64,000 nt of DNA, from contig OZ220744.1 of the NCBI GenBank assembly GCA_965116925.1, forward strand, positions 2,048,001-2,112,000, in the 5' to 3' direction. The DNA is from Candidatus Poribacteria bacterium. Lineage in GTDB: Bacteria; Poribacteria; WGA-4E; PCPOR2b. Positions 1-64,000 of this stretch are shown in pieces. The notes under the pieces are model-generated. The model was not told where the DNA came from. It worked only from the letters and a program-made list of their open reading frames with translations, and made no database searches. Every line of letters starts with the position of its first letter. Within the stretch, counting starts at the first letter, position 1. A program made the translations under genes and the position numbers.

Positions 1-591
1 GAAGATAAACAGAACAACATACGTCGCCATGACGTTTGCCATGATGCCGAAGATACCCGCCTGGCTGAAAAAACTGTATTCAAAAATCCGGCGTAACGGG
101 AATCCTTTGTGGGCGATGACAGACGGCATTGATTGACCAAATAGGGCGTACATAATCCCGACCGCCGCGATTATGGTCAGGGCCCAACCGACTGTCCGCC
201 GGCTATACTCAAGGCTCAAAATCACCGCCACCGCCCCAACGCATACATCGAGTTGGCTGTATGCTCCCGCCCGATCTGCAAGCGTTTTGTACTCGACAAT
301 CCAGTATCCAATCACGAAGATGGTTAAACAAACTAGTATCAAGTCGGTTACCGACGGACGAGATTCAGGTGAGCTACGCCTGAACTGATGGAACATACCG
401 GTCAAAACGAATGTGAGGAGCAAGTACAATCCGACGTGATACTGCTCACCCGATGTTCCGAAACCTGCACCGTAGATGTAAAAGCACACAAAGCCGACAG
501 CTATAATCTCAAAGATCCACTTCCATATACCTTTCAGATCCCGACCCGAGCGTTCAAATTTCTGCAACGGTTGCGTTTCTATGTTTGCCAT
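1..591 (-). CDS. TRAP transporter fused permease (DctQ-DctM 4TM/12TM type), N-terminal part; runs off the window start
   Basis: Not in ORF track. Manual translation from ATG at 591 (RBS GGAAGGAG): MANIETQPLQKFERSGRDLKGIWKWIFEIIAVGFVCFYIYGAGFG...LEYSRRTVGWAL...AHKGFPLRRI...GIFGIMANVMATYVVLFIF. Open to base 1, with motifs typical of fused TRAP permeases. Confidence 0.85.
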   Translation of the reverse strand, partial: MANIETQPLQKFERSGRDLKGIWKWIFEIIAVGFVCFYIYGAGFGTSGEQYHVGLYLLLTFVLTGMFHQFRRSSPESRPSVTDLILVCLTIFVIGYWIVEYKTLADRAGAYSQLDVCVGAVAVILSLEYSRRTVGWALTIIAAVGIMYALFGQSMPSVIAHKGFPLRRIFEYSFFSQAGIFGIMANVMATYVVLFIF

Positions 592-646
592 CTCCTTCCA
601 TGCCTCTCAAACCGACAAGTGCAAAAATTTGCATTACATAACGCTA

Positions 647-1552
647 TCACGATGTACGCCGCCGTAATTCAGCTTCAAGTCGGCGAATCCGCTCCTCCGC
701 CTCAACGCGGGCTCGGGCTTCTTCGGCGGCGTGGTTTTCTGCCTCAACACGGGCTTGGGCCTCTTCGGCGGCGTGATTTTCTGCCTCAACGCGGGCTCGG
801 ACTTCTTCGGCAGCGTGGTTTTCTGCCTCAACACGGGCTTGGGCCTCTTCGGCAGCACGAGCCGATACATCAACATAGTTTTGTATCAGATTACCCGTTT
901 CATCATAACAAACAAGATTTTCGTCCTCCAAGCTCAACCAGATGTTGACGGGTTCAATCCAGAGCCAGCCATCCGCATTGGGACTCAACTCCTCATAGCC
1001 ATCCGGTGTCAGACGGTATCCCACCAACGCTCGCTCCATTACCCCCTGTCGCTCAAATCGATCCACGATGATGTAATTCAGTACGCCGACCCGTGCATAG
1101 TGGTCAACCTTCGTAACAACATCAGTTGAGCGGGTTGAAGGCGAGACGATTTCGATAATCAGGCTTGGCTTGGTTTCCTCATCTTCCTCTGAAAAGGTAC
1201 TCCAATTGATATGCCGACGGAGGTTAAAAATCACCGAAATATCAGGTCCATGCGCTCTTAGATCGGGTAGTGCCCACGCTACACGTACATCGTGCAAGAC
1301 TACAGCGTTCGGCTCATCCACAATCCGGGCTGACAATACATTGTAGAGATAGTTACAAAATCGTTCATGTTCTTCGTCGTGCATTCGGTAATCTCCCACC
1401 TGTGGGTGAAGGATATCCTCAAGTGTTAGAGGCGTCCGTTCTAGGACCTCTGTTCCGTCTGCCAAAGTCCGCATTGCTTCACGCCACCCGTAGGGATAGG
1501 GGTCTTTCTTATCAAGAATTTCTCCGTTGGTTGGAATGGTTACTATTTTCAT
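647..1552 (-). CDS. Uma2 family (PD-(D/E)XK-like putative endonuclease) protein with repetitive coiled-coil tail
   Basis: Motifs HGPDISV, LIIEIVSPST, D..TKVDHYARVGVLNYIIVD; C-terminal (ARVEAENHAAEEAQ)-type repeats. Confidence 0.85.
   Translation of the reverse strand: MKIVTIPTNGEILDKKDPYPYGWREAMRTLADGTEVLERTPLTLEDILHPQVGDYRMHDEEHERFCNYLYNVLSARIVDEPNAVVLHDVRVAWALPDLRAHGPDISVIFNLRRHINWSTFSEEDEETKPSLIIEIVSPSTRSTDVVTKVDHYARVGVLNYIIVDRFERQGVMERALVGYRLTPDGYEELSPNADGWLWIEPVNIWLSLEDENLVCYDETGNLIQNYVDVSARAAEEAQARVEAENHAAEEVRARVEAENHAAEEAQARVEAENHAAEEARARVEAEERIRRLEAELRRRTS
699..856. repeat. 42-bp in-frame tandem repeat (~3.8 copies, alternating A/B units) in the Uma2 3' end
   Basis: GCCTCAAC recurs at 699, 741, 783 and 825; units 1/3 and 2/4 share diagnostic bases. 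Confidence 0.95.
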
Positions 1553-1593
1553 GGCGATCTCCTTCCCTTAGTGGGTAATAACTCACAAGTCCG

Positions 1594-3165
1594 TTAGCGA
1601 TAATAAATCGCAACTGTTACGTCCTTCAGTATTAACGGTTCACGCCTTATCGGTTGGGGGTTGACCTGTCGAATTTCTAGTTCGTTGATTCCTTTTGTCA
1701 GGGGTGGGCTGCCGATGTCGAATTCGATAGTGCCACCGGGGATTGACACCTTTTGGGTTCGAGATGGGTATCGGTTCCAGCCCTGTTCATACTCTGTGCG
1801 GGTCCTGTTGTCTGAGACAGCCACGCCGGTGTTCCAAGAAATCAATCCTCCGTTCAGTCGTATTTCAAACGTATCTGCAGCGGTTAGCCCCTCAAATCCT
1901 AGACCGAGTGTACATCGATTCAAAGCACTATCAGAAGTTGCCGATTCTAGGTCGTCAGCGATATCTAGCTGGAGGCTCACACCGCGGTCATAGAAGGTCT
2001 GATTAAACTGAACGGGAAGTTGTGCCGCAGGAATGGCGTTAAGGAAGGAATAGCCAAGTTGAGAGGTCGGTTGATGTCGATTGGAGTGATCTAACTCGTA
2101 GCACTTGTTTAACCGTTGTAGTGCTGCGGGATCAGCCAGTTGATTCAAGACATTTCGCTTCCAGTCGTTGGACATGCTATAGTAGTTAAAAAAGTAGATG
2201 CCATCTACGCCAGCCTCCCAGTACCGGAGCGCGAGTGCCTTCAGCGACTCTTCGTTCAGTAATGGTCTTAGCCCCTCAAAACAACCGTAGATTTTGCAAC
2301 CGGTTCCCTGGGCGGTTTCAACCCATTCCCGAATGGGCATCTCAAACGGGATGAATCCGCCACCTGCGATGAGCATGTCAACCATGCCCTCTTTTATCCA
2401 CACCTCGGTGTCGAGTCCGATTCTTTTAGAATCTGCCAGCGTCGGCGGCACACGCACAGCGAGATTGAGCGGCTTCCCCTTTTCTTGACTGACTTCGTCT
2501 AACTTGGTCCGAACACCGTGTACAAAGTCTGTCATTAGGTATCGGTACTGGTATGCCTCTGCGACGCGGAAGAAGGCGGGATGGCGCATAAAGTCCAGTT
2601 CAATGCCATCAATGTCGAAGCGTTCAATTAGCTCAAAGATAATCCGTGACATGTGGGTGCGCACTTCTGGAAATGCGTAGTTTAATCCAGTCCGTATGCC
2701 CCATTCGAGGCTTCCGTGCGGTATCGATTCTCCGGGGCGGCCGATGCACAGTTCCGGGTGATCACGGCGAAGGCGTCCGTAATTCGGAGCTGATTCCTCC
2801 ATGTCGTAATGCTCGTTCATTCTAACGGACGGGAAAAACGCCATACCCGCCTCATGGCACAGCTGCGAAATTACCGTCACCGGACCACCGTGTGCCCTAA
2901 TCATTTGGCGCAGATTTTCAGTCTTCCGCTGTTGCCCGGCGTCAAGGTCTTCATACCCGTCGCCGAATCGTTCTCCAACTTCGGTTTCGTAGTCGTAGAC
3001 TTCGTGCCCACCGATAGACCAGAGAAAAACATCAACCGGCGATCCAGCATAGGGGGCAATCATTTTGTCGCGCATATCGTCCGGGGTCAGTGGCGGCCCG
3101 TAGGTGCCCATTATCCAACCATCATCATTGCTGAGCACCCGCCAATACCTCTGGGAGGTTGTCAT
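1594..3165 (-). CDS. Glycoside hydrolase-like TIM-barrel protein (GHL10-like) with C-terminal beta domain
   Basis: N-terminal SNDDG, FFPSVRMNE, LNYAFPEVR, FDIDGIELDFMRH, GVDGIYFFNY motifs. Confidence 0.6.
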   Translation of the reverse strand: MTTSQRYWRVLSNDDGWIMGTYGPPLTPDDMRDKMIAPYAGSPVDVFLWSIGGHEVYDYETEVGERFGDGYEDLDAGQQRKTENLRQMIRAHGGPVTVISQLCHEAGMAFFPSVRMNEHYDMEESAPNYGRLRRDHPELCIGRPGESIPHGSLEWGIRTGLNYAFPEVRTHMSRIIFELIERFDIDGIELDFMRHPAFFRVAEAYQYRYLMTDFVHGVRTKLDEVSQEKGKPLNLAVRVPPTLADSKRIGLDTEVWIKEGMVDMLIAGGGFIPFEMPIREWVETAQGTGCKIYGCFEGLRPLLNEESLKALALRYWEAGVDGIYFFNYYSMSNDWKRNVLNQLADPAALQRLNKCYELDHSNRHQPTSQLGYSFLNAIPAAQLPVQFNQTFYDRGVSLQLDIADDLESATSDSALNRCTLGLGFEGLTAADTFEIRLNGGLISWNTGVAVSDNRTRTEYEQGWNRYPSRTQKVSIPGGTIEFDIGSPPLTKGINELEIRQVNPQPIRREPLILKDVTVAIYYR

Positions 3166-3452
3166 GTGAGGGTCTCCTTGAACGGCAATTCTTGTGCTTC
3201 TCTGTCCTTTAGAAATAAGATCGAGCGTTGGTCAATTATAACACGCGCTTAGTATTCCATCCATGAAAAAATGGGGATTCAACGAGAGGATGATGTATTT
3301 GCGAACCGCTTGGGGAAAGATTGAACATGGGGTGCTGATTGTGATATACTCATTGTTGTTGTGGAAGATCTGAAGTTATTCGGGAACCGTGAGTTAGATG
3401 AAGTTGGTTCGCACCTTCTTGTGAAACTACCGAGCCTACCAAACGGAAGATC

Positions 3453-3514
3453 GGTAGGTGTGGTTTGCAACCGCGCCGGCTTTGAAGTGTCTAAATAATT
3501 CTAAGATCTACTAT
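3453..3514 (-). repeat. Partial copy (inverted) of the MITE-like element at 5899-6006
   Basis: Reverse complement ATAGTAGATCTTAGAATTATTTAGACACTTCAAAGCCGGCGCGGTTGCAAACCACACCTAC aligns with 5900-5959. Confidence 0.8.
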
Positions 3515-3562
3515 TAGTATGTTACGCACTATATTTTTCGTTGATGGGAGAGTGAATAGATA

Positions 3563-5818
3563 ATGATGAAACCGTTTATGGAAACCTTGCCTCCTGAAGT
3601 AGATGTTAAACTGCAACGGATAAAACCGCCGGAGGAACAGGTCCTTTTCCAAGTCACTACAGATCTCATCAACGAGCAATCATTTGGAGAAAAATGGCTG
3701 ATTGCCACGGATCAACACTTGTTGTTTATACCAACTGAGAGTGTAGATGGCACTGTGGAAGTTCCGCTTTCAGCGGTGCAGGAAGCTAGAACAGAAGAAC
3801 TCGTTGGGGGAGGATGTCTCGCGGTAGAACGGAAGGAAGGGGAGCCGGTCTATCTACACTATTCTAGTTCATTGGCACCCAAGTTTGCTGAGATCGCCGC
3901 AGGTATTCAGCAGCTCTCCAAAGGGGAAACGCTCGAATTGCCTACAGAGATGGAGCGCACACGGTGTGAAAAGTGTGGACGTCTGCTCGCCGAGAAGGAT
4001 GGCAGATGTATTAGCTGTGCGAAGAAGCGGGACACATTCCGGCGGATTGTCAGCTACGTTAGACCTTATCGCTTTCAACTTGTACTCGTTTTTGTAATCA
4101 CGACAGTCGCTGCACTGATCGAGTTACTACCACCCCTTATCACACAGCGCATTATTGACGATGTTCTTACGCCGAAATCAAATTTTGGGCTTTTGGTCTG
4201 GCTTGCATTGGCACTTTTGGGGATTCGTCTATTGCTATGGCTATCCCAAGTGGGCCGTACAGCGATAAGTAGTTGGCTAGGGTTTCGAGCAGCGGAAGAC
4301 ATTCGCACTGAACTCTATCGTGTATTACAGTTCACACCTCTGAGATTTTACGATAAGCGAAAAGTCGGGAACCTCATCTCTCGAATGACTAACGATGCAG
4401 AACTTCTGGAGGAATACCTAATCTACGACCTGCCTTTCATCCTATCAAATGTGCTGCTGCTACTTGGCATCTTGACGTTGCTGTTATATAAAAGCTGGAT
4501 TCTCACTATATATGTGCTGCTGCCTGTGCCGCTGATTGTCTTGGGTGGAGCACTAATCTGGAATCGTATGGAGCGTTACTGGCGTCGTTGGTCTGTTAAA
4601 TGGGGACGGTTTTCAGCCCATTTGAACGAGTCAATCACCGGCATCCGATTGGTCAAAGCTTTTGCTCAAGAGAAACGAGAAGGGGCTCGTTTTAATCGCC
4701 GGAATGACGAACTGCGGCAGGTGAGCGTAAGTGCAGACCGGGCGTGGTTTGTGTTTTTCACGGTGATGAACTTTCTAATGAGTTTCGGCGTGTTCTTTAT
4801 CTGGTACTTTGGCGGACGACAGATCCTCGTCGGAGAATTGACACTCGGTGAATTGACAGCGTTTATCAGTTACCTCTGGATGCTCTACCGCCCCCTCAGG
4901 TGGCTTGGTGACTTCTACAACTTTATGATCCGTGCCTATGCGGGTGCAGAGCGAATCTTTGAGGTGATGGACACTCCTGTTGAGCCGTTCAACGCTCCGG
5001 AGGCGAAGGCTATGCCCCAACTCGAAGGACGGATAGCCTTCAAAGATGTTACATTTGGTTACGATCCGGGCAAGCCAGTGCTTAGGGGGATTAACCTTGA
5101 GATAACACCCGGTGAAATGGTTGGCTTGGTGGGTAAATCGGGGGTCGGCAAAAGCACTTTCATCAACCTAATCTGTCGATTTTACGATGTCGATCGGGGG
5201 TGTTTAGATGTTGACGGTGAAGATAGTCGGGACATCCGACTTGAAGATTTGCGTGGGCAGATCGGGATGGTCCATCAGGAACCGACGCTGTTTAATGTTA
5301 CGATTGCTGAAAATATCCGCTACGGCAAACCGGACGCAACATTTGCTGAGGTGATTCGTGCGGCAATAGCAGCAGAAGCGCATGATTTCATCGTTGCCAA
5401 GCCAGACGGTTATGACACAAAGGTTGGCGAACGTGGTGGGAAACTCTCCGGTGGGGAAAAGCAGCGTATCGCCATTGCACGCGCCATTCTGCATGATCCC
5501 AAAATTCTCATCCTTGATGAAGCGACCTCCTCGCTTGACACACCGACTGAGAAAAAGATTCAGATAGCGATTGCGCGACTGGTCAAAGGACGCACCACCT
5601 TTGCGATTGCCCACCGGCTCTCAACTCTACGGAACGCAGACCGGCTGGTTGTCTTGGATGATGGCAAAATTGCTGAGGTTGGTACACATGCGGAGTTGAT
5701 GGCACGGAAAGGTATTTTCTACCACCTCGTTCATACGCAGCAGACAACGACAGCAATTATGGCAGTTGGTGGTGGGAAGCACGATTCAGAAGATAACTCG
5801 GAAGACGATGATGAATAG
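3563..5818 (+). CDS. ABC exporter (fused TMD+NBD) with N-terminal extension containing a CxxC...CxxC motif
   Basis: Walker A GKSGVGKS, LSGGEKQR, ILDEATSSLD, IAHRLST; six TM segments; CEKC...CISC. Confidence 0.92.
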   Translation: MMKPFMETLPPEVDVKLQRIKPPEEQVLFQVTTDLINEQSFGEKWLIATDQHLLFIPTESVDGTVEVPLSAVQEARTEELVGGGCLAVERKEGEPVYLHYSSSLAPKFAEIAAGIQQLSKGETLELPTEMERTRCEKCGRLLAEKDGRCISCAKKRDTFRRIVSYVRPYRFQLVLVFVITTVAALIELLPPLITQRIIDDVLTPKSNFGLLVWLALALLGIRLLLWLSQVGRTAISSWLGFRAAEDIRTELYRVLQFTPLRFYDKRKVGNLISRMTNDAELLEEYLIYDLPFILSNVLLLLGILTLLLYKSWILTIYVLLPVPLIVLGGALIWNRMERYWRRWSVKWGRFSAHLNESITGIRLVKAFAQEKREGARFNRRNDELRQVSVSADRAWFVFFTVMNFLMSFGVFFIWYFGGRQILVGELTLGELTAFISYLWMLYRPLRWLGDFYNFMIRAYAGAERIFEVMDTPVEPFNAPEAKAMPQLEGRIAFKDVTFGYDPGKPVLRGINLEITPGEMVGLVGKSGVGKSTFINLICRFYDVDRGCLDVDGEDSRDIRLEDLRGQIGMVHQEPTLFNVTIAENIRYGKPDATFAEVIRAAIAAEAHDFIVAKPDGYDTKVGERGGKLSGGEKQRIAIARAILHDPKILILDEATSSLDTPTEKKIQIAIARLVKGRTTFAIAHRLSTLRNADRLVVLDDGKIAEVGTHAELMARKGIFYHLVHTQQTTTAIMAVGGGKHDSEDNSEDDDE

Positions 5819-5838
5819 CGTCATCGTGTGAAAGCCAT

Positions 5839-5868
5839 TTGACTTTTCTATAGAGCACTCAGTATAAT
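5839..5868 (+). promoter_or_regulatory. Putative sigma70 promoter upstream of the DUF1854-like gene
   Basis: TTGACT-18 bp-TATAAT. Confidence 0.55.
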
Positions 5869-5898
5869 GTGAATTCTTACTTCCCTACCGGAGCACAC

Positions 5899-6006
5899 TA
5901 TAGTAGATTTTAGAATTAATGAGACACTCCAAATCGGCGCAGTTGCAAACAGCACCTACCAAACATGGGGAACGAGAGTGTTCATTTATTTGTTGAATTC
6001 ACTATA
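5899..6006. mobile_element. 108-bp MITE-like element with TATAGT...ACTATA ends and an internal REP-like palindrome
   Basis: Left end TATAGTAGATTTTAGAATTAATGAGACAC versus reverse complement of right end TATAGTGAATTCAACAAATAAATGAACAC; second partial copy at 3453-3514. Confidence 0.7.
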
Positions 6007-6080
6007 AAATGGATAACATCACCTATCGCACAATTTTTGACGGCTCACTGAGTGATAGATATATTTGGATAACAACTTAG

Positions 6081-6674
6081 GTGACTACACTGGAGAATGT
6101 AATGGCATCTGAAGCGGAAAAAATTGAAACACCCACGGAGAGTGGAAAAGCAAAAACGGAGAGGACAATCACTCCCATTCAGGTAACCCATCCGGAACAT
6201 GTTGAGCCTGAAACGATTCGCCTATTCCGGGAACCGCCGTGGGTATTGCGGTTGACTATTGAGGGCGATCGTTCCTACCTCAAGGTTCGAGTGGTGTGCG
6301 CGGCCCCATTATCTCAACCCGATCGATACATCTGCTTTCTTGACGAAAAGAATGAGGTAATCTGTACAGTCGAAGATCCGATTGATTTAGACGAGGCATC
6401 TCAGCGGCTGATCAAAGAAGAGCTTGAGCAACGGTATATGACCGCCATTATCAAGCGGGTGGATTCGCTCAAGAGTGAGTTTGGTGTGTCCTATTGGGAG
6501 GTCCAGACTGACCGAGGGGACAGAGAGTTTGTCGTGCGAAATGTATCTGAGAACGCACAGTGGATTACAGACCGCCGGCTGCTGTTGCTTGATGTGGATG
6601 GCAACCGTTTTGAGATCTCCAACTTAGAGGTTCTCGATAAAAAAAGCCGCGGACTAATCGAAATGGTGCTCTAG
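6081..6674 (+). CDS. DUF1854 domain protein
   Basis: APLSQPDRYICFLD, LEQRY, WEVQTDRG, LLLDVDGNRFEI...LDKKSR; follows an ABC exporter. Confidence 0.8.
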   Translation: MTTLENVMASEAEKIETPTESGKAKTERTITPIQVTHPEHVEPETIRLFREPPWVLRLTIEGDRSYLKVRVVCAAPLSQPDRYICFLDEKNEVICTVEDPIDLDEASQRLIKEELEQRYMTAIIKRVDSLKSEFGVSYWEVQTDRGDREFVVRNVSENAQWITDRRLLLLDVDGNRFEISNLEVLDKKSRGLIEMVL

Positions 6675-6861
6675 TGATGAAAGTTCCGGAGAATCTTCAA
6701 CGAGTCCTATCCTTCGTATATTAACGCAAGTGGCTAGTACCATGGAGGGACCGAGTTTTTCACTCTCAGATTGTCTGATTTGGGCAAAATCAGTTGCATC
6801 TTTTCGCTAACCTATATTTTCTTTTTTCTAAGGGAATAACTGCATAGGAGAATTGCTTTTC

Positions 6862-7653
6862 ATGTATTTACCTGAAAACGATAAACTGTGTATGAAGACG
6901 GCACCTAGCCCCCCGGAAAACATGATACTGATACCTACTGGCAGGTTTGAGATGGGAAGCAACGATACTGAGCCTTTTTACGAGCAGCTTGTGCATACGG
7001 TGCATGTGGATGCGTTCTATATGGACACATATCCCGTGACAAATGTTGAATATCAGCAGTTCCTGATTGAAAATCCCGGTTGGCAGAAAGATCAGATTGA
7101 GGATGAGTTTCACGATGGTGACTACCTGTTGAATTGGGATGGTAATAACTATCCAGTGGGGAAGGCTAGCCATCCCGTTACTTGGGTGAGTTGGTATAGT
7201 GCGATGGCCTATGCTATGTGGGCGGGAAAGCGTTTGCCGACGGAAGCAGAATGGGAATACGCTGCACGCGGCGGGCTATCCGGCAAAAAGTACCCGTGGG
7301 GCGATTTGCTATCTAATGCGAAAGCGAACTACGACAGAAATGTTGGAGATACGACGGTGGTTGGTAAGTATCCCGCGAACGAATATGGTCTGTATGATAT
7401 GTCCGGGAATGTTTGGGAGTGGTGTCTTGATCTTTATGATGATGACTTTTACTTCACATCGCCTCGCAAGAATCCACGTTCAGGCACGAATGAACCAGAG
7501 TGGATCATAAACAACTTCATCGATATTACAGCTGAGCGTGTGTTGCGCGGCGGTGGTTGGAGTGCTTCACCACAAGGTCTCTGCGTCGCCCATCGCCTCA
7601 GGATTTTACCCATGAACACAACCTATGACTACGGTTTCCGTTGTGTGCATTGA
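6862..7653 (+). CDS. FGE-sulfatase (SUMF1/EgtB-like, C-type lectin fold) domain protein; stop codon supplied by the IS end
   Basis: FEMGS, PVTWVSW, RLPTEAEWEYAARGG, YGLYDMSGNVWEW, RVLRGGGW, GFRC; lacks the catalytic Cys pair of true FGE. Confidence 0.9.
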   Translation: MYLPENDKLCMKTAPSPPENMILIPTGRFEMGSNDTEPFYEQLVHTVHVDAFYMDTYPVTNVEYQQFLIENPGWQKDQIEDEFHDGDYLLNWDGNNYPVGKASHPVTWVSWYSAMAYAMWAGKRLPTEAEWEYAARGGLSGKKYPWGDLLSNAKANYDRNVGDTTVVGKYPANEYGLYDMSGNVWEWCLDLYDDDFYFTSPRKNPRSGTNEPEWIINNFIDITAERVLRGGGWSASPQGLCVAHRLRILPMNTTYDYGFRCVH

Positions 7654-7830
7654 CATACTCCCACACCCTAAAGGGTGGGGATTCTCGCCCGTTCCCAATA
7701 GGCTGTCGAATTGCTCTATCAACGAAGTTAGCCCGATGAACTGGGACTTACGACCTCTTCTGAGAGGGTAGATGCCCCTACCCTATGGATATTGATCGCC
7801 GCATTGCGGTCTCTATCCAACTGTGTGTGG
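7630..7830 (-). ncRNA. Putative TnpB omegaRNA/reRNA overlapping the tnpB 3' end and right end; guide about 7649-7630
   Basis: Established TnpB architecture; scaffold ends at TCAA with an upstream TTGA available for the pseudoknot. 5' boundary is approximate. Confidence 0.65.
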
Positions 7831-8882
7831 CAATTTGGACATTGCCATGTTCTATCACGAAGGTTCAACGCTTGATTAACGGCACCACAGGCGTGACAGG
7901 TGCGGCTTGATGGATACCACTTATCTATAAATCGGACTTCACGATTCTGTTTCTTAGAGTTAATATACTTCAGTTTCTGCACGAAATCATAGAATCCCAA
8001 ATCAGAGACCTTACGACCCCAAAGGCGTTTCATGCCCTTGATGTTGAGCGTCTCCAGTGAAATCCAATCATACTGGTCTGTCAGCTCATGCGCTAGCTTC
8101 CAGTGGAAATCTTGTCGCTGGTTGGCTATCCTACGGTGCTTGCGTGCAAGGTTGCGTCTGGCACGCTCACGGTTGTTTGAACCTTTAACCTTGCGTGAGT
8201 GGTTGCGGTTGGCGCGTTTGATAGCGTTGAGACTCCGTTTGAAAAATTGTGGAGCGTCATAGTCATTATAGTCAGAGCCGGTGAGATACCGCTTGAGTCC
8301 AAAATCGAACCCCGCGCTGTTACCCGTCGTCGGTCGATTCAAGGACATCTCTACATAATCTGTCAGAATGATTATCCACACGTCTCCAACGCTGTCCCGC
8401 TTCACCGTACACCGTTTGGGAGTGCCAAGTATGTCTTGGCTCTTAAAATACCGGTATATCCGCTTACCAATACGAATATAGTTACTCTGTAGCAGGTGCC
8501 AACCCGCTTGTTTGAGGGTGTAGGACTTGTAGCTGAACCGTTTCTTAAAGCGCGGAAGCCCCGAACGCTTACCACTTTTGCGGTCAGCGAACATTTGGGT
8601 GTACGCTTTATCCAGTCGGTCTATTACGTCTTGCAACGATTGACTCGGTAGCAAGCACCAATGAGCAAATCGGGAGAGCCTTTTCAATTTTGTCAGGTGC
8701 CGCATCAGCACTTTTTTGCCCGGATAATTGCCGTACATACCGTAGTACCGACGGCACAATGCCACAAAGTGATTCCACACCTGAGCATGGCTATCAATCG
8801 TTTTGTGCAATTCACGATTACCGTGATTGCTATACATTTTGAACTTGTAGGTTTTCACTGGAATCGTCTTTCTATCTTTCAT
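7728..8882 (-). CDS. tnpB: RNA-guided endonuclease TnpB
   Basis: KTYKFKMY, RuvC-I GFDFG, RuvC-II SLETL, zinc finger CHAC/CPNC, RuvC-III DRDRNAAINI; ATG at 8882 chosen because it lies downstream of the promoter. Confidence 0.95.
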   Translation of the reverse strand: MKDRKTIPVKTYKFKMYSNHGNRELHKTIDSHAQVWNHFVALCRRYYGMYGNYPGKKVLMRHLTKLKRLSRFAHWCLLPSQSLQDVIDRLDKAYTQMFADRKSGKRSGLPRFKKRFSYKSYTLKQAGWHLLQSNYIRIGKRIYRYFKSQDILGTPKRCTVKRDSVGDVWIIILTDYVEMSLNRPTTGNSAGFDFGLKRYLTGSDYNDYDAPQFFKRSLNAIKRANRNHSRKVKGSNNRERARRNLARKHRRIANQRQDFHWKLAHELTDQYDWISLETLNIKGMKRLWGRKVSDLGFYDFVQKLKYINSKKQNREVRFIDKWYPSSRTCHACGAVNQALNLRDRTWQCPNCHTQLDRDRNAAINIHRVGASTLSEEVVSPSSSG

Positions 8883-8952
8883 TGCCGGTTCAACAAGTGC
8901 GGGAGACACCACCGGGCGGTGGCGTGAACCTCTCCCACTGAAAGACAAATCA

Positions 8953-8981
8953 ACTATACCATATGCTATCTGCAAAATCAA
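8953..8981 (-). promoter_or_regulatory. Putative tnpB promoter
   Basis: Minus strand TTGATT-17 bp-TATAGT with extended TG. Confidence 0.5.
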
Positions 8982-9094
8982 CATCTTTTCACTTACTAAC
9001 GGGCTTTGGTGGGCTACATAGGCTTCGCCCCAATTGCTCCCAACCTAAAGGATGGGGCATTGCCCGCAACATTAGGTAACGTCTTAGGGCTTTA

Positions 9095-12040
9095 TCAGGC
9101 ATCACGCACCGCATCCGCCAGAACTTCAATCAGATGTCTTGCCTCTTTGCCCGTCCCTTGTTTGACCTGCTCGCGGCAAGAGACTCCCGCGACAGCCACC
9201 TCAAAATCACCGTCCTTCTCATTGATTGCCTTGAACAGTTGGCGGCTACCTACCTGCATTGATACGTCGTAGTGTTCGGCTTCATAACCGAACGAACCTG
9301 CCATGCCGCAACACCCGGAATCGACGACATTGACATTATAGCCCGGTGGCAAGTTCAGAACCTGCTCGGAAGGTTTCACACCGACAATAGCTTTCTGGTG
9401 GCAATGTCCGTGCAACAAGATCTCTTTCTCTGTATCCTCAAAAATTAGGTCTAATTCCCCTTTTTCGTGGAGGGAGAGCAGGAACTCCTCAAGCATAAAT
9501 GTGTGTTGTGCAACGAGGTCTGTATCCGCACTAGGGATAAGATCTACATAATCGTCGCGTAACGCCAAGAGGCAGCTTGGCTCGCAGCCGACGATAGGGA
9601 TACCGTTGGCGGCGTAAGGGAGGAGGCGTTCAACGTTGTAACGCGCATTCTCAATTGCGTCTTCAAGCATACCCTTAGAGATCATCGGACGACCACAACA
9701 CCGCTTTTCTGGCAGAATCACCTCGAATCCCGCAGCTTCAAGCACAGCGGTGGCAGCCTTGCCAATACTGGGGTAGTTGTAGTTCATGAAGGTATCGTGG
9801 AAAAGGACAACCTGTTTTCGTGTCTCGTCGCCATAGCCGTTGTCGGCGGTATGATGTTTCTGAAACCACTGCTCGAAGGTTTCACGGACAAAATTGGGCA
9901 GCGATCTGCGTCGATCAATTCCTGTGAACTTTTCCATCGCCCACTTGGAGATACCGCTGTTCATGAACCAATTCGAGATAGGGGCAAATGCAGAGCCGAT
10001 TGCGCTCAGTTCGGCGATATTGCCAAACAACCGATTCCGCAGGGGCAAGCCATTTTCCTTGTAGTAGTGAGCGAGGAATTCGTACTTCAACTTTGCCATA
10101 TCCACGTTGGACGGGCACTCTGCCTTACAGGCTTTACACTCCAAGCAAAGGTCTAACACTTCGTAGAGCCGTTTCCCCTTGAAGTGATCGTGCGGCAACG
10201 TTCCAGAGAGCACGTTTCTCAGCGCATTTGCGCGACCACGGGTTGAGTGCTCCTCCTCTAATGTCGCCATGTACGAAGGGCACATTGTGCCAGTCAGTTT
10301 CTTGCGACACGCACCGACACCGTTGCACATCTCAATGGCACCGCCGAATCCTCCCTGACTGGAAAAATCGAAATAGGTGTCAATCTTAATCGCGTTGTAT
10401 GTGGGACCAAATCGCAAATTCTCCGTCATTGGTGGTGGGTCTATGATCTTGCCGGGGTTCATGATGCCCGTTGGATCGAATGCCGCTTTGACTTCGCGGA
10501 ACGCCTGATATATCTGCGGCCCGAACATACTCTCGATCCATTCACTTCTCACCAGTCCATCGCCGTGCTCACCACTCATTGCGCCGCCGAGCTCCATCAG
10601 CAGATCTCGGACATGCCGTGCGATGGAGTGCATCTTCTGAATATCCTCTTCCTTCTTGAGATTGATCACGGGACGATTATGCAATAATCCGACGCTGGCG
10701 TGCGCGTAATAGGAAGCGGTTGTGTCGTGATCCTCGACAATCTTCCCGAAGCGGCGCACATACTCCGGCAGATTTTCAATCGAAACTGCCGCGTCCTCCA
10801 CAAACCCGACCGGCTTATAGTCGCTTCTCGCGCCCATAAGCAAGCCCAACCCTGCTTTCCGCGTGTCCCATACCCGCGTTTTTTCATCTGCTGTCATACA
10901 GCGCACGAAGGCGTAACCGAGGCCGACGGATTTCATCTTCCGTTCGAGGGCATCTAGTTGGTCAAACAGTTCCTCCTCTGATTCGCCGTAGAATTCTACA
11001 GCGAGAATTGCTCCCGGGCTGCCTTGGATAAAGGTGCTGATCCGGGAAAACTCCAACGACTGTTTTGTCATATCAATGATAGTCTTGTCGATGAGTTCAA
11101 CGGCGGTGGGGTTGCATTCGAGAATCGGCTGCATCGCTTCCATCGACTCGATTAGTGTATGAAAGTGAATTACATTAAGCGCGGTCATCTTGGGGGTTGG
11201 CACAAGGTTAATCTTCGCTTCGACCGTTGTTGCAAGCGTTCCCTCTGATCCGACGATAATTTTCGCAAGGCTGAAGGGATAGTTGGCATCGCAGCCATCT
11301 CTCCGGTACGGAGTTAGATCTCTTGACCCTGCATTGGGGACATATTCATCAAGGTTGTATCCGGCAACACGCCGTAGGACTCGCGGGAACTGTTTCCGAA
11401 TCTCATCTTCGTTTTCCGATGCGATTCGACATATCTCCCGATAGATATGACTTTCGCGGGAGTCTCCCCGCTGTTTAGCGGCAAGTTCGTCAAGTGAGAT
11501 TGGTTCAACAAAAATCGCCTCTCCGTTGGATAGCCGCAGATCCAGCGACATCGTGTGATCAATGGTTTTACCGTAAATTAGGGAATGTGCTCCTGCTGAA
11601 TTGTTGCCAATTGTACCACCGATATTTGCCCGACTGCTTGTCGCCACGTCGGCGGAATACATCAGATTATGCGGCTTCAGGTACTCGTTCAACTCGTCTA
11701 TGACGACCCCCGGTTGCACCCGCGCCCAGTGCTCCTCGACATTGACCTCGATGATCTCGTTCATATATTTGGACATGTCGATGACAATTGCTTGTCCCAC
11801 CGTCTGTCCCGCCAAGCTTGTTCCGCCGCCGCGAGGCAGAATCGGTAGGTTGCGATCGTAGGCGATCTGGATGGTCTTAGTCACGTCCTCTTTGTGTCGT
11901 GGAACAACAACGCCGATGGGCTCCATCTGGTACAGGCTTGCGTCGGTGCTGTATAAGACTTTGGAATACGGATCGAAACGCACTTCACCTTCGATCTCTT
12001 TCCTTAATACCTGTTCCAGTTCGTTGTGGGAATTATTCAT
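9095..12040 (-). CDS. FAD-linked oxidase/Fe-S fusion (GlcD/YdiJ-like D-2-hydroxyacid dehydrogenase)
   Basis: PRGGGTSLAGQ, GSEGTL, SGEHGDG, CNGVGAC, CLECKACKAECP, CCG domains. Confidence 0.9.
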   Translation of the reverse strand: MNNSHNELEQVLRKEIEGEVRFDPYSKVLYSTDASLYQMEPIGVVVPRHKEDVTKTIQIAYDRNLPILPRGGGTSLAGQTVGQAIVIDMSKYMNEIIEVNVEEHWARVQPGVVIDELNEYLKPHNLMYSADVATSSRANIGGTIGNNSAGAHSLIYGKTIDHTMSLDLRLSNGEAIFVEPISLDELAAKQRGDSRESHIYREICRIASENEDEIRKQFPRVLRRVAGYNLDEYVPNAGSRDLTPYRRDGCDANYPFSLAKIIVGSEGTLATTVEAKINLVPTPKMTALNVIHFHTLIESMEAMQPILECNPTAVELIDKTIIDMTKQSLEFSRISTFIQGSPGAILAVEFYGESEEELFDQLDALERKMKSVGLGYAFVRCMTADEKTRVWDTRKAGLGLLMGARSDYKPVGFVEDAAVSIENLPEYVRRFGKIVEDHDTTASYYAHASVGLLHNRPVINLKKEEDIQKMHSIARHVRDLLMELGGAMSGEHGDGLVRSEWIESMFGPQIYQAFREVKAAFDPTGIMNPGKIIDPPPMTENLRFGPTYNAIKIDTYFDFSSQGGFGGAIEMCNGVGACRKKLTGTMCPSYMATLEEEHSTRGRANALRNVLSGTLPHDHFKGKRLYEVLDLCLECKACKAECPSNVDMAKLKYEFLAHYYKENGLPLRNRLFGNIAELSAIGSAFAPISNWFMNSGISKWAMEKFTGIDRRRSLPNFVRETFEQWFQKHHTADNGYGDETRKQVVLFHDTFMNYNYPSIGKAATAVLEAAGFEVILPEKRCCGRPMISKGMLEDAIENARYNVERLLPYAANGIPIVGCEPSCLLALRDDYVDLIPSADTDLVAQHTFMLEEFLLSLHEKGELDLIFEDTEKEILLHGHCHQKAIVGVKPSEQVLNLPPGYNVNVVDSGCCGMAGSFGYEAEHYDVSMQVGSRQLFKAINEKDGDFEVAVAGVSCREQVKQGTGKEARHLIEVLADAVRDA

Positions 12041-12199
12041 ATTTATTGTGACTCACTTTCTATTGGAACACTGTGTTTCTGAATGATTGGATTAACCTCA
12101 CATCTTAACACAGTCGAGATGAAAAGTCTATCAAAATCTTTTCTTTATAATCGTTGACTAGACCGTTTACACAAGCAGGAGTTAATCGTAGATCTCGTG

Positions 12200-12228
12200 T
12201 TGACACAATCTCAATCTCGTGCTAATAT
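12200..12228 (+). promoter_or_regulatory. Putative sigma70 promoter of the histidine kinase
   Basis: TTGACA-17 bp-TAATAT. Confidence 0.55.
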
Positions 12229-12358
12229 CTTAGGACTAACACAGTTGATTTGCTGAAGTTAGTGGTGCTGCCTATTGCGTAAAACTTCTGAATACACATC
12301 CCGAAATACCCAATATTACAAAGCATAAAACCTTCTCAGTTTTGGTAAAGGGATTAGC

Positions 12359-13879
12359 ATGAGCCTGCACACCAAATTAATATTGAATTGCATGGGGATT
12401 GTGCTGGTCATTTTGCTAGCGATGTATGGCTATCTCGATTATTCGCTGAAGCAAAACCTGAGTGAGCGAATCACGGACGACTCCATAGCACAGACAAATC
12501 TGACGCGGGAATTTCTGCTGAAGGAGATCGACACAGCTATCAGTCAACTCAGATGGCTTTTGCTGTTAGCAATCAGTGCAGGGCTTGTTTTTGCAATTTT
12601 ATTCAGTATCATTACTACCAACGTTACCACGAAACCGATTCGGGACTTGACCCAAGCCACAAAATCACTGGCGATTGGCGAACTGAACTCGCGTGTCTCC
12701 GTTGCCGCATCCGGTGAGCTTGGGGAGTTGTCCAATCATTTCAATCAGATGGCGAATCGGATAGAAACGCAAATCCATGAGATCTCCCGTGAGCGCAATC
12801 TCAGGGACAGCATCCTATCAAAGATGGTCGAGGGGGTGCTCTTAGTTGATGCACAGTTTGCCATCACCTATGCCAATTCGGCAGCGATCGCTATGTTAGA
12901 TTTTCCTGTCCATTATCAGGCACTCTCTTTGGTCGAAATCATCCCTGACCCGGGGCTAAAACGTCTCTTAAGACAAGTGACGGATACGGGGAAGGCCGGG
13001 TTCGCAGAAATTACACTGGTCAGGGCAACTGAGCGTGAGACGGAAGTTATCGTTGTGCCTGTTGGAGGGGAATATCTGGTCAGTCTCCACGATGTGAGCC
13101 AGTTGAGAAAGTTAGAGCGGATTCGATCGGATTTCGTTGCCAACGTCGCTCACGAAATGCGTGTGCCATTGACCTCAATTCACGGCTATGCGGAGACGCT
13201 TCTCAATGGTGCTTTGGAGGACACCAACGCAAACGAGCGGTTTGTAGAAAAGATTTTACAGCAATCCGCGCGGCTTTCACAGCTCGTATCGGGTCTGCTT
13301 GATTTATCTCATCTTGAATCTGGAGAAGTTAAACTGGAATTAAAACCGTGCGAGATTGACGCATTTCAAGGAACTATCTTGACCCTTTTTGAACCTGTAT
13401 TTGAGGAAGCGGATCTGACATTTGAGTGGCAGGTGCCTAACCATTTGCCCCCTGTGTTTGCGGACAAGCAGCTGATTGGACAAGTGTTAGCAAACCTAAT
13501 TGAGAACGCGATTAAGTATACACCCGCGGGTGGCGTTATCACGATTTCTGGCGAAGCCAATGACTCTGAGGTTATCATCCATGTGAAGGATACCGGAATC
13601 GGTATTCCTGCTGAAGTGCTGCCCCGAATTTTCGAGCGATTCTACCGTGTAGATAAAGGACGTTCGCGTGAGATGGGCGGCACAGGACTGGGACTTGCGA
13701 TTGCCAAACACATTCTGCTGCAACACGGTGGCAGGATATGGGTTGACAGCAGTCCGGGAGAGGGGTCGGTGTTCCACTTTGCTCTGCCGTTGCAAAGGAG
13801 AGTCTCAGCGACAGAACAGATAGCACAGCATTCTCAGATTGACGATGACCGATCCTTTGAATCCCTTAAGAATCTATAG
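12359..13879 (+). CDS. PhoR-like sensor histidine kinase (2 TM, HAMP, PAS, HisKA, HATPase)
   Basis: FVANVAHEMRVPLTSI, NLIENAIKY, DTGIGIP, IFERFYRVDKGRSR, GTGLGLAI. Confidence 0.9.
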   Translation: MSLHTKLILNCMGIVLVILLAMYGYLDYSLKQNLSERITDDSIAQTNLTREFLLKEIDTAISQLRWLLLLAISAGLVFAILFSIITTNVTTKPIRDLTQATKSLAIGELNSRVSVAASGELGELSNHFNQMANRIETQIHEISRERNLRDSILSKMVEGVLLVDAQFAITYANSAAIAMLDFPVHYQALSLVEIIPDPGLKRLLRQVTDTGKAGFAEITLVRATERETEVIVVPVGGEYLVSLHDVSQLRKLERIRSDFVANVAHEMRVPLTSIHGYAETLLNGALEDTNANERFVEKILQQSARLSQLVSGLLDLSHLESGEVKLELKPCEIDAFQGTILTLFEPVFEEADLTFEWQVPNHLPPVFADKQLIGQVLANLIENAIKYTPAGGVITISGEANDSEVIIHVKDTGIGIPAEVLPRIFERFYRVDKGRSREMGGTGLGLAIAKHILLQHGGRIWVDSSPGEGSVFHFALPLQRRVSATEQIAQHSQIDDDRSFESLKNL

Positions 13880-13889
13880 ACGTAAAATA

Positions 13890-13926
13890 AAAAAGCCCTG
13901 TTCGGCGAAATACCAAACAGGGCTTA
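13890..13926. terminator. Intrinsic terminator hairpin between the kinase and tRNA-Asn
   Basis: AAGCCCTGTT..AACAGGGCTT inverted repeat with an A-tract (U-tract on the minus strand, downstream of the tRNA). Confidence 0.7.
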
Positions 13927-13932
13927 GAATAA

Positions 13933-14005
13933 CTCTCCCGGACGGATTCGAACCGCCGACAAAGTGGTTAACAGCCACCTGCTCTACCAGCTGAGCTACG
14001 GGAGA
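13933..14005 (-). tRNA. tRNA-Asn (GTT), CCA not encoded
   Basis: TCTCCCGTAGCTCAGCTGGTAGAGCAGGTGGCTGTTAACCACTTTGTCGGCGGTTCGAATCCGTCCGGGAGAG cloverleaf; upstream TTGCAA..TATAAT promoter. Confidence 0.95.
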
Positions 14006-14325
14006 TTATTGTGCAAAAAACCGCTGGCAACATATTGTAGCACAACAGGGGTTAATTATACATAATCGTTTTCGGAATTGCAAGGAAAATAAAATCAAGA
14101 GAAACAATATAAAGCAGATAAATTAATGGAAGATGCCCGGCACTGGAATAATTCTTTATAAGCAAACTTCTTTAAGCTATCGCACCGAAAGCTGGTTTAA
14201 TATAACCCCCGTTCTGAATATTACTTCAGAACTATCACTGAATATGATTGGAGCGAAATCCGTTTGAGGTGAGTGCATGTTGAGTGCTACAACTAGCAAA
14301 CCTCTATCCGTAAAGGGAGAAATAG

Positions 14326-15168
14326 ATGTCACAACCGGAACAGATTCGTATTGGTCATAGCCCTGATTCAGATGATGCCTTCATGTTCTACGCTATTGCT
14401 AACGGGTTGATACCGACCGATGGTTTTGAGATTGTCCAAGTTGCTGAGGACATTGAGAGTTTGAACAAACGCGCGGTCAACGGGGAATTAGAGGTAACAG
14501 CCATATCGGTTCACGCCTACGCCTACGTCGCCCAACACTATGCGCTGATGCCGTGTGGAGCCAGCATCGGCGATCGATATGGTCCGCTCGTTGTATCCAA
14601 AGAGCCGGTGCAGCGGGAAGCCCTCGCGGGTAAAAAAATCGCAATACCCGGTGAAATGACAACCGCCTACCTGACGTTGCGGCTCTGTCAACCCGACTTT
14701 GAGCCTGAAGTTGTCCAGTTTGATCAGATCTTGCCGTATGTTCAGGCAGGCAACGCGGACGCGGGATTGATTATCCACGAGGGACAGCTAACCTACGGTC
14801 GTGCGGGGCTGCATAAGGTGGTAGATCTGGGAGAATGGTGGCATGAGGAAACCGGATTGCCACTGCCGCTTGGGGCAAATGCTATCCGTCGAGATCTCGG
14901 TGCGGAGAAGATCCGCCGCATCACCTCACTTCTCAAGCAGAGCATTCAGTATTCGCTAGAGCATCGAGAGGGGGGCTTGGCTTACGCCATGAACTATGCG
15001 CGTGATATGGAAACGGATCTGGCAGACCAATTCGTCGGGATGTATGTGAACGACTACACCCTTGACTACGGTGAAAAGGGTAGGGCAGGGGTCAGAGAAC
15101 TGATGGAACGTGGATATAAGTCTGGTGTTATTCCGCATCAGGTTGATGTTGAATTTGCGACGGGATAG
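14326..15168 (+). CDS. mqnD: 1,4-dihydroxy-6-naphthoate synthase (futalosine menaquinone pathway)
   Basis: GHSPDSDDAFMFYA, IIHEGQLTY, DLGEWW, PLPLG, MYVN. Confidence 0.88.
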   Translation: MSQPEQIRIGHSPDSDDAFMFYAIANGLIPTDGFEIVQVAEDIESLNKRAVNGELEVTAISVHAYAYVAQHYALMPCGASIGDRYGPLVVSKEPVQREALAGKKIAIPGEMTTAYLTLRLCQPDFEPEVVQFDQILPYVQAGNADAGLIIHEGQLTYGRAGLHKVVDLGEWWHEETGLPLPLGANAIRRDLGAEKIRRITSLLKQSIQYSLEHREGGLAYAMNYARDMETDLADQFVGMYVNDYTLDYGEKGRAGVRELMERGYKSGVIPHQVDVEFATG

Positions 15169-15451
15169 ATACCCGTAGGTAGGTAAATTGAACATAATGT
15201 AACCCGATTTGTCACCTTGATCAGCCGAGCATGAATTTCATAGTAGGTGCCGAGTGAACTTCTGTGTAAATTGCCCGAAAATCAGTCATAGCACGGATTT
15301 CCCTCTTTTTCCCCTTTATCAAATTTCTCAAAAAACTATGAAAACTATGAAATTTCCGAGAATTTTTCAACGGTGCTTTTCAAGTAACACCTTGAGTTAA
15401 GATGTCAGGGAAAAACCGGCATATAGAATGTCGATTGGACGGTAGATCAAT

Positions 15452-16324
15452 ATGAAAAATGCGAAATTGGATGTACCCGCTCATCCCAAGGTTAATCCTT
15501 TCTTTGATGAGATGGGCGTCTATATCATCAATGATGACGTTTGTAAACCCAATCTGTTTACAGGTGAGTTCATTGACCTGATTGTTACATCTCCCCCTTA
15601 CAATGTCGGCATTGATTACGACTCCAACGATGATACACTAGGGTATGAGGATTACCTCGATTTTAGCAAGGAATGGATACAAAATTGCTACCAATGGAGT
15701 AAGCCGCACGCTCGTTTACTTCTGAACATTCCGCTTGATAAGAACAAGGGTGGGCATAGAAGCGTCGGTTCCGATCTCACGAGAATTGCACAGGCAGTGG
15801 ATTGGAAATATCACGCTACGATTGTCTGGAATGAAGGAAATATCTCCCGCCGAACTGCATGGGGATCTTGGATGTCCGCGTCCGCGCCTTACGTCATTGC
15901 CCCCGTTGAATTGATTGTTATTCTGTATAAGGACTCTTGGAAGAAACAGCTTGGCAGCAAAGAATCAGACATCTCACGCGATGAATTTATGGCGTGGACA
16001 AATGGATTATGGACATTTAACGGGGAGAGTAAAAAACGGGTGGGACACCCCGCCCCCTTTCCACGTGAGTTGCCATATCGTTGCATTAAGTTATTCAGTT
16101 ATGTTGGGGACGTTGTATTTGATCCATTTTTGGGGAGCGGGACAACCTTAATAGAAGCACAGAACAATGACCGGTTTGGTGTGGGCGTTGAAATTGACAG
16201 TGGCTATTGCGAATTGGCTCAGAAGCGGATAATGAACAGTCGGAGTCTGTTCGCAACACCGGACGAAAAGAGTTTTGCTCGACCTTCCGCAGATCCCGTC
16301 CCTAGGCAAGTGGAAAATGGTTGA
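15452..16324 (+). CDS. DNA methyltransferase, N4-C/N6-A family, beta class
   Basis: TSPPYN precedes HPAPFP and DPFLGSGTT. Confidence 0.9.
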   Translation: MKNAKLDVPAHPKVNPFFDEMGVYIINDDVCKPNLFTGEFIDLIVTSPPYNVGIDYDSNDDTLGYEDYLDFSKEWIQNCYQWSKPHARLLLNIPLDKNKGGHRSVGSDLTRIAQAVDWKYHATIVWNEGNISRRTAWGSWMSASAPYVIAPVELIVILYKDSWKKQLGSKESDISRDEFMAWTNGLWTFNGESKKRVGHPAPFPRELPYRCIKLFSYVGDVVFDPFLGSGTTLIEAQNNDRFGVGVEIDSGYCELAQKRIMNSRSLFATPDEKSFARPSADPVPRQVENG

Positions 16325-16356
16325 ATCTGTTGGAGCGATTCAATCTCCCACGCTGC

Positions 16357-17139
16357 TTAGACATCAACCGCGATGCGCTGTCCAATACCCGTTAGCAAAC
16401 GTCCACCATCAACCACAAACGCGCTTCCCGTAACAAACGACGCGTCATCGGATGCCAGATACGCAACTGCTTTGGCGGTATCCTCTGGTTCGCCCGCACG
16501 ACCAATCGGCAACTCCGCTGCCCATCGGTCAAGCGTGCTTTGTCGATCAGCATCGGGGGAAACAATCATCGGCGTCGCCGTTGGACCGGGACAAACCGCA
16601 TTGACGCGAATGTTGTGTTTTGCGAAATCGAGAGCCATGCACTGCGTCAGCAGAATAATGGCTGCCTTCGACGCGCCGTAGACCGAATAACCACCGCCGC
16701 CAGACATACCGGCTGTGGAAGCGGTGTTGATAATCACGCCGCTGCCCGTTTGTTGCATCGCGGGGATAGCGCATCTGGAAACGAGATAGACACTTTTCAG
16801 GTTGATGTCGATGCACCGGTCCCAATCGGCTTCCGGTATTGTGGTAACGTCGCCGACAACTAGAATTCCTGCGTTATTGTGAAGGATGTCCAACTGACCG
16901 TGTTGGCGGAGGGTTTCTTGGATGAGGCGATCTGCATCTTCCGCTTTTGAAACGTCAGTTTGGACAAAAGATATTTCAGTTTGGGTTTCTTGACCGATTT
17001 CCTCGGCAACGGCTTGACCATCAAGATTTATATCAGCGATGACGATATTTGCGCCTTCGGAGGCGAACTGTTTGGCGGTTGCCTTTCCAATCCCTGAAGC
17101 CCCGCCTGTTACGATAACCGATTTTCCTTGAAATCTCAT
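16357..17139 (-). CDS. SDR family oxidoreductase
   Basis: TGGASGIG, NNAG, YGASK, VNAVCPG. Confidence 0.92.
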   Translation of the reverse strand: MRFQGKSVIVTGGASGIGKATAKQFASEGANIVIADINLDGQAVAEEIGQETQTEISFVQTDVSKAEDADRLIQETLRQHGQLDILHNNAGILVVGDVTTIPEADWDRCIDINLKSVYLVSRCAIPAMQQTGSGVIINTASTAGMSGGGGYSVYGASKAAIILLTQCMALDFAKHNIRVNAVCPGPTATPMIVSPDADRQSTLDRWAAELPIGRAGEPEDTAKAVAYLASDDASFVTGSAFVVDGGRLLTGIGQRIAVDV

Positions 17140-17270
17140 CTGTTCTCCCAATCATAATAGAGTTATTGAATGCGGGGCAATTGTACCTCAGTCTGGAAAT
17201 CAAGTCAACTATCCTAGCATCATACTTTTTTCGGCATCATCCACAAACAGCTCGAAAGTGGGTTTTATGA

Positions 17271-18353
17271 ATGAAGATTGGCATCGTTGGATTACCTTAC
17301 GTTGGAAAAACTACCCTGTTCAATGCACTGACACAGTCTGAAGCAGAAACGGGGACTTATGCTGGGAAAAAGGGTGCCAACGTTAGCTCAGTGAAAGTGC
17401 CCGACGAGCGATTAACGGCGTTGGCGGAGGTATTCAGCCCGAAACGAGTCACTCCAACAAGCATCGATTATGTAGATATCGCTGGCGTCTCCAAAGGAAA
17501 TATTGCGCTTGAGGGGTTGGAAACGGGAGCCATCGCTGAACTCCGTGAGGTTGACGCGCTTGCACATGTCGTGCGCGTATTCGCAGATGACGCTGTGCCC
17601 CACGTTGACGGCGATGTAGACCCGGAGCGGGATATCGAAACGATCGACATCGAACTTGCCTTTGCAGATCTGGGGATTATTGACAGTCGTTTAGATCGGC
17701 TCAACCGGGAACTCCGGACACAGAAAATTCCAGCATTAGAGCATGAACGCTCGGTGTTAGAACGCTGTAAAAACGCACTGGAAGAGGGCACTGCTATTAG
17801 GGAGCTGCGGCTTTCCCCTGAAGATGAACGGACGATACGCGGTTACGGATTCTTGACACAAAAACCGTTGTTGTTGGTTCTCAATATTGGGGAGGATGAG
17901 TTGCAGCAGGCAGACGAAATAGGAGCTGGACTCGAAGTGTCCGATCGACAAATTGAGATAATCACACTTTCCGCCAGTTTGGAGATGGAGCTTGGACAGC
18001 TGGACACGGAGGAGGCGAAAATTTTCCGTGTTGAAATGGGACTCGACGAATCCGCTCTAGCGCGAGTGATTGATGTTTCGTACCGCACCCTCGGACTAGT
18101 GACCTTCTTCACTGTTGTCTCCGATGAGTTGCGAGCTTGGACGCTCAAAAGTGGGATGACCGCGCTTGATGCGGCAGCAGCGATCCATACGGATATGGCG
18201 CGGGGATTTATCCGTGCAGAGGCCATTCACTGGGCGGATCTGGTGGATTGCGGCGGATTAACAGAAGCGAGGGATAGTGGACTGCTCCGGCTTGAAGGAA
18301 AAGATTACCTTGTCTCGGATGGCGATGTTTTGACGGTGCGTTTTAACGTTTAG
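17271..18353 (+). CDS. ychF: Redox-regulated ATPase YchF
   Basis: GIVGLPYVGKTTLFNALT, DIAG, TFFT, IHTDMARGFIRAE, EGKDY. Confidence 0.93.
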   Translation: MKIGIVGLPYVGKTTLFNALTQSEAETGTYAGKKGANVSSVKVPDERLTALAEVFSPKRVTPTSIDYVDIAGVSKGNIALEGLETGAIAELREVDALAHVVRVFADDAVPHVDGDVDPERDIETIDIELAFADLGIIDSRLDRLNRELRTQKIPALEHERSVLERCKNALEEGTAIRELRLSPEDERTIRGYGFLTQKPLLLVLNIGEDELQQADEIGAGLEVSDRQIEIITLSASLEMELGQLDTEEAKIFRVEMGLDESALARVIDVSYRTLGLVTFFTVVSDELRAWTLKSGMTALDAAAAIHTDMARGFIRAEAIHWADLVDCGGLTEARDSGLLRLEGKDYLVSDGDVLTVRFNV

Positions 18354-18357
18354 AGGT

Positions 18358-18840
18358 TCAAGACTCTTTGACATATAAAACGCCATCTTCCACTTTGACG
18401 GGCAGTTTCTCCATCGGTCGAGGCGGTGGGCCCGCAACGACATTTCCCGCGCTGTCGAAAACGGCGCCGTGACATGGGCAGAAGAACTGATCCTTCCCCT
18501 CATCCCATCGAACAAGGCAACCGAGATGGGAGCAGACACGCGAAAAGACCACGAAGTTTCCATCCCCCTGATCTGTCACATAGACAGACCGTTTCTTGTT
18601 GGTCTCAACCCACCCATCTTTGGCATTGAAGGTGTAGTTGATCTTTTTATAACGACTCCCCTTGAGCAGATCGACGATACCGAGATCCACCCACTTCTTT
18701 GATGCTTTCCTGAAAGCGGGCGAGATGGCAAATCCGATCAACGGGACCCCCATCGCTAGGCTGATTAGACCGCCAATGGCTGCCATACAAGCCTTAAAAA
18801 ATGTGCGTCGTTTCTGCCCTTCCTCTGGGACGTTTGTCAT
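18358..18840 (-). CDS. Rieske [2Fe-2S] protein, QcrA-like with Tat signal/TM anchor
   Basis: KRRTFF, CSHLGC, CPCHG, GPPPRP. Confidence 0.9.
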   Translation of the reverse strand: MTNVPEEGQKRRTFFKACMAAIGGLISLAMGVPLIGFAISPAFRKASKKWVDLGIVDLLKGSRYKKINYTFNAKDGWVETNKKRSVYVTDQGDGNFVVFSRVCSHLGCLVRWDEGKDQFFCPCHGAVFDSAGNVVAGPPPRPMEKLPVKVEDGVLYVKES

Positions 18841-18851
18841 ATCAATCCCCC

Positions 18852-19817
18852 CTAATTTAAGTCCTCATCTAGGTCAATCTCCTCCACGCTGAAGCGGAGA
18901 TGTGCTTTATCGACCACATCAATGATTCCCTGCCACTGTTTTTGGGTTTTCTCAGAGATGCCCTCTGCTTCAAGGGTTTGGGCAAATTCATTGATGGTGC
19001 TATGAAACTGTTGTTGAAAATAGGTATATTCTTCTGTTTCGTTTGGATTTTTAGGCGGTTCAAAATAGTCGATTAATTCGGTATATTTGCCAAGCTGTTT
19101 TGCTGCCTGCACTGCCGCTTCCTTATCACTATCCTTTGATGCTGCCCCTTTTTGGAAATACGCCCGGATAAGGTCATATTCGTCTTTCATCATCGCCATG
19201 ACCTCTTTAAGATCCTCCGGTTCAATCATTTCTGGGACCGCTGCTTCAGTCTTCGCAGGTCTTTTCAAAAACAGTGCATAACTGAAGGCAAGCGTCTTTT
19301 TTGGCATGAGCGCGATAGCTTGGGAGGCTGCTTGTTCTCCGGCAAGCGGTTCAACATCTTCACCAACTTTGATTTTATCTTCGATCCCTTTGCCGCTAAA
19401 TTGCTTGAGGAATTCGTCGTTGGCAATTCCAGCGACTTCGCTGGGCTTATGGACTTCAACTTTGACCACCTTTCCCGTCATATCAAGTCCCACGCCACCG
19501 CTGATAATACCGTTTGGTCCTTTAACAGATACAAACAGAGCCAATCCGATTGGCTTCTTGTTTTCATTGACAGCGATATAAAATGTCGGTTTAAGGTCTT
19601 CGGGCTGCAGCTGTGTTCCGATCTCCGCCTCGATAGCAGCCACTTTTTCAGGCGTTAGATCCGCCTTCTTTTCCAAGAAGTTCGCCGCATTCGGAAAAAT
19701 GGACGCCAATTTTTCTCTGGGCAAAGTTGTCTCATCTGCCCATACGATAGTGTGTGATACGACAATCAGCCAGCTTAAAAAGGCAATTTGGTAAGATACA
19801 ACAGATTTAAGTTTCAT
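18852..19817 (-). CDS. Exported protein: FMN-bind (RnfG/NosR-like) domain fused to a cytochrome b562-like helical domain
   Basis: Signal peptide; VKGPNG, FLKQFSGK; C-terminal DLKEVM..PPK..AHLRF resembles b562. Confidence 0.55.
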   Translation of the reverse strand: MKLKSVVSYQIAFLSWLIVVSHTIVWADETTLPREKLASIFPNAANFLEKKADLTPEKVAAIEAEIGTQLQPEDLKPTFYIAVNENKKPIGLALFVSVKGPNGIISGGVGLDMTGKVVKVEVHKPSEVAGIANDEFLKQFSGKGIEDKIKVGEDVEPLAGEQAASQAIALMPKKTLAFSYALFLKRPAKTEAAVPEMIEPEDLKEVMAMMKDEYDLIRAYFQKGAASKDSDKEAAVQAAKQLGKYTELIDYFEPPKNPNETEEYTYFQQQFHSTINEFAQTLEAEGISEKTQKQWQGIIDVVDKAHLRFSVEEIDLDEDLN

Positions 19818-19937
19818 CAGTTCTTCTCCTCACAGACTATTTTTGCGTATCAGTATAACTGGCACAGATAGTGACTGTCAAGCCAATCAGGAAAGATAGC
19901 GGTGAGTTTAGTTCATTGGTTCATTGGCAGTGAGTAT

Positions 19938-19994
19938 CGTAGGGAACAACAATCGTTGTTCCCTACTAATGTCGAGATGTGAATCTCGACCTAC
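19938..19994. repeat. REP-like GTAG palindromes
   Basis: GTAGGGAACAAC-AATC-GTTGTTCCCTAC and GTCGAGAT-GTGA-ATCTCGACCTAC. Confidence 0.6.
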
Positions 19995-20006
19995 TGACGG
20001 ACCGAT

Positions 20007-21329
20007 TTATCCCAAATCGCGGCGCAGCTCCTCCGCTGAAGCAACATCCGCGACCGTGCCCGGAGGGTGTTTATACCACCCCGGATCATCATAGCTAGCA
20101 AGCTGCTCCCGAATTTTTAGGATGGTAAACATACCACCCATTGTGATGTAATCGAAGGGACCCCGTGCACCGACCATGGGAATACTGTTCTTTGGCACTG
20201 GCATGTGTCCCGCTTCAACGTGAATTCCGTGTTCTCCCATGCCGTGCTCCCCCATCATCATATATGCAGGCAACAGGTTACGCACTTTTTGATCGAACCC
20301 TTTTTTCTCAATACCTACGACATTTGGAAAATCGTGTCCCATCTGATTCATGACATGGTGCGTCATGTGGCAGTGCACCCCCCAATCGCCCGGCTCGCTG
20401 GCGACGAACTCAATATCCTGCGTGTCACCGACAGGGACAAAGAGGGTGCTGCCCGGATGCTGCGCTGCAACAGGAATGCTGCCTCCGTTTGTCGCAGTAA
20501 TCTTGAAGTAATGACCATGGAGGTGAATCGAATGATGGTCCATTGCGGAGAGATTGCCAAAGCGAATCCGCACCCGATCGCCCATTTTGGCAACTAACGA
20601 CTCGGTTCCTGGATAACACTTTGCGTTCATTGTCAGGACGTTGAAGTCATTCATCTCGTTGGGATTAGGCGTGGAGGTTCCCGGATCAATTCGCCACTCA
20701 CTTAACATGATAGCGAAGTCCCGGTCTACCTTGTAATCGGGCGAGGGTTTTCTGGGATGGAAAACGAGCATTCCCATCATGCCCATCGCCATCTGCGTCA
20801 TTTCGTCATGGTGGGAATGGTACATATAGGTCCCCGATTGGCGCACCGTCCACTCATATTTGAAGGTCTCACCCGGTTGGATGGCGCGCTGGGTGAGTCC
20901 CCCAACACCGTCCATCCCGTTCGGGAGAAAGACGCCGTGCCAGTGGACAGACGTGGGGGCTTTGAGCTTGTTGGTGACGTAGATGCGAATACGCTCGCCC
21001 TCCACCGCCTCAATGGTAGGACCGTGAACCTGTCCATTGTAGCCCCAGCACTTCGCTTTCAAACCGGATGCGAAGGTGTGCCACACCTCCTCAGCGACCA
21101 AGTGAAAAACTTTAACGCCGTCAACAACCTTCCACGGTAGAGAAGATATGTTGGGCGTGATGACCGGCGTGTAGTCCTTACCGGGCAGCCCCGGTGCTAA
21201 CGCGGGTCGTTGTACGTCCCCCGCGTAAGATTTCTCCCATTGGGATTCTGCCGCGCTAGCTTTAGCTGCTCCTAGAGCAACGGCACCACCAACTAGTGCT
21301 CCTGTTTTGAGCATATCTCTCCGATTCAT
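20007..21329 (-). CDS. Tat-exported two-domain multicopper oxidase
   Basis: MNRRDML Tat motif; HWHG, YHSH, HSIHLHGH, HCHMTHH. Confidence 0.92.
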   Translation of the reverse strand: MNRRDMLKTGALVGGAVALGAAKASAAESQWEKSYAGDVQRPALAPGLPGKDYTPVITPNISSLPWKVVDGVKVFHLVAEEVWHTFASGLKAKCWGYNGQVHGPTIEAVEGERIRIYVTNKLKAPTSVHWHGVFLPNGMDGVGGLTQRAIQPGETFKYEWTVRQSGTYMYHSHHDEMTQMAMGMMGMLVFHPRKPSPDYKVDRDFAIMLSEWRIDPGTSTPNPNEMNDFNVLTMNAKCYPGTESLVAKMGDRVRIRFGNLSAMDHHSIHLHGHYFKITATNGGSIPVAAQHPGSTLFVPVGDTQDIEFVASEPGDWGVHCHMTHHVMNQMGHDFPNVVGIEKKGFDQKVRNLLPAYMMMGEHGMGEHGIHVEAGHMPVPKNSIPMVGARGPFDYITMGGMFTILKIREQLASYDDPGWYKHPPGTVADVASAEELRRDLG

Positions 21330-21330
21330 T

Positions 21331-22791
21331 TTAATGCCCTCCTGCTGCGTCTGCGTTTTCAAGGTGTTTTGCAGTGCCGTTCCCTTGTGATAGGGGTGTA
21401 TCGCCCTGTGTGTCTGAGACTAGCCTGCCGTTAAGGATCTGGTCAAACTCCGTGCGTGCAACATGATAGCTGTAGAGTGCTTGGATGTAATTTCGACCGG
21501 CGTCGATCTGTTGTTGTTTCACCAGTAACAGTCGTGGCGTGCCCACCTGCATCGCGTTGTACTGCAACTGGACCTGATCGAGGATCTTCTCTTGGAGTGG
21601 TAGTATCTCGTTTTGATAAGACAGTGCGGTCTGCCGAGCAGCCAATAGGCGGCGGCGCGCGGCGCGAACAACGGAGCGAATCTCAACCGCTAGCGCGTAG
21701 TATTCCTCCTGTCGGCGGCGCAGCTCTGCGGCTGCCGCTGCTCGCTGCCCCTGTTTTCGATCAAACAAGGGAATCTCAAATCCGAGTGCAGGTCCCGCTG
21801 ACCATGCCCCTGCTTCACCCTCAAGTTCTCCACCGATCTCTAAGTGTGGCACCAGGGACATCGCCTTTACTACGCCGAGTTGTTTTCCTATAGATACGAT
21901 CTCTCCTCGTGCGATCGCGAGATCTATGCTGTTTTCAATAGCAACCTTCTCAACGCTATCAAGGTTCATCGGTTCCGTTGGAACGTCCGGCAGTCGAGTC
22001 TCAACCATCCAAGCTGTTTCCGCGCCCCACACTCCCATCAACCGGTTGAGTTGTTCACGGCTTTCGGCAAGTGTTACCTCTGCAGTAGTAAGTGCTAGCT
22101 TCGATTGTTCATAAAGCGTGCGTTGAAGCAGCAGATCCAGTTCCGGGATATTCCCGGCTTCGTAGAGTTCGCTAGCAAATTGGTAGCTCGCATCGCTTGC
22201 CAACACAACCTGCTGCAACATTTCCAGCATCTGCTGTTCGGACTGAACGCGATAAAACACCCTGCGTGTCTGGCCCGCCAAATCCATCACGGCTGCTGTC
22301 ACACGGAGTTTTGCCGTCTCGAACTCCGATTTTGCAGCTGACTTTCGCATTGACCCATACAAAACTGAGAGAAAATCCATCTCAACCTTAAATACATAGT
22401 GGTCGTGGGCGGGGTGTGCCGTATCCGGATCTTGTGGGAGCCCAAAGATTGCGTCTCCATGAAAAGCAGGATTTGAAGGAGTATCCGCTTCAATGACAGC
22501 GGCGTGTGCGATACCGATTTCCTCATAGGTTGCCTGTAGACGACGGTTGTTTAATAGCGCAATCCGCACGGCAGTATCGGCCACTAACGGCTTATCCAAT
22601 AACTCTTTAATTGTTTGTGCCACTTCATCGGTTGAATCTGTCTCCATATTCCAGTGAATAGGAAAACCGATACGCTCATCTACTCCTTGTTGAACTTCGT
22701 TGAAAGCTGCCCTTTTTGATACACCGGCGCAGCCGGTTAGGGTGAGATACGCCGCGAAAAATAACGCGGCGTATCTCATTTTCTTGTTCAT
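21331..22791 (-). CDS. TolC family outer-membrane lipoprotein (copper resistance-associated)
   Basis: Lipobox LTGC; AVRIALLNN, EIPLFD; adjacent to the MCO. Confidence 0.85.
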   Translation of the reverse strand: MNKKMRYAALFFAAYLTLTGCAGVSKRAAFNEVQQGVDERIGFPIHWNMETDSTDEVAQTIKELLDKPLVADTAVRIALLNNRRLQATYEEIGIAHAAVIEADTPSNPAFHGDAIFGLPQDPDTAHPAHDHYVFKVEMDFLSVLYGSMRKSAAKSEFETAKLRVTAAVMDLAGQTRRVFYRVQSEQQMLEMLQQVVLASDASYQFASELYEAGNIPELDLLLQRTLYEQSKLALTTAEVTLAESREQLNRLMGVWGAETAWMVETRLPDVPTEPMNLDSVEKVAIENSIDLAIARGEIVSIGKQLGVVKAMSLVPHLEIGGELEGEAGAWSAGPALGFEIPLFDRKQGQRAAAAAELRRRQEEYYALAVEIRSVVRAARRRLLAARQTALSYQNEILPLQEKILDQVQLQYNAMQVGTPRLLLVKQQQIDAGRNYIQALYSYHVARTEFDQILNGRLVSDTQGDTPLSQGNGTAKHLENADAAGGH

Positions 22792-22812
22792 TTTTTAAAC
22801 TCCTCACCTCTG

Positions 22813-23571
22813 TTAATGACTATGTTTGTGCGACTCCATGTCTTCAGTGCCAGACATACCCTCATTTGAAACGGACATCTGTTCCTTCGCGGTGTGGCAT
22901 CTGAGCATCGCGCTTCCGAAATACGGGTTACGAACGGGCTCACCAGTTTGCATCCATATTCCTGCTTTAGGGACATCGGGTGCCATCCCACACACATAGC
23001 TGTAGATCGGCTTCCCGTAATTTGCGGGCACCCCCACTGCTGCAATAAAGTGCTTGAAGCTATCGCTTAGTGAGCCGTAGGCGATTCGGGCAGCTTTGAT
23101 ATCCGAGAGATTGCCAAGCTGATGTGCAGTGTCGTGAATCATCTCTGTGTGGGCTTCGTGAGCGTTCCACAATTCAGCAGGGACTCCGGCTTTAACGGCA
23201 TGGAAGGCTTCGATTATTGCGTGTGCCTTCGCATTGACATTGTCCATCGTATCGGAAGCCAGCTGGTTTCCGATGGCAAGGTAGGCGTCAAGCATCGCAC
23301 CCAATGCGTCCGCGCCATCAGGAGAGAGCTCTGCGCTACGATGTCCTTGAGTCTTTTCACGCATCTCTCTCATTGGCATATCCCCTTTGTGCATCTCTGC
23401 CATCGGCATATTGTCATGATCGGGGGGTGCACCCTGTTGGGCGTTGGGATTTGCCGGGTGGTCTTGTGAGGTGGTGAGGTCAACGGTTTTGCTGCCGCAG
23501 CCGATAGCTAACGGTAAAAACAGAGTGATAAGTATGGGTAGAATTTGTCCATTGAAAACTTTGGATAACAT
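22813..23571 (-). CDS. Met/His-rich metal-binding lipoprotein, DUF3347-like
   Basis: LAIGC lipobox, YLAIGNQLASD, CGMA..WMQ..VRNPYFGSAMLRC; RBS GGAGG before ATG 23571. Confidence 0.75.
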   Translation of the reverse strand: MLSKVFNGQILPILITLFLPLAIGCGSKTVDLTTSQDHPANPNAQQGAPPDHDNMPMAEMHKGDMPMREMREKTQGHRSAELSPDGADALGAMLDAYLAIGNQLASDTMDNVNAKAHAIIEAFHAVKAGVPAELWNAHEAHTEMIHDTAHQLGNLSDIKAARIAYGSLSDSFKHFIAAVGVPANYGKPIYSYVCGMAPDVPKAGIWMQTGEPVRNPYFGSAMLRCHTAKEQMSVSNEGMSGTEDMESHKHSH

Positions 23572-23693
23572 GAGAATAACCTCCGTTTGGAATGAAAGAT
23601 AATCAAAGATAGACCGGTGGTGTTGTGGCGTAGGCACACAGATACACCAACCGATGAATATATTTCAGATATAAAAAAAGGTGTATAGGAAAA

Positions 23694-24158
23694 TTAGGCG
23701 AGAACAAACGGAGGTGCCCGAGGAGAGAACTGCGGGAGGAGAGTATCGGTATAGCGTTTATGGGTAGGTTGAAGATGAGCGGTGAAAGAGACAGGATCAG
23801 GAAAAACGCTAGGTGTTGTAGGGATTAGAACAACAGATAAAAATGTGTCTTTTTGTATTTGCGAGGTGAGTTGGGGCTCACTGGTTCCAAGCGATTCCCA
23901 CTGGTTGAAGCAGCAATATCCCTCTTCCTCCTCTTGACGTTCATGGGGAAGGGCTGGTTGATTTTCAGACTCACAGCAAGTGGATTGATTTGTTCCATCA
24001 ACGGTTGGTGAACCAATCCGATGCTGATGATGGCTTGAAACCTCATCGGAGGCAGCATTTTCATCTGCCTCTTGGATTACTGCACATTGTACTGGGCAGA
24101 TGAAATAAACCGAAGCGAGTGAGAGTAAGAAAAGCGCACAAAGATTTTTGAATTTCAT
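23694..24158 (-). CDS. Cys/His-rich exported leader protein ending in RAPP (DUF2946/CruR-like putative arrest peptide)
   Basis: Signal-like N-terminus, CPVQC, HHQH, two CC pairs, C-terminal SPRAPPFVLA; first gene of the copper locus. Confidence 0.65.
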   Translation of the reverse strand: MKFKNLCALFLLSLASVYFICPVQCAVIQEADENAASDEVSSHHQHRIGSPTVDGTNQSTCCESENQPALPHERQEEEEGYCCFNQWESLGTSEPQLTSQIQKDTFLSVVLIPTTPSVFPDPVSFTAHLQPTHKRYTDTLLPQFSPRAPPFVLA

Positions 24159-24245
24159 TAGATTGCTACCTCCCATGCCGTTATATACCGATGCAATGGG
24201 AAAAATTATTGTTTGTTCGCAGAACCTTCGGAAAGTTGGGGGCGA

Positions 24246-24833
24246 CTATATATATTCTTCTTCTTCATCTTCAGCAGGGTAGATGTTGACATCGGATATT
24301 GAGATTGATTCGCCGACATAAAAGGTTAACCAATTCCCAACTAGCTCGACAGACATCATCTCATCATCTTCGCTGGTGTATTCGTGCAATTCTGCCTCGA
24401 ATGTCTCCATCTCTAGGAGATTTACAACGGCCATCTCCGCCGGAACGATCTCCTGCCGCACATATTCAACAGAAATTTCAGCACCTTCGTCATCAGGATC
24501 AGGGTAGTGGAGCGTGATTAAATCAGGAAGATCTTCATCTAACTCCTCTTCACCGTCGATAATCCAGCGGGAGATCTCATATTCGTTTGTGCCGCCGATC
24601 CGATCTACCCCCAAAACCACGACTTCATCTTCATCTTCAAGACGATACATATAGCGCAGCAAGCTGCTGCCTACATACTTTTTCCGCTCCGTCAACTCAA
24701 ACGTGCGGGAAGCTGCATCGCTGATTTCAAACGTGATCGAATCAGAAAGCTCAATCATGCTTCCAAGTGGAATATCCAACAATTCGTGCCGCTTCGGTTT
24801 TTCATCTCTTGATTTGCGGCGAAATAGTGCCAT
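24246..24833 (-). CDS. Highly acidic hypothetical protein (DUF4178-like)
   Basis: Asp/Glu-rich beta-rich sequence; C-terminal FYVGESI..SDVNI. Confidence 0.5.
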   Translation of the reverse strand: MALFRRKSRDEKPKRHELLDIPLGSMIELSDSITFEISDAASRTFELTERKKYVGSSLLRYMYRLEDEDEVVVLGVDRIGGTNEYEISRWIIDGEEELDEDLPDLITLHYPDPDDEGAEISVEYVRQEIVPAEMAVVNLLEMETFEAELHEYTSEDDEMMSVELVGNWLTFYVGESISISDVNIYPAEDEEEEYI

Positions 24834-24941
24834 TGCGCTTACCTCTATTAATAACGAACGATTCTAGGATCTGGTTTATACGTTGTGGTATATTAGTTTT
24901 TGGAAGACATTGGGGTGCACCACGTAGCACCCCATGCCAAT

Positions 24942-26015
24942 CTAGAAGTAACCTTTGTTATACATTATCAAAACGACAACCCCAATAATCAGGAGGCTGC
25001 CGAAAACAAGAACGAACCATGTGCCTCCAGAGGTCTTCTTCTGAACCACAACTCTTTGTGGTTGTGGTTGCGTCGTTGATGCTGATGCAGTTTGGCTGTC
25101 GCTCGCTAAAACAATGTTACGAAGTGACTTTTCGTCCGGAAGTTCTTCAACCGTCACCGCTTCTTCGGCGTTTTCGCCATAGAACTTGTCGGAGTTCTTC
25201 TCAACGTGTGCCTCAATGTAGTCCTCGTCTCGATTTGTGCCCGGATCTACATAGCGCGAATCTGGCTTGATGCCTTGGCTGTCATAGTAGGCTCGCCACT
25301 TTTCGTATTCCATCTGTCGGTCATGTGACCAGTGCGATCTGTCATAATTCGGATGGTGATAATACCACAGCCAACTATGATGGATTCGATGATTATAGTA
25401 ATCGTGGAAGTAGATCCCCGAAATCATATTTGCGAATACCATACTGGCAGTTAGGCTATAGATGGAGTAACCTGCCATTGGATAATACATACCGAAATTA
25501 TTGACGGTGATTGGGGACTGTGCTTCACGCGCTTGGCGACGGGCACGGGCGGTATCTCGGTTTGCACGTCTGACTTGACGTTTGAGGCTACGATTTTCCG
25601 CCTTGAGGTTTCGAGTTTGCTGCCGTTGTTGCGATTGCAGTGACCGTCTTTGGCTGCTAGTCATATTTCTCGTGGAGACAGCGGAACCGGTTTTTGCACT
25701 GCTCATCGCGCTCTGCCGTTGCCGGACCGCGCTGCTTGAGCGCGCTGCACTCGGTCGTGATGAGCTAGCAGCACTACTGCCGTAGCTTCTGCTGGTGCTT
25801 CGGGAGCTTGAGCGTACTGATGAACTGCCATAAGTTCTTGATGACGAGGTGCTGCTCCGGGTTGACCTTGTATAACTTCGACTACTGCTGTAACTTCTGC
25901 TACCGTAGCTTCTTCCACTGGATCTGAAGCCTTTTGAAAAAACGTCAGAACCTATGCTGAATGCGAATAAAACAAGAACTGCCGCAATCGATACTTTTTG
26001 GAAAGGACGTCTCAT
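24942..26015 (-). CDS. Hypothetical exported protein with Ser/Arg-rich low-complexity region and C-terminal TM anchor
   Basis: Signal peptide, about 130-aa S/R-rich tract, His/Tyr/Trp-rich segment, C-terminal TM; RBS GGAGG. Confidence 0.75.
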   Translation of the reverse strand: MRRPFQKVSIAAVLVLFAFSIGSDVFSKGFRSSGRSYGSRSYSSSRSYTRSTRSSTSSSRTYGSSSVRSSSRSTSRSYGSSAASSSRPSAARSSSAVRQRQSAMSSAKTGSAVSTRNMTSSQRRSLQSQQRQQTRNLKAENRSLKRQVRRANRDTARARRQAREAQSPITVNNFGMYYPMAGYSIYSLTASMVFANMISGIYFHDYYNHRIHHSWLWYYHHPNYDRSHWSHDRQMEYEKWRAYYDSQGIKPDSRYVDPGTNRDEDYIEAHVEKNSDKFYGENAEEAVTVEELPDEKSLRNIVLASDSQTASASTTQPQPQRVVVQKKTSGGTWFVLVFGSLLIIGVVVLIMYNKGYF

Positions 26016-26176
26016 ACTTAACTGCCTCCTTGGGAAGTTGGGGTAAGCTCTCTTATCTCATTAAACACTCTTATCCCTGTAGAAGTTCCCCTACGCATGG
26101 GAAATAGCAAAAAATTGGTATCCCTAGAATTTGCTTGACAATTTATAGTGTGTGAATTATTATTACCATTGAGGGT

Positions 26177-26250
26177 GTGCCTGTAGCTCAACTGGATAGA
26201 GCGTTAGCCTCCGGAGCTAAAGGTTGGGCGTTCGAGTCGCCCCAGGCACA
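26177..26250 (+). tRNA. tRNA-Arg (CCG), CCA not encoded
   Basis: GTGCCTGTAGCTCAACTGGATAGAGCGTTAGCCTCCGGAGCTAAAGGTTGGGCGTTCGAGTCGCCCCAGGCACA; TTGACA upstream. Confidence 0.95.
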
Positions 26251-26672
26251 TCAACCTACCACATTTCTCTTTCTTTTCCACACGTCCGACTTAGAACTAC
26301 CATCAGTTTTCATATTCAATAGGGAAATTATACTTTCGATCTGTTCTCTCTGTCAATGATTTGTTATGTTTTTTTGTATCCTTTAGGACTTACGCTCTTG
26401 AGTTTGTAGTAGCGCGATAAATCGTCCTACTCTAAACCAAGAACATGGGGCAACCCCGCCTTCCACCCTTCCATGCTTCCACAGCCACCAAAATCAGGTG
26501 CAATTCTCCCACACCTAAAACTCCCCTTGTTACAGATGTATCCGAACCACTTTTTTTGCTTGTATTATTGTAAAGGGTATGATACTTTATCGCACATGTA
26601 TTTGGTATAATGACCTCAAACTTTCACGTTTTACACATCACATTTCACATACGGAAGACAGAGGAGGCGTAT

Positions 26673-27557
26673 ATGAGTCTTGATGTTCGATCCCCAAAAT
26701 TATTAGACCTGATTGATGCCGATGCAGAACTGAAGCAACTCGGAACAGGTTGTGAATTCACGGAGGGACCTGTCTGGCACGCCGATGGCAAGTTTCTGTT
26801 GTTTAGCGACATCCCTGCAAATCAAATGAAAAAGTGGACAGCGGAGGAAGGTATCACGAACTTCCGTGTTCCTTCGGGGAAATCCAACGGCTTGACCTAC
26901 GATAAGCAGGGTAGGCTTGTAACGTGTGAACATGCCAATCGTCGAGTTTCTCGGACCGAACCTGATGGCACAGTTGTTACGATTGCATCACATTATGAGG
27001 GCAAGCGATTGAACAGTCCGAATGATGTGATTGTGAAGTCGGATGGCAGCATCTATTTCTCCGACCCGCCCTACGGTTTAACAGCCGATTACGGTGTCGA
27101 AGGAGAGCAGGATCTTGACTTTCAAGGTGTCTATCGTCTTTCCCCTGACGGCCAGACGCTGACGCTGTTGGTTGATGATTTTGATCGCCCGAATGGTCTC
27201 TGCTTTTCGCCAGACGAGTCAATCCTTTATATCGACGATACTGAACGTCTGCACGTCCGCGCGTTTGATGTTCAACCGGATGGCACCATTGCAAACGGCC
27301 GGATTTTTGCCGAAGAAGAAGGCGACGATGGTGTGCCCGATGGCATGAAAATTGATGTACATGGGAATGTCTATCTCACCGGTCCAGGGGGTATCTGGAT
27401 TTTTGATACGGCCGGGGAGCATCTTGGTGTCCTCCAAACCCCTGAGCGAGCTGCGAATCTCGGTTGGGGTGGTGATGACTGGAGCACACTTTTCATCACA
27501 GCAAGCACTTCGATTTATAGTATCCAGTGTAAGGTATCGGGAATTCCCGTTTCATAA
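26673..27557 (+). CDS. SMP-30/gluconolactonase family protein
   Basis: FTEGPVW, LNSPND, PNGLCFSPD, PDGMKID; RBS GAGGAGG. Confidence 0.92.
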   Translation: MSLDVRSPKLLDLIDADAELKQLGTGCEFTEGPVWHADGKFLLFSDIPANQMKKWTAEEGITNFRVPSGKSNGLTYDKQGRLVTCEHANRRVSRTEPDGTVVTIASHYEGKRLNSPNDVIVKSDGSIYFSDPPYGLTADYGVEGEQDLDFQGVYRLSPDGQTLTLLVDDFDRPNGLCFSPDESILYIDDTERLHVRAFDVQPDGTIANGRIFAEEEGDDGVPDGMKIDVHGNVYLTGPGGIWIFDTAGEHLGVLQTPERAANLGWGGDDWSTLFITASTSIYSIQCKVSGIPVS

Positions 27558-27587
27558 ACTCTGTGCTTGACTGAGGAGATGACAAAA

Positions 27588-28103
27588 ATGCAAAAGTTGA
27601 CACGGTTGGCGATTTTGATTGCTGTCCTTTCTGTTTTGATACTCAGTGCAAATACACCGATAAGCCCACAAATGGGTTCGCGTCCCGATCCAGTCGGGGA
27701 GGAGGGAAATAAGATGGAGATGAAAATTTGGAAAATCGCGCTATTGATGAGCGATATGGAAAAAGCGGAAGATCTGTATGTCAACAAACTCGGTCTTAAA
27801 GTACTAGACCGCCTTGATCTCGGTGAACTGGGTGAGGCGATCTTCTTGGACGCGGGTAATGTGAATCTAGAGCTTATTCCTGCCGCTGCATTTGAGGGAG
27901 TCTGGGGTTTAGATCGTCCGGGCGTACATCACATCTCGTTCAAGTCTGATGATGTTGAGGGTGGCACGGAAGTGCTCCGCGAAAAAGGCGTTACCGTCAA
28001 AAAGGAGCCTTTCCAACCGCTTGAGGGGATGACGCTTGCCTTCTTTGACGGACTTGACGGAGTCAATCTACAACTCTACCGTCACGATAAAGGAGAAGAG
28101 TAA
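27588..28103 (+). CDS. VOC/glyoxalase family protein (possible signal peptide; alternative start 27714)
   Basis: NLELI, GVHHISF, FFDGLDGVNLQL. Confidence 0.8.
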   Translation: MQKLTRLAILIAVLSVLILSANTPISPQMGSRPDPVGEEGNKMEMKIWKIALLMSDMEKAEDLYVNKLGLKVLDRLDLGELGEAIFLDAGNVNLELIPAAAFEGVWGLDRPGVHHISFKSDDVEGGTEVLREKGVTVKKEPFQPLEGMTLAFFDGLDGVNLQLYRHDKGEE

Positions 28104-28253
28104 GAGCATAGTCACGCTGATTGAGACACTCGGAATGGGAAGACGGGAAGGTTGCAACCTGTCTCGTCTTCTCGTTCTCTCGTTTTCTCGTTTTCTCCCG
28201 CTCTCCCCTTCTTTACTTCCTGATCAGCAATTCCACTACAAATTGGCGTACCC

Positions 28254-28700
28254 ATGAAAGTTAGTATCAAACGTCTTGATAAAGATCTACCACTGCCGAT
28301 GTACGAGACAGGCGGTTCTGTCGGTTTTGATCTATTATGCCGTGAATCGGTAACTATCGAGCCGCAGACGGTGGCGTTAATTCCGGCAAACGTCATCATC
28401 GAAACGCCGCCGGGGTATATGTTGATGGTGACGTTGCGTAGCAGTACACCTCGCAAACTGGGATTACTGATCCCGCACGGTGTTGGTATCATTGATCAGG
28501 ACTACTGCGGGGAAGGCGACGAGATCCAGATCCAGATCTATAATTTCACAGACCAACCCGTTACCGTCGAGCGCGGCGATAAGATCGTACAGGGCATCTT
28601 CGTGCGAGTGGATACTGCGGAATGGTCAGAGGTATCTGAAATGGGTTCGGAGACACGTGGTGGGTTTGGCAGCACGGACAAAGGAGGGGTTCATTCGTAG
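28254..28700 (+). CDS. dut: dUTP diphosphatase
   Basis: GSVGFDL, RSS, GIIDQDY, GDKIVQ, RGGFGST. Confidence 0.93.
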   Translation: MKVSIKRLDKDLPLPMYETGGSVGFDLLCRESVTIEPQTVALIPANVIIETPPGYMLMVTLRSSTPRKLGLLIPHGVGIIDQDYCGEGDEIQIQIYNFTDQPVTVERGDKIVQGIFVRVDTAEWSEVSEMGSETRGGFGSTDKGGVHS

Positions 28701-28760
28701 ATTAATTCATTAGTTTTTAATGAACCTATGTACTGATGTACTAATGAACTCAAAGAAACA

Positions 28761-29579
28761 ATGAAGCAATATTTAGATGCATTGAAACAGATTATAGAAA
28801 CAGGTGTCGACCGTAGTGGGCGTAACGGTTCCACCCGTGCACTGTTCGGAATGCAGATGCGCTATAACATGGCAGACGGTTTTCCCGCTGTCACGACCAA
28901 AAAGCTGGCATTCAAGGTCATGAAAGCCGAACTTTTGGGGTTTTTGAGAGCCTACTCCGATGTCAAGAACTTCCAGAAATTGGGTTGTCATGTCTGGGAT
29001 GCCAATGCGGATGCGGATTACTGGAAACCGAGAGCGCGGTTCGAGGGCGATCTCGGACGAATTTACGGTGTGCAGTGGCGGTCTTGGCAGGCACCCGATG
29101 GACAAATTGTAGACCAGCTTGCTAATGCTATTGAAGGGATTAAAACGCAACCTTACAGCCGCCGCCATGTCGTAACAGCGTGGAATCCGGGTGAGTCAGA
29201 TCAGATGGCACTTGAACCGTGCCCCACACTTTTCCAATTTTTTGTGGCTGAAGGGAAGCTATCGCTTCAGTTGTATCAGCGAAGTTGTGATATGTTTCTT
29301 GGTGTGCCTTTCAATATTGCATCATACTCCCTGCTGCTGCACATGGTCGCGCAAATAACGGACTTGGTGCCGGGCGAGTTTATCCACACCTTGGGTGATG
29401 CACATATCTATCATATTCATTTCGAGCAGGTGGAAACACAGTTGCAGCGGGAACCGTTTGAACTGCCCGAACTTTATCTGAATCCGGAGGTAAAGTCGAT
29501 CGACGATTTCAAGATGCAAGACATCAAGCTGTGCGACTACAAACACCACGGCACGATTAAAGCACCAATGGCTGTATGA
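28761..29579 (+). CDS. thyA: Thymidylate synthase
   Basis: GRIYGVQWR, MALEPC, YQRSCDMFLGVPFNIASY. Confidence 0.95.
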   Translation: MKQYLDALKQIIETGVDRSGRNGSTRALFGMQMRYNMADGFPAVTTKKLAFKVMKAELLGFLRAYSDVKNFQKLGCHVWDANADADYWKPRARFEGDLGRIYGVQWRSWQAPDGQIVDQLANAIEGIKTQPYSRRHVVTAWNPGESDQMALEPCPTLFQFFVAEGKLSLQLYQRSCDMFLGVPFNIASYSLLLHMVAQITDLVPGEFIHTLGDAHIYHIHFEQVETQLQREPFELPELYLNPEVKSIDDFKMQDIKLCDYKHHGTIKAPMAV

Positions 29580-29591
29580 AAGAGCGTATAG

Positions 29592-30092
29592 ATGATTATC
29601 TCCATCATTGCGGGCATGGACAAAAATCGCCTAATTGGTCATGGCAACCGGTTGCCGTGGAGACTGCCAGCCGATATGAAACACTTCCGGCGATATACGT
29701 TGGGTAAGCCTGTGTTGATGGGGCGTAAAACCTTTGAATCCATTGGCAAACCGTTACCAAAGCGCACCAACATCATATTGACACACGACCGGGATTACCA
29801 AGCGGCGGGCTGCGTCGTGAGCCATTCCATTGAGGAAGCGTTGGATACGGCTAGCGGCTGCGGAGAAATCATGATAATTGGCGGTGCGTCAATTTATGAA
29901 CTGTTTTTGCCGCGGACAGATCGGCTTTATTTAACATATATCCACGATTGTTTTGAAGGCGATGTTTACTTTCCGGCATTTGACCTAGCGGACTGGCAAG
30001 AGATCAAACGGGTTGACTGCCAGCCGGACGAAAAAAACCCGCATCCATACAGCTTTCTCTTCCTGCACAGAAGGAGCGAAGATGCCCGATAA
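29592..30092 (+). CDS. folA: Dihydrofolate reductase
   Basis: LPWRLPADMKHF, MGRKTFESI, PLPKRTN, IIGG. Confidence 0.95.
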   Translation: MIISIIAGMDKNRLIGHGNRLPWRLPADMKHFRRYTLGKPVLMGRKTFESIGKPLPKRTNIILTHDRDYQAAGCVVSHSIEEALDTASGCGEIMIIGGASIYELFLPRTDRLYLTYIHDCFEGDVYFPAFDLADWQEIKRVDCQPDEKNPHPYSFLFLHRRSEDAR

Positions 30093-30741
30093 TCAGTTAA
30101 AGCTCTGTATGCTCTCCGGCTCTTTCGAGTACGACTCGGAAGCCTCGCTTGCCGTTTTCCAAGACTATATTGAGAAAAGTCATCCCGTCCAAGCAACACA
30201 GATTATTTATCAAAGTGAAGACGATGATCAATCCCTTGAACCGTTGCAGGACACGGATGTGCTGTTAGTATTCACGCGGCGGCTCAATACCACAGGTGCA
30301 GAACTTGACCGTTTCAAAGCGTATTGTGACGCAGGTAAACCCATCGTCGGGGTACGGACAGCAAGTCACGCTTACGAGAATTGGCTTGACTTTGACAAAG
30401 AGGTCCTTGGCGGAGACTATCAAGGGCATTATGGTGCCGGGATCATCGCCCACGCCGAAGTCAATCCACACGTAAAAGACCATCCCGTCTTACAAGGCAT
30501 CTCAAACTTCGACTCCTATGGTAGCCTTTACAAGAATCCCTCCATTGCAACCGATACCACATTGTTACTAACGGGAAAAACGGAAGAGCACACGGAACCG
30601 GTGGCATGGACGCGCAGCTATCGTGGTGGGCGCGTCTTCTACACCTCGCTCGGTCATCAGAGAGATTTTGAGATTGAGATGTTTTTGCGCCTGCTTGCAA
30701 ATGCGGTGCTTTGGGCGGGTGGTCAGTTGAATACGATGTAA
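30082..30741 (+). CDS. ThuA-like (class I glutamine amidotransferase-like) domain protein
   Basis: VGVRTASH, PVAWTR, GRVFYTSLGH. Confidence 0.8.
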   Translation: MPDNQLKLCMLSGSFEYDSEASLAVFQDYIEKSHPVQATQIIYQSEDDDQSLEPLQDTDVLLVFTRRLNTTGAELDRFKAYCDAGKPIVGVRTASHAYENWLDFDKEVLGGDYQGHYGAGIIAHAEVNPHVKDHPVLQGISNFDSYGSLYKNPSIATDTTLLLTGKTEEHTEPVAWTRSYRGGRVFYTSLGHQRDFEIEMFLRLLANAVLWAGGQLNTM

Positions 30742-30828
30742 TGCACAGCCAATAGTGCTAAATATCTTGATGAACAGCGAGAGCAATCGCTGCACAGAAC
30801 CAAATTGCAGCTAACGAAGGTAAAACCG

Positions 30829-31842
30829 ATGGAAAAGATTGATTACAGAGACTTTGACCGTGACATCTGGGAAAAGGAGTTGGAGGACTTTGTGCCTGCC
30901 GTGGTCTACGACATGCACACCCACATGTGGTCGGAGGCGCATAAAGGCACACTGACAGGTCCACCCACCGGGCTCCGTTGGGAGATTGACTATCAGGACC
31001 ATCTAGCGTGGGCGGCGAAATTGTATCCGGGACGTGAGATGCACTATCTTGTTTTGGGAACTCCGATGCCGGGCATGGATGCGGCGGGGCACAACGACTG
31101 GATGGCGGCAGAGATGGCGGCAGACCCACAATCGGAAGTCAACATGATGGTCACGCCGGAGATGGCGTCGGATTATGTCGCAGCGCAGGTCAAAAAACAC
31201 GATTTCTTTGGACTGAAACCGTATCGGACATTTGCACCGGATCCGGCAAACGCTCGCATCCGAGATTTCCTGCCCGAATCCTTTATTGAGGTCGCCCACG
31301 ACATGGGACTAGCGATTACCATGCACCTTGCCAAGAAAACAGGCCCGGCCGACCCCGAAAACATTAAAGATTTACAATACTACACGAAACAATATCCGCG
31401 AGCCCAATGGATTCTCGCGCATTGCGCTCGTGCCTTCAACGCATTTATGATGGAGGAGGCAATTCATATCCTCAAAGAGATGCCGAATATCTGGTACGAC
31501 ACATCAGCGGTGAACGACATCTACTCACACTTTCTATTGATGAAACATGAAGATCGCAAACGGGTTATGTTTGGATCAGACAATATCGTGGCGGGGTGTG
31601 CGCGTGGCAAGTATATCACTTATGGTCGTGCGTGGGAATATTATGGCGGTTTTCCAGATCTGCCACACTGCGATCCCACCCCCACGTTTGTGATTTATGA
31701 ACAGTTACGCCAAGAGCGGCAGGTAGCCGATATGCTTGGATTGACGCCCGGTGAGATTGAAGATCATTTTTCTGGAAATGCGATACAGTTCATCAAGCAG
31801 GTAAGAGCGGGACGTGACTGGGAAAAGGAAGGTAACCGATGA
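30829..31842 (+). CDS. Amidohydrolase_2 family protein
   Basis: DMHTH, GLKPY, ILAHC, YDTSA, MFGSD. Confidence 0.85.
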   Translation: MEKIDYRDFDRDIWEKELEDFVPAVVYDMHTHMWSEAHKGTLTGPPTGLRWEIDYQDHLAWAAKLYPGREMHYLVLGTPMPGMDAAGHNDWMAAEMAADPQSEVNMMVTPEMASDYVAAQVKKHDFFGLKPYRTFAPDPANARIRDFLPESFIEVAHDMGLAITMHLAKKTGPADPENIKDLQYYTKQYPRAQWILAHCARAFNAFMMEEAIHILKEMPNIWYDTSAVNDIYSHFLLMKHEDRKRVMFGSDNIVAGCARGKYITYGRAWEYYGGFPDLPHCDPTPTFVIYEQLRQERQVADMLGLTPGEIEDHFSGNAIQFIKQVRAGRDWEKEGNR

Positions 31843-32930
31843 AAAGAACACCACTCTATGAAATCCATCGTACACTTGGGTCAACGTTTACAAAGAGCCA
31901 TGAAGATTGGGAGTTGGTTGGACATTTTACCGATCCGCTTCAAGAACATCATGCTGTGAGACAGGATGTCGGTATCGTAGACCTCTCGCATCGTGGGAGG
32001 CTCCATCTTACAGGGACTGACCGAGCAGCATACCTCCACCGCATTATCTCTAATGATGTGGAAGGACTTTCGATTGGAGAGGGAAACTACGCAACCATTC
32101 TAACAAATCGTGGGAAGATCATCGCGGACATGAAAGTCTACGTTTTCGAGGAGTCTATCGGTATCGAGACCAACGCCGAAACGACATCAATCCTCTATCA
32201 GGAGCTAGACAAATATCTGATTGCCGACGACGTGACCATCGAAGACTTCACTGAGCGCACCGGTGCTGTTGGCATCCACGGACCAAAATCCGCTGAATTG
32301 CTTCAGGAGGTCTGTGGATTTGATGTTCGGAATCTCCCGGAATATCACAGCATTGTCGATGAAATTGACGGACGATGGATCGTCTGTGTTCGTGCCAACG
32401 AGACCGGCGAGGTTGGATACAATCTGTGCACCGCATCTGAATCGATGGAGTGGCTGTGGGATACTATCCTGACAAAAGGACGAGTCTTTGACACAGAGCC
32501 TGTAGGTTTAACCGCCTTGAACAGCCTCCGAATTGAAGCGGGTATCCCGCAATTCGGAGCAGAACTGGGCGATTCGATTTTCCCTGGGGAAGCGGAGTTG
32601 GAACAGGCAATTAGTTTTGAGAAAGGATGCTATATCGGTCAGGAGATTGTTGCGCGTATGAAGTATCGAGGGCACCCGAACCGTCTGCTCCGCGGATTTG
32701 AAATCGCGAGCGACACCCCACCCCAAAGCGGTGCCCGTCTCTTTGATGAAGATAAGGAGATAGGTTGGCTGACTAGTGCAGTTGTTTCACCCACGCTTGG
32801 AAAGACAATTGGGATGGGATATATCCGCGTCGCATTTACAGATGAAGGGAATCAGGTGGAAGTCGAAACAGCAGATAGTCGAGCGAACACCACGGTTAAG
32901 TTATTACCCTTTTATCAGTGTGATGCGTGA
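31839..32930 (+). CDS. GcvT/YgfZ folate-binding aminomethyltransferase family protein
   Basis: RTPLY, DLSHRG, LRIEAG, KGCYIGQE. Confidence 0.85.
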   Translation: MKRTPLYEIHRTLGSTFTKSHEDWELVGHFTDPLQEHHAVRQDVGIVDLSHRGRLHLTGTDRAAYLHRIISNDVEGLSIGEGNYATILTNRGKIIADMKVYVFEESIGIETNAETTSILYQELDKYLIADDVTIEDFTERTGAVGIHGPKSAELLQEVCGFDVRNLPEYHSIVDEIDGRWIVCVRANETGEVGYNLCTASESMEWLWDTILTKGRVFDTEPVGLTALNSLRIEAGIPQFGAELGDSIFPGEAELEQAISFEKGCYIGQEIVARMKYRGHPNRLLRGFEIASDTPPQSGARLFDEDKEIGWLTSAVVSPTLGKTIGMGYIRVAFTDEGNQVEVETADSRANTTVKLLPFYQCDA

Positions 32931-33100
32931 TTTTGAGGCTAGGTGGATTTCACATCGGAAGCCTCCGGGCCCAGACAAGATACCGCTTTGAAGTCACCTT
33001 TTGGTTTGACAAAGATATACCTTTTTGTTAAACTCTGTGCCAATTTGGAGCCAGTTGTCTCCGCGTCTACCGCGAAAACCCAAAGTGAGGGAAGAATAAT

Positions 33101-33373
33101 ATGACAGGAAACGATAAAAACCGTGCCTATTGGAAAAAGAACCTGCAATATCTTGGGACTTTATTGGCAGTATGGTTCATCGTCTCTTACGGCTGTGCTA
33201 TCCTGTTTGTCAACCAGCTCGACAAAATCAAAATTGGCGGTTTCCGTCTCGGTTTTTGGTTCGCACAACAAGGGTCGATTTATGTTTTTGTCGTGTTAAT
33301 TTTCATCTATGTTTGTTTGATGAACCGCCTTGATAAACAGCACCGTGCATCCGAAAAAGAGGGGGAAGAATGA
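33101..33373 (+). CDS. DUF4212 small membrane partner of a sodium:solute symporter
   Basis: YWKKNL, GFWFAQQGSI. Confidence 0.88.
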   Translation: MTGNDKNRAYWKKNLQYLGTLLAVWFIVSYGCAILFVNQLDKIKIGGFRLGFWFAQQGSIYVFVVLIFIYVCLMNRLDKQHRASEKEGEE

Positions 33374-35076
33374 GCGTACAGGCGTGGACATTTGTAATGG
33401 TAGGCTTATCCTTCGCAATCTATATTGGCGTAGCGATCTGGTCTCGGGCAAGTTCAACGGGGGAGTTCTATATTGCCGGTGCGGGTGTGCCTCCAGTTGT
33501 CAACGGCATGGCGACGGCAGCCGATTGGATGAGCGCTGCATCGTTTATTTCGATGGCAGGTCTGATCTCGTTCATGGGACGCGATGGCTCGGTCTATCTC
33601 ATGGGTTGGACGGGTGGCTATGTATTGCTAGCATTATTGTTGGCACCGTATTTGCGAAAGTTCGGGAAGTACACCGTGCCTGATTTTGTCGGTGACCGAT
33701 ACTACTCGCGGACAGCCCGTATTGTTGCGGTTATATGTGCGATTTTTGTGTCCTTCACGTATGTTGCAGGGCAGATGCGCGGTGTCGGCATCGTCTTTTC
33801 AAGGTTTCTGAACGTTGACATCACCTTGGGCGTGCTGATCGGCATGGGCATCGTGTTCTTTTACGCGGTGCTAGGTGGTATGAAGGGGATCACCTATACG
33901 CAGGTCGCACAATATTGTGTCCTCATCTTCGCTTTCCTGGTGCCCGCAATTTTCATATCGCTGTTGATGACAGGTAACATTATCCCGCAGCTCGGTTTTG
34001 GTGGAGTATTGGCAGACGGGTCTGGGGAATTCTTGCTTGACAGACTCAACGGATTAAGTCAAGAACTCGGTTTCGATACATACACCGATGGGCGTAAAGC
34101 GACAATTGATGTTTTCTGTATCACGGCGGCACTGATGGTCGGCACCGCTGGTCTGCCGCATGTGATTGTCCGCTTCTATACGGTGCCGAGGGTTTCTGCA
34201 GCGCGGAGTTCCGCGGGTTGGGCGCTGTTCTTTATTGCTATCCTTTATACAACCGCTCCTGCGGTGGCAGCATTCGCTCGAACCAATCTATTAAATACAG
34301 TTTCGGACGCAAAATACACAGAAGTTCCGGGCTGGTTCAAGAATTGGGAAACGACAGGACTTATCAAATTTGATGACAAGAATGAGGACGGTAGTATTCA
34401 GTATCGGGGGACACACTCGGAGACGGAAAATGAGTTGACGATCGATCGTGACATTATGGTGCTTGCGAACCCTGAAATCGCCAAGCTGCCGAATTGGGTT
34501 GTCGGATTGGTTGCCGCAGGTGGATTGGCGGCTGCGCTCTCAACAGCGGCGGGGTTGTTGTTAGTGATTTCAACGTCGATTGCCCACGACCTATTGAAGC
34601 GAGAGCTAGTCCAGGAGATTAGCGAGAAAGGTGAGTTAATTGCTGCGCGCATCGCAGCAGGTGTTGCCGTTTGTATTGCGGGCTATTTTGGTATCAATCC
34701 GCCCGGCTTCGTTGGACAGGTGGTTGCATTCGCATTCGGCTTGGCTGCTGCCTCATTCTTCCCGGCAATCATTATGGGTATTTTCTGGAAACGGATGAAC
34801 AACATCGGCGCGATCAGTGGCATGATTGTTGGCATTACCTTCACAGCATGTTATATCATTTTCTTTAAGTTCATCAGTCCTGAACTGAATGTTCCCGCGC
34901 ACTGGTTGTTCGGCATATCCCCAGAAGGCATCGGAACGCTTGGCATGGCACTCAACTTTTTGGTGTCAGTTCCCGTCTCTTTACTCACGGCACCACCACC
35001 GTCTGAAGTCCAAGAGCTTGTTGACAATATCCGCAGCCCTCAAGATGCAGGACCGCCCCACGAATTATCTGTTTGA
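33370..35076 (+). CDS. Sodium:solute symporter (ActP-like acetate/monocarboxylate permease)
   Basis: NGMATAADWMSAASFISMAG, GTAGLPHVIVRFYTV. Confidence 0.9.
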   Translation: MSVQAWTFVMVGLSFAIYIGVAIWSRASSTGEFYIAGAGVPPVVNGMATAADWMSAASFISMAGLISFMGRDGSVYLMGWTGGYVLLALLLAPYLRKFGKYTVPDFVGDRYYSRTARIVAVICAIFVSFTYVAGQMRGVGIVFSRFLNVDITLGVLIGMGIVFFYAVLGGMKGITYTQVAQYCVLIFAFLVPAIFISLLMTGNIIPQLGFGGVLADGSGEFLLDRLNGLSQELGFDTYTDGRKATIDVFCITAALMVGTAGLPHVIVRFYTVPRVSAARSSAGWALFFIAILYTTAPAVAAFARTNLLNTVSDAKYTEVPGWFKNWETTGLIKFDDKNEDGSIQYRGTHSETENELTIDRDIMVLANPEIAKLPNWVVGLVAAGGLAAALSTAAGLLLVISTSIAHDLLKRELVQEISEKGELIAARIAAGVAVCIAGYFGINPPGFVGQVVAFAFGLAAASFFPAIIMGIFWKRMNNIGAISGMIVGITFTACYIIFFKFISPELNVPAHWLFGISPEGIGTLGMALNFLVSVPVSLLTAPPPSEVQELVDNIRSPQDAGPPHELSV

Positions 35077-35287
35077 TTGACGTTTTTTTGCAAACGATCA
35101 CCGCTACTTTCGCCAATCCATCGGTTTTATACGGGAACCGAAATCTGGACGATTACAACAGAAAAACAGGAACGTGAATAGTCTCGTTTTCCCGTTCTCT
35201 CGTTTTCCCGTTTTCTTTCCCTGGTGTTTCTACGCCATTGCGACTTTGCGTTACATTTTGAGTCTGTTGGTTTAGATAAGGAAATCT

Positions 35288-36457
35288 ATGCTACCTTGGC
35301 TATCTTGGAATCGTAATTTTCGATTATTGGCAGTAGCCGTCTTCGGAGCTGGCATCTTTTTTGGCGTTAATTCTTCGCTTTTCCATAATTTTATAGTCGA
35401 GGAAATCGGCATTGAAGCCCATGAGTTGGGCTATATGGAATCACTACGAGAAGTCCCCGGTTTTCTTAACGCCCTCTTTATCGCAGTGACAGTCCTTTTG
35501 TCGCCGCCGTTGATTGGTGGAATCGCGCTGATTGTGATGGGATTCGGTTTAGCGTTATACTCGCAAGCAAACAGTTTTGCAGCGGTGCTTATCTATTCAT
35601 TTGTGTGGAGTATCGGGTTTCACGCATGGCTGCCGTTGCGAGGGACAATGTCAATCTTCTATTCAGAAGGAGAGGAGAAAGGAAAGTGGCTTGGTGGCTT
35701 GCGGAGCGTTGAAGGGCTTTCGATGCTAGCCGCAATTATCTTGTGCAAGTTGACCGTGGATGTGTTAGAATTTGGAGGTTTATTCCAAATTGGGGGTACA
35801 ATGGCTGCCATTGGAGGTATTGCCTTAATGTTCGCCTCACGTCAGTTGCAGACTGAGCGTGAAAATCGTTTTGTGTTGAGAAAACGCTACTGGCTCTATT
35901 ATCTGTTATCTTTTCTACAAGGTTGGCGCAGACAAATTTTCATGATCTTTGCCGTTTACACCCTTGTGAAAGTGCACGGCACCGATCGGGACACAATTAT
36001 CAAGCTCGTTTTGATTAATCAATTTGTTGTTTTGCTCTTTTCACCGTTGATGGGTTGGCTCGTGGATAAACTCGGTGAGCGCATTATGTTGAGCGCGAGC
36101 TATATCGGTTTAACTTTTATATTCGTTGGATACGCGCTGCTGAAAAACCCACATCATTTATACGTTCTCTACTGCCTTGATAACTTCCTGTTTGTCGGTG
36201 GAATCGCGATGACGACTTACGTGAACAAGATTGCATCCAGAAGCGACCTTAAGCCAACGCTGGCGATGGGCGTTACCATGAACCACATTTCAGCGGTGGG
36301 TGCCCCGTTAGTCGGGGGATTGGTATGGATGAAATTCGGCTACGAGATCATCTTTCTCAGTGGAGGGGCTGTCGCGTTTATCACGCTAATCGTCACGCAG
36401 TGGATGAAGACCCAGCCTTTACTCGCCGGTGCCGAACCGGAAGTGGCTGCAGATTAG
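35288..36457 (+). CDS. MFS transporter
   Basis: About 12 TM segments, GWLVDKLGER. Confidence 0.85.
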   Translation: MLPWLSWNRNFRLLAVAVFGAGIFFGVNSSLFHNFIVEEIGIEAHELGYMESLREVPGFLNALFIAVTVLLSPPLIGGIALIVMGFGLALYSQANSFAAVLIYSFVWSIGFHAWLPLRGTMSIFYSEGEEKGKWLGGLRSVEGLSMLAAIILCKLTVDVLEFGGLFQIGGTMAAIGGIALMFASRQLQTERENRFVLRKRYWLYYLLSFLQGWRRQIFMIFAVYTLVKVHGTDRDTIIKLVLINQFVVLLFSPLMGWLVDKLGERIMLSASYIGLTFIFVGYALLKNPHHLYVLYCLDNFLFVGGIAMTTYVNKIASRSDLKPTLAMGVTMNHISAVGAPLVGGLVWMKFGYEIIFLSGGAVAFITLIVTQWMKTQPLLAGAEPEVAAD

Positions 36458-36548
36458 AGCATACAACAATCGAGAAACTCCTATTTTATATATTACGTAA
36501 TATCACAATACGTTTTATCGATTTCAATTATTGTCTGGAGCATTTATA

Positions 36549-38825
36549 ATGTCTAAATCATTGGTTGTTGTTGAGTCTCCCGCGAAAGCGAAGACAATCA
36601 ACAAGTTACTTGGTCAAGATTACGTTGTGCGTTCTTCAGTGGGGCACATTCGTGATTTACCTGCGAAAAAGCTGGGTGTGGATGTTGAAAATGGGTTCTC
36701 TCCGGAATATATCACCATCCGGGGCAAAGGTGAAGTCATCAAGAAAATTCAGGCTGAGGCAAAAAAAACTGATGCGATCTACCTCGCTGCCGATCCTGAC
36801 CGAGAAGGTGAAGCGATCTGCTGGCATATTGCAGAAACGCTAAAGAGCGCGAAAAAGCCAATCTACCGGGTAACCTATAACGAGATTACCGAAGGTGCAA
36901 TCCGAGCGGCGATGGAGAATCCCGGTGAAATTGATCAGCGGCTGGTGGATTCCCAACAGGCTCGGCGTGTTTTGGATCGGTTGGTCGGCTATCAAATCAG
37001 CCCAATCTTATGGCGCAATGTGAAACCGGGGTTAAGTGCCGGAAGGGTGCAATCTGTCGCTGTGCGGCTTATATGTGAGCGGGAAGCGGAGATTGAAGCC
37101 TTTGTCCCCCAAGAGTATTGGACGATTACGGCGAATCTAACAGGGAAAATCCCACCGCCGCTTAATGCGAAGTTGCTCCAAATCGGATCGGAGAAGGGGA
37201 CTATAAGCACCTACGGCTTCCCCATTGATGAAGCACGGGCAGCAGCAATCGTCGAAGATGCAAGAACAAAACCATTTATTGTCAAAGACATCAAGAAACA
37301 GGAGCGTAAACGGAGACCTGTTCCGCCATTCATCACGAGTACGTTACAACAGGAAGCATCGCGCAAACTCCGGTTTACCGCCAAACGCACGATGTCGGCT
37401 GCCCAACAGCTGTATGAAGGGTTGAATGTGGGAACGGAGGGGGCGGTTGGTTTGATTACCTACATGCGGACTGATTCAACTCGCGTTGCGGAGGAAGCAC
37501 TCGAAGAAGCGCGAGAATACATCAGAAAAACTTACGGGGCAGACTATCTTCCGAAGAACGCTGTGCGTTACAGGAGCAAAGGGGGAGCGCAGGATGCACA
37601 CGAAGCGATTCGGCCAACTTCGGTTGAACGAACACCTCAATCCCTAAAAGCGTATCTTTCTCCGGAACAACATCGACTGTATGATCTGATTTGGAAACGG
37701 TTCGTCGCTAGTCAGATAAACCCCGCTATTTTGGATGTGACGACGATTGATATTTCCGCGGAGGAATATCTGTTCCGTGCAACCGGGTCAATCCTCAAGT
37801 TCGATGGATTCATGCGGCTCTACCGAGAAGGGCATGACGACAGCAGCACAGGATCTAACAGAGATGACGACACGGATGCAATTTTACCTGCGCTGGAAAT
37901 TGGCGAGCAGCTTGACCTGCGCAAACTGACGCCTAAACAGCACTATACGCAGCCACCACCTCGATATACCGAAGCGACCCTCGTTAAAGCATTGGAAGAG
38001 AAGGGAATCGGCCGTCCGAGTACGTATGCGGCAATTATCTCGACAATTCAAGATCGGGAGTATGTAGTCAAGGAGGAGCGGCGTTTTCAGCCGACGGATG
38101 TTGGGAAGTTAGTCAATCAGTTGTTGATTAAAGGATTCCCTGATATCCTCGATACGCAATTTACGGCAAAGATGGAAGATCAACTCGATGAGATTGCCGA
38201 AGGAAAATCAGACTGGGTAGGCGTTCTGAGTGCGTTTTATGCACCTTTTAATCATGCCTTAGAGGCGGCACCGGCTGTGATGAATGAAGCGCGTAAGGAT
38301 ATGGAGGAAGAGTCTGATGAAGTGTGCGAAAAGTGCAACAGCAAGATGATAATTAAGTGGGGGAGATATGGTCGTTTCCTCGGTTGTTCAAATTTTCCGG
38401 AGTGCCGGAACATCAAACGTCTAACAGAGGACGACACACCCCGCTCTGAAGAGGAGCCTACCGACGAAATCTGTGACAAATGTGGCAGTCCAATGGCAAT
38501 TAAAACCAGTCGTGCCGGTGGGAAATTCCTCGCGTGCACGGGGTATCCCAAGTGCAGAAATGCAAAGCCAATCAACATCGGTGTGGATTGCCCTGAGGCG
38601 GGCTGCGACGGTTATATCGGTGAGCGGCGCAGTAAACGCGGCAACGTCTTTTATGGTTGCAGCAACTATCCGAAATGTAATTTCGTTTCGTGGGATAAAC
38701 CGGTGAACAAGGAATGCCCAGAGTGCCAAGCACCGTTCCTCGTCGAAAAAGCAACGAAAACGAAGGGGCGTTACCTCGCTTGTAACGATAAAGAATGTGG
38801 TCACACGGAACCCTTGAACAGCTAA
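36549..38825 (+). CDS. topA: DNA topoisomerase I with C-terminal zinc ribbons
   Basis: VVESPAKAKTI, DPDREGEAI, SAGRVQS, LITYMRTDS, GIGRPSTYA. Confidence 0.97.
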   Translation: MSKSLVVVESPAKAKTINKLLGQDYVVRSSVGHIRDLPAKKLGVDVENGFSPEYITIRGKGEVIKKIQAEAKKTDAIYLAADPDREGEAICWHIAETLKSAKKPIYRVTYNEITEGAIRAAMENPGEIDQRLVDSQQARRVLDRLVGYQISPILWRNVKPGLSAGRVQSVAVRLICEREAEIEAFVPQEYWTITANLTGKIPPPLNAKLLQIGSEKGTISTYGFPIDEARAAAIVEDARTKPFIVKDIKKQERKRRPVPPFITSTLQQEASRKLRFTAKRTMSAAQQLYEGLNVGTEGAVGLITYMRTDSTRVAEEALEEAREYIRKTYGADYLPKNAVRYRSKGGAQDAHEAIRPTSVERTPQSLKAYLSPEQHRLYDLIWKRFVASQINPAILDVTTIDISAEEYLFRATGSILKFDGFMRLYREGHDDSSTGSNRDDDTDAILPALEIGEQLDLRKLTPKQHYTQPPPRYTEATLVKALEEKGIGRPSTYAAIISTIQDREYVVKEERRFQPTDVGKLVNQLLIKGFPDILDTQFTAKMEDQLDEIAEGKSDWVGVLSAFYAPFNHALEAAPAVMNEARKDMEEESDEVCEKCNSKMIIKWGRYGRFLGCSNFPECRNIKRLTEDDTPRSEEEPTDEICDKCGSPMAIKTSRAGGKFLACTGYPKCRNAKPINIGVDCPEAGCDGYIGERRSKRGNVFYGCSNYPKCNFVSWDKPVNKECPECQAPFLVEKATKTKGRYLACNDKECGHTEPLNS

Positions 38826-38886
38826 GGTGTTATGAGATATTCCCCAGTCAATCGCATTTAATAACGTAGAGGGTATTTTAATTGAA

Positions 38887-39543
38887 ATGATTCAGGTTTA
38901 CAACGTATCAATGAGTTATAAAGAGGACATTGAAGTCCTCCACGAGATTAACTTTGAGGTCAAAAAAGGGGAGTTTGTTTTTCTCGTTGGCACCAGTGGG
39001 GCAGGAAAAACAACGATTCTCCGACTCTTGTACCGGGAGCTAGTCCCCACCTCGGGACACATTGTCCTTGCGGGTCAAAATCTGTCCCAAATTTCTCGAT
39101 CGCAGATACCCTATCTGCGTCGAAGAATGGGCGTTATCTTTCAGGATTTCAAGCTGCTGCCGAATAAAACGGTTCAAGAAAACATTGCGCTTGCCATGAA
39201 AGTAACGGGAGCCAAGCGACCTCAGATTCGTCAGCAGGTCGATCAGCTCCTCCATCAGATGAGCTTGGTCCATCGGAAAGACGCACTGCCAGAGGACATT
39301 TCGGGCGGGGAGCAGCAACGTGTCGCAATCGCCCGGGCAATGGCAAACGACCCCGTGGTGCTCCTCGCTGATGAACCGACAGGGAATTTGGATCCAAAAC
39401 TGTCACTTGATATTATGCATTTCTTTGAGAATTTCAATTTCCGTGGGACAACAGTAATGGTTGCAACGCACGATCTCTCACTCGTCCAGCAACTCGGAAA
39501 GCGTGTGATACGTATTGAAGATGGTAGAAATGTTGAAGAGTGA
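38887..39543 (+). CDS. ftsE: Cell division ATP-binding protein FtsE
   Basis: GTSGAGKT, IPYLRRRMGVIFQDFKLL, SGGEQQRVAIARA, GTTVMVATHD. Confidence 0.85.
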   Translation: MIQVYNVSMSYKEDIEVLHEINFEVKKGEFVFLVGTSGAGKTTILRLLYRELVPTSGHIVLAGQNLSQISRSQIPYLRRRMGVIFQDFKLLPNKTVQENIALAMKVTGAKRPQIRQQVDQLLHQMSLVHRKDALPEDISGGEQQRVAIARAMANDPVVLLADEPTGNLDPKLSLDIMHFFENFNFRGTTVMVATHDLSLVQQLGKRVIRIEDGRNVEE

Positions 39544-39705
39544 TGATGCGTAAAAGGAGCAACACTCCCAGATCTGGCAAGTTAGTCTCTAAAGTTGGGT
39601 TCCAAGGTGCAGTTGCCCGCCATTTTGAAGACAGTTTACGCAAGCCAAGTATATAACCGCTGCAGCCAAATTGCCCGGATAGATTGGGATTCCGCTACGC
39701 TCAAC

Positions 39706-40101
39706 ATGACATTGCAATTTTTCAGTCCGCCAGAAGCAAAGATTCTTACAGTTCTCATCAAACGCATGGTGGGGACAGATTTCCCCGATGTAGAGCACTC
39801 TCCCACGGTGACAACTATTGATGCTTTCGTTGTCGGGCTACCGTTAAACTTACGGGTGCAACTCCGCCGAGCACTTCATCTCTTTCAATGGTGCCCGATT
39901 TTGTTTGCCGGAAAGCTGCGTCCCTTTACCCGGCTCTCACCACATGATGCAGATACCTATATTCAATCTTGGGCGCAAAGTCGTATTGGGCTACGACGAC
40001 GTCTCTTTCGAGGCTTGCGAGATCTAACATTTCTCGGCTATTACAGCCAATTCGCTGCCGACATCTACCAAACCTCAGCTGACAATCCAGAGAGAAGATG
40101 A
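39706..40101 (+). CDS. Small partner subunit of the GMC oxidoreductase (gluconate 2-dehydrogenase subunit 3-like)
   Basis: FTRLS..W..S..RR....LR...FLGYY pattern; overlaps the GMC start; start codon uncertain. Confidence 0.6.
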   Translation: MTLQFFSPPEAKILTVLIKRMVGTDFPDVEHSPTVTTIDAFVVGLPLNLRVQLRRALHLFQWCPILFAGKLRPFTRLSPHDADTYIQSWAQSRIGLRRRLFRGLRDLTFLGYYSQFAADIYQTSADNPERR

Positions 40102-41699
40102 TTATCCAAGGGCGTACCGTAAGCCAGGATCTTCGCGAAACAGTTGATGTCTGCGTGATTGGATCAGGAGCGGGTGGTGCTGTGGCTGCCAAGGAACTCG
40201 CTCAAGCCGGACTTTCGGTGGTCATACTAGAGGCGGGCGAAAATCATGATTCAACGACATTCAGTCGGCACACGCCGGAGATGATGCTTCGTCTGTTTTG
40301 GGATGGTGGCCTGCGAGCTACCCACGATGGCTCGGTGTTAATCTCTCAAGGACGGGGTGTAGGTGGTTCGACTGTCCATAATCTATGCTATGCAGTGCGT
40401 ACCCCCAACCCAATTTTGGAGAGATGGGAAGCCGAGTTCGGGATTCAGGATCTGTCGCCGAACGATCTCAGCCCTTCCCTCGACCGGGTGGAGGCGACCT
40501 TAGGGGTGAAGCAAATTCAGGAGGAGCAGGTCAACAGGCTTAACGGAATCGTTCGGCGAGGCTGCTTAGCCATGGGTTGGGGTGGGACTATACAGCGACA
40601 CAATCGTGGTCCCTGTCCAGATTGTTCGGCGGACTGTCTGCTAGGGTGTCCCGCTTCCCAACCGGGAATTGGGAAGCAGAGCATGGCGGTCAGCTACATT
40701 CCCCAAGCACTGGAAGCGGGGGCTCGCCTCTACACCGACTGTCTCACCGAAGGGATTGTTGCGGAAAACGGGTGCGTGGTCGGAGTGACTGCCAGCTTGC
40801 TATCAAGGGATGCGGGGCTGCCTAGTCGAGATGATGCGAAAACTGACAGTTCCGATGCCTCAGAGAACAAGCGCAAGCGTGAAGTCTACCGTCTCACTGT
40901 TCGTAGCAAAACAATAGTTCTAGCAGCAGGCGCAATCAACTCGCCGCAACTCTGGTTGAACAGTCGCCTTCCCGATCCGGGAAAGCAGGTGGGACGTAAT
41001 TTGCACCTCCATCCTGCTATCTTTGTAGGCGGTCTTTTCGATGAGGTAGTTGATGCCTATCAGGGCATTCCGCAAAGTTTTTACGTTGACCATTTTCTGG
41101 ATCTGGCGCGTAACCCTGATAGTGGTTATCTACTCATGCCTGCTTTCGGCCCGATGGCACTAGTAGCAGCCAGCATGCCATCCTTCGGGAGAGAACACAA
41201 GGATCTGATGCGTTCTTACAGCAATATCGCTGGACTGCTTGTGTTACTTCATGATCGCTCTTCAGGACGGGTAACGGTGAATCGAAAAGGGAACCCGGTG
41301 ATTCGCTACCGTCTCAATCGCACCGATCGAGCATCATTAATCGAAGGGTTGATACACGGTGCCCAACTTCTTTTTGCCGCCGGTGCAAAGGAGATTACAC
41401 TTCCGTATACGCAACGAATTATTATTAAACGGGAGAGTGACCTTGAGATGATTCGTCAACGCGGCATTGTCGAGAACGATATTCTGATTGCCTCTAGCCA
41501 TCCCCAGGGTACGTTACGGATGGGAAGTCATCCGCATAAAAGTGTGGTAGATTCCTATGGGGAGGCACATGCTGTCAAGGGATTGTTCGTGGCTGATGCG
41601 AGTCTGTTGCCGACTTCAGTTGGCATTCCACCAATGTTGACCATTGCTGCCATGGCTGACCGAATTGCCCGACGAATGGCTGCAAACTGGCTGTCCTGA
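40098..41699 (+). CDS. GMC family oxidoreductase
   Basis: GSGAGG, GVGGST, GRNLHLHP, SHPQGT, DASLLPT. Confidence 0.92.
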   Translation: MIIQGRTVSQDLRETVDVCVIGSGAGGAVAAKELAQAGLSVVILEAGENHDSTTFSRHTPEMMLRLFWDGGLRATHDGSVLISQGRGVGGSTVHNLCYAVRTPNPILERWEAEFGIQDLSPNDLSPSLDRVEATLGVKQIQEEQVNRLNGIVRRGCLAMGWGGTIQRHNRGPCPDCSADCLLGCPASQPGIGKQSMAVSYIPQALEAGARLYTDCLTEGIVAENGCVVGVTASLLSRDAGLPSRDDAKTDSSDASENKRKREVYRLTVRSKTIVLAAGAINSPQLWLNSRLPDPGKQVGRNLHLHPAIFVGGLFDEVVDAYQGIPQSFYVDHFLDLARNPDSGYLLMPAFGPMALVAASMPSFGREHKDLMRSYSNIAGLLVLLHDRSSGRVTVNRKGNPVIRYRLNRTDRASLIEGLIHGAQLLFAAGAKEITLPYTQRIIIKRESDLEMIRQRGIVENDILIASSHPQGTLRMGSHPHKSVVDSYGEAHAVKGLFVADASLLPTSVGIPPMLTIAAMADRIARRMAANWLS

Positions 41700-41915
41700 C
41701 TATGTTCCAATCAACTAACCTACCGATCATATTTCAGAAGTATCTATACCTCAGCAAAAACATCGCTTGGTTTCCGATCGAAACGACTCATGCTGGAAGG
41801 ACACTGACCGGACTCATTCACTACATTCAAGCGTATTGGCGTGAAGACCAGCCGATTCTGTCTTGTAATGCGTATGGACGGATATGGTGCTATATCCAAT
41901 AACTAGGAGGTTTCA

Positions 41916-42968
41916 ATGGAAAAGTTAAAAGTTGGAATTATTGGGTTGGGTGGAATCGCCCGTTCTCATTGTGATGCGATCGCAACACTGGACAACGTAG
42001 AGGTTGTGGCGGTTGCTGACCTCTTTGAGGAAAAACGTCGCGAATACATGGAGAAATACAGTATCCCAAGGGGGTATGAAACTCACACCGAACTATTGGA
42101 GGACGATGAAGTTGATGCCGTGGCTGTTGTCCTCGGTCATCAACTCCATCATCGACTTACCGTAGACTCCTGCAACGCTGGTAAGCATGTCTTGGTAGAA
42201 AAGCCGATGGCAATTAACCTACAGCAATGTGACGATATGATAGCAGCGGCGGCTGCTAACAATGTCAAGTTGATGGTTGGGTATAGCCAGCACTATTACG
42301 CCACAAGTGTAAAGGCGAAGGAGATCCTCGATTCGGGCGATCTAGGACCGCTCATAACCGCGGTGTGCTATATGTCCAAGAACTGGGGGTATTCAGGGCG
42401 ACGGCCGCAATACCGCAGTCGTTACCACGGTGGTGGTATGTGGCTGACCAACGGTGTTCATGTGGTAGACCGGCTCACATGGGTGATGGCGTCACAGGCG
42501 GCATCGGTATCAGCATCTATCGGTGCACGTGCACATTACCAAGCAGGTGATGATTCTGCCACTGCTTTTATTCGATACAAAAATGGACTTGCCGGCGTTG
42601 CTGTAGCCATTGGATACGCCGATGGGGCACCGGACTTCAGTTGTCAAGTCATCTGTGCCAACGGCACGTTGCGGTTCAGTCAACACGGCGAAAAATATGT
42701 CAGAGTAGGCAAGGGAGACAAGTGGGAAGATGTGCCATTCGATGATACGCCGGTTGAGATGCACAACGAATGGAAATTTTTTGCTGAAGCAATTGAAAAG
42801 GATATCGAGCCACCGACGCACGGAGAGTGGGGACGCCATATTATGGAGATCCTATTTGCCGCTGAGCAGTCTGCCATCACCGGTCGGGAGGTAGTGTTAG
42901 ATAGCGGTCTCGGTTGGACGAATCAGACGTCTGGCTCTCCTATCACGATTGATCACGGTTGGGTTTAA
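41916..42968 (+). CDS. Gfo/Idh/MocA family oxidoreductase
   Basis: GIIGLGGI, GKHVLVEKPMA. Confidence 0.92.
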   Translation: MEKLKVGIIGLGGIARSHCDAIATLDNVEVVAVADLFEEKRREYMEKYSIPRGYETHTELLEDDEVDAVAVVLGHQLHHRLTVDSCNAGKHVLVEKPMAINLQQCDDMIAAAAANNVKLMVGYSQHYYATSVKAKEILDSGDLGPLITAVCYMSKNWGYSGRRPQYRSRYHGGGMWLTNGVHVVDRLTWVMASQAASVSASIGARAHYQAGDDSATAFIRYKNGLAGVAVAIGYADGAPDFSCQVICANGTLRFSQHGEKYVRVGKGDKWEDVPFDDTPVEMHNEWKFFAEAIEKDIEPPTHGEWGRHIMEILFAAEQSAITGREVVLDSGLGWTNQTSGSPITIDHGWV

Positions 42969-43042
42969 GGGCATAATGATAGAAGTGTCCAAATGGACAG
43001 AGAGGTGCGTCCGAATCGCTGACGGAAGAAATGGAGGCAAAA

Positions 43043-44317
43043 ATGTCCAATTCAATTTTGCAGGAGAGTTTTGCACGCAGCAATGCAGGTAAAAATGTCT
43101 TTCTACTATCGGAGCACGGTTGCGGTCGTGCCACCGCATACGGCGATTGCAACAAAATTATCACGATTCGGGACAAAACGCACGTAGCATGGCTCGATAC
43201 AATTGCGGAAGGATTTCGCGTGCGTTCCCGGACGCTGGATCGGAACACGAACCGGTGGTCTCCGACATATACCGTCGGAGAGGCATACGATAACCACGGC
43301 GGCCCTGCGTTGACGGTGGACAGTTCGGGATACCTTCACATCGTCTATTACCCGCACCATCATCCCTTCCGATACCGTCGTTCGGTTCGTGCAAACGATG
43401 TATCTGAATGGGGGGACGAAATTGAGTTTGGTGACCGATGTACTTATCCCACGATGGTCTGCGGCTCGGACGACACCCTCTATCTAACAGGCAGAGAAAA
43501 TCGAGGATCTGAACCGTGGTATGTGAACCTTTATATCAAACCACCCAACGCACCATGGCAGGAACCTATCACGGTTTTCCAAGATGATAAGGGTGGGTAT
43601 ATTCGTTATCAGGGAGCGTTGGCGTGGGGCCGAGACCATCGGACGTTGCACACGACTCTCTTGATTTTTGATGAAAACCGATCATACACTGTCGGTTATC
43701 TCCGTACTCCTGACAGTGGCAAAACATGGGAGCGCGCCGATGGCACACCTGTTTCACTTCCTGCCACCCGCGAGACAGTCACGCTCATTGACACCAAGCC
43801 TAGAGATTTGCGTTTCGGGTCTATCGCTGTTGATAGGGAGAGCACCCCTCATATCCTCTACAGTACCTGTCCTTCCTTTGCCATACCGTCCCAAGCATGG
43901 ATTGTGTGGCTGGATGGGTCTGGTAGGTGGTGCCGCCGCTCACTCTCCGACGAACTTCCCAAGGAATGGGAGGGTTGGAGTCTCGCCATGGATGGTGCCC
44001 TCCACATCGCTCCTGACGGTCAGATTTTCGTTGTCCTGGCACTGATGAAGCCCGAAACCGTCAGTGAGGGAAATTGGGCACATAACAGTGCTGAGATCAT
44101 TGGGTTGCACGCCCCGGATATCGGTAGCAAGTTCACCATTGAGTTGCTTTCCAAACCCGATATGACAGTTCCACATTGGCTTCCAACCTTGGAACGTCCC
44201 ACAGGACACAACCGCGTCGACGTCCCTAGCGTGATGTATACTGACGGCGTAGCGGGTGAGGGGTGTCATGATATTCTTTCCAACGGTGTTTATTGGATGG
44301 ACATGCAACCACGGTGA
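43043..44317 (+). CDS. BNR/Asp-box repeat beta-propeller protein (BNR_4-like)
   Basis: DNHGGPAL..D..GYLH, TYP, TPDSGKTW. Confidence 0.75.
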   Translation: MSNSILQESFARSNAGKNVFLLSEHGCGRATAYGDCNKIITIRDKTHVAWLDTIAEGFRVRSRTLDRNTNRWSPTYTVGEAYDNHGGPALTVDSSGYLHIVYYPHHHPFRYRRSVRANDVSEWGDEIEFGDRCTYPTMVCGSDDTLYLTGRENRGSEPWYVNLYIKPPNAPWQEPITVFQDDKGGYIRYQGALAWGRDHRTLHTTLLIFDENRSYTVGYLRTPDSGKTWERADGTPVSLPATRETVTLIDTKPRDLRFGSIAVDRESTPHILYSTCPSFAIPSQAWIVWLDGSGRWCRRSLSDELPKEWEGWSLAMDGALHIAPDGQIFVVLALMKPETVSEGNWAHNSAEIIGLHAPDIGSKFTIELLSKPDMTVPHWLPTLERPTGHNRVDVPSVMYTDGVAGEGCHDILSNGVYWMDMQPR

Positions 44318-44444
44318 TGATCTGTTTTCTCACGTTTTCGTAGGAAAGATCTCCCCTTGAAAAAAGCAGGTTAGGAGAAGTAATGGAGATCGCGGATATT
44401 TCTCAATTGATTAAATCAAGGCAGGTGGTGACAGGAAATTTACG

Positions 44445-45641
44445 GTGCACAAAAGCGGTCAAAAAAGTATCTATCAGATATTAACCCCCATTCTGTTTCT
44501 TACTGGGATTCTCTTTTTTACGTTTCTTTCGCGGGTTGTTTTTTCACCGCTGCTGGTGCTAATTGAGGAAGAGCTTCACCTATCCCATGCGAAATCGGGA
44601 AGTCTGTTTCTCCTCATCTCTATCGGATTTGCTCCGGTAATGTTGGGGTCAGGTTTTGTCTCTCAAAGGCTTACACATCGGGGGACAATCCTGCTTTCGT
44701 CAATAACGTGTGGGTTGGCAGTTCTTCTAATCGCTTTCAACCCTTCGCTGATGGGCATTCAAATCGGTATGGTCGTACTTGGCGTGGGATCTGGACTCTA
44801 TTTTCCATCGGCGATGGCGACGATGACCCGTTTGGTCGGTCCTGAACATTGGGGAAAAGCGATTTCGCTGCATGAGGCGGGACCTACGATGGGATATGTT
44901 CTCGCACCTATGGTTGCCGAATTGGGGTTAAGTTTTACATCGTGGCGGGGTGTCCTAATAATTGTTGGTGTTGCAGGTTTAATGATGGCTGCGATATTCG
45001 CGCTATTTGGCAAGGGCGGCAGATTTGCCGGTGAGCCTCCACGCTTAGATAACGTCGGAGAAATCTTTCGTCAGCCCTCATTTTGGGTGATCGCTATCTT
45101 GATGAGTTTGGCTTGCGGGGCGAGCGTCGGGGTTTACGCAATTCTACCAGTCTATCTTATCAGCGAACAGGGACTAGACCAAGGCTTGGTGAATACCCTC
45201 GTAGGGCTCTCACGGCTATCTGGGCTTGTTGCTGTTTTTCTTGCCGGCTGGTTAGCGGATCGCTTTGGCGCGAAGCGGGTCATGGGAGGGATTTATACCG
45301 CAACCGCTATTTTGACAGGACTGATGGGTTTTGACCAGAAGATTATCCTACTGATTGTGGTATTTCTCCAACCGGCGGTCGTTGCTGCTTTCTTCCCGGT
45401 TGGGCTGTTGGGGCTGGCAAACGTGGGACCTCCCCGCACTCGAAACGTTGCCGTCTCGTTGATGATTCCCTTTGTTTACCTGTTTGGTGCTGGAGTTGTC
45501 CCTGCTGGTATGGGGATCATGGGGGAATACTACGGATTTGCGCTTGGCTTTCTTTTGATGGGAGGGATGCTGTTAGCTAGCTTATGTCTCCTACTGTTTT
45601 TGCGTGACCAGCCAGAACCTGTGCCCGATCTTAGTAGATAG
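44445..45641 (+). CDS. MFS transporter
   Basis: About 12 TM segments, GWLADRFG. Confidence 0.88.
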   Translation: MHKSGQKSIYQILTPILFLTGILFFTFLSRVVFSPLLVLIEEELHLSHAKSGSLFLLISIGFAPVMLGSGFVSQRLTHRGTILLSSITCGLAVLLIAFNPSLMGIQIGMVVLGVGSGLYFPSAMATMTRLVGPEHWGKAISLHEAGPTMGYVLAPMVAELGLSFTSWRGVLIIVGVAGLMMAAIFALFGKGGRFAGEPPRLDNVGEIFRQPSFWVIAILMSLACGASVGVYAILPVYLISEQGLDQGLVNTLVGLSRLSGLVAVFLAGWLADRFGAKRVMGGIYTATAILTGLMGFDQKIILLIVVFLQPAVVAAFFPVGLLGLANVGPPRTRNVAVSLMIPFVYLFGAGVVPAGMGIMGEYYGFALGFLLMGGMLLASLCLLLFLRDQPEPVPDLSR

Positions 45642-45765
45642 AGGAAAGCCTATCAGTGTAGCAGTTAGATATGAGCATACGATATTTCTACATGGAGTAG
45701 ATATTGTAAATCTTTATCGGTATCGGTAGATACAGAAAACCAATGCCGAAATGAGGTCAGAAACG

Positions 45766-46893
45766 ATGAAGATTCGACATATTCAAGCCTTTCCGCTTGC
45801 CTATCCAGAGCCACATTACAAAGGCATTGAACGGTATATCACGCTTGCCCGCGTAGAGACAGAAGATGGGGTGGTCGGTTGGGGGGAATGTATTTCACAG
45901 TTCCGGGAGGCGGCACTGGCAACCAAGATCATTATTGAGCAGGGGCTTGCACCCTTGCTTATCGGTGAGGATGCGATAGATGTAGACCGGCTCTGGCACA
46001 TAATGCAGTCCCGTATCTGGTGGTATGGACCTGAAGGGATTGCTGCCTTCGGGGTGAGTGCCTTGGATATGGCACTCTGGGATGTGAAAGGGAAAGCACT
46101 GGGCTTGCCCGTTTGCCGATTGCTAGGAGGACAGTTGCACGACAAAGTCGTTGCGATGGCGTCCTTTATCTTTGATATGGAAGATTTTGACTGGACGCTC
46201 AATGAATTTCGTTTTCTCAAGGAGGCGGGATATCAGGTTGTCAAAGCTGGCTGGGGTATGCGACCGGAGGCACTCTTCGGTCAAAATCGGCAGCGCGACA
46301 TTGAAATTGTCCGACGGGTGCGAGAGGTTATCGGCGATGACTTGGAACTAATTGTTGATACACCTGGGCATCACCGTCTCTGGGACGTTCCGACCGCGAT
46401 TCAGCGTTTCCGAGACCTGGAGCCGTATCGACTTCGATGGATTGAGCAGCCACTGCCGCCTCACGACCTTGAAGGACATGCCCGACTCCGGGCAGCGGTT
46501 GCCACTCCCATCGGCACGGGTGAGGATGAGTGGAACGTCGAGAGTTACCGGCGTCTGATTCAGTCAGGGGGTATTGACGTGGTGCAGATAGACCCTGGTC
46601 GTTGCCACGGCATCACCGGTTCTCTCCACGTCATCAAACTTATCGAGGCAGAAAGTCTGGAGTTCAGCTTTCACACGTGGAGCAGTGCGCTTAACACGGC
46701 TGCTAGCCTACACCTGCTTGCCGGTTCGACACATGGTGTGGCAATGGATTTCAAGCCGCATGAATCACCAATGCAACACGAATTGGTCAGCGATCCATGG
46801 GTTCAGGAAGATGGTTATCTCACCGTGCGGGAAACCCCTGGCTTGGGGGTTCAGGTACGCGAAGATACTGTACAGAAATATTTATTTAGCTGA
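45766..46893 (+). CDS. Mandelate racemase/muconate lactonizing enzyme family protein
   Basis: DMALWDVKGK, WIEQP, GEDE, PGLG. Confidence 0.9.
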   Translation: MKIRHIQAFPLAYPEPHYKGIERYITLARVETEDGVVGWGECISQFREAALATKIIIEQGLAPLLIGEDAIDVDRLWHIMQSRIWWYGPEGIAAFGVSALDMALWDVKGKALGLPVCRLLGGQLHDKVVAMASFIFDMEDFDWTLNEFRFLKEAGYQVVKAGWGMRPEALFGQNRQRDIEIVRRVREVIGDDLELIVDTPGHHRLWDVPTAIQRFRDLEPYRLRWIEQPLPPHDLEGHARLRAAVATPIGTGEDEWNVESYRRLIQSGGIDVVQIDPGRCHGITGSLHVIKLIEAESLEFSFHTWSSALNTAASLHLLAGSTHGVAMDFKPHESPMQHELVSDPWVQEDGYLTVRETPGLGVQVREDTVQKYLFS

Positions 46894-46905
46894 GAGCGTT
46901 TACAG

Positions 46906-47865
46906 ATGAGTTCACATGTCGTCGGTATCGACATCGGTGGAACAAAACTTGCCACGGTTGTCGCTGATAAAGATGGAAATATACTTCAAAAGGTGCGTAA
47001 GCCGACCGAATCAGAGAGGGGCCCTCGTCATGCAGTACAGCTGCTTCTGCAGATGGTTAATGAGGTGATCGATTTGGGGGGATTGCGGCGCGAAGACATC
47101 TCCGGGATTGGTGTAAGCTGCGGTGGCCCCCTCGACACGAAAACTGGTATTATCTATTCTCCGCCAAATCTGCCGGGGTGGGATGCACTGCCGTTGAAGG
47201 AGATGATTGAGTCAGAGTACCATATTCCTACCATCATTGAGAATGATGCAAATGCTAGCGCACTTGCGGAAGCGCGATTTGGAGGTGGACGTGGCTACGA
47301 CTATGTCCTCTATATGACAATGAGTACAGGCATCGGCGGCGGCATCGTTGCAAATGGAAAAATCTATCACGGTGCGAATGACAGCGCAGGGGAGGTTGGG
47401 CATCAGATCTTGCTCCCCGACGGTCCCCTCTGTGGGTGTGGTCAGTATGGGTGTCTGGAAGCCTTGTGTTCAGGACCTGCCATTGCGCGTCGTGCACAGG
47501 GGGCGATTACGGATCAACCTCATACGAGAATTCTAGTGCTCGCGGACGGGCAGATTGATCGCGTCAGATCGGAGCATGTGCTCCAAGCTGCGCGGGATGG
47601 TGATGCGTTGGCAATCGCTTTAGTGGAAGAGACAGCGTACTACATGGGTTGGGGGATTGCGAATCTCGTCAATATCTTAAACCCCCAAATCGTTTTACTC
47701 GGAACAATTGCGGTTGCTGCCGGTGACTTGCTACTAGACCCAATTCGACGCACCGTAACGGAAATGGCAATGCAACGTCCCTTGGAATCTGTTAAAATTA
47801 TGCCAGCGGAATTGGGTAATTCCATCGGTGACCTTGCTGCAATTTCGTTGGTAATTGACAGTTAG
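46906..47865 (+). CDS. ROK family sugar kinase
   Basis: GIDIGGTK, ENDANA, STGIGGG, GEVGH, CGCGQYGCLE. Confidence 0.92.
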   Translation: MSSHVVGIDIGGTKLATVVADKDGNILQKVRKPTESERGPRHAVQLLLQMVNEVIDLGGLRREDISGIGVSCGGPLDTKTGIIYSPPNLPGWDALPLKEMIESEYHIPTIIENDANASALAEARFGGGRGYDYVLYMTMSTGIGGGIVANGKIYHGANDSAGEVGHQILLPDGPLCGCGQYGCLEALCSGPAIARRAQGAITDQPHTRILVLADGQIDRVRSEHVLQAARDGDALAIALVEETAYYMGWGIANLVNILNPQIVLLGTIAVAAGDLLLDPIRRTVTEMAMQRPLESVKIMPAELGNSIGDLAAISLVIDS

Positions 47866-47953
47866 CGTGGAAGGAATCGGTTTAACCAGTGCTGACAAAA
47901 ACCAATTTCGCAGAACTATACACTATCTGACTGAAATTTGGAGATGATGATTC

Positions 47954-48532
47954 ATGGATCGTATACAAGAGTATATTTCACATCTACAGGGTGTGTTGGA
48001 ACGTCTTTCTTTAGCCGATGTTCGCCAATCTATCGATCTTGTGATGGAGACATATCAGGCGGATCGGCAAATTTTCGTCATCGGCAACGGCGGCAGCGCG
48101 TCTACTGCGTCACACATTGCCACTGATTTGGGTAAAGGAGCAAGTGTACCCGGAGTGCGTCGCTTTCGGGTGATTAGTCTAACCGATAATGTTGCCACAA
48201 TGACGGCGTGGTCAAACGATGTGTGTTATGAAGATGTGTTTGTTGAGCAACTCAAAAACTTGGTCAATCCGGGCGATTTGGTGATTGCCATCAGCGCGAG
48301 CGGTAACTCTGAAAACGTCATTCGGGCGATCTACCACGCTAAGGCTATTGGTTGTAAAACCATCGGTTGGACAGGGTTCGGCGGCGGAAAGCTCCGGGAG
48401 ATGACGGATGTCAGTGTTGTTGTGGACAGCCATGACTACGGACCTGTTGAAGATGTGCACCTCATCCTCAACCATATCCTTCATTCTTGGATTCGGAAAG
48501 AGCTTACAGATTCAGAATTGAAGTTGGATTAG
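47954..48532 (+). CDS. SIS domain phosphoheptose isomerase (GmhA-like)
   Basis: GNGGSA, SASGNSEN, VEDVH. Confidence 0.85.
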   Translation: MDRIQEYISHLQGVLERLSLADVRQSIDLVMETYQADRQIFVIGNGGSASTASHIATDLGKGASVPGVRRFRVISLTDNVATMTAWSNDVCYEDVFVEQLKNLVNPGDLVIAISASGNSENVIRAIYHAKAIGCKTIGWTGFGGGKLREMTDVSVVVDSHDYGPVEDVHLILNHILHSWIRKELTDSELKLD

Positions 48533-48557
48533 GATAAAAACAGAAAGGAGACAGCAC

Positions 48558-49457
48558 GTGCAATATAGGAAACTTGGACGCACAGAGCTAGAGGTGTCGG
48601 AACTCGGTTTCGGGGCATGGCACATCGGTTGGACACCGCCGCAAGAGGGAGATGAAGTCGGACAGCTTCTGAATCGCGCGCTTGATGCTGGTGTCAATTT
48701 TATTGATTCATCGGCGGCGTATCGTTGGAGCGAAGAACTGATTGCCAAGTACATCGGTCATCGTCAAGATGAGTTTTATTTCGCCACCAAGTGTGGATCA
48801 TGGCGGGTGCAGCAACCAGATGGTGAATGGGTACAAACCTTGGACTACTCCGCCAAAGCTATTGAGCCGCAGATTGACCGGAGCCTGCAGCGACTGAAGA
48901 CGGACTGTATTGATATCATGCAACTGCACAGTCCCAAGTATGATGATGTCGCTTTCGGCGACGGGTTGGAAGGACTCAAGAAGGCGCAGAAAGCAGGGAA
49001 AATTCGATTTGTCAGCCTATCTGCGGACGGGGATACTGCGCTCAAGGCAATTGAGATTGGTGAGTACGATACGCTGCAGCTCACCTACAATGTGCTGCAG
49101 CAGGACCCCGCGGAAGTCATTGCTGCCGCACGCGAAAAGGATATGGGCATCATCATCAAAGGTCCAATTGCGAATGCCATTTATGAACAATCACATCCTG
49201 ATGAAAGCAACGCCAAGACGTGGTACAACGCCCGGAAGATTCTTGCCCCGGAGGTGATAGGCGATATGTCCCGCGTAGAGGCTTCACTGCGGTGGCTGCT
49301 CTGCGATTCAGATGTTCACACCGCCATTGTTGGCACAACCAACATCGATCACTTTGAGGATAATCTCGCCGCTACAGAGCGCGGTCGGTTACCTGACGAG
49401 ATGCTATCGGAAATTAGAAGTCGGTTTGAACAGGTAAGGGCGGAGGGTGTTGAATAG
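48558..49457 (+). CDS. Aldo/keto reductase
   Basis: YRKLGRT, GVNFIDS, ATKCG, SLQRLKTDCIDIMQLH. Confidence 0.92.
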   Translation: MQYRKLGRTELEVSELGFGAWHIGWTPPQEGDEVGQLLNRALDAGVNFIDSSAAYRWSEELIAKYIGHRQDEFYFATKCGSWRVQQPDGEWVQTLDYSAKAIEPQIDRSLQRLKTDCIDIMQLHSPKYDDVAFGDGLEGLKKAQKAGKIRFVSLSADGDTALKAIEIGEYDTLQLTYNVLQQDPAEVIAAAREKDMGIIIKGPIANAIYEQSHPDESNAKTWYNARKILAPEVIGDMSRVEASLRWLLCDSDVHTAIVGTTNIDHFEDNLAATERGRLPDEMLSEIRSRFEQVRAEGVE

Positions 49458-49559
49458 GAATTATCACACATCTGAAACTTAAAGAAAGGAACGCAAGGAT
49501 GCAAAGAAAAAAAAATAAAAAAACCTTGTGCCTTTGCGTCTTTGCGTTAAAATAACAAT

Positions 49560-50423
49560 ATGCTACGATATGTTTTTGCCGTGATGTTTTTTGTATTGAC
49601 AGCGTCCATCTCGCACGGCTTGAAGGTGGGTGATAGTGCTTTAGAAACTACCTTCACGTCCGGTGACAAGCAGCTTAAATTCGCTGATTTTCATGGGAAA
49701 TCCAACCTCATCGTTGTAGGAGATGCAGCGAAGTACCCACAATTTATTTCCCAGCTGGAGCGGAAAGCAGAAGAATTCAAAACTGCGTATGACGCAACAA
49801 TCTTGCGTGTACAAGAGGAGATTGGAATCTTTGTCATTGATAAGTCGGGATATGTGCGTTGGAAGTTTCTCGCTGATGTTGGTCTGGCACAGTCTGCAAT
49901 TGGAAAACTCGAATCTGAGTTGGTAAAGCTCAAACGCGATAGTCCATTGCCGATTGGTTCACCGGCACCGGATTTTCGGCTCGTGGATGCAGAAAGTGGC
50001 CTCCTTTTCAGCCTTTCCACATACAAAGAGAAAAAGCATGTATTGGTTACGCTGTTGTTGCAAACCTACTGACCACATTGTGCCAATTTTACGTCGCAGT
50101 TTGCGACGAATCGTCAGTTATTGGATGAGAAGTATGATACCGTTGTTGTTGCTATCAAACCCGAACCGAAACCGGTTGTCTTTCGCTTCAAGGACCCGGT
50201 AACAATGGACGTGCCGCTGTTAGCCGATCCCGGATCCTCTATTCATGAAGCATACGGAATTGTTAAACCGTATCGCTTTCACAACCGGGATATGTATCTA
50301 CCGGCAACACTCCTCATTGACAAACAGGGCATTTTGAGGTGGATGTATATTGGGGTGAAAAACTCGGACCGCCCTAGTTTGGATTCGATTGTCGAACAAC
50401 TTGAAAAATTGAACACCGAATGA
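49560..50423 (+). CDS. Selenocysteine-containing AhpC/TSA (peroxiredoxin-like/redoxin) exported protein with UxxC motif
   Basis: ORFs 49560-50072 and 50121-50423 are in the same frame; TGA at 50070-50072 reads TY-U-PHC; hairpin CGTCGCA-GTT-TGCGACG follows. Confidence 0.8.
50090..50108 (+). promoter_or_regulatory. Putative bacterial SECIS hairpin
   Basis: CGTCGCAGTTTGCGACG stem-loop about 19 nt after the UGA, with G in the apical loop. Confidence 0.65.
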
Positions 50424-50439
50424 ATCGTAGGAGTATACC

Positions 50440-51687
50440 ATGACCTCAAAAGATTTTATCGTCAAAGACATTGAACGGATTGTGCTAAACATACCTTTCC
50501 ACCCCCGTTGTGCCCATGTAAAAGAGGTGCGTGTCTCCGACTGGTCGATCGTGGAGTTGTGCAAGGTGACCACAGCTTCGGGAGTTGTTGGAATCGGGGA
50601 GACGCTTCCGCATTACACATGGGGCAGATCAGGAGACGAACAGTTTAATCGGGTGCGCGATCGGAATATCTTTGAATTTCTAATGGACGACAGTCTCGGT
50701 GCTGGGCTACAAATGGCACTGTTCGATGCCGCCGGCAAATTGCTGGATGTGCCGTGCCATCGCCTGATGGGATCGCAGTATCGCGAGACCTGTCCGGTGT
50801 CTTGGTGGGCACAAGACATGAAACCCGAAGAGTGGGCAGCCGAAGCAAAAACGGCGGAAGCACACGGTTTTACAAATATTAAGGTGAAAGCGCGTCCTTG
50901 GTTTGACATTGACCAACAGTTAGGGGCGGTCTGTGAAGCGGTATCACCTCACTTTAAGTTGGACGCAGATTTCAATGGATTGCTGTTGCGTATAGATTTG
51001 GCTGCGCCGTTAATCAGTCGTCTGGAACAGAAATACAGCAATCTGGCGATTGTGGAATCCCCTATTCCACAAGAGGATGTGGAGGGAAATGCGCTGCTCC
51101 GACAAAAAATCCGTACTCCGATTGCCATGCACATGGGTAACCCGCCGGTTATGACCGCGATCCGGGAGGGTGTGTGTGATGGATTTGTCATTGGTGGAGG
51201 TGTTAACCGCACCTTGAAGGATGGTATTCTGGCAGAACGGGCGCAGATGCCGTTCTGGTTGCAGATGGTCGGAACTGGGTTGACCACGATGTTCTCTGTC
51301 CATTTGGGAGCGGTGTTGGAGAGTGCTCGTTGGCCTGCCATTCCATGTATCAATATTTTCTCTCACAACTTGCTCAAGGAATTTAAGGTGGAGGGTGGCC
51401 ATGTCAAAGTGCCAGAAAGTCCGGGGCTGGGCGTTGAACTCGACTGGGAGGCGATAGAGCAGTGTCGTGTTGAACCCGATTTCAAGAAACCGGTTGCACG
51501 TCAGATTCACACTATTTTGTGGCCCGATGGGCGGCAAACGCACTATCCGGATGGTAGTTATCGATCGGTTTTTCTTGCGGGCAAACTTCCGCCGTTCCTA
51601 CCGGGTGTTTCCTTAGAACGTCGCTTGGATGACGGCTCGGAAACGTTTGATCGGGAGTATCGGGAACTATTCCCCGAAACAAGTTGA
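50440..51687 (+). CDS. Mandelate racemase/muconate lactonizing enzyme family protein
   Basis: QMALFDAAGK, KVKARP, DADFN, VESP, PGLGVE. Confidence 0.85.
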   Translation: MTSKDFIVKDIERIVLNIPFHPRCAHVKEVRVSDWSIVELCKVTTASGVVGIGETLPHYTWGRSGDEQFNRVRDRNIFEFLMDDSLGAGLQMALFDAAGKLLDVPCHRLMGSQYRETCPVSWWAQDMKPEEWAAEAKTAEAHGFTNIKVKARPWFDIDQQLGAVCEAVSPHFKLDADFNGLLLRIDLAAPLISRLEQKYSNLAIVESPIPQEDVEGNALLRQKIRTPIAMHMGNPPVMTAIREGVCDGFVIGGGVNRTLKDGILAERAQMPFWLQMVGTGLTTMFSVHLGAVLESARWPAIPCINIFSHNLLKEFKVEGGHVKVPESPGLGVELDWEAIEQCRVEPDFKKPVARQIHTILWPDGRQTHYPDGSYRSVFLAGKLPPFLPGVSLERRLDDGSETFDREYRELFPETS

Positions 51688-51725
51688 CAATACCTACCTC
51701 ACTGGCTTTAGCCAAAGGAGTGGCG

Positions 51726-52913
51726 ATGAACTTTTCAAATTCGGGGGTATCTTCCTTTACAATTCCGCCGACCGTTATCACCGGTATCGGTGCGGCGGAG
51801 CAGGTCGGCGAGCAAGCGAAACGCTTGGACGGAGAGAAGGCGTTGGTTGTGACTGATCCGGGGATTTCCAAACTCGGTTATGCCGATGGGACTGTAAAAC
51901 AGCTGAACGCCGTGGGGATTGACGCGTCCATTTTTGAGGACGTGACACCGGATCCAACGCTGCAAAACGTCAATGACGGTTTGGAACAGTACTGTAGCGA
52001 TGCTTGCAATCTGATTGTCAGTATTGGCGGCGGCAGCGCGATTGATTGTGGAAAGGGTATCGCTGTAAAATTGACCAACGATGCCCCCCTTGTAGAGTAT
52101 ATGGGTGTGAACAAGATTCCCAATCCGGGGGCCCCGCTTATCGCCATCCCGACGACAGCCGGGACCGGCAGCGAGTGTACAAAAGTTACGGTGCTTACCG
52201 ACACTGAGCGAAACGTGAAGATGATGCTCAGTAGCCCGTGTCTGCTGGCGCAGGTCGCGCTTATCGATCCGCTGTTGTCGTTGACGACACCGCCACATCT
52301 GACAGCAGCAGTTGGGATTGATGCCCTGACACATGCTATCGAAGCTTACATCTCCAAACGTGCTCAACCGATCACCGACGCCCTGTCCCTGAAGGCGGTT
52401 CGTTTAATCTCCGGTTCCATGCGGCAAGCGTGGGCGAGTGGTGAGAATATTGAGGCGCGAACGGATATGATGATTGGGGCTTCCATCGCTGGTATGGCGT
52501 TTAGCAATTCATCTGTGGCGTTGGTGCACGGGATGTCCCGCCCGATCGGGGCATACTTCCATATCCACCACGGCTTATCAAACTCCGTTTTGCTGTTAGA
52601 TGTTATGGAGTTCAGCGTTGTTGGCACCCCTGCTCGCTTCGCCGATATTGCCCGGGCAATGGGTGAACCGACTGAGGGGTTGTCACTGATGGGGCAGGCA
52701 GATCGCGCAGTTGCAGCGGTAGAGCGATTGATTAACGATATTCAAATGCCGCGCCTGGGGGAGATTGGCATTGATCTGAACAAGTTTGAGGCGGTCGTGG
52801 ATCAGATGGCATCGGACGCCATTGAGAGCGGTAGCCCCGCCAATAACCCGCGCCAGCCAACACACGAAGAGATTGTCGCGTTGTATCGGAGATGCTTCGC
52901 AGAACGGAAGTAG
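51726..52913 (+). CDS. Iron-containing alcohol dehydrogenase
   Basis: GGGSAIDCGK, PTTAGTGSE, DALTHAIE, HGMS, HHG. Confidence 0.93.
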   Translation: MNFSNSGVSSFTIPPTVITGIGAAEQVGEQAKRLDGEKALVVTDPGISKLGYADGTVKQLNAVGIDASIFEDVTPDPTLQNVNDGLEQYCSDACNLIVSIGGGSAIDCGKGIAVKLTNDAPLVEYMGVNKIPNPGAPLIAIPTTAGTGSECTKVTVLTDTERNVKMMLSSPCLLAQVALIDPLLSLTTPPHLTAAVGIDALTHAIEAYISKRAQPITDALSLKAVRLISGSMRQAWASGENIEARTDMMIGASIAGMAFSNSSVALVHGMSRPIGAYFHIHHGLSNSVLLLDVMEFSVVGTPARFADIARAMGEPTEGLSLMGQADRAVAAVERLINDIQMPRLGEIGIDLNKFEAVVDQMASDAIESGSPANNPRQPTHEEIVALYRRCFAERK

Positions 52914-52918
52914 ACGCT

Positions 52919-53677
52919 TCAAATCGATAAGATATATCTTTGTGCCTCGCTCAGACGAGCGTGTGTTTCTGGATGGATAAATTTGCGTTGGTCGGTCAAC
53001 TGCTTGTGATCGCGACGGCAGTAGTAAGCGAGCATCCCGTGGCGTAGGGAGCCGGTTTGATTCAACCCGCCCGCGTGCCAGAGATGTGAATTAAAGACAA
53101 TGACAGTTCCTGCTGCTGCTATCAATTGGATTTCCTCTGGGTGATGTTGTGTTGCGTCCTCCAATGCGTCCTTGGGGTGTTTACCGCTACGATGGGAACC
53201 CGGTACAACCCGCGTTGCGCCGTTCTCCTCCGTAAAATCGTCTAGTAGCCACATGGAGTTACAAACGTAGTAATCGCCCGGCTCTACCCCTGAACGCCAG
53301 TCTGCGTGAAACGCTTGGTGCCCTTGCCCGGGCAGCGCCATCCGGCAATCCAGCGAGGACAACTTGAACCTAGGACCGATAACATGCTCTATGGCAGCAA
53401 GCACGCGCGGGTGTGAAAAGCCTATCTGGAACATTGGACCTTTATTGACAAGATTGCTTACCCGGATTGTTCCGTCCTCCTGATGAAGTTCCTTACCGGC
53501 ATCTTCTCCTTCCAGTTCTGCCAATTTGTCCAACCGACGAATCATGTTCGCAATCTGTTCTGGGGTGAGAATCCTCCCAAGTGGGAGATAGCCGTTTAGA
53601 TCCAAGAAGTCCTTTTCTTTTTCCGATAGTGTGTTGTTCCGGACACCAGATTCTAGTAAGGCTTGATTCATGTTCAT
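52919..53677 (-). CDS. Phytanoyl-CoA dioxygenase (PhyH) family protein
   Basis: HAD, NGATRVVPGSH, LWHAG. Confidence 0.9.
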   Translation of the reverse strand: MNMNQALLESGVRNNTLSEKEKDFLDLNGYLPLGRILTPEQIANMIRRLDKLAELEGEDAGKELHQEDGTIRVSNLVNKGPMFQIGFSHPRVLAAIEHVIGPRFKLSSLDCRMALPGQGHQAFHADWRSGVEPGDYYVCNSMWLLDDFTEENGATRVVPGSHRSGKHPKDALEDATQHHPEEIQLIAAAGTVIVFNSHLWHAGGLNQTGSLRHGMLAYYCRRDHKQLTDQRKFIHPETHARLSEAQRYILSI

Positions 53678-53737
53678 TGTCAATCTCTCCTTTTTCAACT
53701 CTCCGCTGTCCCGTTTTCAGGTTTTCTCGTTTTCCCG

Positions 53738-54619
53738 TTATCCTATTTTATCTGAAGGGGTTCTTTTTGCCTCCCACATCTCCCAAGATTCGACCGTCTC
53801 TGGTTGCTGACTGCGTGCGACAAAACCGGGCCACTTTTCAAGCAGCCATTCCAATGGACTACCTGTTGGACTGTAGCGCAGGTCGATACTCCAGCGAATA
53901 TCATCACTAGTATTCTCTAGGGACCGGTGAAAAGTAAGATTGCCGAACACGAGGACATCCCCCACCTTCATGCACACGTTCTGGACCTCTCCCCAACTCT
54001 CAACATCCTCTATAGGAACGAGTCGCCCATTTTCGTCGCGGCGCGGTGGTCGAAGCCCCTGTTTGTGGCTTCCGGGAATTATTTGCAAACAGCCGTTGTG
54101 CTCATCAACATCTACCATGGGGATCCATACCGTCAGGATTTGGCTCTCCTCCGAAAAAGTGACTTGCTGACCGGGATCGGCGTTGCCATTGTAGTAGATG
54201 CTGTCTTGGTGCCACGGAAAGACAGACTCTCCTCCAGTCGGCATCTTGAAGCGAATCCAATAATCTCCATTGACGGTAATCTCCGGACCAATTAGCGAGT
54301 CGACGATATCCAAGATCTTCGGATGGGTCAATAGTCCATAAACCTCGCGACTGAAGACCTCTTTATTCCAATTCCAACTTAAGAGCGGTCCTTTCTGAGA
54401 CTCACGCTGAATCTGTGTGAGTCGATTATAAAAGGACATATTTTCATACAGACTTGAGATTTTGCCTTGGGCGTAGAGCTCTCTGGCGCGATCGTCAATG
54501 GCAGATGAAATGACCCGGCGAAGCGGATCGAAATCCCCTTCATCGAGCACACCACGAACTAGCAAATACCCTTGCTCGTGGAATGCTTGGCGTTGCGCTG
54601 TGGTTGGCAAATTATCCAT
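53738..54619 (-). CDS. PhyH family dioxygenase
   Basis: WHQD, NGCLQIIPGSH, FHRS, RWSIDLRY. Confidence 0.9.
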   Translation of the reverse strand: MDNLPTTAQRQAFHEQGYLLVRGVLDEGDFDPLRRVISSAIDDRARELYAQGKISSLYENMSFYNRLTQIQRESQKGPLLSWNWNKEVFSREVYGLLTHPKILDIVDSLIGPEITVNGDYWIRFKMPTGGESVFPWHQDSIYYNGNADPGQQVTFSEESQILTVWIPMVDVDEHNGCLQIIPGSHKQGLRPPRRDENGRLVPIEDVESWGEVQNVCMKVGDVLVFGNLTFHRSLENTSDDIRWSIDLRYSPTGSPLEWLLEKWPGFVARSQQPETVESWEMWEAKRTPSDKIG

Positions 54620-54671
54620 AACAAACCCTTCTGCTATGATGAGATTAGGATTTAAGAGTAGAGAATTCCTG

Positions 54672-55520
54672 TTATCCCCAACGCTGCTCCGGCGGGTCAA
54701 ATAAGAAACCGTGGAAGAGCTTACGTTGTTCTGGAGAAAGACGACTGTTGTAGAACCCTTTGGAATAGCCCCAATGCTCTTGGGAGGCGATCATCCACGG
54801 ATGTTCATAGGCATAGTAGAGCATGAACCGATACCCCTCCGTTTGGGTAAATGGTCCCGCTGAGTGCCAGAGGGCGTTGTGGAACAGGATTGCTGTCCCC
54901 GCAGGGGCGCAGATCTGCACCGCGCCGGGAAACAGGTCAGGACGCTGCAAATCATCTTGCGGTGGCTCGTATGTTGCTTTGTGGCTCGCAGGAACGACGC
55001 AGAGATTCCCCTGTCCGGGCGATGTCATATCGTTCAAGTAGTAGCCGATCTTGAGTTGGAGAAAGGGAATCGGTGCCCCAAGCCCACGGTATCCCTGATC
55101 GTGACCGTCAATATGCCACCCCATCCCTCGATGTGTTAGGTCGGTTTCATACTCGACGATAGCGTCGGAAGCGTGATGGTGTGGCATTTCATTGAATAGC
55201 CCCTTGACGTAAGGCATCATCGGTGACCAATCCAGCATCTCAAGGAACAGGGGATCGTCATCTAGGATATAGAAGATGCGGGTGCTTTTCTCGCCCTTAA
55301 TATCCGTCTTACCGGTATGGGGAATTTCTTTTTCCTGTTTTTCACGTCGCTGGGCTATCACGCGAAACAACGCCTCTCGGAGTTCGTTAACATGGCTTTC
55401 CGCCAAGAAGTTTTCCAGTACCAGATAGCCGTTATTGTCGAAAAAGAAACGCTCCGATTGTGTTGGCCCTGCTTCGTGTGCTGAGCACGATACCTGTGTT
55501 ACATTGTTTTCTGACATCAT
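54672..55520 (-). CDS. PhyH family dioxygenase
   Basis: WHID, VVPASH, LWHS. Confidence 0.88.
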   Translation of the reverse strand: MMSENNVTQVSCSAHEAGPTQSERFFFDNNGYLVLENFLAESHVNELREALFRVIAQRREKQEKEIPHTGKTDIKGEKSTRIFYILDDDPLFLEMLDWSPMMPYVKGLFNEMPHHHASDAIVEYETDLTHRGMGWHIDGHDQGYRGLGAPIPFLQLKIGYYLNDMTSPGQGNLCVVPASHKATYEPPQDDLQRPDLFPGAVQICAPAGTAILFHNALWHSAGPFTQTEGYRFMLYYAYEHPWMIASQEHWGYSKGFYNSRLSPEQRKLFHGFLFDPPEQRWG

Positions 55521-55526
55521 ATAGGA

Positions 55527-55860
55527 ACCTCTCCAATCTTAGTTATGTCAACTACCCCGCCCTGAAGGACGGGGTAGTTGATACCGTCCAACGGGACTTA
55601 CGCTTGGGCAATTATCTTACCCGTGACGCTACCTTGGTGCTTTGAAAAGCCCTAAGAGATAGCGCGGTTATGCGGCTCTGGCTCGTAACTTTACACACCC
55701 GCCACCGCACGGTCACAGCAACCGTTTAGAAGGATTGACCATGTAGCGGTGCTATCATGGTTTCACCTTCCGGGTGACACCTCAGACAAACCACACCTTT
55801 CACATTGAAGTGAGAAGGCAGCGAAAAACGAGCGTTTTTCCTAAGTCGTCGAGTTACGGC
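55527..55860 (-). ncRNA. Candidate stand-alone omegaRNA-like structured ncRNA
   Basis: Extended -10 TGATAGAAT at 55873-55865; many hairpins; ends at IS right end TTGAC followed by a putative guide. Confidence 0.5.
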
Positions 55861-55974
55861 ATATATTCTATCATACATTTACCTGAAAAGGGTAGGGCAG
55901 ATTACAAAAACAACAAAAAGGGGGCGCAGTTCCCTCATCGCCCTAACGGGTGAGGCTTCCACTGCGAAGATTTG
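55547..55974 (-). mobile_element. Non-autonomous IS200/IS605-derived element with no ORF, encoding a structured RNA
   Basis: Right-end palindrome GTCAACTACCCCG-CCCTGAAGGA-CGGGGTAGTTGA; left-end hairpin CCTCATCGCCCTAACGGGTGAGG enclosed by CGCAG/CTGCG; flanking GTGA (TCAC on minus). Confidence 0.75.
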
Positions 55975-55993
55975 GTGAATTTTGACGTACTCT

Positions 55994-56326
55994 CTAGGAG
56001 GTATTGGCAGTCACGCGGATGACTTGTCCGGGTTGAACTTCTCTTAGAACTTCGTTCACTCTCAACATAGCAGGTTGGATGTCCTCAGTACGATTGCTTC
56101 TCGCAGAAATTAAAATAACACCAATATTGTATTTGCTGAGGTCCTATTGATGTTCGATGCTTCCATCCATTGTCACCAGCACATCAAACGCTGCCTCGGC
56201 TTGCTGGAGTAGTTCGCTATTTCGCTGTCCTTTCCAACCTTGCCGGGAAACAGTCGTCACTTGAAAATCAGCATCAAAATACCGTACTAATCGCCAGTCT
56301 AAGTTTTCGTCAAGTAGTACGCGCAT
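55994..56326 (-). pseudogene. DUF5615 PIN-like toxin with an internal TAG stop
   Basis: MRVLLDENL...LVTMDGSIEHQ*DLSKYNIGVILISARSNR...; frame continues to a TAG at 55994. Confidence 0.8.
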
Positions 56327-56567
56327 ATTGCTTTGAGTCCCGGTCTGACCAAGGGTGAGATCCTATTGTTGCTATCAATGCTATTTCTAAAAAGGCGATT
56401 GCCTGTTCACGAGAAACAGAAGGGAAACCTTCAAGGAAGTAGTCAAGACTATCTCCTGCTTTTAAATGGTCAATCAGAGACTTTACAGGGACACGGGTGC
56501 CAGTGAACACCGGCGTTCCCCCGTGAATGTCGGGGTCTTGGTTTATCACTTGCTCTGGCTTCATCAT
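56310..56567 (-). CDS. DUF433 antitoxin
   Basis: DPDIHGGTPVFTGTRVPV..L..G.S...FL..FPSV. Confidence 0.9.
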   Translation of the reverse strand: MMKPEQVINQDPDIHGGTPVFTGTRVPVKSLIDHLKAGDSLDYFLEGFPSVSREQAIAFLEIALIATIGSHPWSDRDSKQYARTT

Positions 56568-56650
56568 TCTTTTCGCGGCGGAGACTCTCACAGCCACGCC
56601 CTTTCTTTTTTATTATGTTGGTGTCTTCTCTGAATAACGGGATTGCTCAC

Positions 56651-57472
56651 TCAAATCAGCAACTGCACACGCGAGCGATTTTCCGGTGAAAGCACGGCGT
56701 GAATCCGCTTCCGAATCATTTCAGGAGAGTAACGCCGCGAAAAATGGGTTAAGATAATGTGTTCGCTCTCAAACATCTCTAGCAATTCGGGCAACGTATC
56801 TAGGTGCAGGTGCATCGTTGTTGCTGCCCGTTCTTGATGTTCAGGCAAGAGGAAAGTGCACTCGCAAATCAACACTTGACACCCCTTGAGTAACGGGTGA
56901 GAGTCAATAGGGACGGTACGGGTGTCTCCTAGATAAGCAATAAGCGGCAATTCTACTCGGTTTGTTACTGTTACACCGTTGCGTCGCAGCCGAGCAATCT
57001 CAGGTCCCGGCAAACCGAAGTACTCGGATTTGAGCTTGTCACGTGTCTCACAAACAAGGTAACCTACCGATGGCACACGGTGATCGAGCGGTAAAACATG
57101 CGCCACAAGGTTCTCACGAAACGGAATCTTGTCTCCGGCCTGCACCGGTGTCAAGCAGTAGTCCCACACTTTTCCGCAATCCAACAGCGAAATCCGTTCG
57201 ATGAGGTCTCGTAGCTGATTAGCCCCTTCTTGGGGGACGTAGATGTTCCCTGGCGGTATACCGTTAAGCCATCGCTGGCTGACATAAATTGGGATTCCAA
57301 AATAGTGATCCAAATGAAAGTGGGAGATGAACACGTGGCCGGTGCCGATAAAACTCATCGGGCATCTGCCGAGGTCAAAGATGAGATCAAGCTCTTTGAC
57401 CCGTAGATAGGTCGCTACGGCGGAGCTTGATTCACCTTCAATCGCTAGATTTCCACAGCGTAATGACACCAT
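56651..57472 (-). CDS. Metallo-beta-lactamase fold nuclease, RNase Z-like
   Basis: SHFHLDH, HRVPSVGY, exosite GLPGPEI, GDT, ECTF, THFSRRY. Confidence 0.8.
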   Translation of the reverse strand: MVSLRCGNLAIEGESSSAVATYLRVKELDLIFDLGRCPMSFIGTGHVFISHFHLDHYFGIPIYVSQRWLNGIPPGNIYVPQEGANQLRDLIERISLLDCGKVWDYCLTPVQAGDKIPFRENLVAHVLPLDHRVPSVGYLVCETRDKLKSEYFGLPGPEIARLRRNGVTVTNRVELPLIAYLGDTRTVPIDSHPLLKGCQVLICECTFLLPEHQERAATTMHLHLDTLPELLEMFESEHIILTHFSRRYSPEMIRKRIHAVLSPENRSRVQLLI

Positions 57473-57488
57473 ATAATCCAAGCCCCTC

Positions 57489-58442
57489 TTATACCAATGC
57501 GCCGGTACAGGATGACCCGCTCCCCGCTGTACAACCGAAACAGTAATTTCCAGTGACGATTCTCCGACGCGCAAACACGTCCGGATCGAAATCTTTTATA
57601 TGTTGCGGCAGGCCTTTTGCCACTGGCAATTTGAGTGCTAAGTTGAAATCACAGTCGTACATGCTCCCATCCCACCCGATGTTAATCTGGTGGCGACACA
57701 TCAATCCATCCAGTGTTGCTGAATTAAAGGAATCTCGGAGGAGTTGATTATACGCCTCAAGCCCATTTTCCCGCTTCAGGTCGCTACGAAATCGACCGAT
57801 AGGCATATTGGCGATTGTCAGTAGATAGGTAAATTCTATGCCGTATTTTGATCGTAGTTCTTCTTTGTAGTCTACTTCAAGTTCAGCTTGTTCAGGAGGC
57901 AGTATGGGGCCGACAGGGTTGTATACAAGGTTCAGAGGAAGGTGGGGCACGATGCCATATCCATAGCTGTTGAGGTGCTTTAATGCCTTGATACTATCCT
58001 CAAAAACACCTGTGCCGCGCTGCATATCAACATTCTCTTCGAGGTAACAGGGAAGAGACGCACAGAGTTGGACCGACTGCTCTTGGAAGAAAGCAGGGAA
58101 GGATTCAAAGCCCGGCTGAAGTAAAATCGTAAGATTGGTTCTCACCATGACAGGGAACCCTTTTTCACGTACTGTTTTCACAAACCGACGAAACTGTGGG
58201 TGCATTTCTGGAGCGCCGCCTGTAATATCTATTAACTTGGCGTTTGTCTTTTCTGCTGCGGCTATCACATGCTCCATCGTTTCCCAATCCATCATCTCTT
58301 TCCGGCGTGGCGAGGATACTACATGGCAATGAGCGCACTCCAGATTACATTTCAACCCGATGTTCACTTGGATTGTCTCAATGTCTAGGCTGTGTAGCCC
58401 TTTTCCATTGTAATTTGCGATCGCCTTTTCAAACCCATTCAT
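57489..58442 (-). CDS. Radical SAM protein, ArsS/DUF3641 family
   Basis: CNLECAHCH, DITGGAPE, ASLPCY, LVYNP, YDCDFN, C-terminal CFGCTAGSGSSC. Confidence 0.85.
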   Translation of the reverse strand: MNGFEKAIANYNGKGLHSLDIETIQVNIGLKCNLECAHCHVVSSPRRKEMMDWETMEHVIAAAEKTNAKLIDITGGAPEMHPQFRRFVKTVREKGFPVMVRTNLTILLQPGFESFPAFFQEQSVQLCASLPCYLEENVDMQRGTGVFEDSIKALKHLNSYGYGIVPHLPLNLVYNPVGPILPPEQAELEVDYKEELRSKYGIEFTYLLTIANMPIGRFRSDLKRENGLEAYNQLLRDSFNSATLDGLMCRHQINIGWDGSMYDCDFNLALKLPVAKGLPQHIKDFDPDVFARRRIVTGNYCFGCTAGSGSSCTGALV

Positions 58443-58632
58443 GATCTGGATCTCCTTCTTTACTGAAAATCGTTTGAAAACCGTGTGCCGATCTGATAAA
58501 ATAGCAAGGCACTTTTTGCTTGATCGAGGAATACCTCCGGGCTTGTCAACGATAGGAAGTATAATGTCTTAAATGGAATAGGCAATGTGATAGTTTACTC
58601 TTTCCCAATTCATTAAATAGAATGGAGAACTC

Positions 58633-59496
58633 ATGAGTGTTAAAATTGGCGTGATTGGCGGTTCAGGATTTTATCAGATGGAAGGGCTAACGGACGTTGA
58701 AGAAATAGAGGTTGAGACTCCCTTTGGAAAACCGAGTGATTCGTTAGTTTTAGGTACAATCGAAGGAACACGTATTGTATTTCTACCACGCCACGGCGTG
58801 GGGCATCGGCTGCTGCCGTCAGAGATAAATGTTCGTGCTAATGTCTACGCTTTAAAAAGCTTAGGGGTTGAATGGATTATCTCTGTAAGCGCAGTCGGTA
58901 GCCTCAGAACCGAGATCGAGCCACGTCACTTTATTGTTCCAGACCAACTCTATGACCACACCAAGAATCGTGTGAGTACCTTTTTTGGTGAAGGACTTTC
59001 CGCCCATGTTAGTCTCGCCCATCCGTTTTGTCCTATCTTGAGTCAACTGCTACACGACGGTGCCGGCAATGTCGGTGCAACGGTTCATAAAGGCGGTACA
59101 TATATCTGTATGGAGGGGCCCGCTTTCTCTACAGAAGCCGAGTCGAATGTGTATAGACACCTCGGATTCGATGTCATCGGTATGACGGCTGCGCCAGAGG
59201 CGAAGCTTACCCGCGAGGCAGAAATTTGTTACGGTGTCCTCGCCTGTTCAACCGATTACGACTGTTGGCATCCGGATCATGACGCCGTCACAGCAGAGCT
59301 GATTTTCGAGAATTTGTCTGCAAATGTAGAAACCGCCAAACGCATTGTCAGAGATGTCATCTCTAAAATTCCTGAGAAACGGACTGGCTGTCCTTGCCCC
59401 CAAGCGCTTGAAAAGTCTATTGCCACAGATCCAATGCGAACACCCGCCTCAACGAAGCAAAAGCTCGATTTGCTAGTGGGCAAGTATCTAAATTGA
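58633..59496 (+). CDS. mtnP: S-methyl-5'-thioadenosine phosphorylase
   Basis: GVIGGSG, TPFGKPS, RHG, EGPAFST.AES, GMT, TDYDCW. Confidence 0.92.
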   Translation: MSVKIGVIGGSGFYQMEGLTDVEEIEVETPFGKPSDSLVLGTIEGTRIVFLPRHGVGHRLLPSEINVRANVYALKSLGVEWIISVSAVGSLRTEIEPRHFIVPDQLYDHTKNRVSTFFGEGLSAHVSLAHPFCPILSQLLHDGAGNVGATVHKGGTYICMEGPAFSTEAESNVYRHLGFDVIGMTAAPEAKLTREAEICYGVLACSTDYDCWHPDHDAVTAELIFENLSANVETAKRIVRDVISKIPEKRTGCPCPQALEKSIATDPMRTPASTKQKLDLLVGKYLN

Positions 59497-59507
59497 CCTC
59501 GCAAAAA

Positions 59508-60515
59508 CTATTGTGTATCAAGCGTTGCGAGTAGGTCCGCTGCCCTCTCCCGTTTCGCCGGATCTGTGTCACGGGCAACGATCCGCTGAAGCACCGAGAT
59601 CGAGTCTTTGTCGCCTTTTTCTGCCATTTCGATTCCCATCTGGTCCCGTTTTTCGTGGTAGCTATTGTCGTATTCCTTGACTTCCATATTCCATTTCTGC
59701 CAGTAGTATTGCAGATTATTGGGGGGCCAGTCTGCGTAAATCTCGTCCCAAGTAGCCGGCTGGGCGTGTGGTAGCAAGCTACCCGGTGCAATCGGGTCAC
59801 TGATTTTCTGGTATCTGGCGTCGATCGACATACGCAGTCGGTCACTGGAGTTGGACACGCCTTTGTGCACCGCCATGCTATGAAATATTAGCACATCTCC
59901 CTGCTCAAACGGATTGTTTACCCAAGTCCCTTCAAGTGGGTTGGTGACTGCAATGCCGCCGGCACCCATTGCGGGCTGAAATTCGTAAATGCCGTGCCGA
60001 TGTGAGCCGGACGCAATCTGGAGTCCACCTAGTTCCGGCGGTATGTCGGTTAATGGTATCCATGCGGTGTAGGTGTCAGCGGTGCCTTGGATAGGGATAA
60101 AGTCTTGATGCGGCGGGGTGGTAAACACCTCTCGTTGCGGAAAAATTGTCCGCCCGATGATGCGTGCGTGGGGCATCACTGGCTCGCCCAATATTCCCTC
60201 CATTACCCCAATCAGGTTTGGGTGATGCTGGAGTACCTGAAACTCTTGGAGTTTGTACATGTGGAGATACACCCCCATGTAGTCGGGCTGTGGTTCCACG
60301 CAGAAACCGTCCAGATCTGCGATGGCGTCTTTCAGCGGGGCGCCCTTCTTAACCCAACCTGCGTCACGCGCGATCTCAAGACACTGAAGCCGTAGACTTT
60401 CCAACACGTCGGCAGGCAGCAGCCCACGAATGAACAGATATCCATCTCGCTCTGCACGTGCTCGCAGTTCAAGCTTATCATTTACAACATCCGTCGAATC
60501 GAGAAAAGGTTGCAT
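59508..60515 (-). CDS. PhyH family dioxygenase
   Basis: PHQD, GGLQIASGSH, FHSMAVH, RMSIDARY. Confidence 0.88.
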   Translation of the reverse strand: MQPFLDSTDVVNDKLELRARAERDGYLFIRGLLPADVLESLRLQCLEIARDAGWVKKGAPLKDAIADLDGFCVEPQPDYMGVYLHMYKLQEFQVLQHHPNLIGVMEGILGEPVMPHARIIGRTIFPQREVFTTPPHQDFIPIQGTADTYTAWIPLTDIPPELGGLQIASGSHRHGIYEFQPAMGAGGIAVTNPLEGTWVNNPFEQGDVLIFHSMAVHKGVSNSSDRLRMSIDARYQKISDPIAPGSLLPHAQPATWDEIYADWPPNNLQYYWQKWNMEVKEYDNSYHEKRDQMGIEMAEKGDKDSISVLQRIVARDTDPAKRERAADLLATLDTQ

Positions 60516-60595
60516 CTGGTTCCCTCCTTAAAAATTCCATATAAAAGAGATTATCATGAAACCTGAAGAGTGTCAACTTCCTTTTTCAGAATGGA

Positions 60596-61939
60596 TCAAT
60601 GTCTTACCTGTTTCAAGGCGTCTATCAGGCTTTTTTCGATCAGGTCGCACAGTTCATCTATGTCCGATTCTTCCGCGATTAACGCGGGCGCGACTGCGAA
60701 CCAAGTTGGATCAACGCGGATAACCAGTCCATTTTTGAGCGCAGTCCGTTTCAAGGTACTTCCCAGCTCAGGATACGGCTGCATCGTCTGAGTATCCTTC
60801 ACCAACTCCACGCCGCGCAACACACCTTTGCCACGAACCTCGCGGACAACGCCGTACTGCTTCAATCCCTCAAGTTTTGCTGCGAGATAATCCCCTAACT
60901 CACGCGCTTTGTGGTCGAGTTGTTTCTCCGAAATTTCATCAATGACAGCGAGGCCTACGGCACATGCGAGCGGGTTGCCGGCAAATGTGTGGCCGTGTGC
61001 AAAATTCACGTCATCCGCTGCGGGACCGTAGAAGACCTCTCCCATGTCCTCTCGTGCAATCATAGCACCCAAGGGAATTGCCCCGCTTGATAATCCTTTG
61101 CCGCCGCAGATGATATCCGGTGTCACGCCGAAAGTCTGTGCTGCAAACATAGATCCCGTCCGAGCGAATCCGGTGATGATTTCATCGTAGATTAGGATAA
61201 CATTATAGCGGTTGCAAATTTCGCGGATTATCTGAAAATACTCTGCGGTTGGGGTTATGATGCCTCCTGTGTTACCGATAGGCTCGATGATAACGCCGGC
61301 AACCGTATCCGGATCTTCGTTGATAATCACGTCCTCGAACATCTGTGCACAAAAACGGTTGCACTCTTCCCAAGAGGAGAAGCGTTCACGGTAGTAGGTA
61401 GGCGGAAAAACCTTGAGAAAGCCCCCCATCTGAGGCTCAAAGGCGGTCTTGCGTTTGCCGGTGCCGCTAGCAGACATGGCACCAAAGGTCGCCCCGTGAT
61501 ACCCAAAGTATCGGCTGATGAACTTGTATTTTCCCGGCTGCCCGCTCTGCTTGAAATACTGACGGGTGAACTTCATGGCGGACTCAATTGACTCGGAGCC
61601 ACCGCTGTAGGGTTTGATATAGTTCAAATTACCAGGGGTGACCTCGCCTAACTTCTCGATGAAATCCAACGTGATGTCCGCAATCCCGTGCATCGAAGGA
61701 ACAAAACTCAATGTGTCCATCTGTCGCTGCATCGCTGCCATAAGTCGCGGGTGTTTGTGTCCAAGCGTGGCAACGAATATCCCGCCGATGCCATCAAAAT
61801 AACGCTTCCCTTCCACATCCCAATAGTAAAGCCCTTCTGCCCGTTGTACGATGAGCGGATTCTTGAAAAATTCCGCTGTCTGTTGGTAGTCCAGAAAGGT
61901 ACGCTTGAGCAGTTTTTTTTGACGTTCGTTAAGATTCAC
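60596..61939 (-). CDS. Class III PLP-dependent aminotransferase
   Basis: GGSESIE, YHG, DEIITGFARTG, GKGLS, HGHTF. Confidence 0.92.
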   Translation of the reverse strand: MNLNERQKKLLKRTFLDYQQTAEFFKNPLIVQRAEGLYYWDVEGKRYFDGIGGIFVATLGHKHPRLMAAMQRQMDTLSFVPSMHGIADITLDFIEKLGEVTPGNLNYIKPYSGGSESIESAMKFTRQYFKQSGQPGKYKFISRYFGYHGATFGAMSASGTGKRKTAFEPQMGGFLKVFPPTYYRERFSSWEECNRFCAQMFEDVIINEDPDTVAGVIIEPIGNTGGIITPTAEYFQIIREICNRYNVILIYDEIITGFARTGSMFAAQTFGVTPDIICGGKGLSSGAIPLGAMIAREDMGEVFYGPAADDVNFAHGHTFAGNPLACAVGLAVIDEISEKQLDHKARELGDYLAAKLEGLKQYGVVREVRGKGVLRGVELVKDTQTMQPYPELGSTLKRTALKNGLVIRVDPTWFAVAPALIAEESDIDELCDLIEKSLIDALKQVRH

Positions 61940-62454
61940 TCCGTTTTCCTTTCTTGGTTCAAGAACTGTCGCTGGCTTCTGAGCGCGAAGGATTTATTGT
62001 CGATTGCTCTTTGCACTGCTAATATACCGTCGAGATGATCGACCTCGTGCTGTAAGAGTTCCGAGAAATCTCCCTCAAGTGTCATACTCTGCTCCTCCCA
62101 ATTCTTATCTCGATACGTAATCCGACATTTCTGATGACGATACACCTTTATAAGGAGTTCAGGAAAGCTCATGCAGTCGTCCCAAAGTTCCATCATCTCT
62201 GTGCTTTTAAGATCCAAGACCGGATTGATAAAGATCACTGGCTCCCCAATGTGCATGTATACCACCCGCTTCATCGTACCGATCTGTGGTGCAGCGATGG
62301 CGCGTCCGGCGTTGTATTTTTTCCTGAAAGCCATCAGTGTATCGTGCAGATCTTGGATGATAGGCTTGATCTGATCCACCTGCGACTCTTGGATAGGCTC
62401 ACATATCTCAAAAAGTTTAGGATTTCCCAACAGGAGGATTTCCCTAACTGCCAT
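61936..62454 (-). CDS. def: Peptide deformylase family protein (variant motifs)
   Basis: AAPQIG, DDCMS, QHEVDHLDGIL. Confidence 0.8.
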   Translation of the reverse strand: MAVREILLLGNPKLFEICEPIQESQVDQIKPIIQDLHDTLMAFRKKYNAGRAIAAPQIGTMKRVVYMHIGEPVIFINPVLDLKSTEMMELWDDCMSFPELLIKVYRHQKCRITYRDKNWEEQSMTLEGDFSELLQHEVDHLDGILAVQRAIDNKSFALRSQRQFLNQERKTE

Positions 62455-62473
62455 TTCATACCTCGCTTTAAGG

Positions 62474-63658
62474 TTAGGAGTGATCTAATTCCCAGATCGG
62501 GACGTAGACTGGGAATATTGTATTCAGGATCTCACCCGTTGCGCCGCTAAAGTCGAGCGATTGGGCAGCGGGATGTGGACCAAAAATCAGTTGCGTTAGT
62601 TCACGGCGGGTTAATACCACAGTTTCTGTTAATCGCTTTGCCGAGAGATCGACCTCCCCATCGCGGAACCTGAGAGTTACAGCTTCGTCGGTTTCACGGC
62701 AGACAAGGCAGATAATCCCGTGCAGCCCGACTGACCGACTTCGCAGATGATGCTTAATCTGTCTTAACAATTTTTCAAGGCTATTGACGCGCATCATCTG
62801 GTAGCCGACACCTTTGGCTTCCTCAATAGGGTGTCCACTCCCCGGCTTCTTCTCTTCTATCAACTGTCCTAGGTTCGATGGGACTAGTGGCAGGAGCACT
62901 TGGATTTCTGAGTCGGCTTCTCGTTCTAACAGGACATGTTTAACTAGTGTCTCCAATCCCCCTATATCGCCTCCGCCTTCGATTAATCCGGGTTTGTTGA
63001 CTCCTTCTCCAAACATCAGATAGGCAATCGTTTCTTCACCATTCATCGCCAAGCAGGTCGTTGTTTGAGGCAAAGAAAAAAGTGCACGATATTCTTCACT
63101 AGAACGGGCGATTCGGTGCGGTTCCGTATCGTGGAGATTCACCATTGCATTAAACGAATTGGCGTTACTTGGGTCATATTGAACCACGTCGAAAGCACCA
63201 CTCTCAAAAAGCACATGTTCTTCTGGGCGAAGCTGATAAAGCCAGCCCTGCGACCCAACCGCCTCCCAGCCGGACTGTTGATAGAAGGGAAACGTCGCCT
63301 CCAGCGTCCACAGCACGGATATAGGGACATCCGCTTCATCCATGATGCGGATACAGTCCCGCAGGCAGCGGGTAGCGTATCCACGTCTACGGTAGTCCGG
63401 GTGCGTTACGGTCGGGCTGATGATGCCAATCCGTAATCTGTCGTCTCCTATGATTGCCTCGCGTAGCCAAACCGGCACATGAGCAACGACCACCCCGTCC
63501 ATCTTGAGGATACGCATGTACTCCATTTTTGAATGATTAAACACCAACGGATAGTCGGTGCGAATATCTTGGTCTGTTCCCGCCCTGAACACTTGATTGA
63601 TCAGGGCAATTACCTCTTCAAAATCTGATGCCTGACATGCGCGTGGTCCATCTACCAT
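62474..63658 (-). CDS. GNAT acetyltransferase, Eis-like with C-terminal SCP2-like domain
   Basis: VTHPDYRRRGYA, FYQQSGW. Confidence 0.75.
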   Translation of the reverse strand: MVDGPRACQASDFEEVIALINQVFRAGTDQDIRTDYPLVFNHSKMEYMRILKMDGVVVAHVPVWLREAIIGDDRLRIGIISPTVTHPDYRRRGYATRCLRDCIRIMDEADVPISVLWTLEATFPFYQQSGWEAVGSQGWLYQLRPEEHVLFESGAFDVVQYDPSNANSFNAMVNLHDTEPHRIARSSEEYRALFSLPQTTTCLAMNGEETIAYLMFGEGVNKPGLIEGGGDIGGLETLVKHVLLEREADSEIQVLLPLVPSNLGQLIEEKKPGSGHPIEEAKGVGYQMMRVNSLEKLLRQIKHHLRSRSVGLHGIICLVCRETDEAVTLRFRDGEVDLSAKRLTETVVLTRRELTQLIFGPHPAAQSLDFSGATGEILNTIFPVYVPIWELDHS

Positions 63659-63688
63659 CGGTTTTTCTCCTCAAATCAATCAAATGAA

Positions 63689-63804
63689 TAGGACTTACGC
63701 ATTTCAGGACGGAGCAAGATGCCTCGTCTACAGGCTAACCCATTTCAGCGTAGGAGGTGCGGGGAAACCAGATGCCCCGCCTACGGTTGGCTGTGTAAGT
63801 CCTG
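63689..63804. mobile_element. 116-bp MITE-like element with AGGACTTACGCA terminal inverted repeats and ATGAA direct repeats
   Basis: AGGACTTACGCA (63690-63701) / TGTGTAAGTCCT (63792-63803); ATGAA at 63684-63688 and 63805-63809. Confidence 0.7.
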
Positions 63805-63823
63805 ATGAAGTTAGGGAAGTACC

Positions 63824-64000
63824 TCATCGGGGTATGAGCGGCAGGATGAGTCGAGACGGATACTCTACACTGTGGAACACGGTTTGGTGTGCGACCCGCA
63901 GCTCCGTATCCGACCAGAAATCCGCGCCGGTGTTGTGGTTGCGATCAAAGTTAGGGAAATCGGAACTTGATACATCAAGCCGAATCCGATGTCCCTGTCG
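63824..64000 (-). CDS. CocE/NonD family hydrolase, C-terminal end (partial)
   Basis: Manual translation RQGHRIRLDVSSSDFPNFDRNHNTG...HQTVFHSVEYPSRLILPLIPR*. Confidence 0.85.
   Translation of the reverse strand, partial: RQGHRIRLDVSSSDFPNFDRNHNTGADFWSDTELRVAHQTVFHSVEYPSRLILPLIPR

Follow-up and report, generated by a model that had tools for sequence, protein, structure and literature searches.

A gene-less IS200/IS605 element of Poribacteria with a candidate stand-alone omegaRNA and an interlocked 5' domain

What an IS200/IS605 insert without a gene carries in its interior, and which protein it would depend on, are the questions raised by a 428-bp element (a PATE) of a sponge-symbiont bacterium. 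It is located on the minus strand at 55974..55547 of the window, the whole 64,000-nt stretch of Candidatus Poribacteria DNA analysed here. The description of this element as ORF-less in the original prediction holds. The longest stop-free frames inside it are 50 and 68 amino acids, too short for a transposase; translated interiors match TnpB at the common ends only, and no coding similarity was found that would mark the interior as a decayed tnpA or tnpB fragment. The element and its flanks comprise the following features.

55975..55979, minus strand: target motif TTCAC, which stays in the flank upon insertion, the predicted TAM; empty site TTCAC/ATAACT in genome G008; family consensus YTCAY, mostly TTCAT
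55915..55974, minus strand: left end with a subterminal hairpin (55965-55925) and a T tract, common to tnpB and isrB-like elements
55865..55873, minus strand: extended -10 (TGATAGAAT), predicted start about 55859-55860
55728..55859, minus strand: 5' domain without a tnpB counterpart; covaries, similarity to whole tnpB elements at shuffle level, no Rfam family
55672..55727, minus strand: core, omegaRNA-homologous by alignment with tnpB 3' ends; compensatory changes
55603..55669, minus strand: optional hairpin insert, missing from copies C and D and from many relatives
55547..55602, minus strand: right end and 3' scaffold (GTAAG.CCC segment, terminal hairpin, TGAC end), common to the cognate tnpB family; TGAC in 77/80 sites
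55527..55546, minus strand: predicted guide in the host flank, placed by TnpB biology; 20/20 match at the G008 empty site
54672..55520, minus strand: host PhyH-family dioxygenase gene (context only), starting 26 nt past the right end; in 20/20 genomes of the genus

Boundaries, copies and distribution

The 5' border of the element is formed by TTCAC (55979-55975) in the flank, and its right end closes in GTTGAC. The near-terminal palindromes are of IS605 type, terminal inverted repeats are absent, and the ends are common to nine tnpB and three isrB-like elements. Insertion sites were collected from 162 core loci, 52 of which were dropped (ends unparsed or flanks short), giving 80 distinct left flanks; a few of these are orthologous, so their independence is incomplete. 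The proposed TAM, TCAC, is indeed retained in the flank, but the retained motif is five nucleotides long (TTCAT in 54 flanks, CTCAT in 13, TTCAC in 7 and another motif in 6). Beyond the right end the flanks are unrelated. Joined flanks align across the junction in the focal genome (G000) for 42 of the 80 sites, without duplication, and three show a 1-nt gap there. All 18 relatives read (19 fetched) have the focal site empty, and the empty site that had been predicted, TTCAC/ATAACTAAGATTGGAGAGGT, is present exactly in G008. Insertion is precise, 3' of YTCAY and duplication-free, and the element is multicopy and has both ends in common with the resident tnpB family. An intron reading was rejected, as the first flank base is variable and an open frame runs over the rebuilt junction in only 2 of 22 non-start sites. 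The predicted guide contains GGAGAGG (55534-55528), the ribosome site of the next gene. Self-targets (TAM plus a 10-nt match in G000) were found for none of the four guides of this genome, and chance likewise predicts none.

Four copies are present in G000 (identities 100, 88, 75 and 75%), and model R1 recovers the same four. By a 20-mer count, 45 are present in G002 and 23 in G004, with no control matches. Their sharp ends and variable flanks bear out the idea of a mobile RNA-only cassette, and strain-specific insertions attest to its mobility. With model R1 the RNA is found in 34 of 121 genomes, from 3 of 19 genera and 2 families. Pattern matches in GTDB fall in named Poribacteria in 103 of 108 cases; the other five, together with one viral and one metagenome match, show nothing of the element beyond the pattern and appear to be chance matches. 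One metagenome scan gave no match. All of these searches used exact patterns, by which distant homologues would be missed. Two close genomes with 46 and 20 copies have 6 insertion sites in common. One site-sharing pair (L129/L034) differs by 12.9%, yet each member has a ~1% paralogue, which suggests, from sequence identity, conversion or re-insertion.

Several other arrangements were seen among the loci. One site is represented in two close genomes by L042 and L062, and the right flank of L042 is without ~18 nt beside the element, that is, the guide region. One copy (L014, G008:C1:3459553-3461364) is split by a 1.4-kb insertion sequence with a reverse frame of 421 aa; it was considered as an ORF-bearing parent and discarded, the insert being a separate transposase gene inserted in reverse. 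A parent with an internal ORF was also sought among 105 core loci, in which the tnpB matches are neighbours or common ends. Reduced forms on G000:C1 are an element of 53 bp made up of the ends only, two tnpB elements with internal deletions, and remnants consisting of the left end alone (4180769-4180821; 4409075; 5743461; 6122939-6123025; 350597). The only Rfam matches in the window are two tRNA genes, at 13933-14005 (minus) and 26177-26250 (plus).

Structure and make-up of the RNA

The helices of the RNA, all on the minus strand, are placed as follows.

5' domain: P1a 55857-55852; P2 55847-55845/55787-55785; P3 55840-55823, with loop GCTC
5' domain, continued: P4 55821-55791; P5a 55776-55772; P6 55771-55728
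Core: hairpin P7 55724-55710; stem S2 55708-55704/55676-55672
Between P7 and the 3' strand of S2, pairing with the 5' domain: P5b 55700-55696; P1b 55690-55685; GAGC 55684-55681

The element RNA folds with z = -4.84, and none of 100 shuffles is as good. Our structure set comprises 36 diverse cores with 52 named pairs in 9 helices. In this set 93.7% of cells pair, compared with 80.9 +/- 0.6 in shuffles (0/500 reach the observed value) and 30-42% in slid controls; the structure was drawn from the tested sequences, so that both controls flatter the pairing score. Variation on both sides is seen in 27 of the 52 named pairs. In an unbiased scan of 17,376 column pairs, the 30 best include 10 of the proposed pairs (0.09 expected), and others among the best belong to the P4 stem and are absent from the named list. 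G-U exceeds A-C by 146 to 18, which identifies the minus strand as the RNA strand, so the covariation is on the strand that had been predicted.

Covariation is rich in P5, P6 and P7, while P1, P2, PK1 and S2 are nearly invariant among the 36 cores. Later or held-out homologues reveal compensatory changes in P1 (L235 and L237, partly by eye), in PK1 (L248-L251, by eye, as in L022) and in S2 (L232-L234, L246 and L248-L252, partly by eye). RNAalifold recovers P2, P7 and S2 only, prefers other pairings for GAGCC and CTCG, and sets GAGCC against GGC. Two alternative partners of GAGCC are conserved, the P3 loop and GGC; their joint change in L248-L251 hints at two states or a base triple. The core is compact and multi-pseudoknotted with near-invariant junction bases (CGA, GAGG and TAAA), and indels among copies are whole hairpins located in loops. 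In 58 of 80 ORF-less sequences, as against 9 of 40 tnpB sequences, the P7 loop pairs with positions -7..-5; the terminal pseudoknot of omegaRNAs could not be placed.

The pairings listed in the original prediction fared differently. Three are supported: CGTAACT/AGTTACG as P1, GAAAAACG/CGTTTTTC as P3 and CCATG/CATGG as P6. The CGCTA/TAGCG hairpin exists here, but it belongs to the optional insert present only in some copies, and the outer part of the long terminal palindrome is particular to the focal copy. TCACC/GGTGA is kept in 12-29 of 31 sequences per pair and covariation prefers CACCC/GGGTG instead. The terminal pseudoknot with GTCAA falls away, as only 1 of the 23 sequences having letters there contains GTCAA.

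These observations bear on the possibility that the element has decayed from a tnpB or tnpA element by internal deletion and has no RNA function under selection. Plain tnpB deletion derivatives exist in G000, and the text of PMC3119063 describes PATEs that can arise by deletion. However, the 5' domain has neither coding nor DNA similarity to tnpB elements, the indels remove or add whole hairpins, and compensatory changes extend across two families. The remnant reading is largely refuted by the covariation and appears highly improbable.

The RNA is composed of two parts. Its 3' ~180 nt score 61-85 against the omegaRNAs of same-ended tnpB elements, where shuffled maxima are 26-28; for the P7-S2 part alone, the number of shuffles (n = 500) scoring as well is 0 with T4, 3 with T2 and 24 with T1. 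Judged by these alignments, the 3' ~180 nt is homologous to the omegaRNA of the same-ended tnpB family and not to that of the tnpB element at 7650-9075 of the window. For the 5' 132 nt, alignment with whole tnpB elements gives scores like those of shuffles. On comparison of the available sequences, this ~130-nt part covaries strongly, pairs into the scaffold and is without a counterpart in tnpB elements or Rfam. Searches of Rfam 15 (IS605-associated RNAs, group I introns, ribozymes and riboswitches) returned no match at the gathering threshold for the element or for four deeper homologues, and model R1 detects no core in cognate tnpB elements.

The ISDra2 TnpB omegaRNA, as described in the text of Nakagawa et al. 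(PMC10097598), resembles our element in having a hairpin, a 4-bp stem followed by GG, a helix, a terminal hairpin and a 3' guide at the right end. Its core is 116 nt and its 5' part dispensable, in contrast to the element RNA, which is 180-444 nt long (median 309 in 96 cores) and has a 5' part that pairs into the core, so that the helix in the position of stem 3 takes its partner from the upstream 5' domain. By this analogy we infer that P7, S2 with GG and the terminal hairpin correspond to ISDra2 scaffold stems, the stem-3 partner being supplied by the 5' domain. Calling the RNA a new class, which the original prediction thought possible, goes too far for the whole molecule: an omegaRNA can be recognised in its 3' part, and elements that have an omegaRNA but no ORF are already published (texts of PMC10055086 and PMC10691335). 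The term fits the 5' domain only. The interlocked 5' domain and such elements of Poribacteria are undescribed in Rfam and in the literature searched, mostly the main text of open-access papers and including PMC12558985 and PMC13565253. The concept of a stand-alone omegaRNA is likewise in the literature; what appears new here is the interlocked 5' domain, which makes the element a variant form.

Could the 5' domain have a function that needs no TnpB, such as that of a self-processing ribozyme or of a switch that binds a ligand, with the omegaRNA part as passenger? The compact pseudoknotted core, its near-invariant junction bases and the two co-changing partners of GAGCC would suit such a role, and intact copies occur in G013, where the cognate TnpB clade was not found. 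On the other hand, no Rfam ribozyme or riboswitch matches, and every complete copy examined has kept the omegaRNA parts and both ends. To our knowledge the hammerhead, twister, pistol and group I cores, compared by eye, do not fit the 5' domain, which also counts against a ribozyme. We regard this alternative as quite unlikely.

A ~90-nt pseudoknotted leader stands ahead of many tnpB genes, of two families (for example G000:C1:3781729-3781817), with 18 further matches of model R2 in addition to L257-L284, and by eye one precedes the window tnpB gene (~8865-8945, minus strand). A pairing of 5-9 bp with varying sequence is found in all 16 aligned leaders, as a stem and not a pseudoknot in one or two, and the leader has no match in Rfam. 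Its topology is like that of the 5' domain by eye. Homology of the two was nevertheless set aside, as R2 matches 4/4 control leaders and no ORF-less 5' domain; R2 is a weak model and also failed on L235 and L237, where a leader-like region can be made out by eye. The subtype formed by these two loci appears by eye to have a tnpB-type leader and an extra hairpin domain before the core, making the RNA longer. In L081, L127 and L230-L234 an additional 5' domain upstream of the core repeats ~15 nt of the P4/P2 strand, a repeat which could permit an alternative fold.

Candidate partner elements, promoter and possible transcript

Nine tnpB elements of G000 (T1-T9, identified using Pfam; for example G000:C1:3780494-3781913) carry both ends of the ORF-less element. 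All nine TnpBs retain the D-E-D RuvC motifs; eight are uninterrupted and one is interrupted. This IS1341-type family is like the element in left end, target motif, P7 hairpin, S2 and the last ~55 nt, and differs from it in encoding a TnpB that overlaps its own omegaRNA. The window tnpB element at 7650-9075 had been thought to have the same ends, but it ends in TTAC..GTCAA, and it was rejected as partner: its protein is ~30% identical to that of T2, and its 3' 200 nt align with the element RNA no better than shuffles do. The shared CGTAAGTCCC, noted in the original prediction as a match that may be chance, occurs 22 times in the genome.

The cognate TnpB clade is present in 28 of the 34 RNA-bearing genomes and in 29 of the 87 RNA-lacking ones, counts that include kin and so are not independent; within genera there is no clear signal (19/20 versus 21/25 in g13). 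It has no match in 6 of the 34 RNA-bearing genomes, three of which (G003, G013 and G092) are single-contig. In G000 five Y1-transposase matches were found, none with the ends of the element, and a cognate tnpA was not found in this genome; G002 has intact tnpA-tnpB elements with a left end that is similar as judged by eye.

The promoter claim finds support in two observations: the extended -10 of the original prediction, TGATAGAAT, is present at 55873-55865, and it is conserved in the family. Of 50 representatives, 40 have TANNNT at a distance of 4-12 nt upstream of P1, extended by TG in 34; deeper relatives have TTGACA-17-TAGAAT. A consensus promoter scan of the focal copy gave no -35/-10 pair. 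In four RNA runs from two studies (sponge-associated or coded, unstranded, with contigs of relatives and no DNA control), contig depth is 316-6322 over 55663-55866, a range inflated by collapsed copies; it is 0.2-68 across the promoter and left end and 0-196 in the flanking genes, with a step near 55866. Only stretches with RNA cover were counted as evidence. These depths weakly suggest that the element RNA is abundant in sponge metatranscriptomes.

Three isrB-like elements of G000 (RRXRR, no HNH match, 335 aa) use both ends in reverse orientation relative to the tnpB and ORF-less elements.

G000:C1:3899974-3901244, isrB-like element, ends reversed
G000:C1:5282407-5283679, isrB-like element, ends reversed
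G000:C1:1985115-1986410, isrB-like element, ends reversed

The reversed ends raise the possibility that the functional RNA is on the opposite strand, as a 5'-guide omegaRNA for these same-ended IsrB-like proteins. Like the ORF-less elements, isrB-like elements stand at start codons (3/3 in G000; 7/10), and the RNA runs give no strand. However, the excess of G-U over A-C and the promoter point to the minus strand, the interior aligns with tnpB omegaRNA, and the HEARO score is 14.6 bits (cut-off 83), from a match to the end hairpin only and on a strand that the strand test opposes. An opposite-strand RNA is therefore very improbable.

Placement at start codons and a possible mode of life

Read on the opposite strand, the commonest target motif, TTCAT, becomes ATGAA. 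A frame of at least 90 aa starts at the target motif on that strand in 57 of 79 sites (G000 background 15%), and an anti-Shine-Dalgarno motif is found in 48 of 79 guides (background 10%); for non-disruptive sites, defined by a crude gene call, the two backgrounds are 16% and 15%. These 57 ORF-less insertions lie between a host ribosome site and its start codon, compared with 12 of 44 tnpB elements (35 parsed of 39 fetched, plus 9 in G000; Fisher p = 1.8e-6), so that the tnpB family is far less often so placed. The focal copy is an exception, being upstream of the PhyH gene and co-directional with it. The placement may reflect a preference in targeting, or else the retention of copies whose imprecise loss would delete start signals. 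L116 and L119 stand at the start codons of two genes (left flanks), which, to judge from their first residues, may be ribBA and carA. Housekeeping genes seem to tolerate an element at the start codon.

On another reading the RNA would bind TnpB as a decoy, or would be an antisense regulator of the host, its 3' tail being the complement of the ribosome-binding site that serves the gene it usually precedes. The frequency of start codons and anti-Shine-Dalgarno guides above background, the lower frequency for tnpB elements and the apparent abundance of the RNA are in its favour. However, insertion sites vary between genomes, unlike those of a domesticated regulator, the element parts the ribosome site from its start codon, and the focal copy is arranged otherwise. 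We therefore consider a decoy or antisense role unlikely.

The explanation we favour, and consider probable from the sequence comparisons, is a PATE with a stand-alone omegaRNA that would be loaded in trans by TnpB and guard its site after excision, following the retention model in the text of PMC10055086. The TnpA of an autonomous relative would mobilise the element as single-stranded DNA. The internal sigma-70 promoter would yield a scaffold of ~313 nt plus the flanking guide, and TnpB from the same-ended tnpB elements would bind the 3' part (P7, S2 and the terminal hairpin). After excision the complex would cut the empty site (TTCAC plus guide), and repair from the sister copy would restore the element. 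The 5' domain would provide the partner strand of the helix in the stem-3 position (P5), close the RNA (P1) and contribute a pseudoknot; with stem 3 strand-swapped, the TnpB-binding surface may differ. The experimental case for a stand-alone trans-acting omegaRNA reportedly concerns IscB, with a 5' guide; the guide of our element would be 3' and TnpB-type, and its scaffold is extended.

Related elements have been described. According to the preprint text of Meers et al. (PMC10055086), PATEs of G. stearothermophilus often encode omegaRNAs that need TnpB in trans. The PATEs of Dyall-Smith et al. (PMC3119063) and of PMC10055086 share with our element, as far as the main texts describe them, the lack of an ORF, near-terminal IS605-type palindromes, no inverted repeats and no target duplication. 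Some haloarchaeal PATEs are core deletions with fused ends in the text of PMC3119063, from which our element differs by its promoter and a lineage-old, covarying ~130-nt domain that is not of tnpB. The stand-alone omegaRNAs of Altae-Tran et al. (PMC10691335), whose role that text calls unknown, are likewise mobilised, without effector or transposase, and in genomes with compatible effector loci. TnpB normally excises its guide from its own mRNA, as stated in the text of PMC10278001.

For the 5' domain, the likeliest job, which we put forward tentatively on the basis of the structural model, may be to make the RNA stable and fold it in advance, so that it persists when it is not loaded during translation and can compete in trans for TnpB. 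Also tentatively, these elements may be a lineage of RNA-only parasites of tnpB transposons with a dedicated module: the multi-pseudoknot 5' domain would interlock with and stabilise the omegaRNA and switch it between two forms, one closed for storage and one that loads TnpB, the protein being taken in trans. The elements would survive best between ribosome site and start codon, where losing them imprecisely has a cost. SINEs take LINE proteins in a comparable way, as the element would take TnpB.

If this is true, the element would be a new structured RNA motif, and nature would offer in it a model of TnpB guides that are stable on their own; the design of guides could draw on such a naturally stabilised scaffold. 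The partners (T-family TnpB), the motif TTCAY and the empty sites are defined, so that loading in trans can be tested directly. Why the elements lie between ribosome site and start codon is a separate matter, one of target choice or retention of IS200/IS605 elements. For the family as a whole, the interlocked RNA may show adaptation to life without tnpB mRNA.
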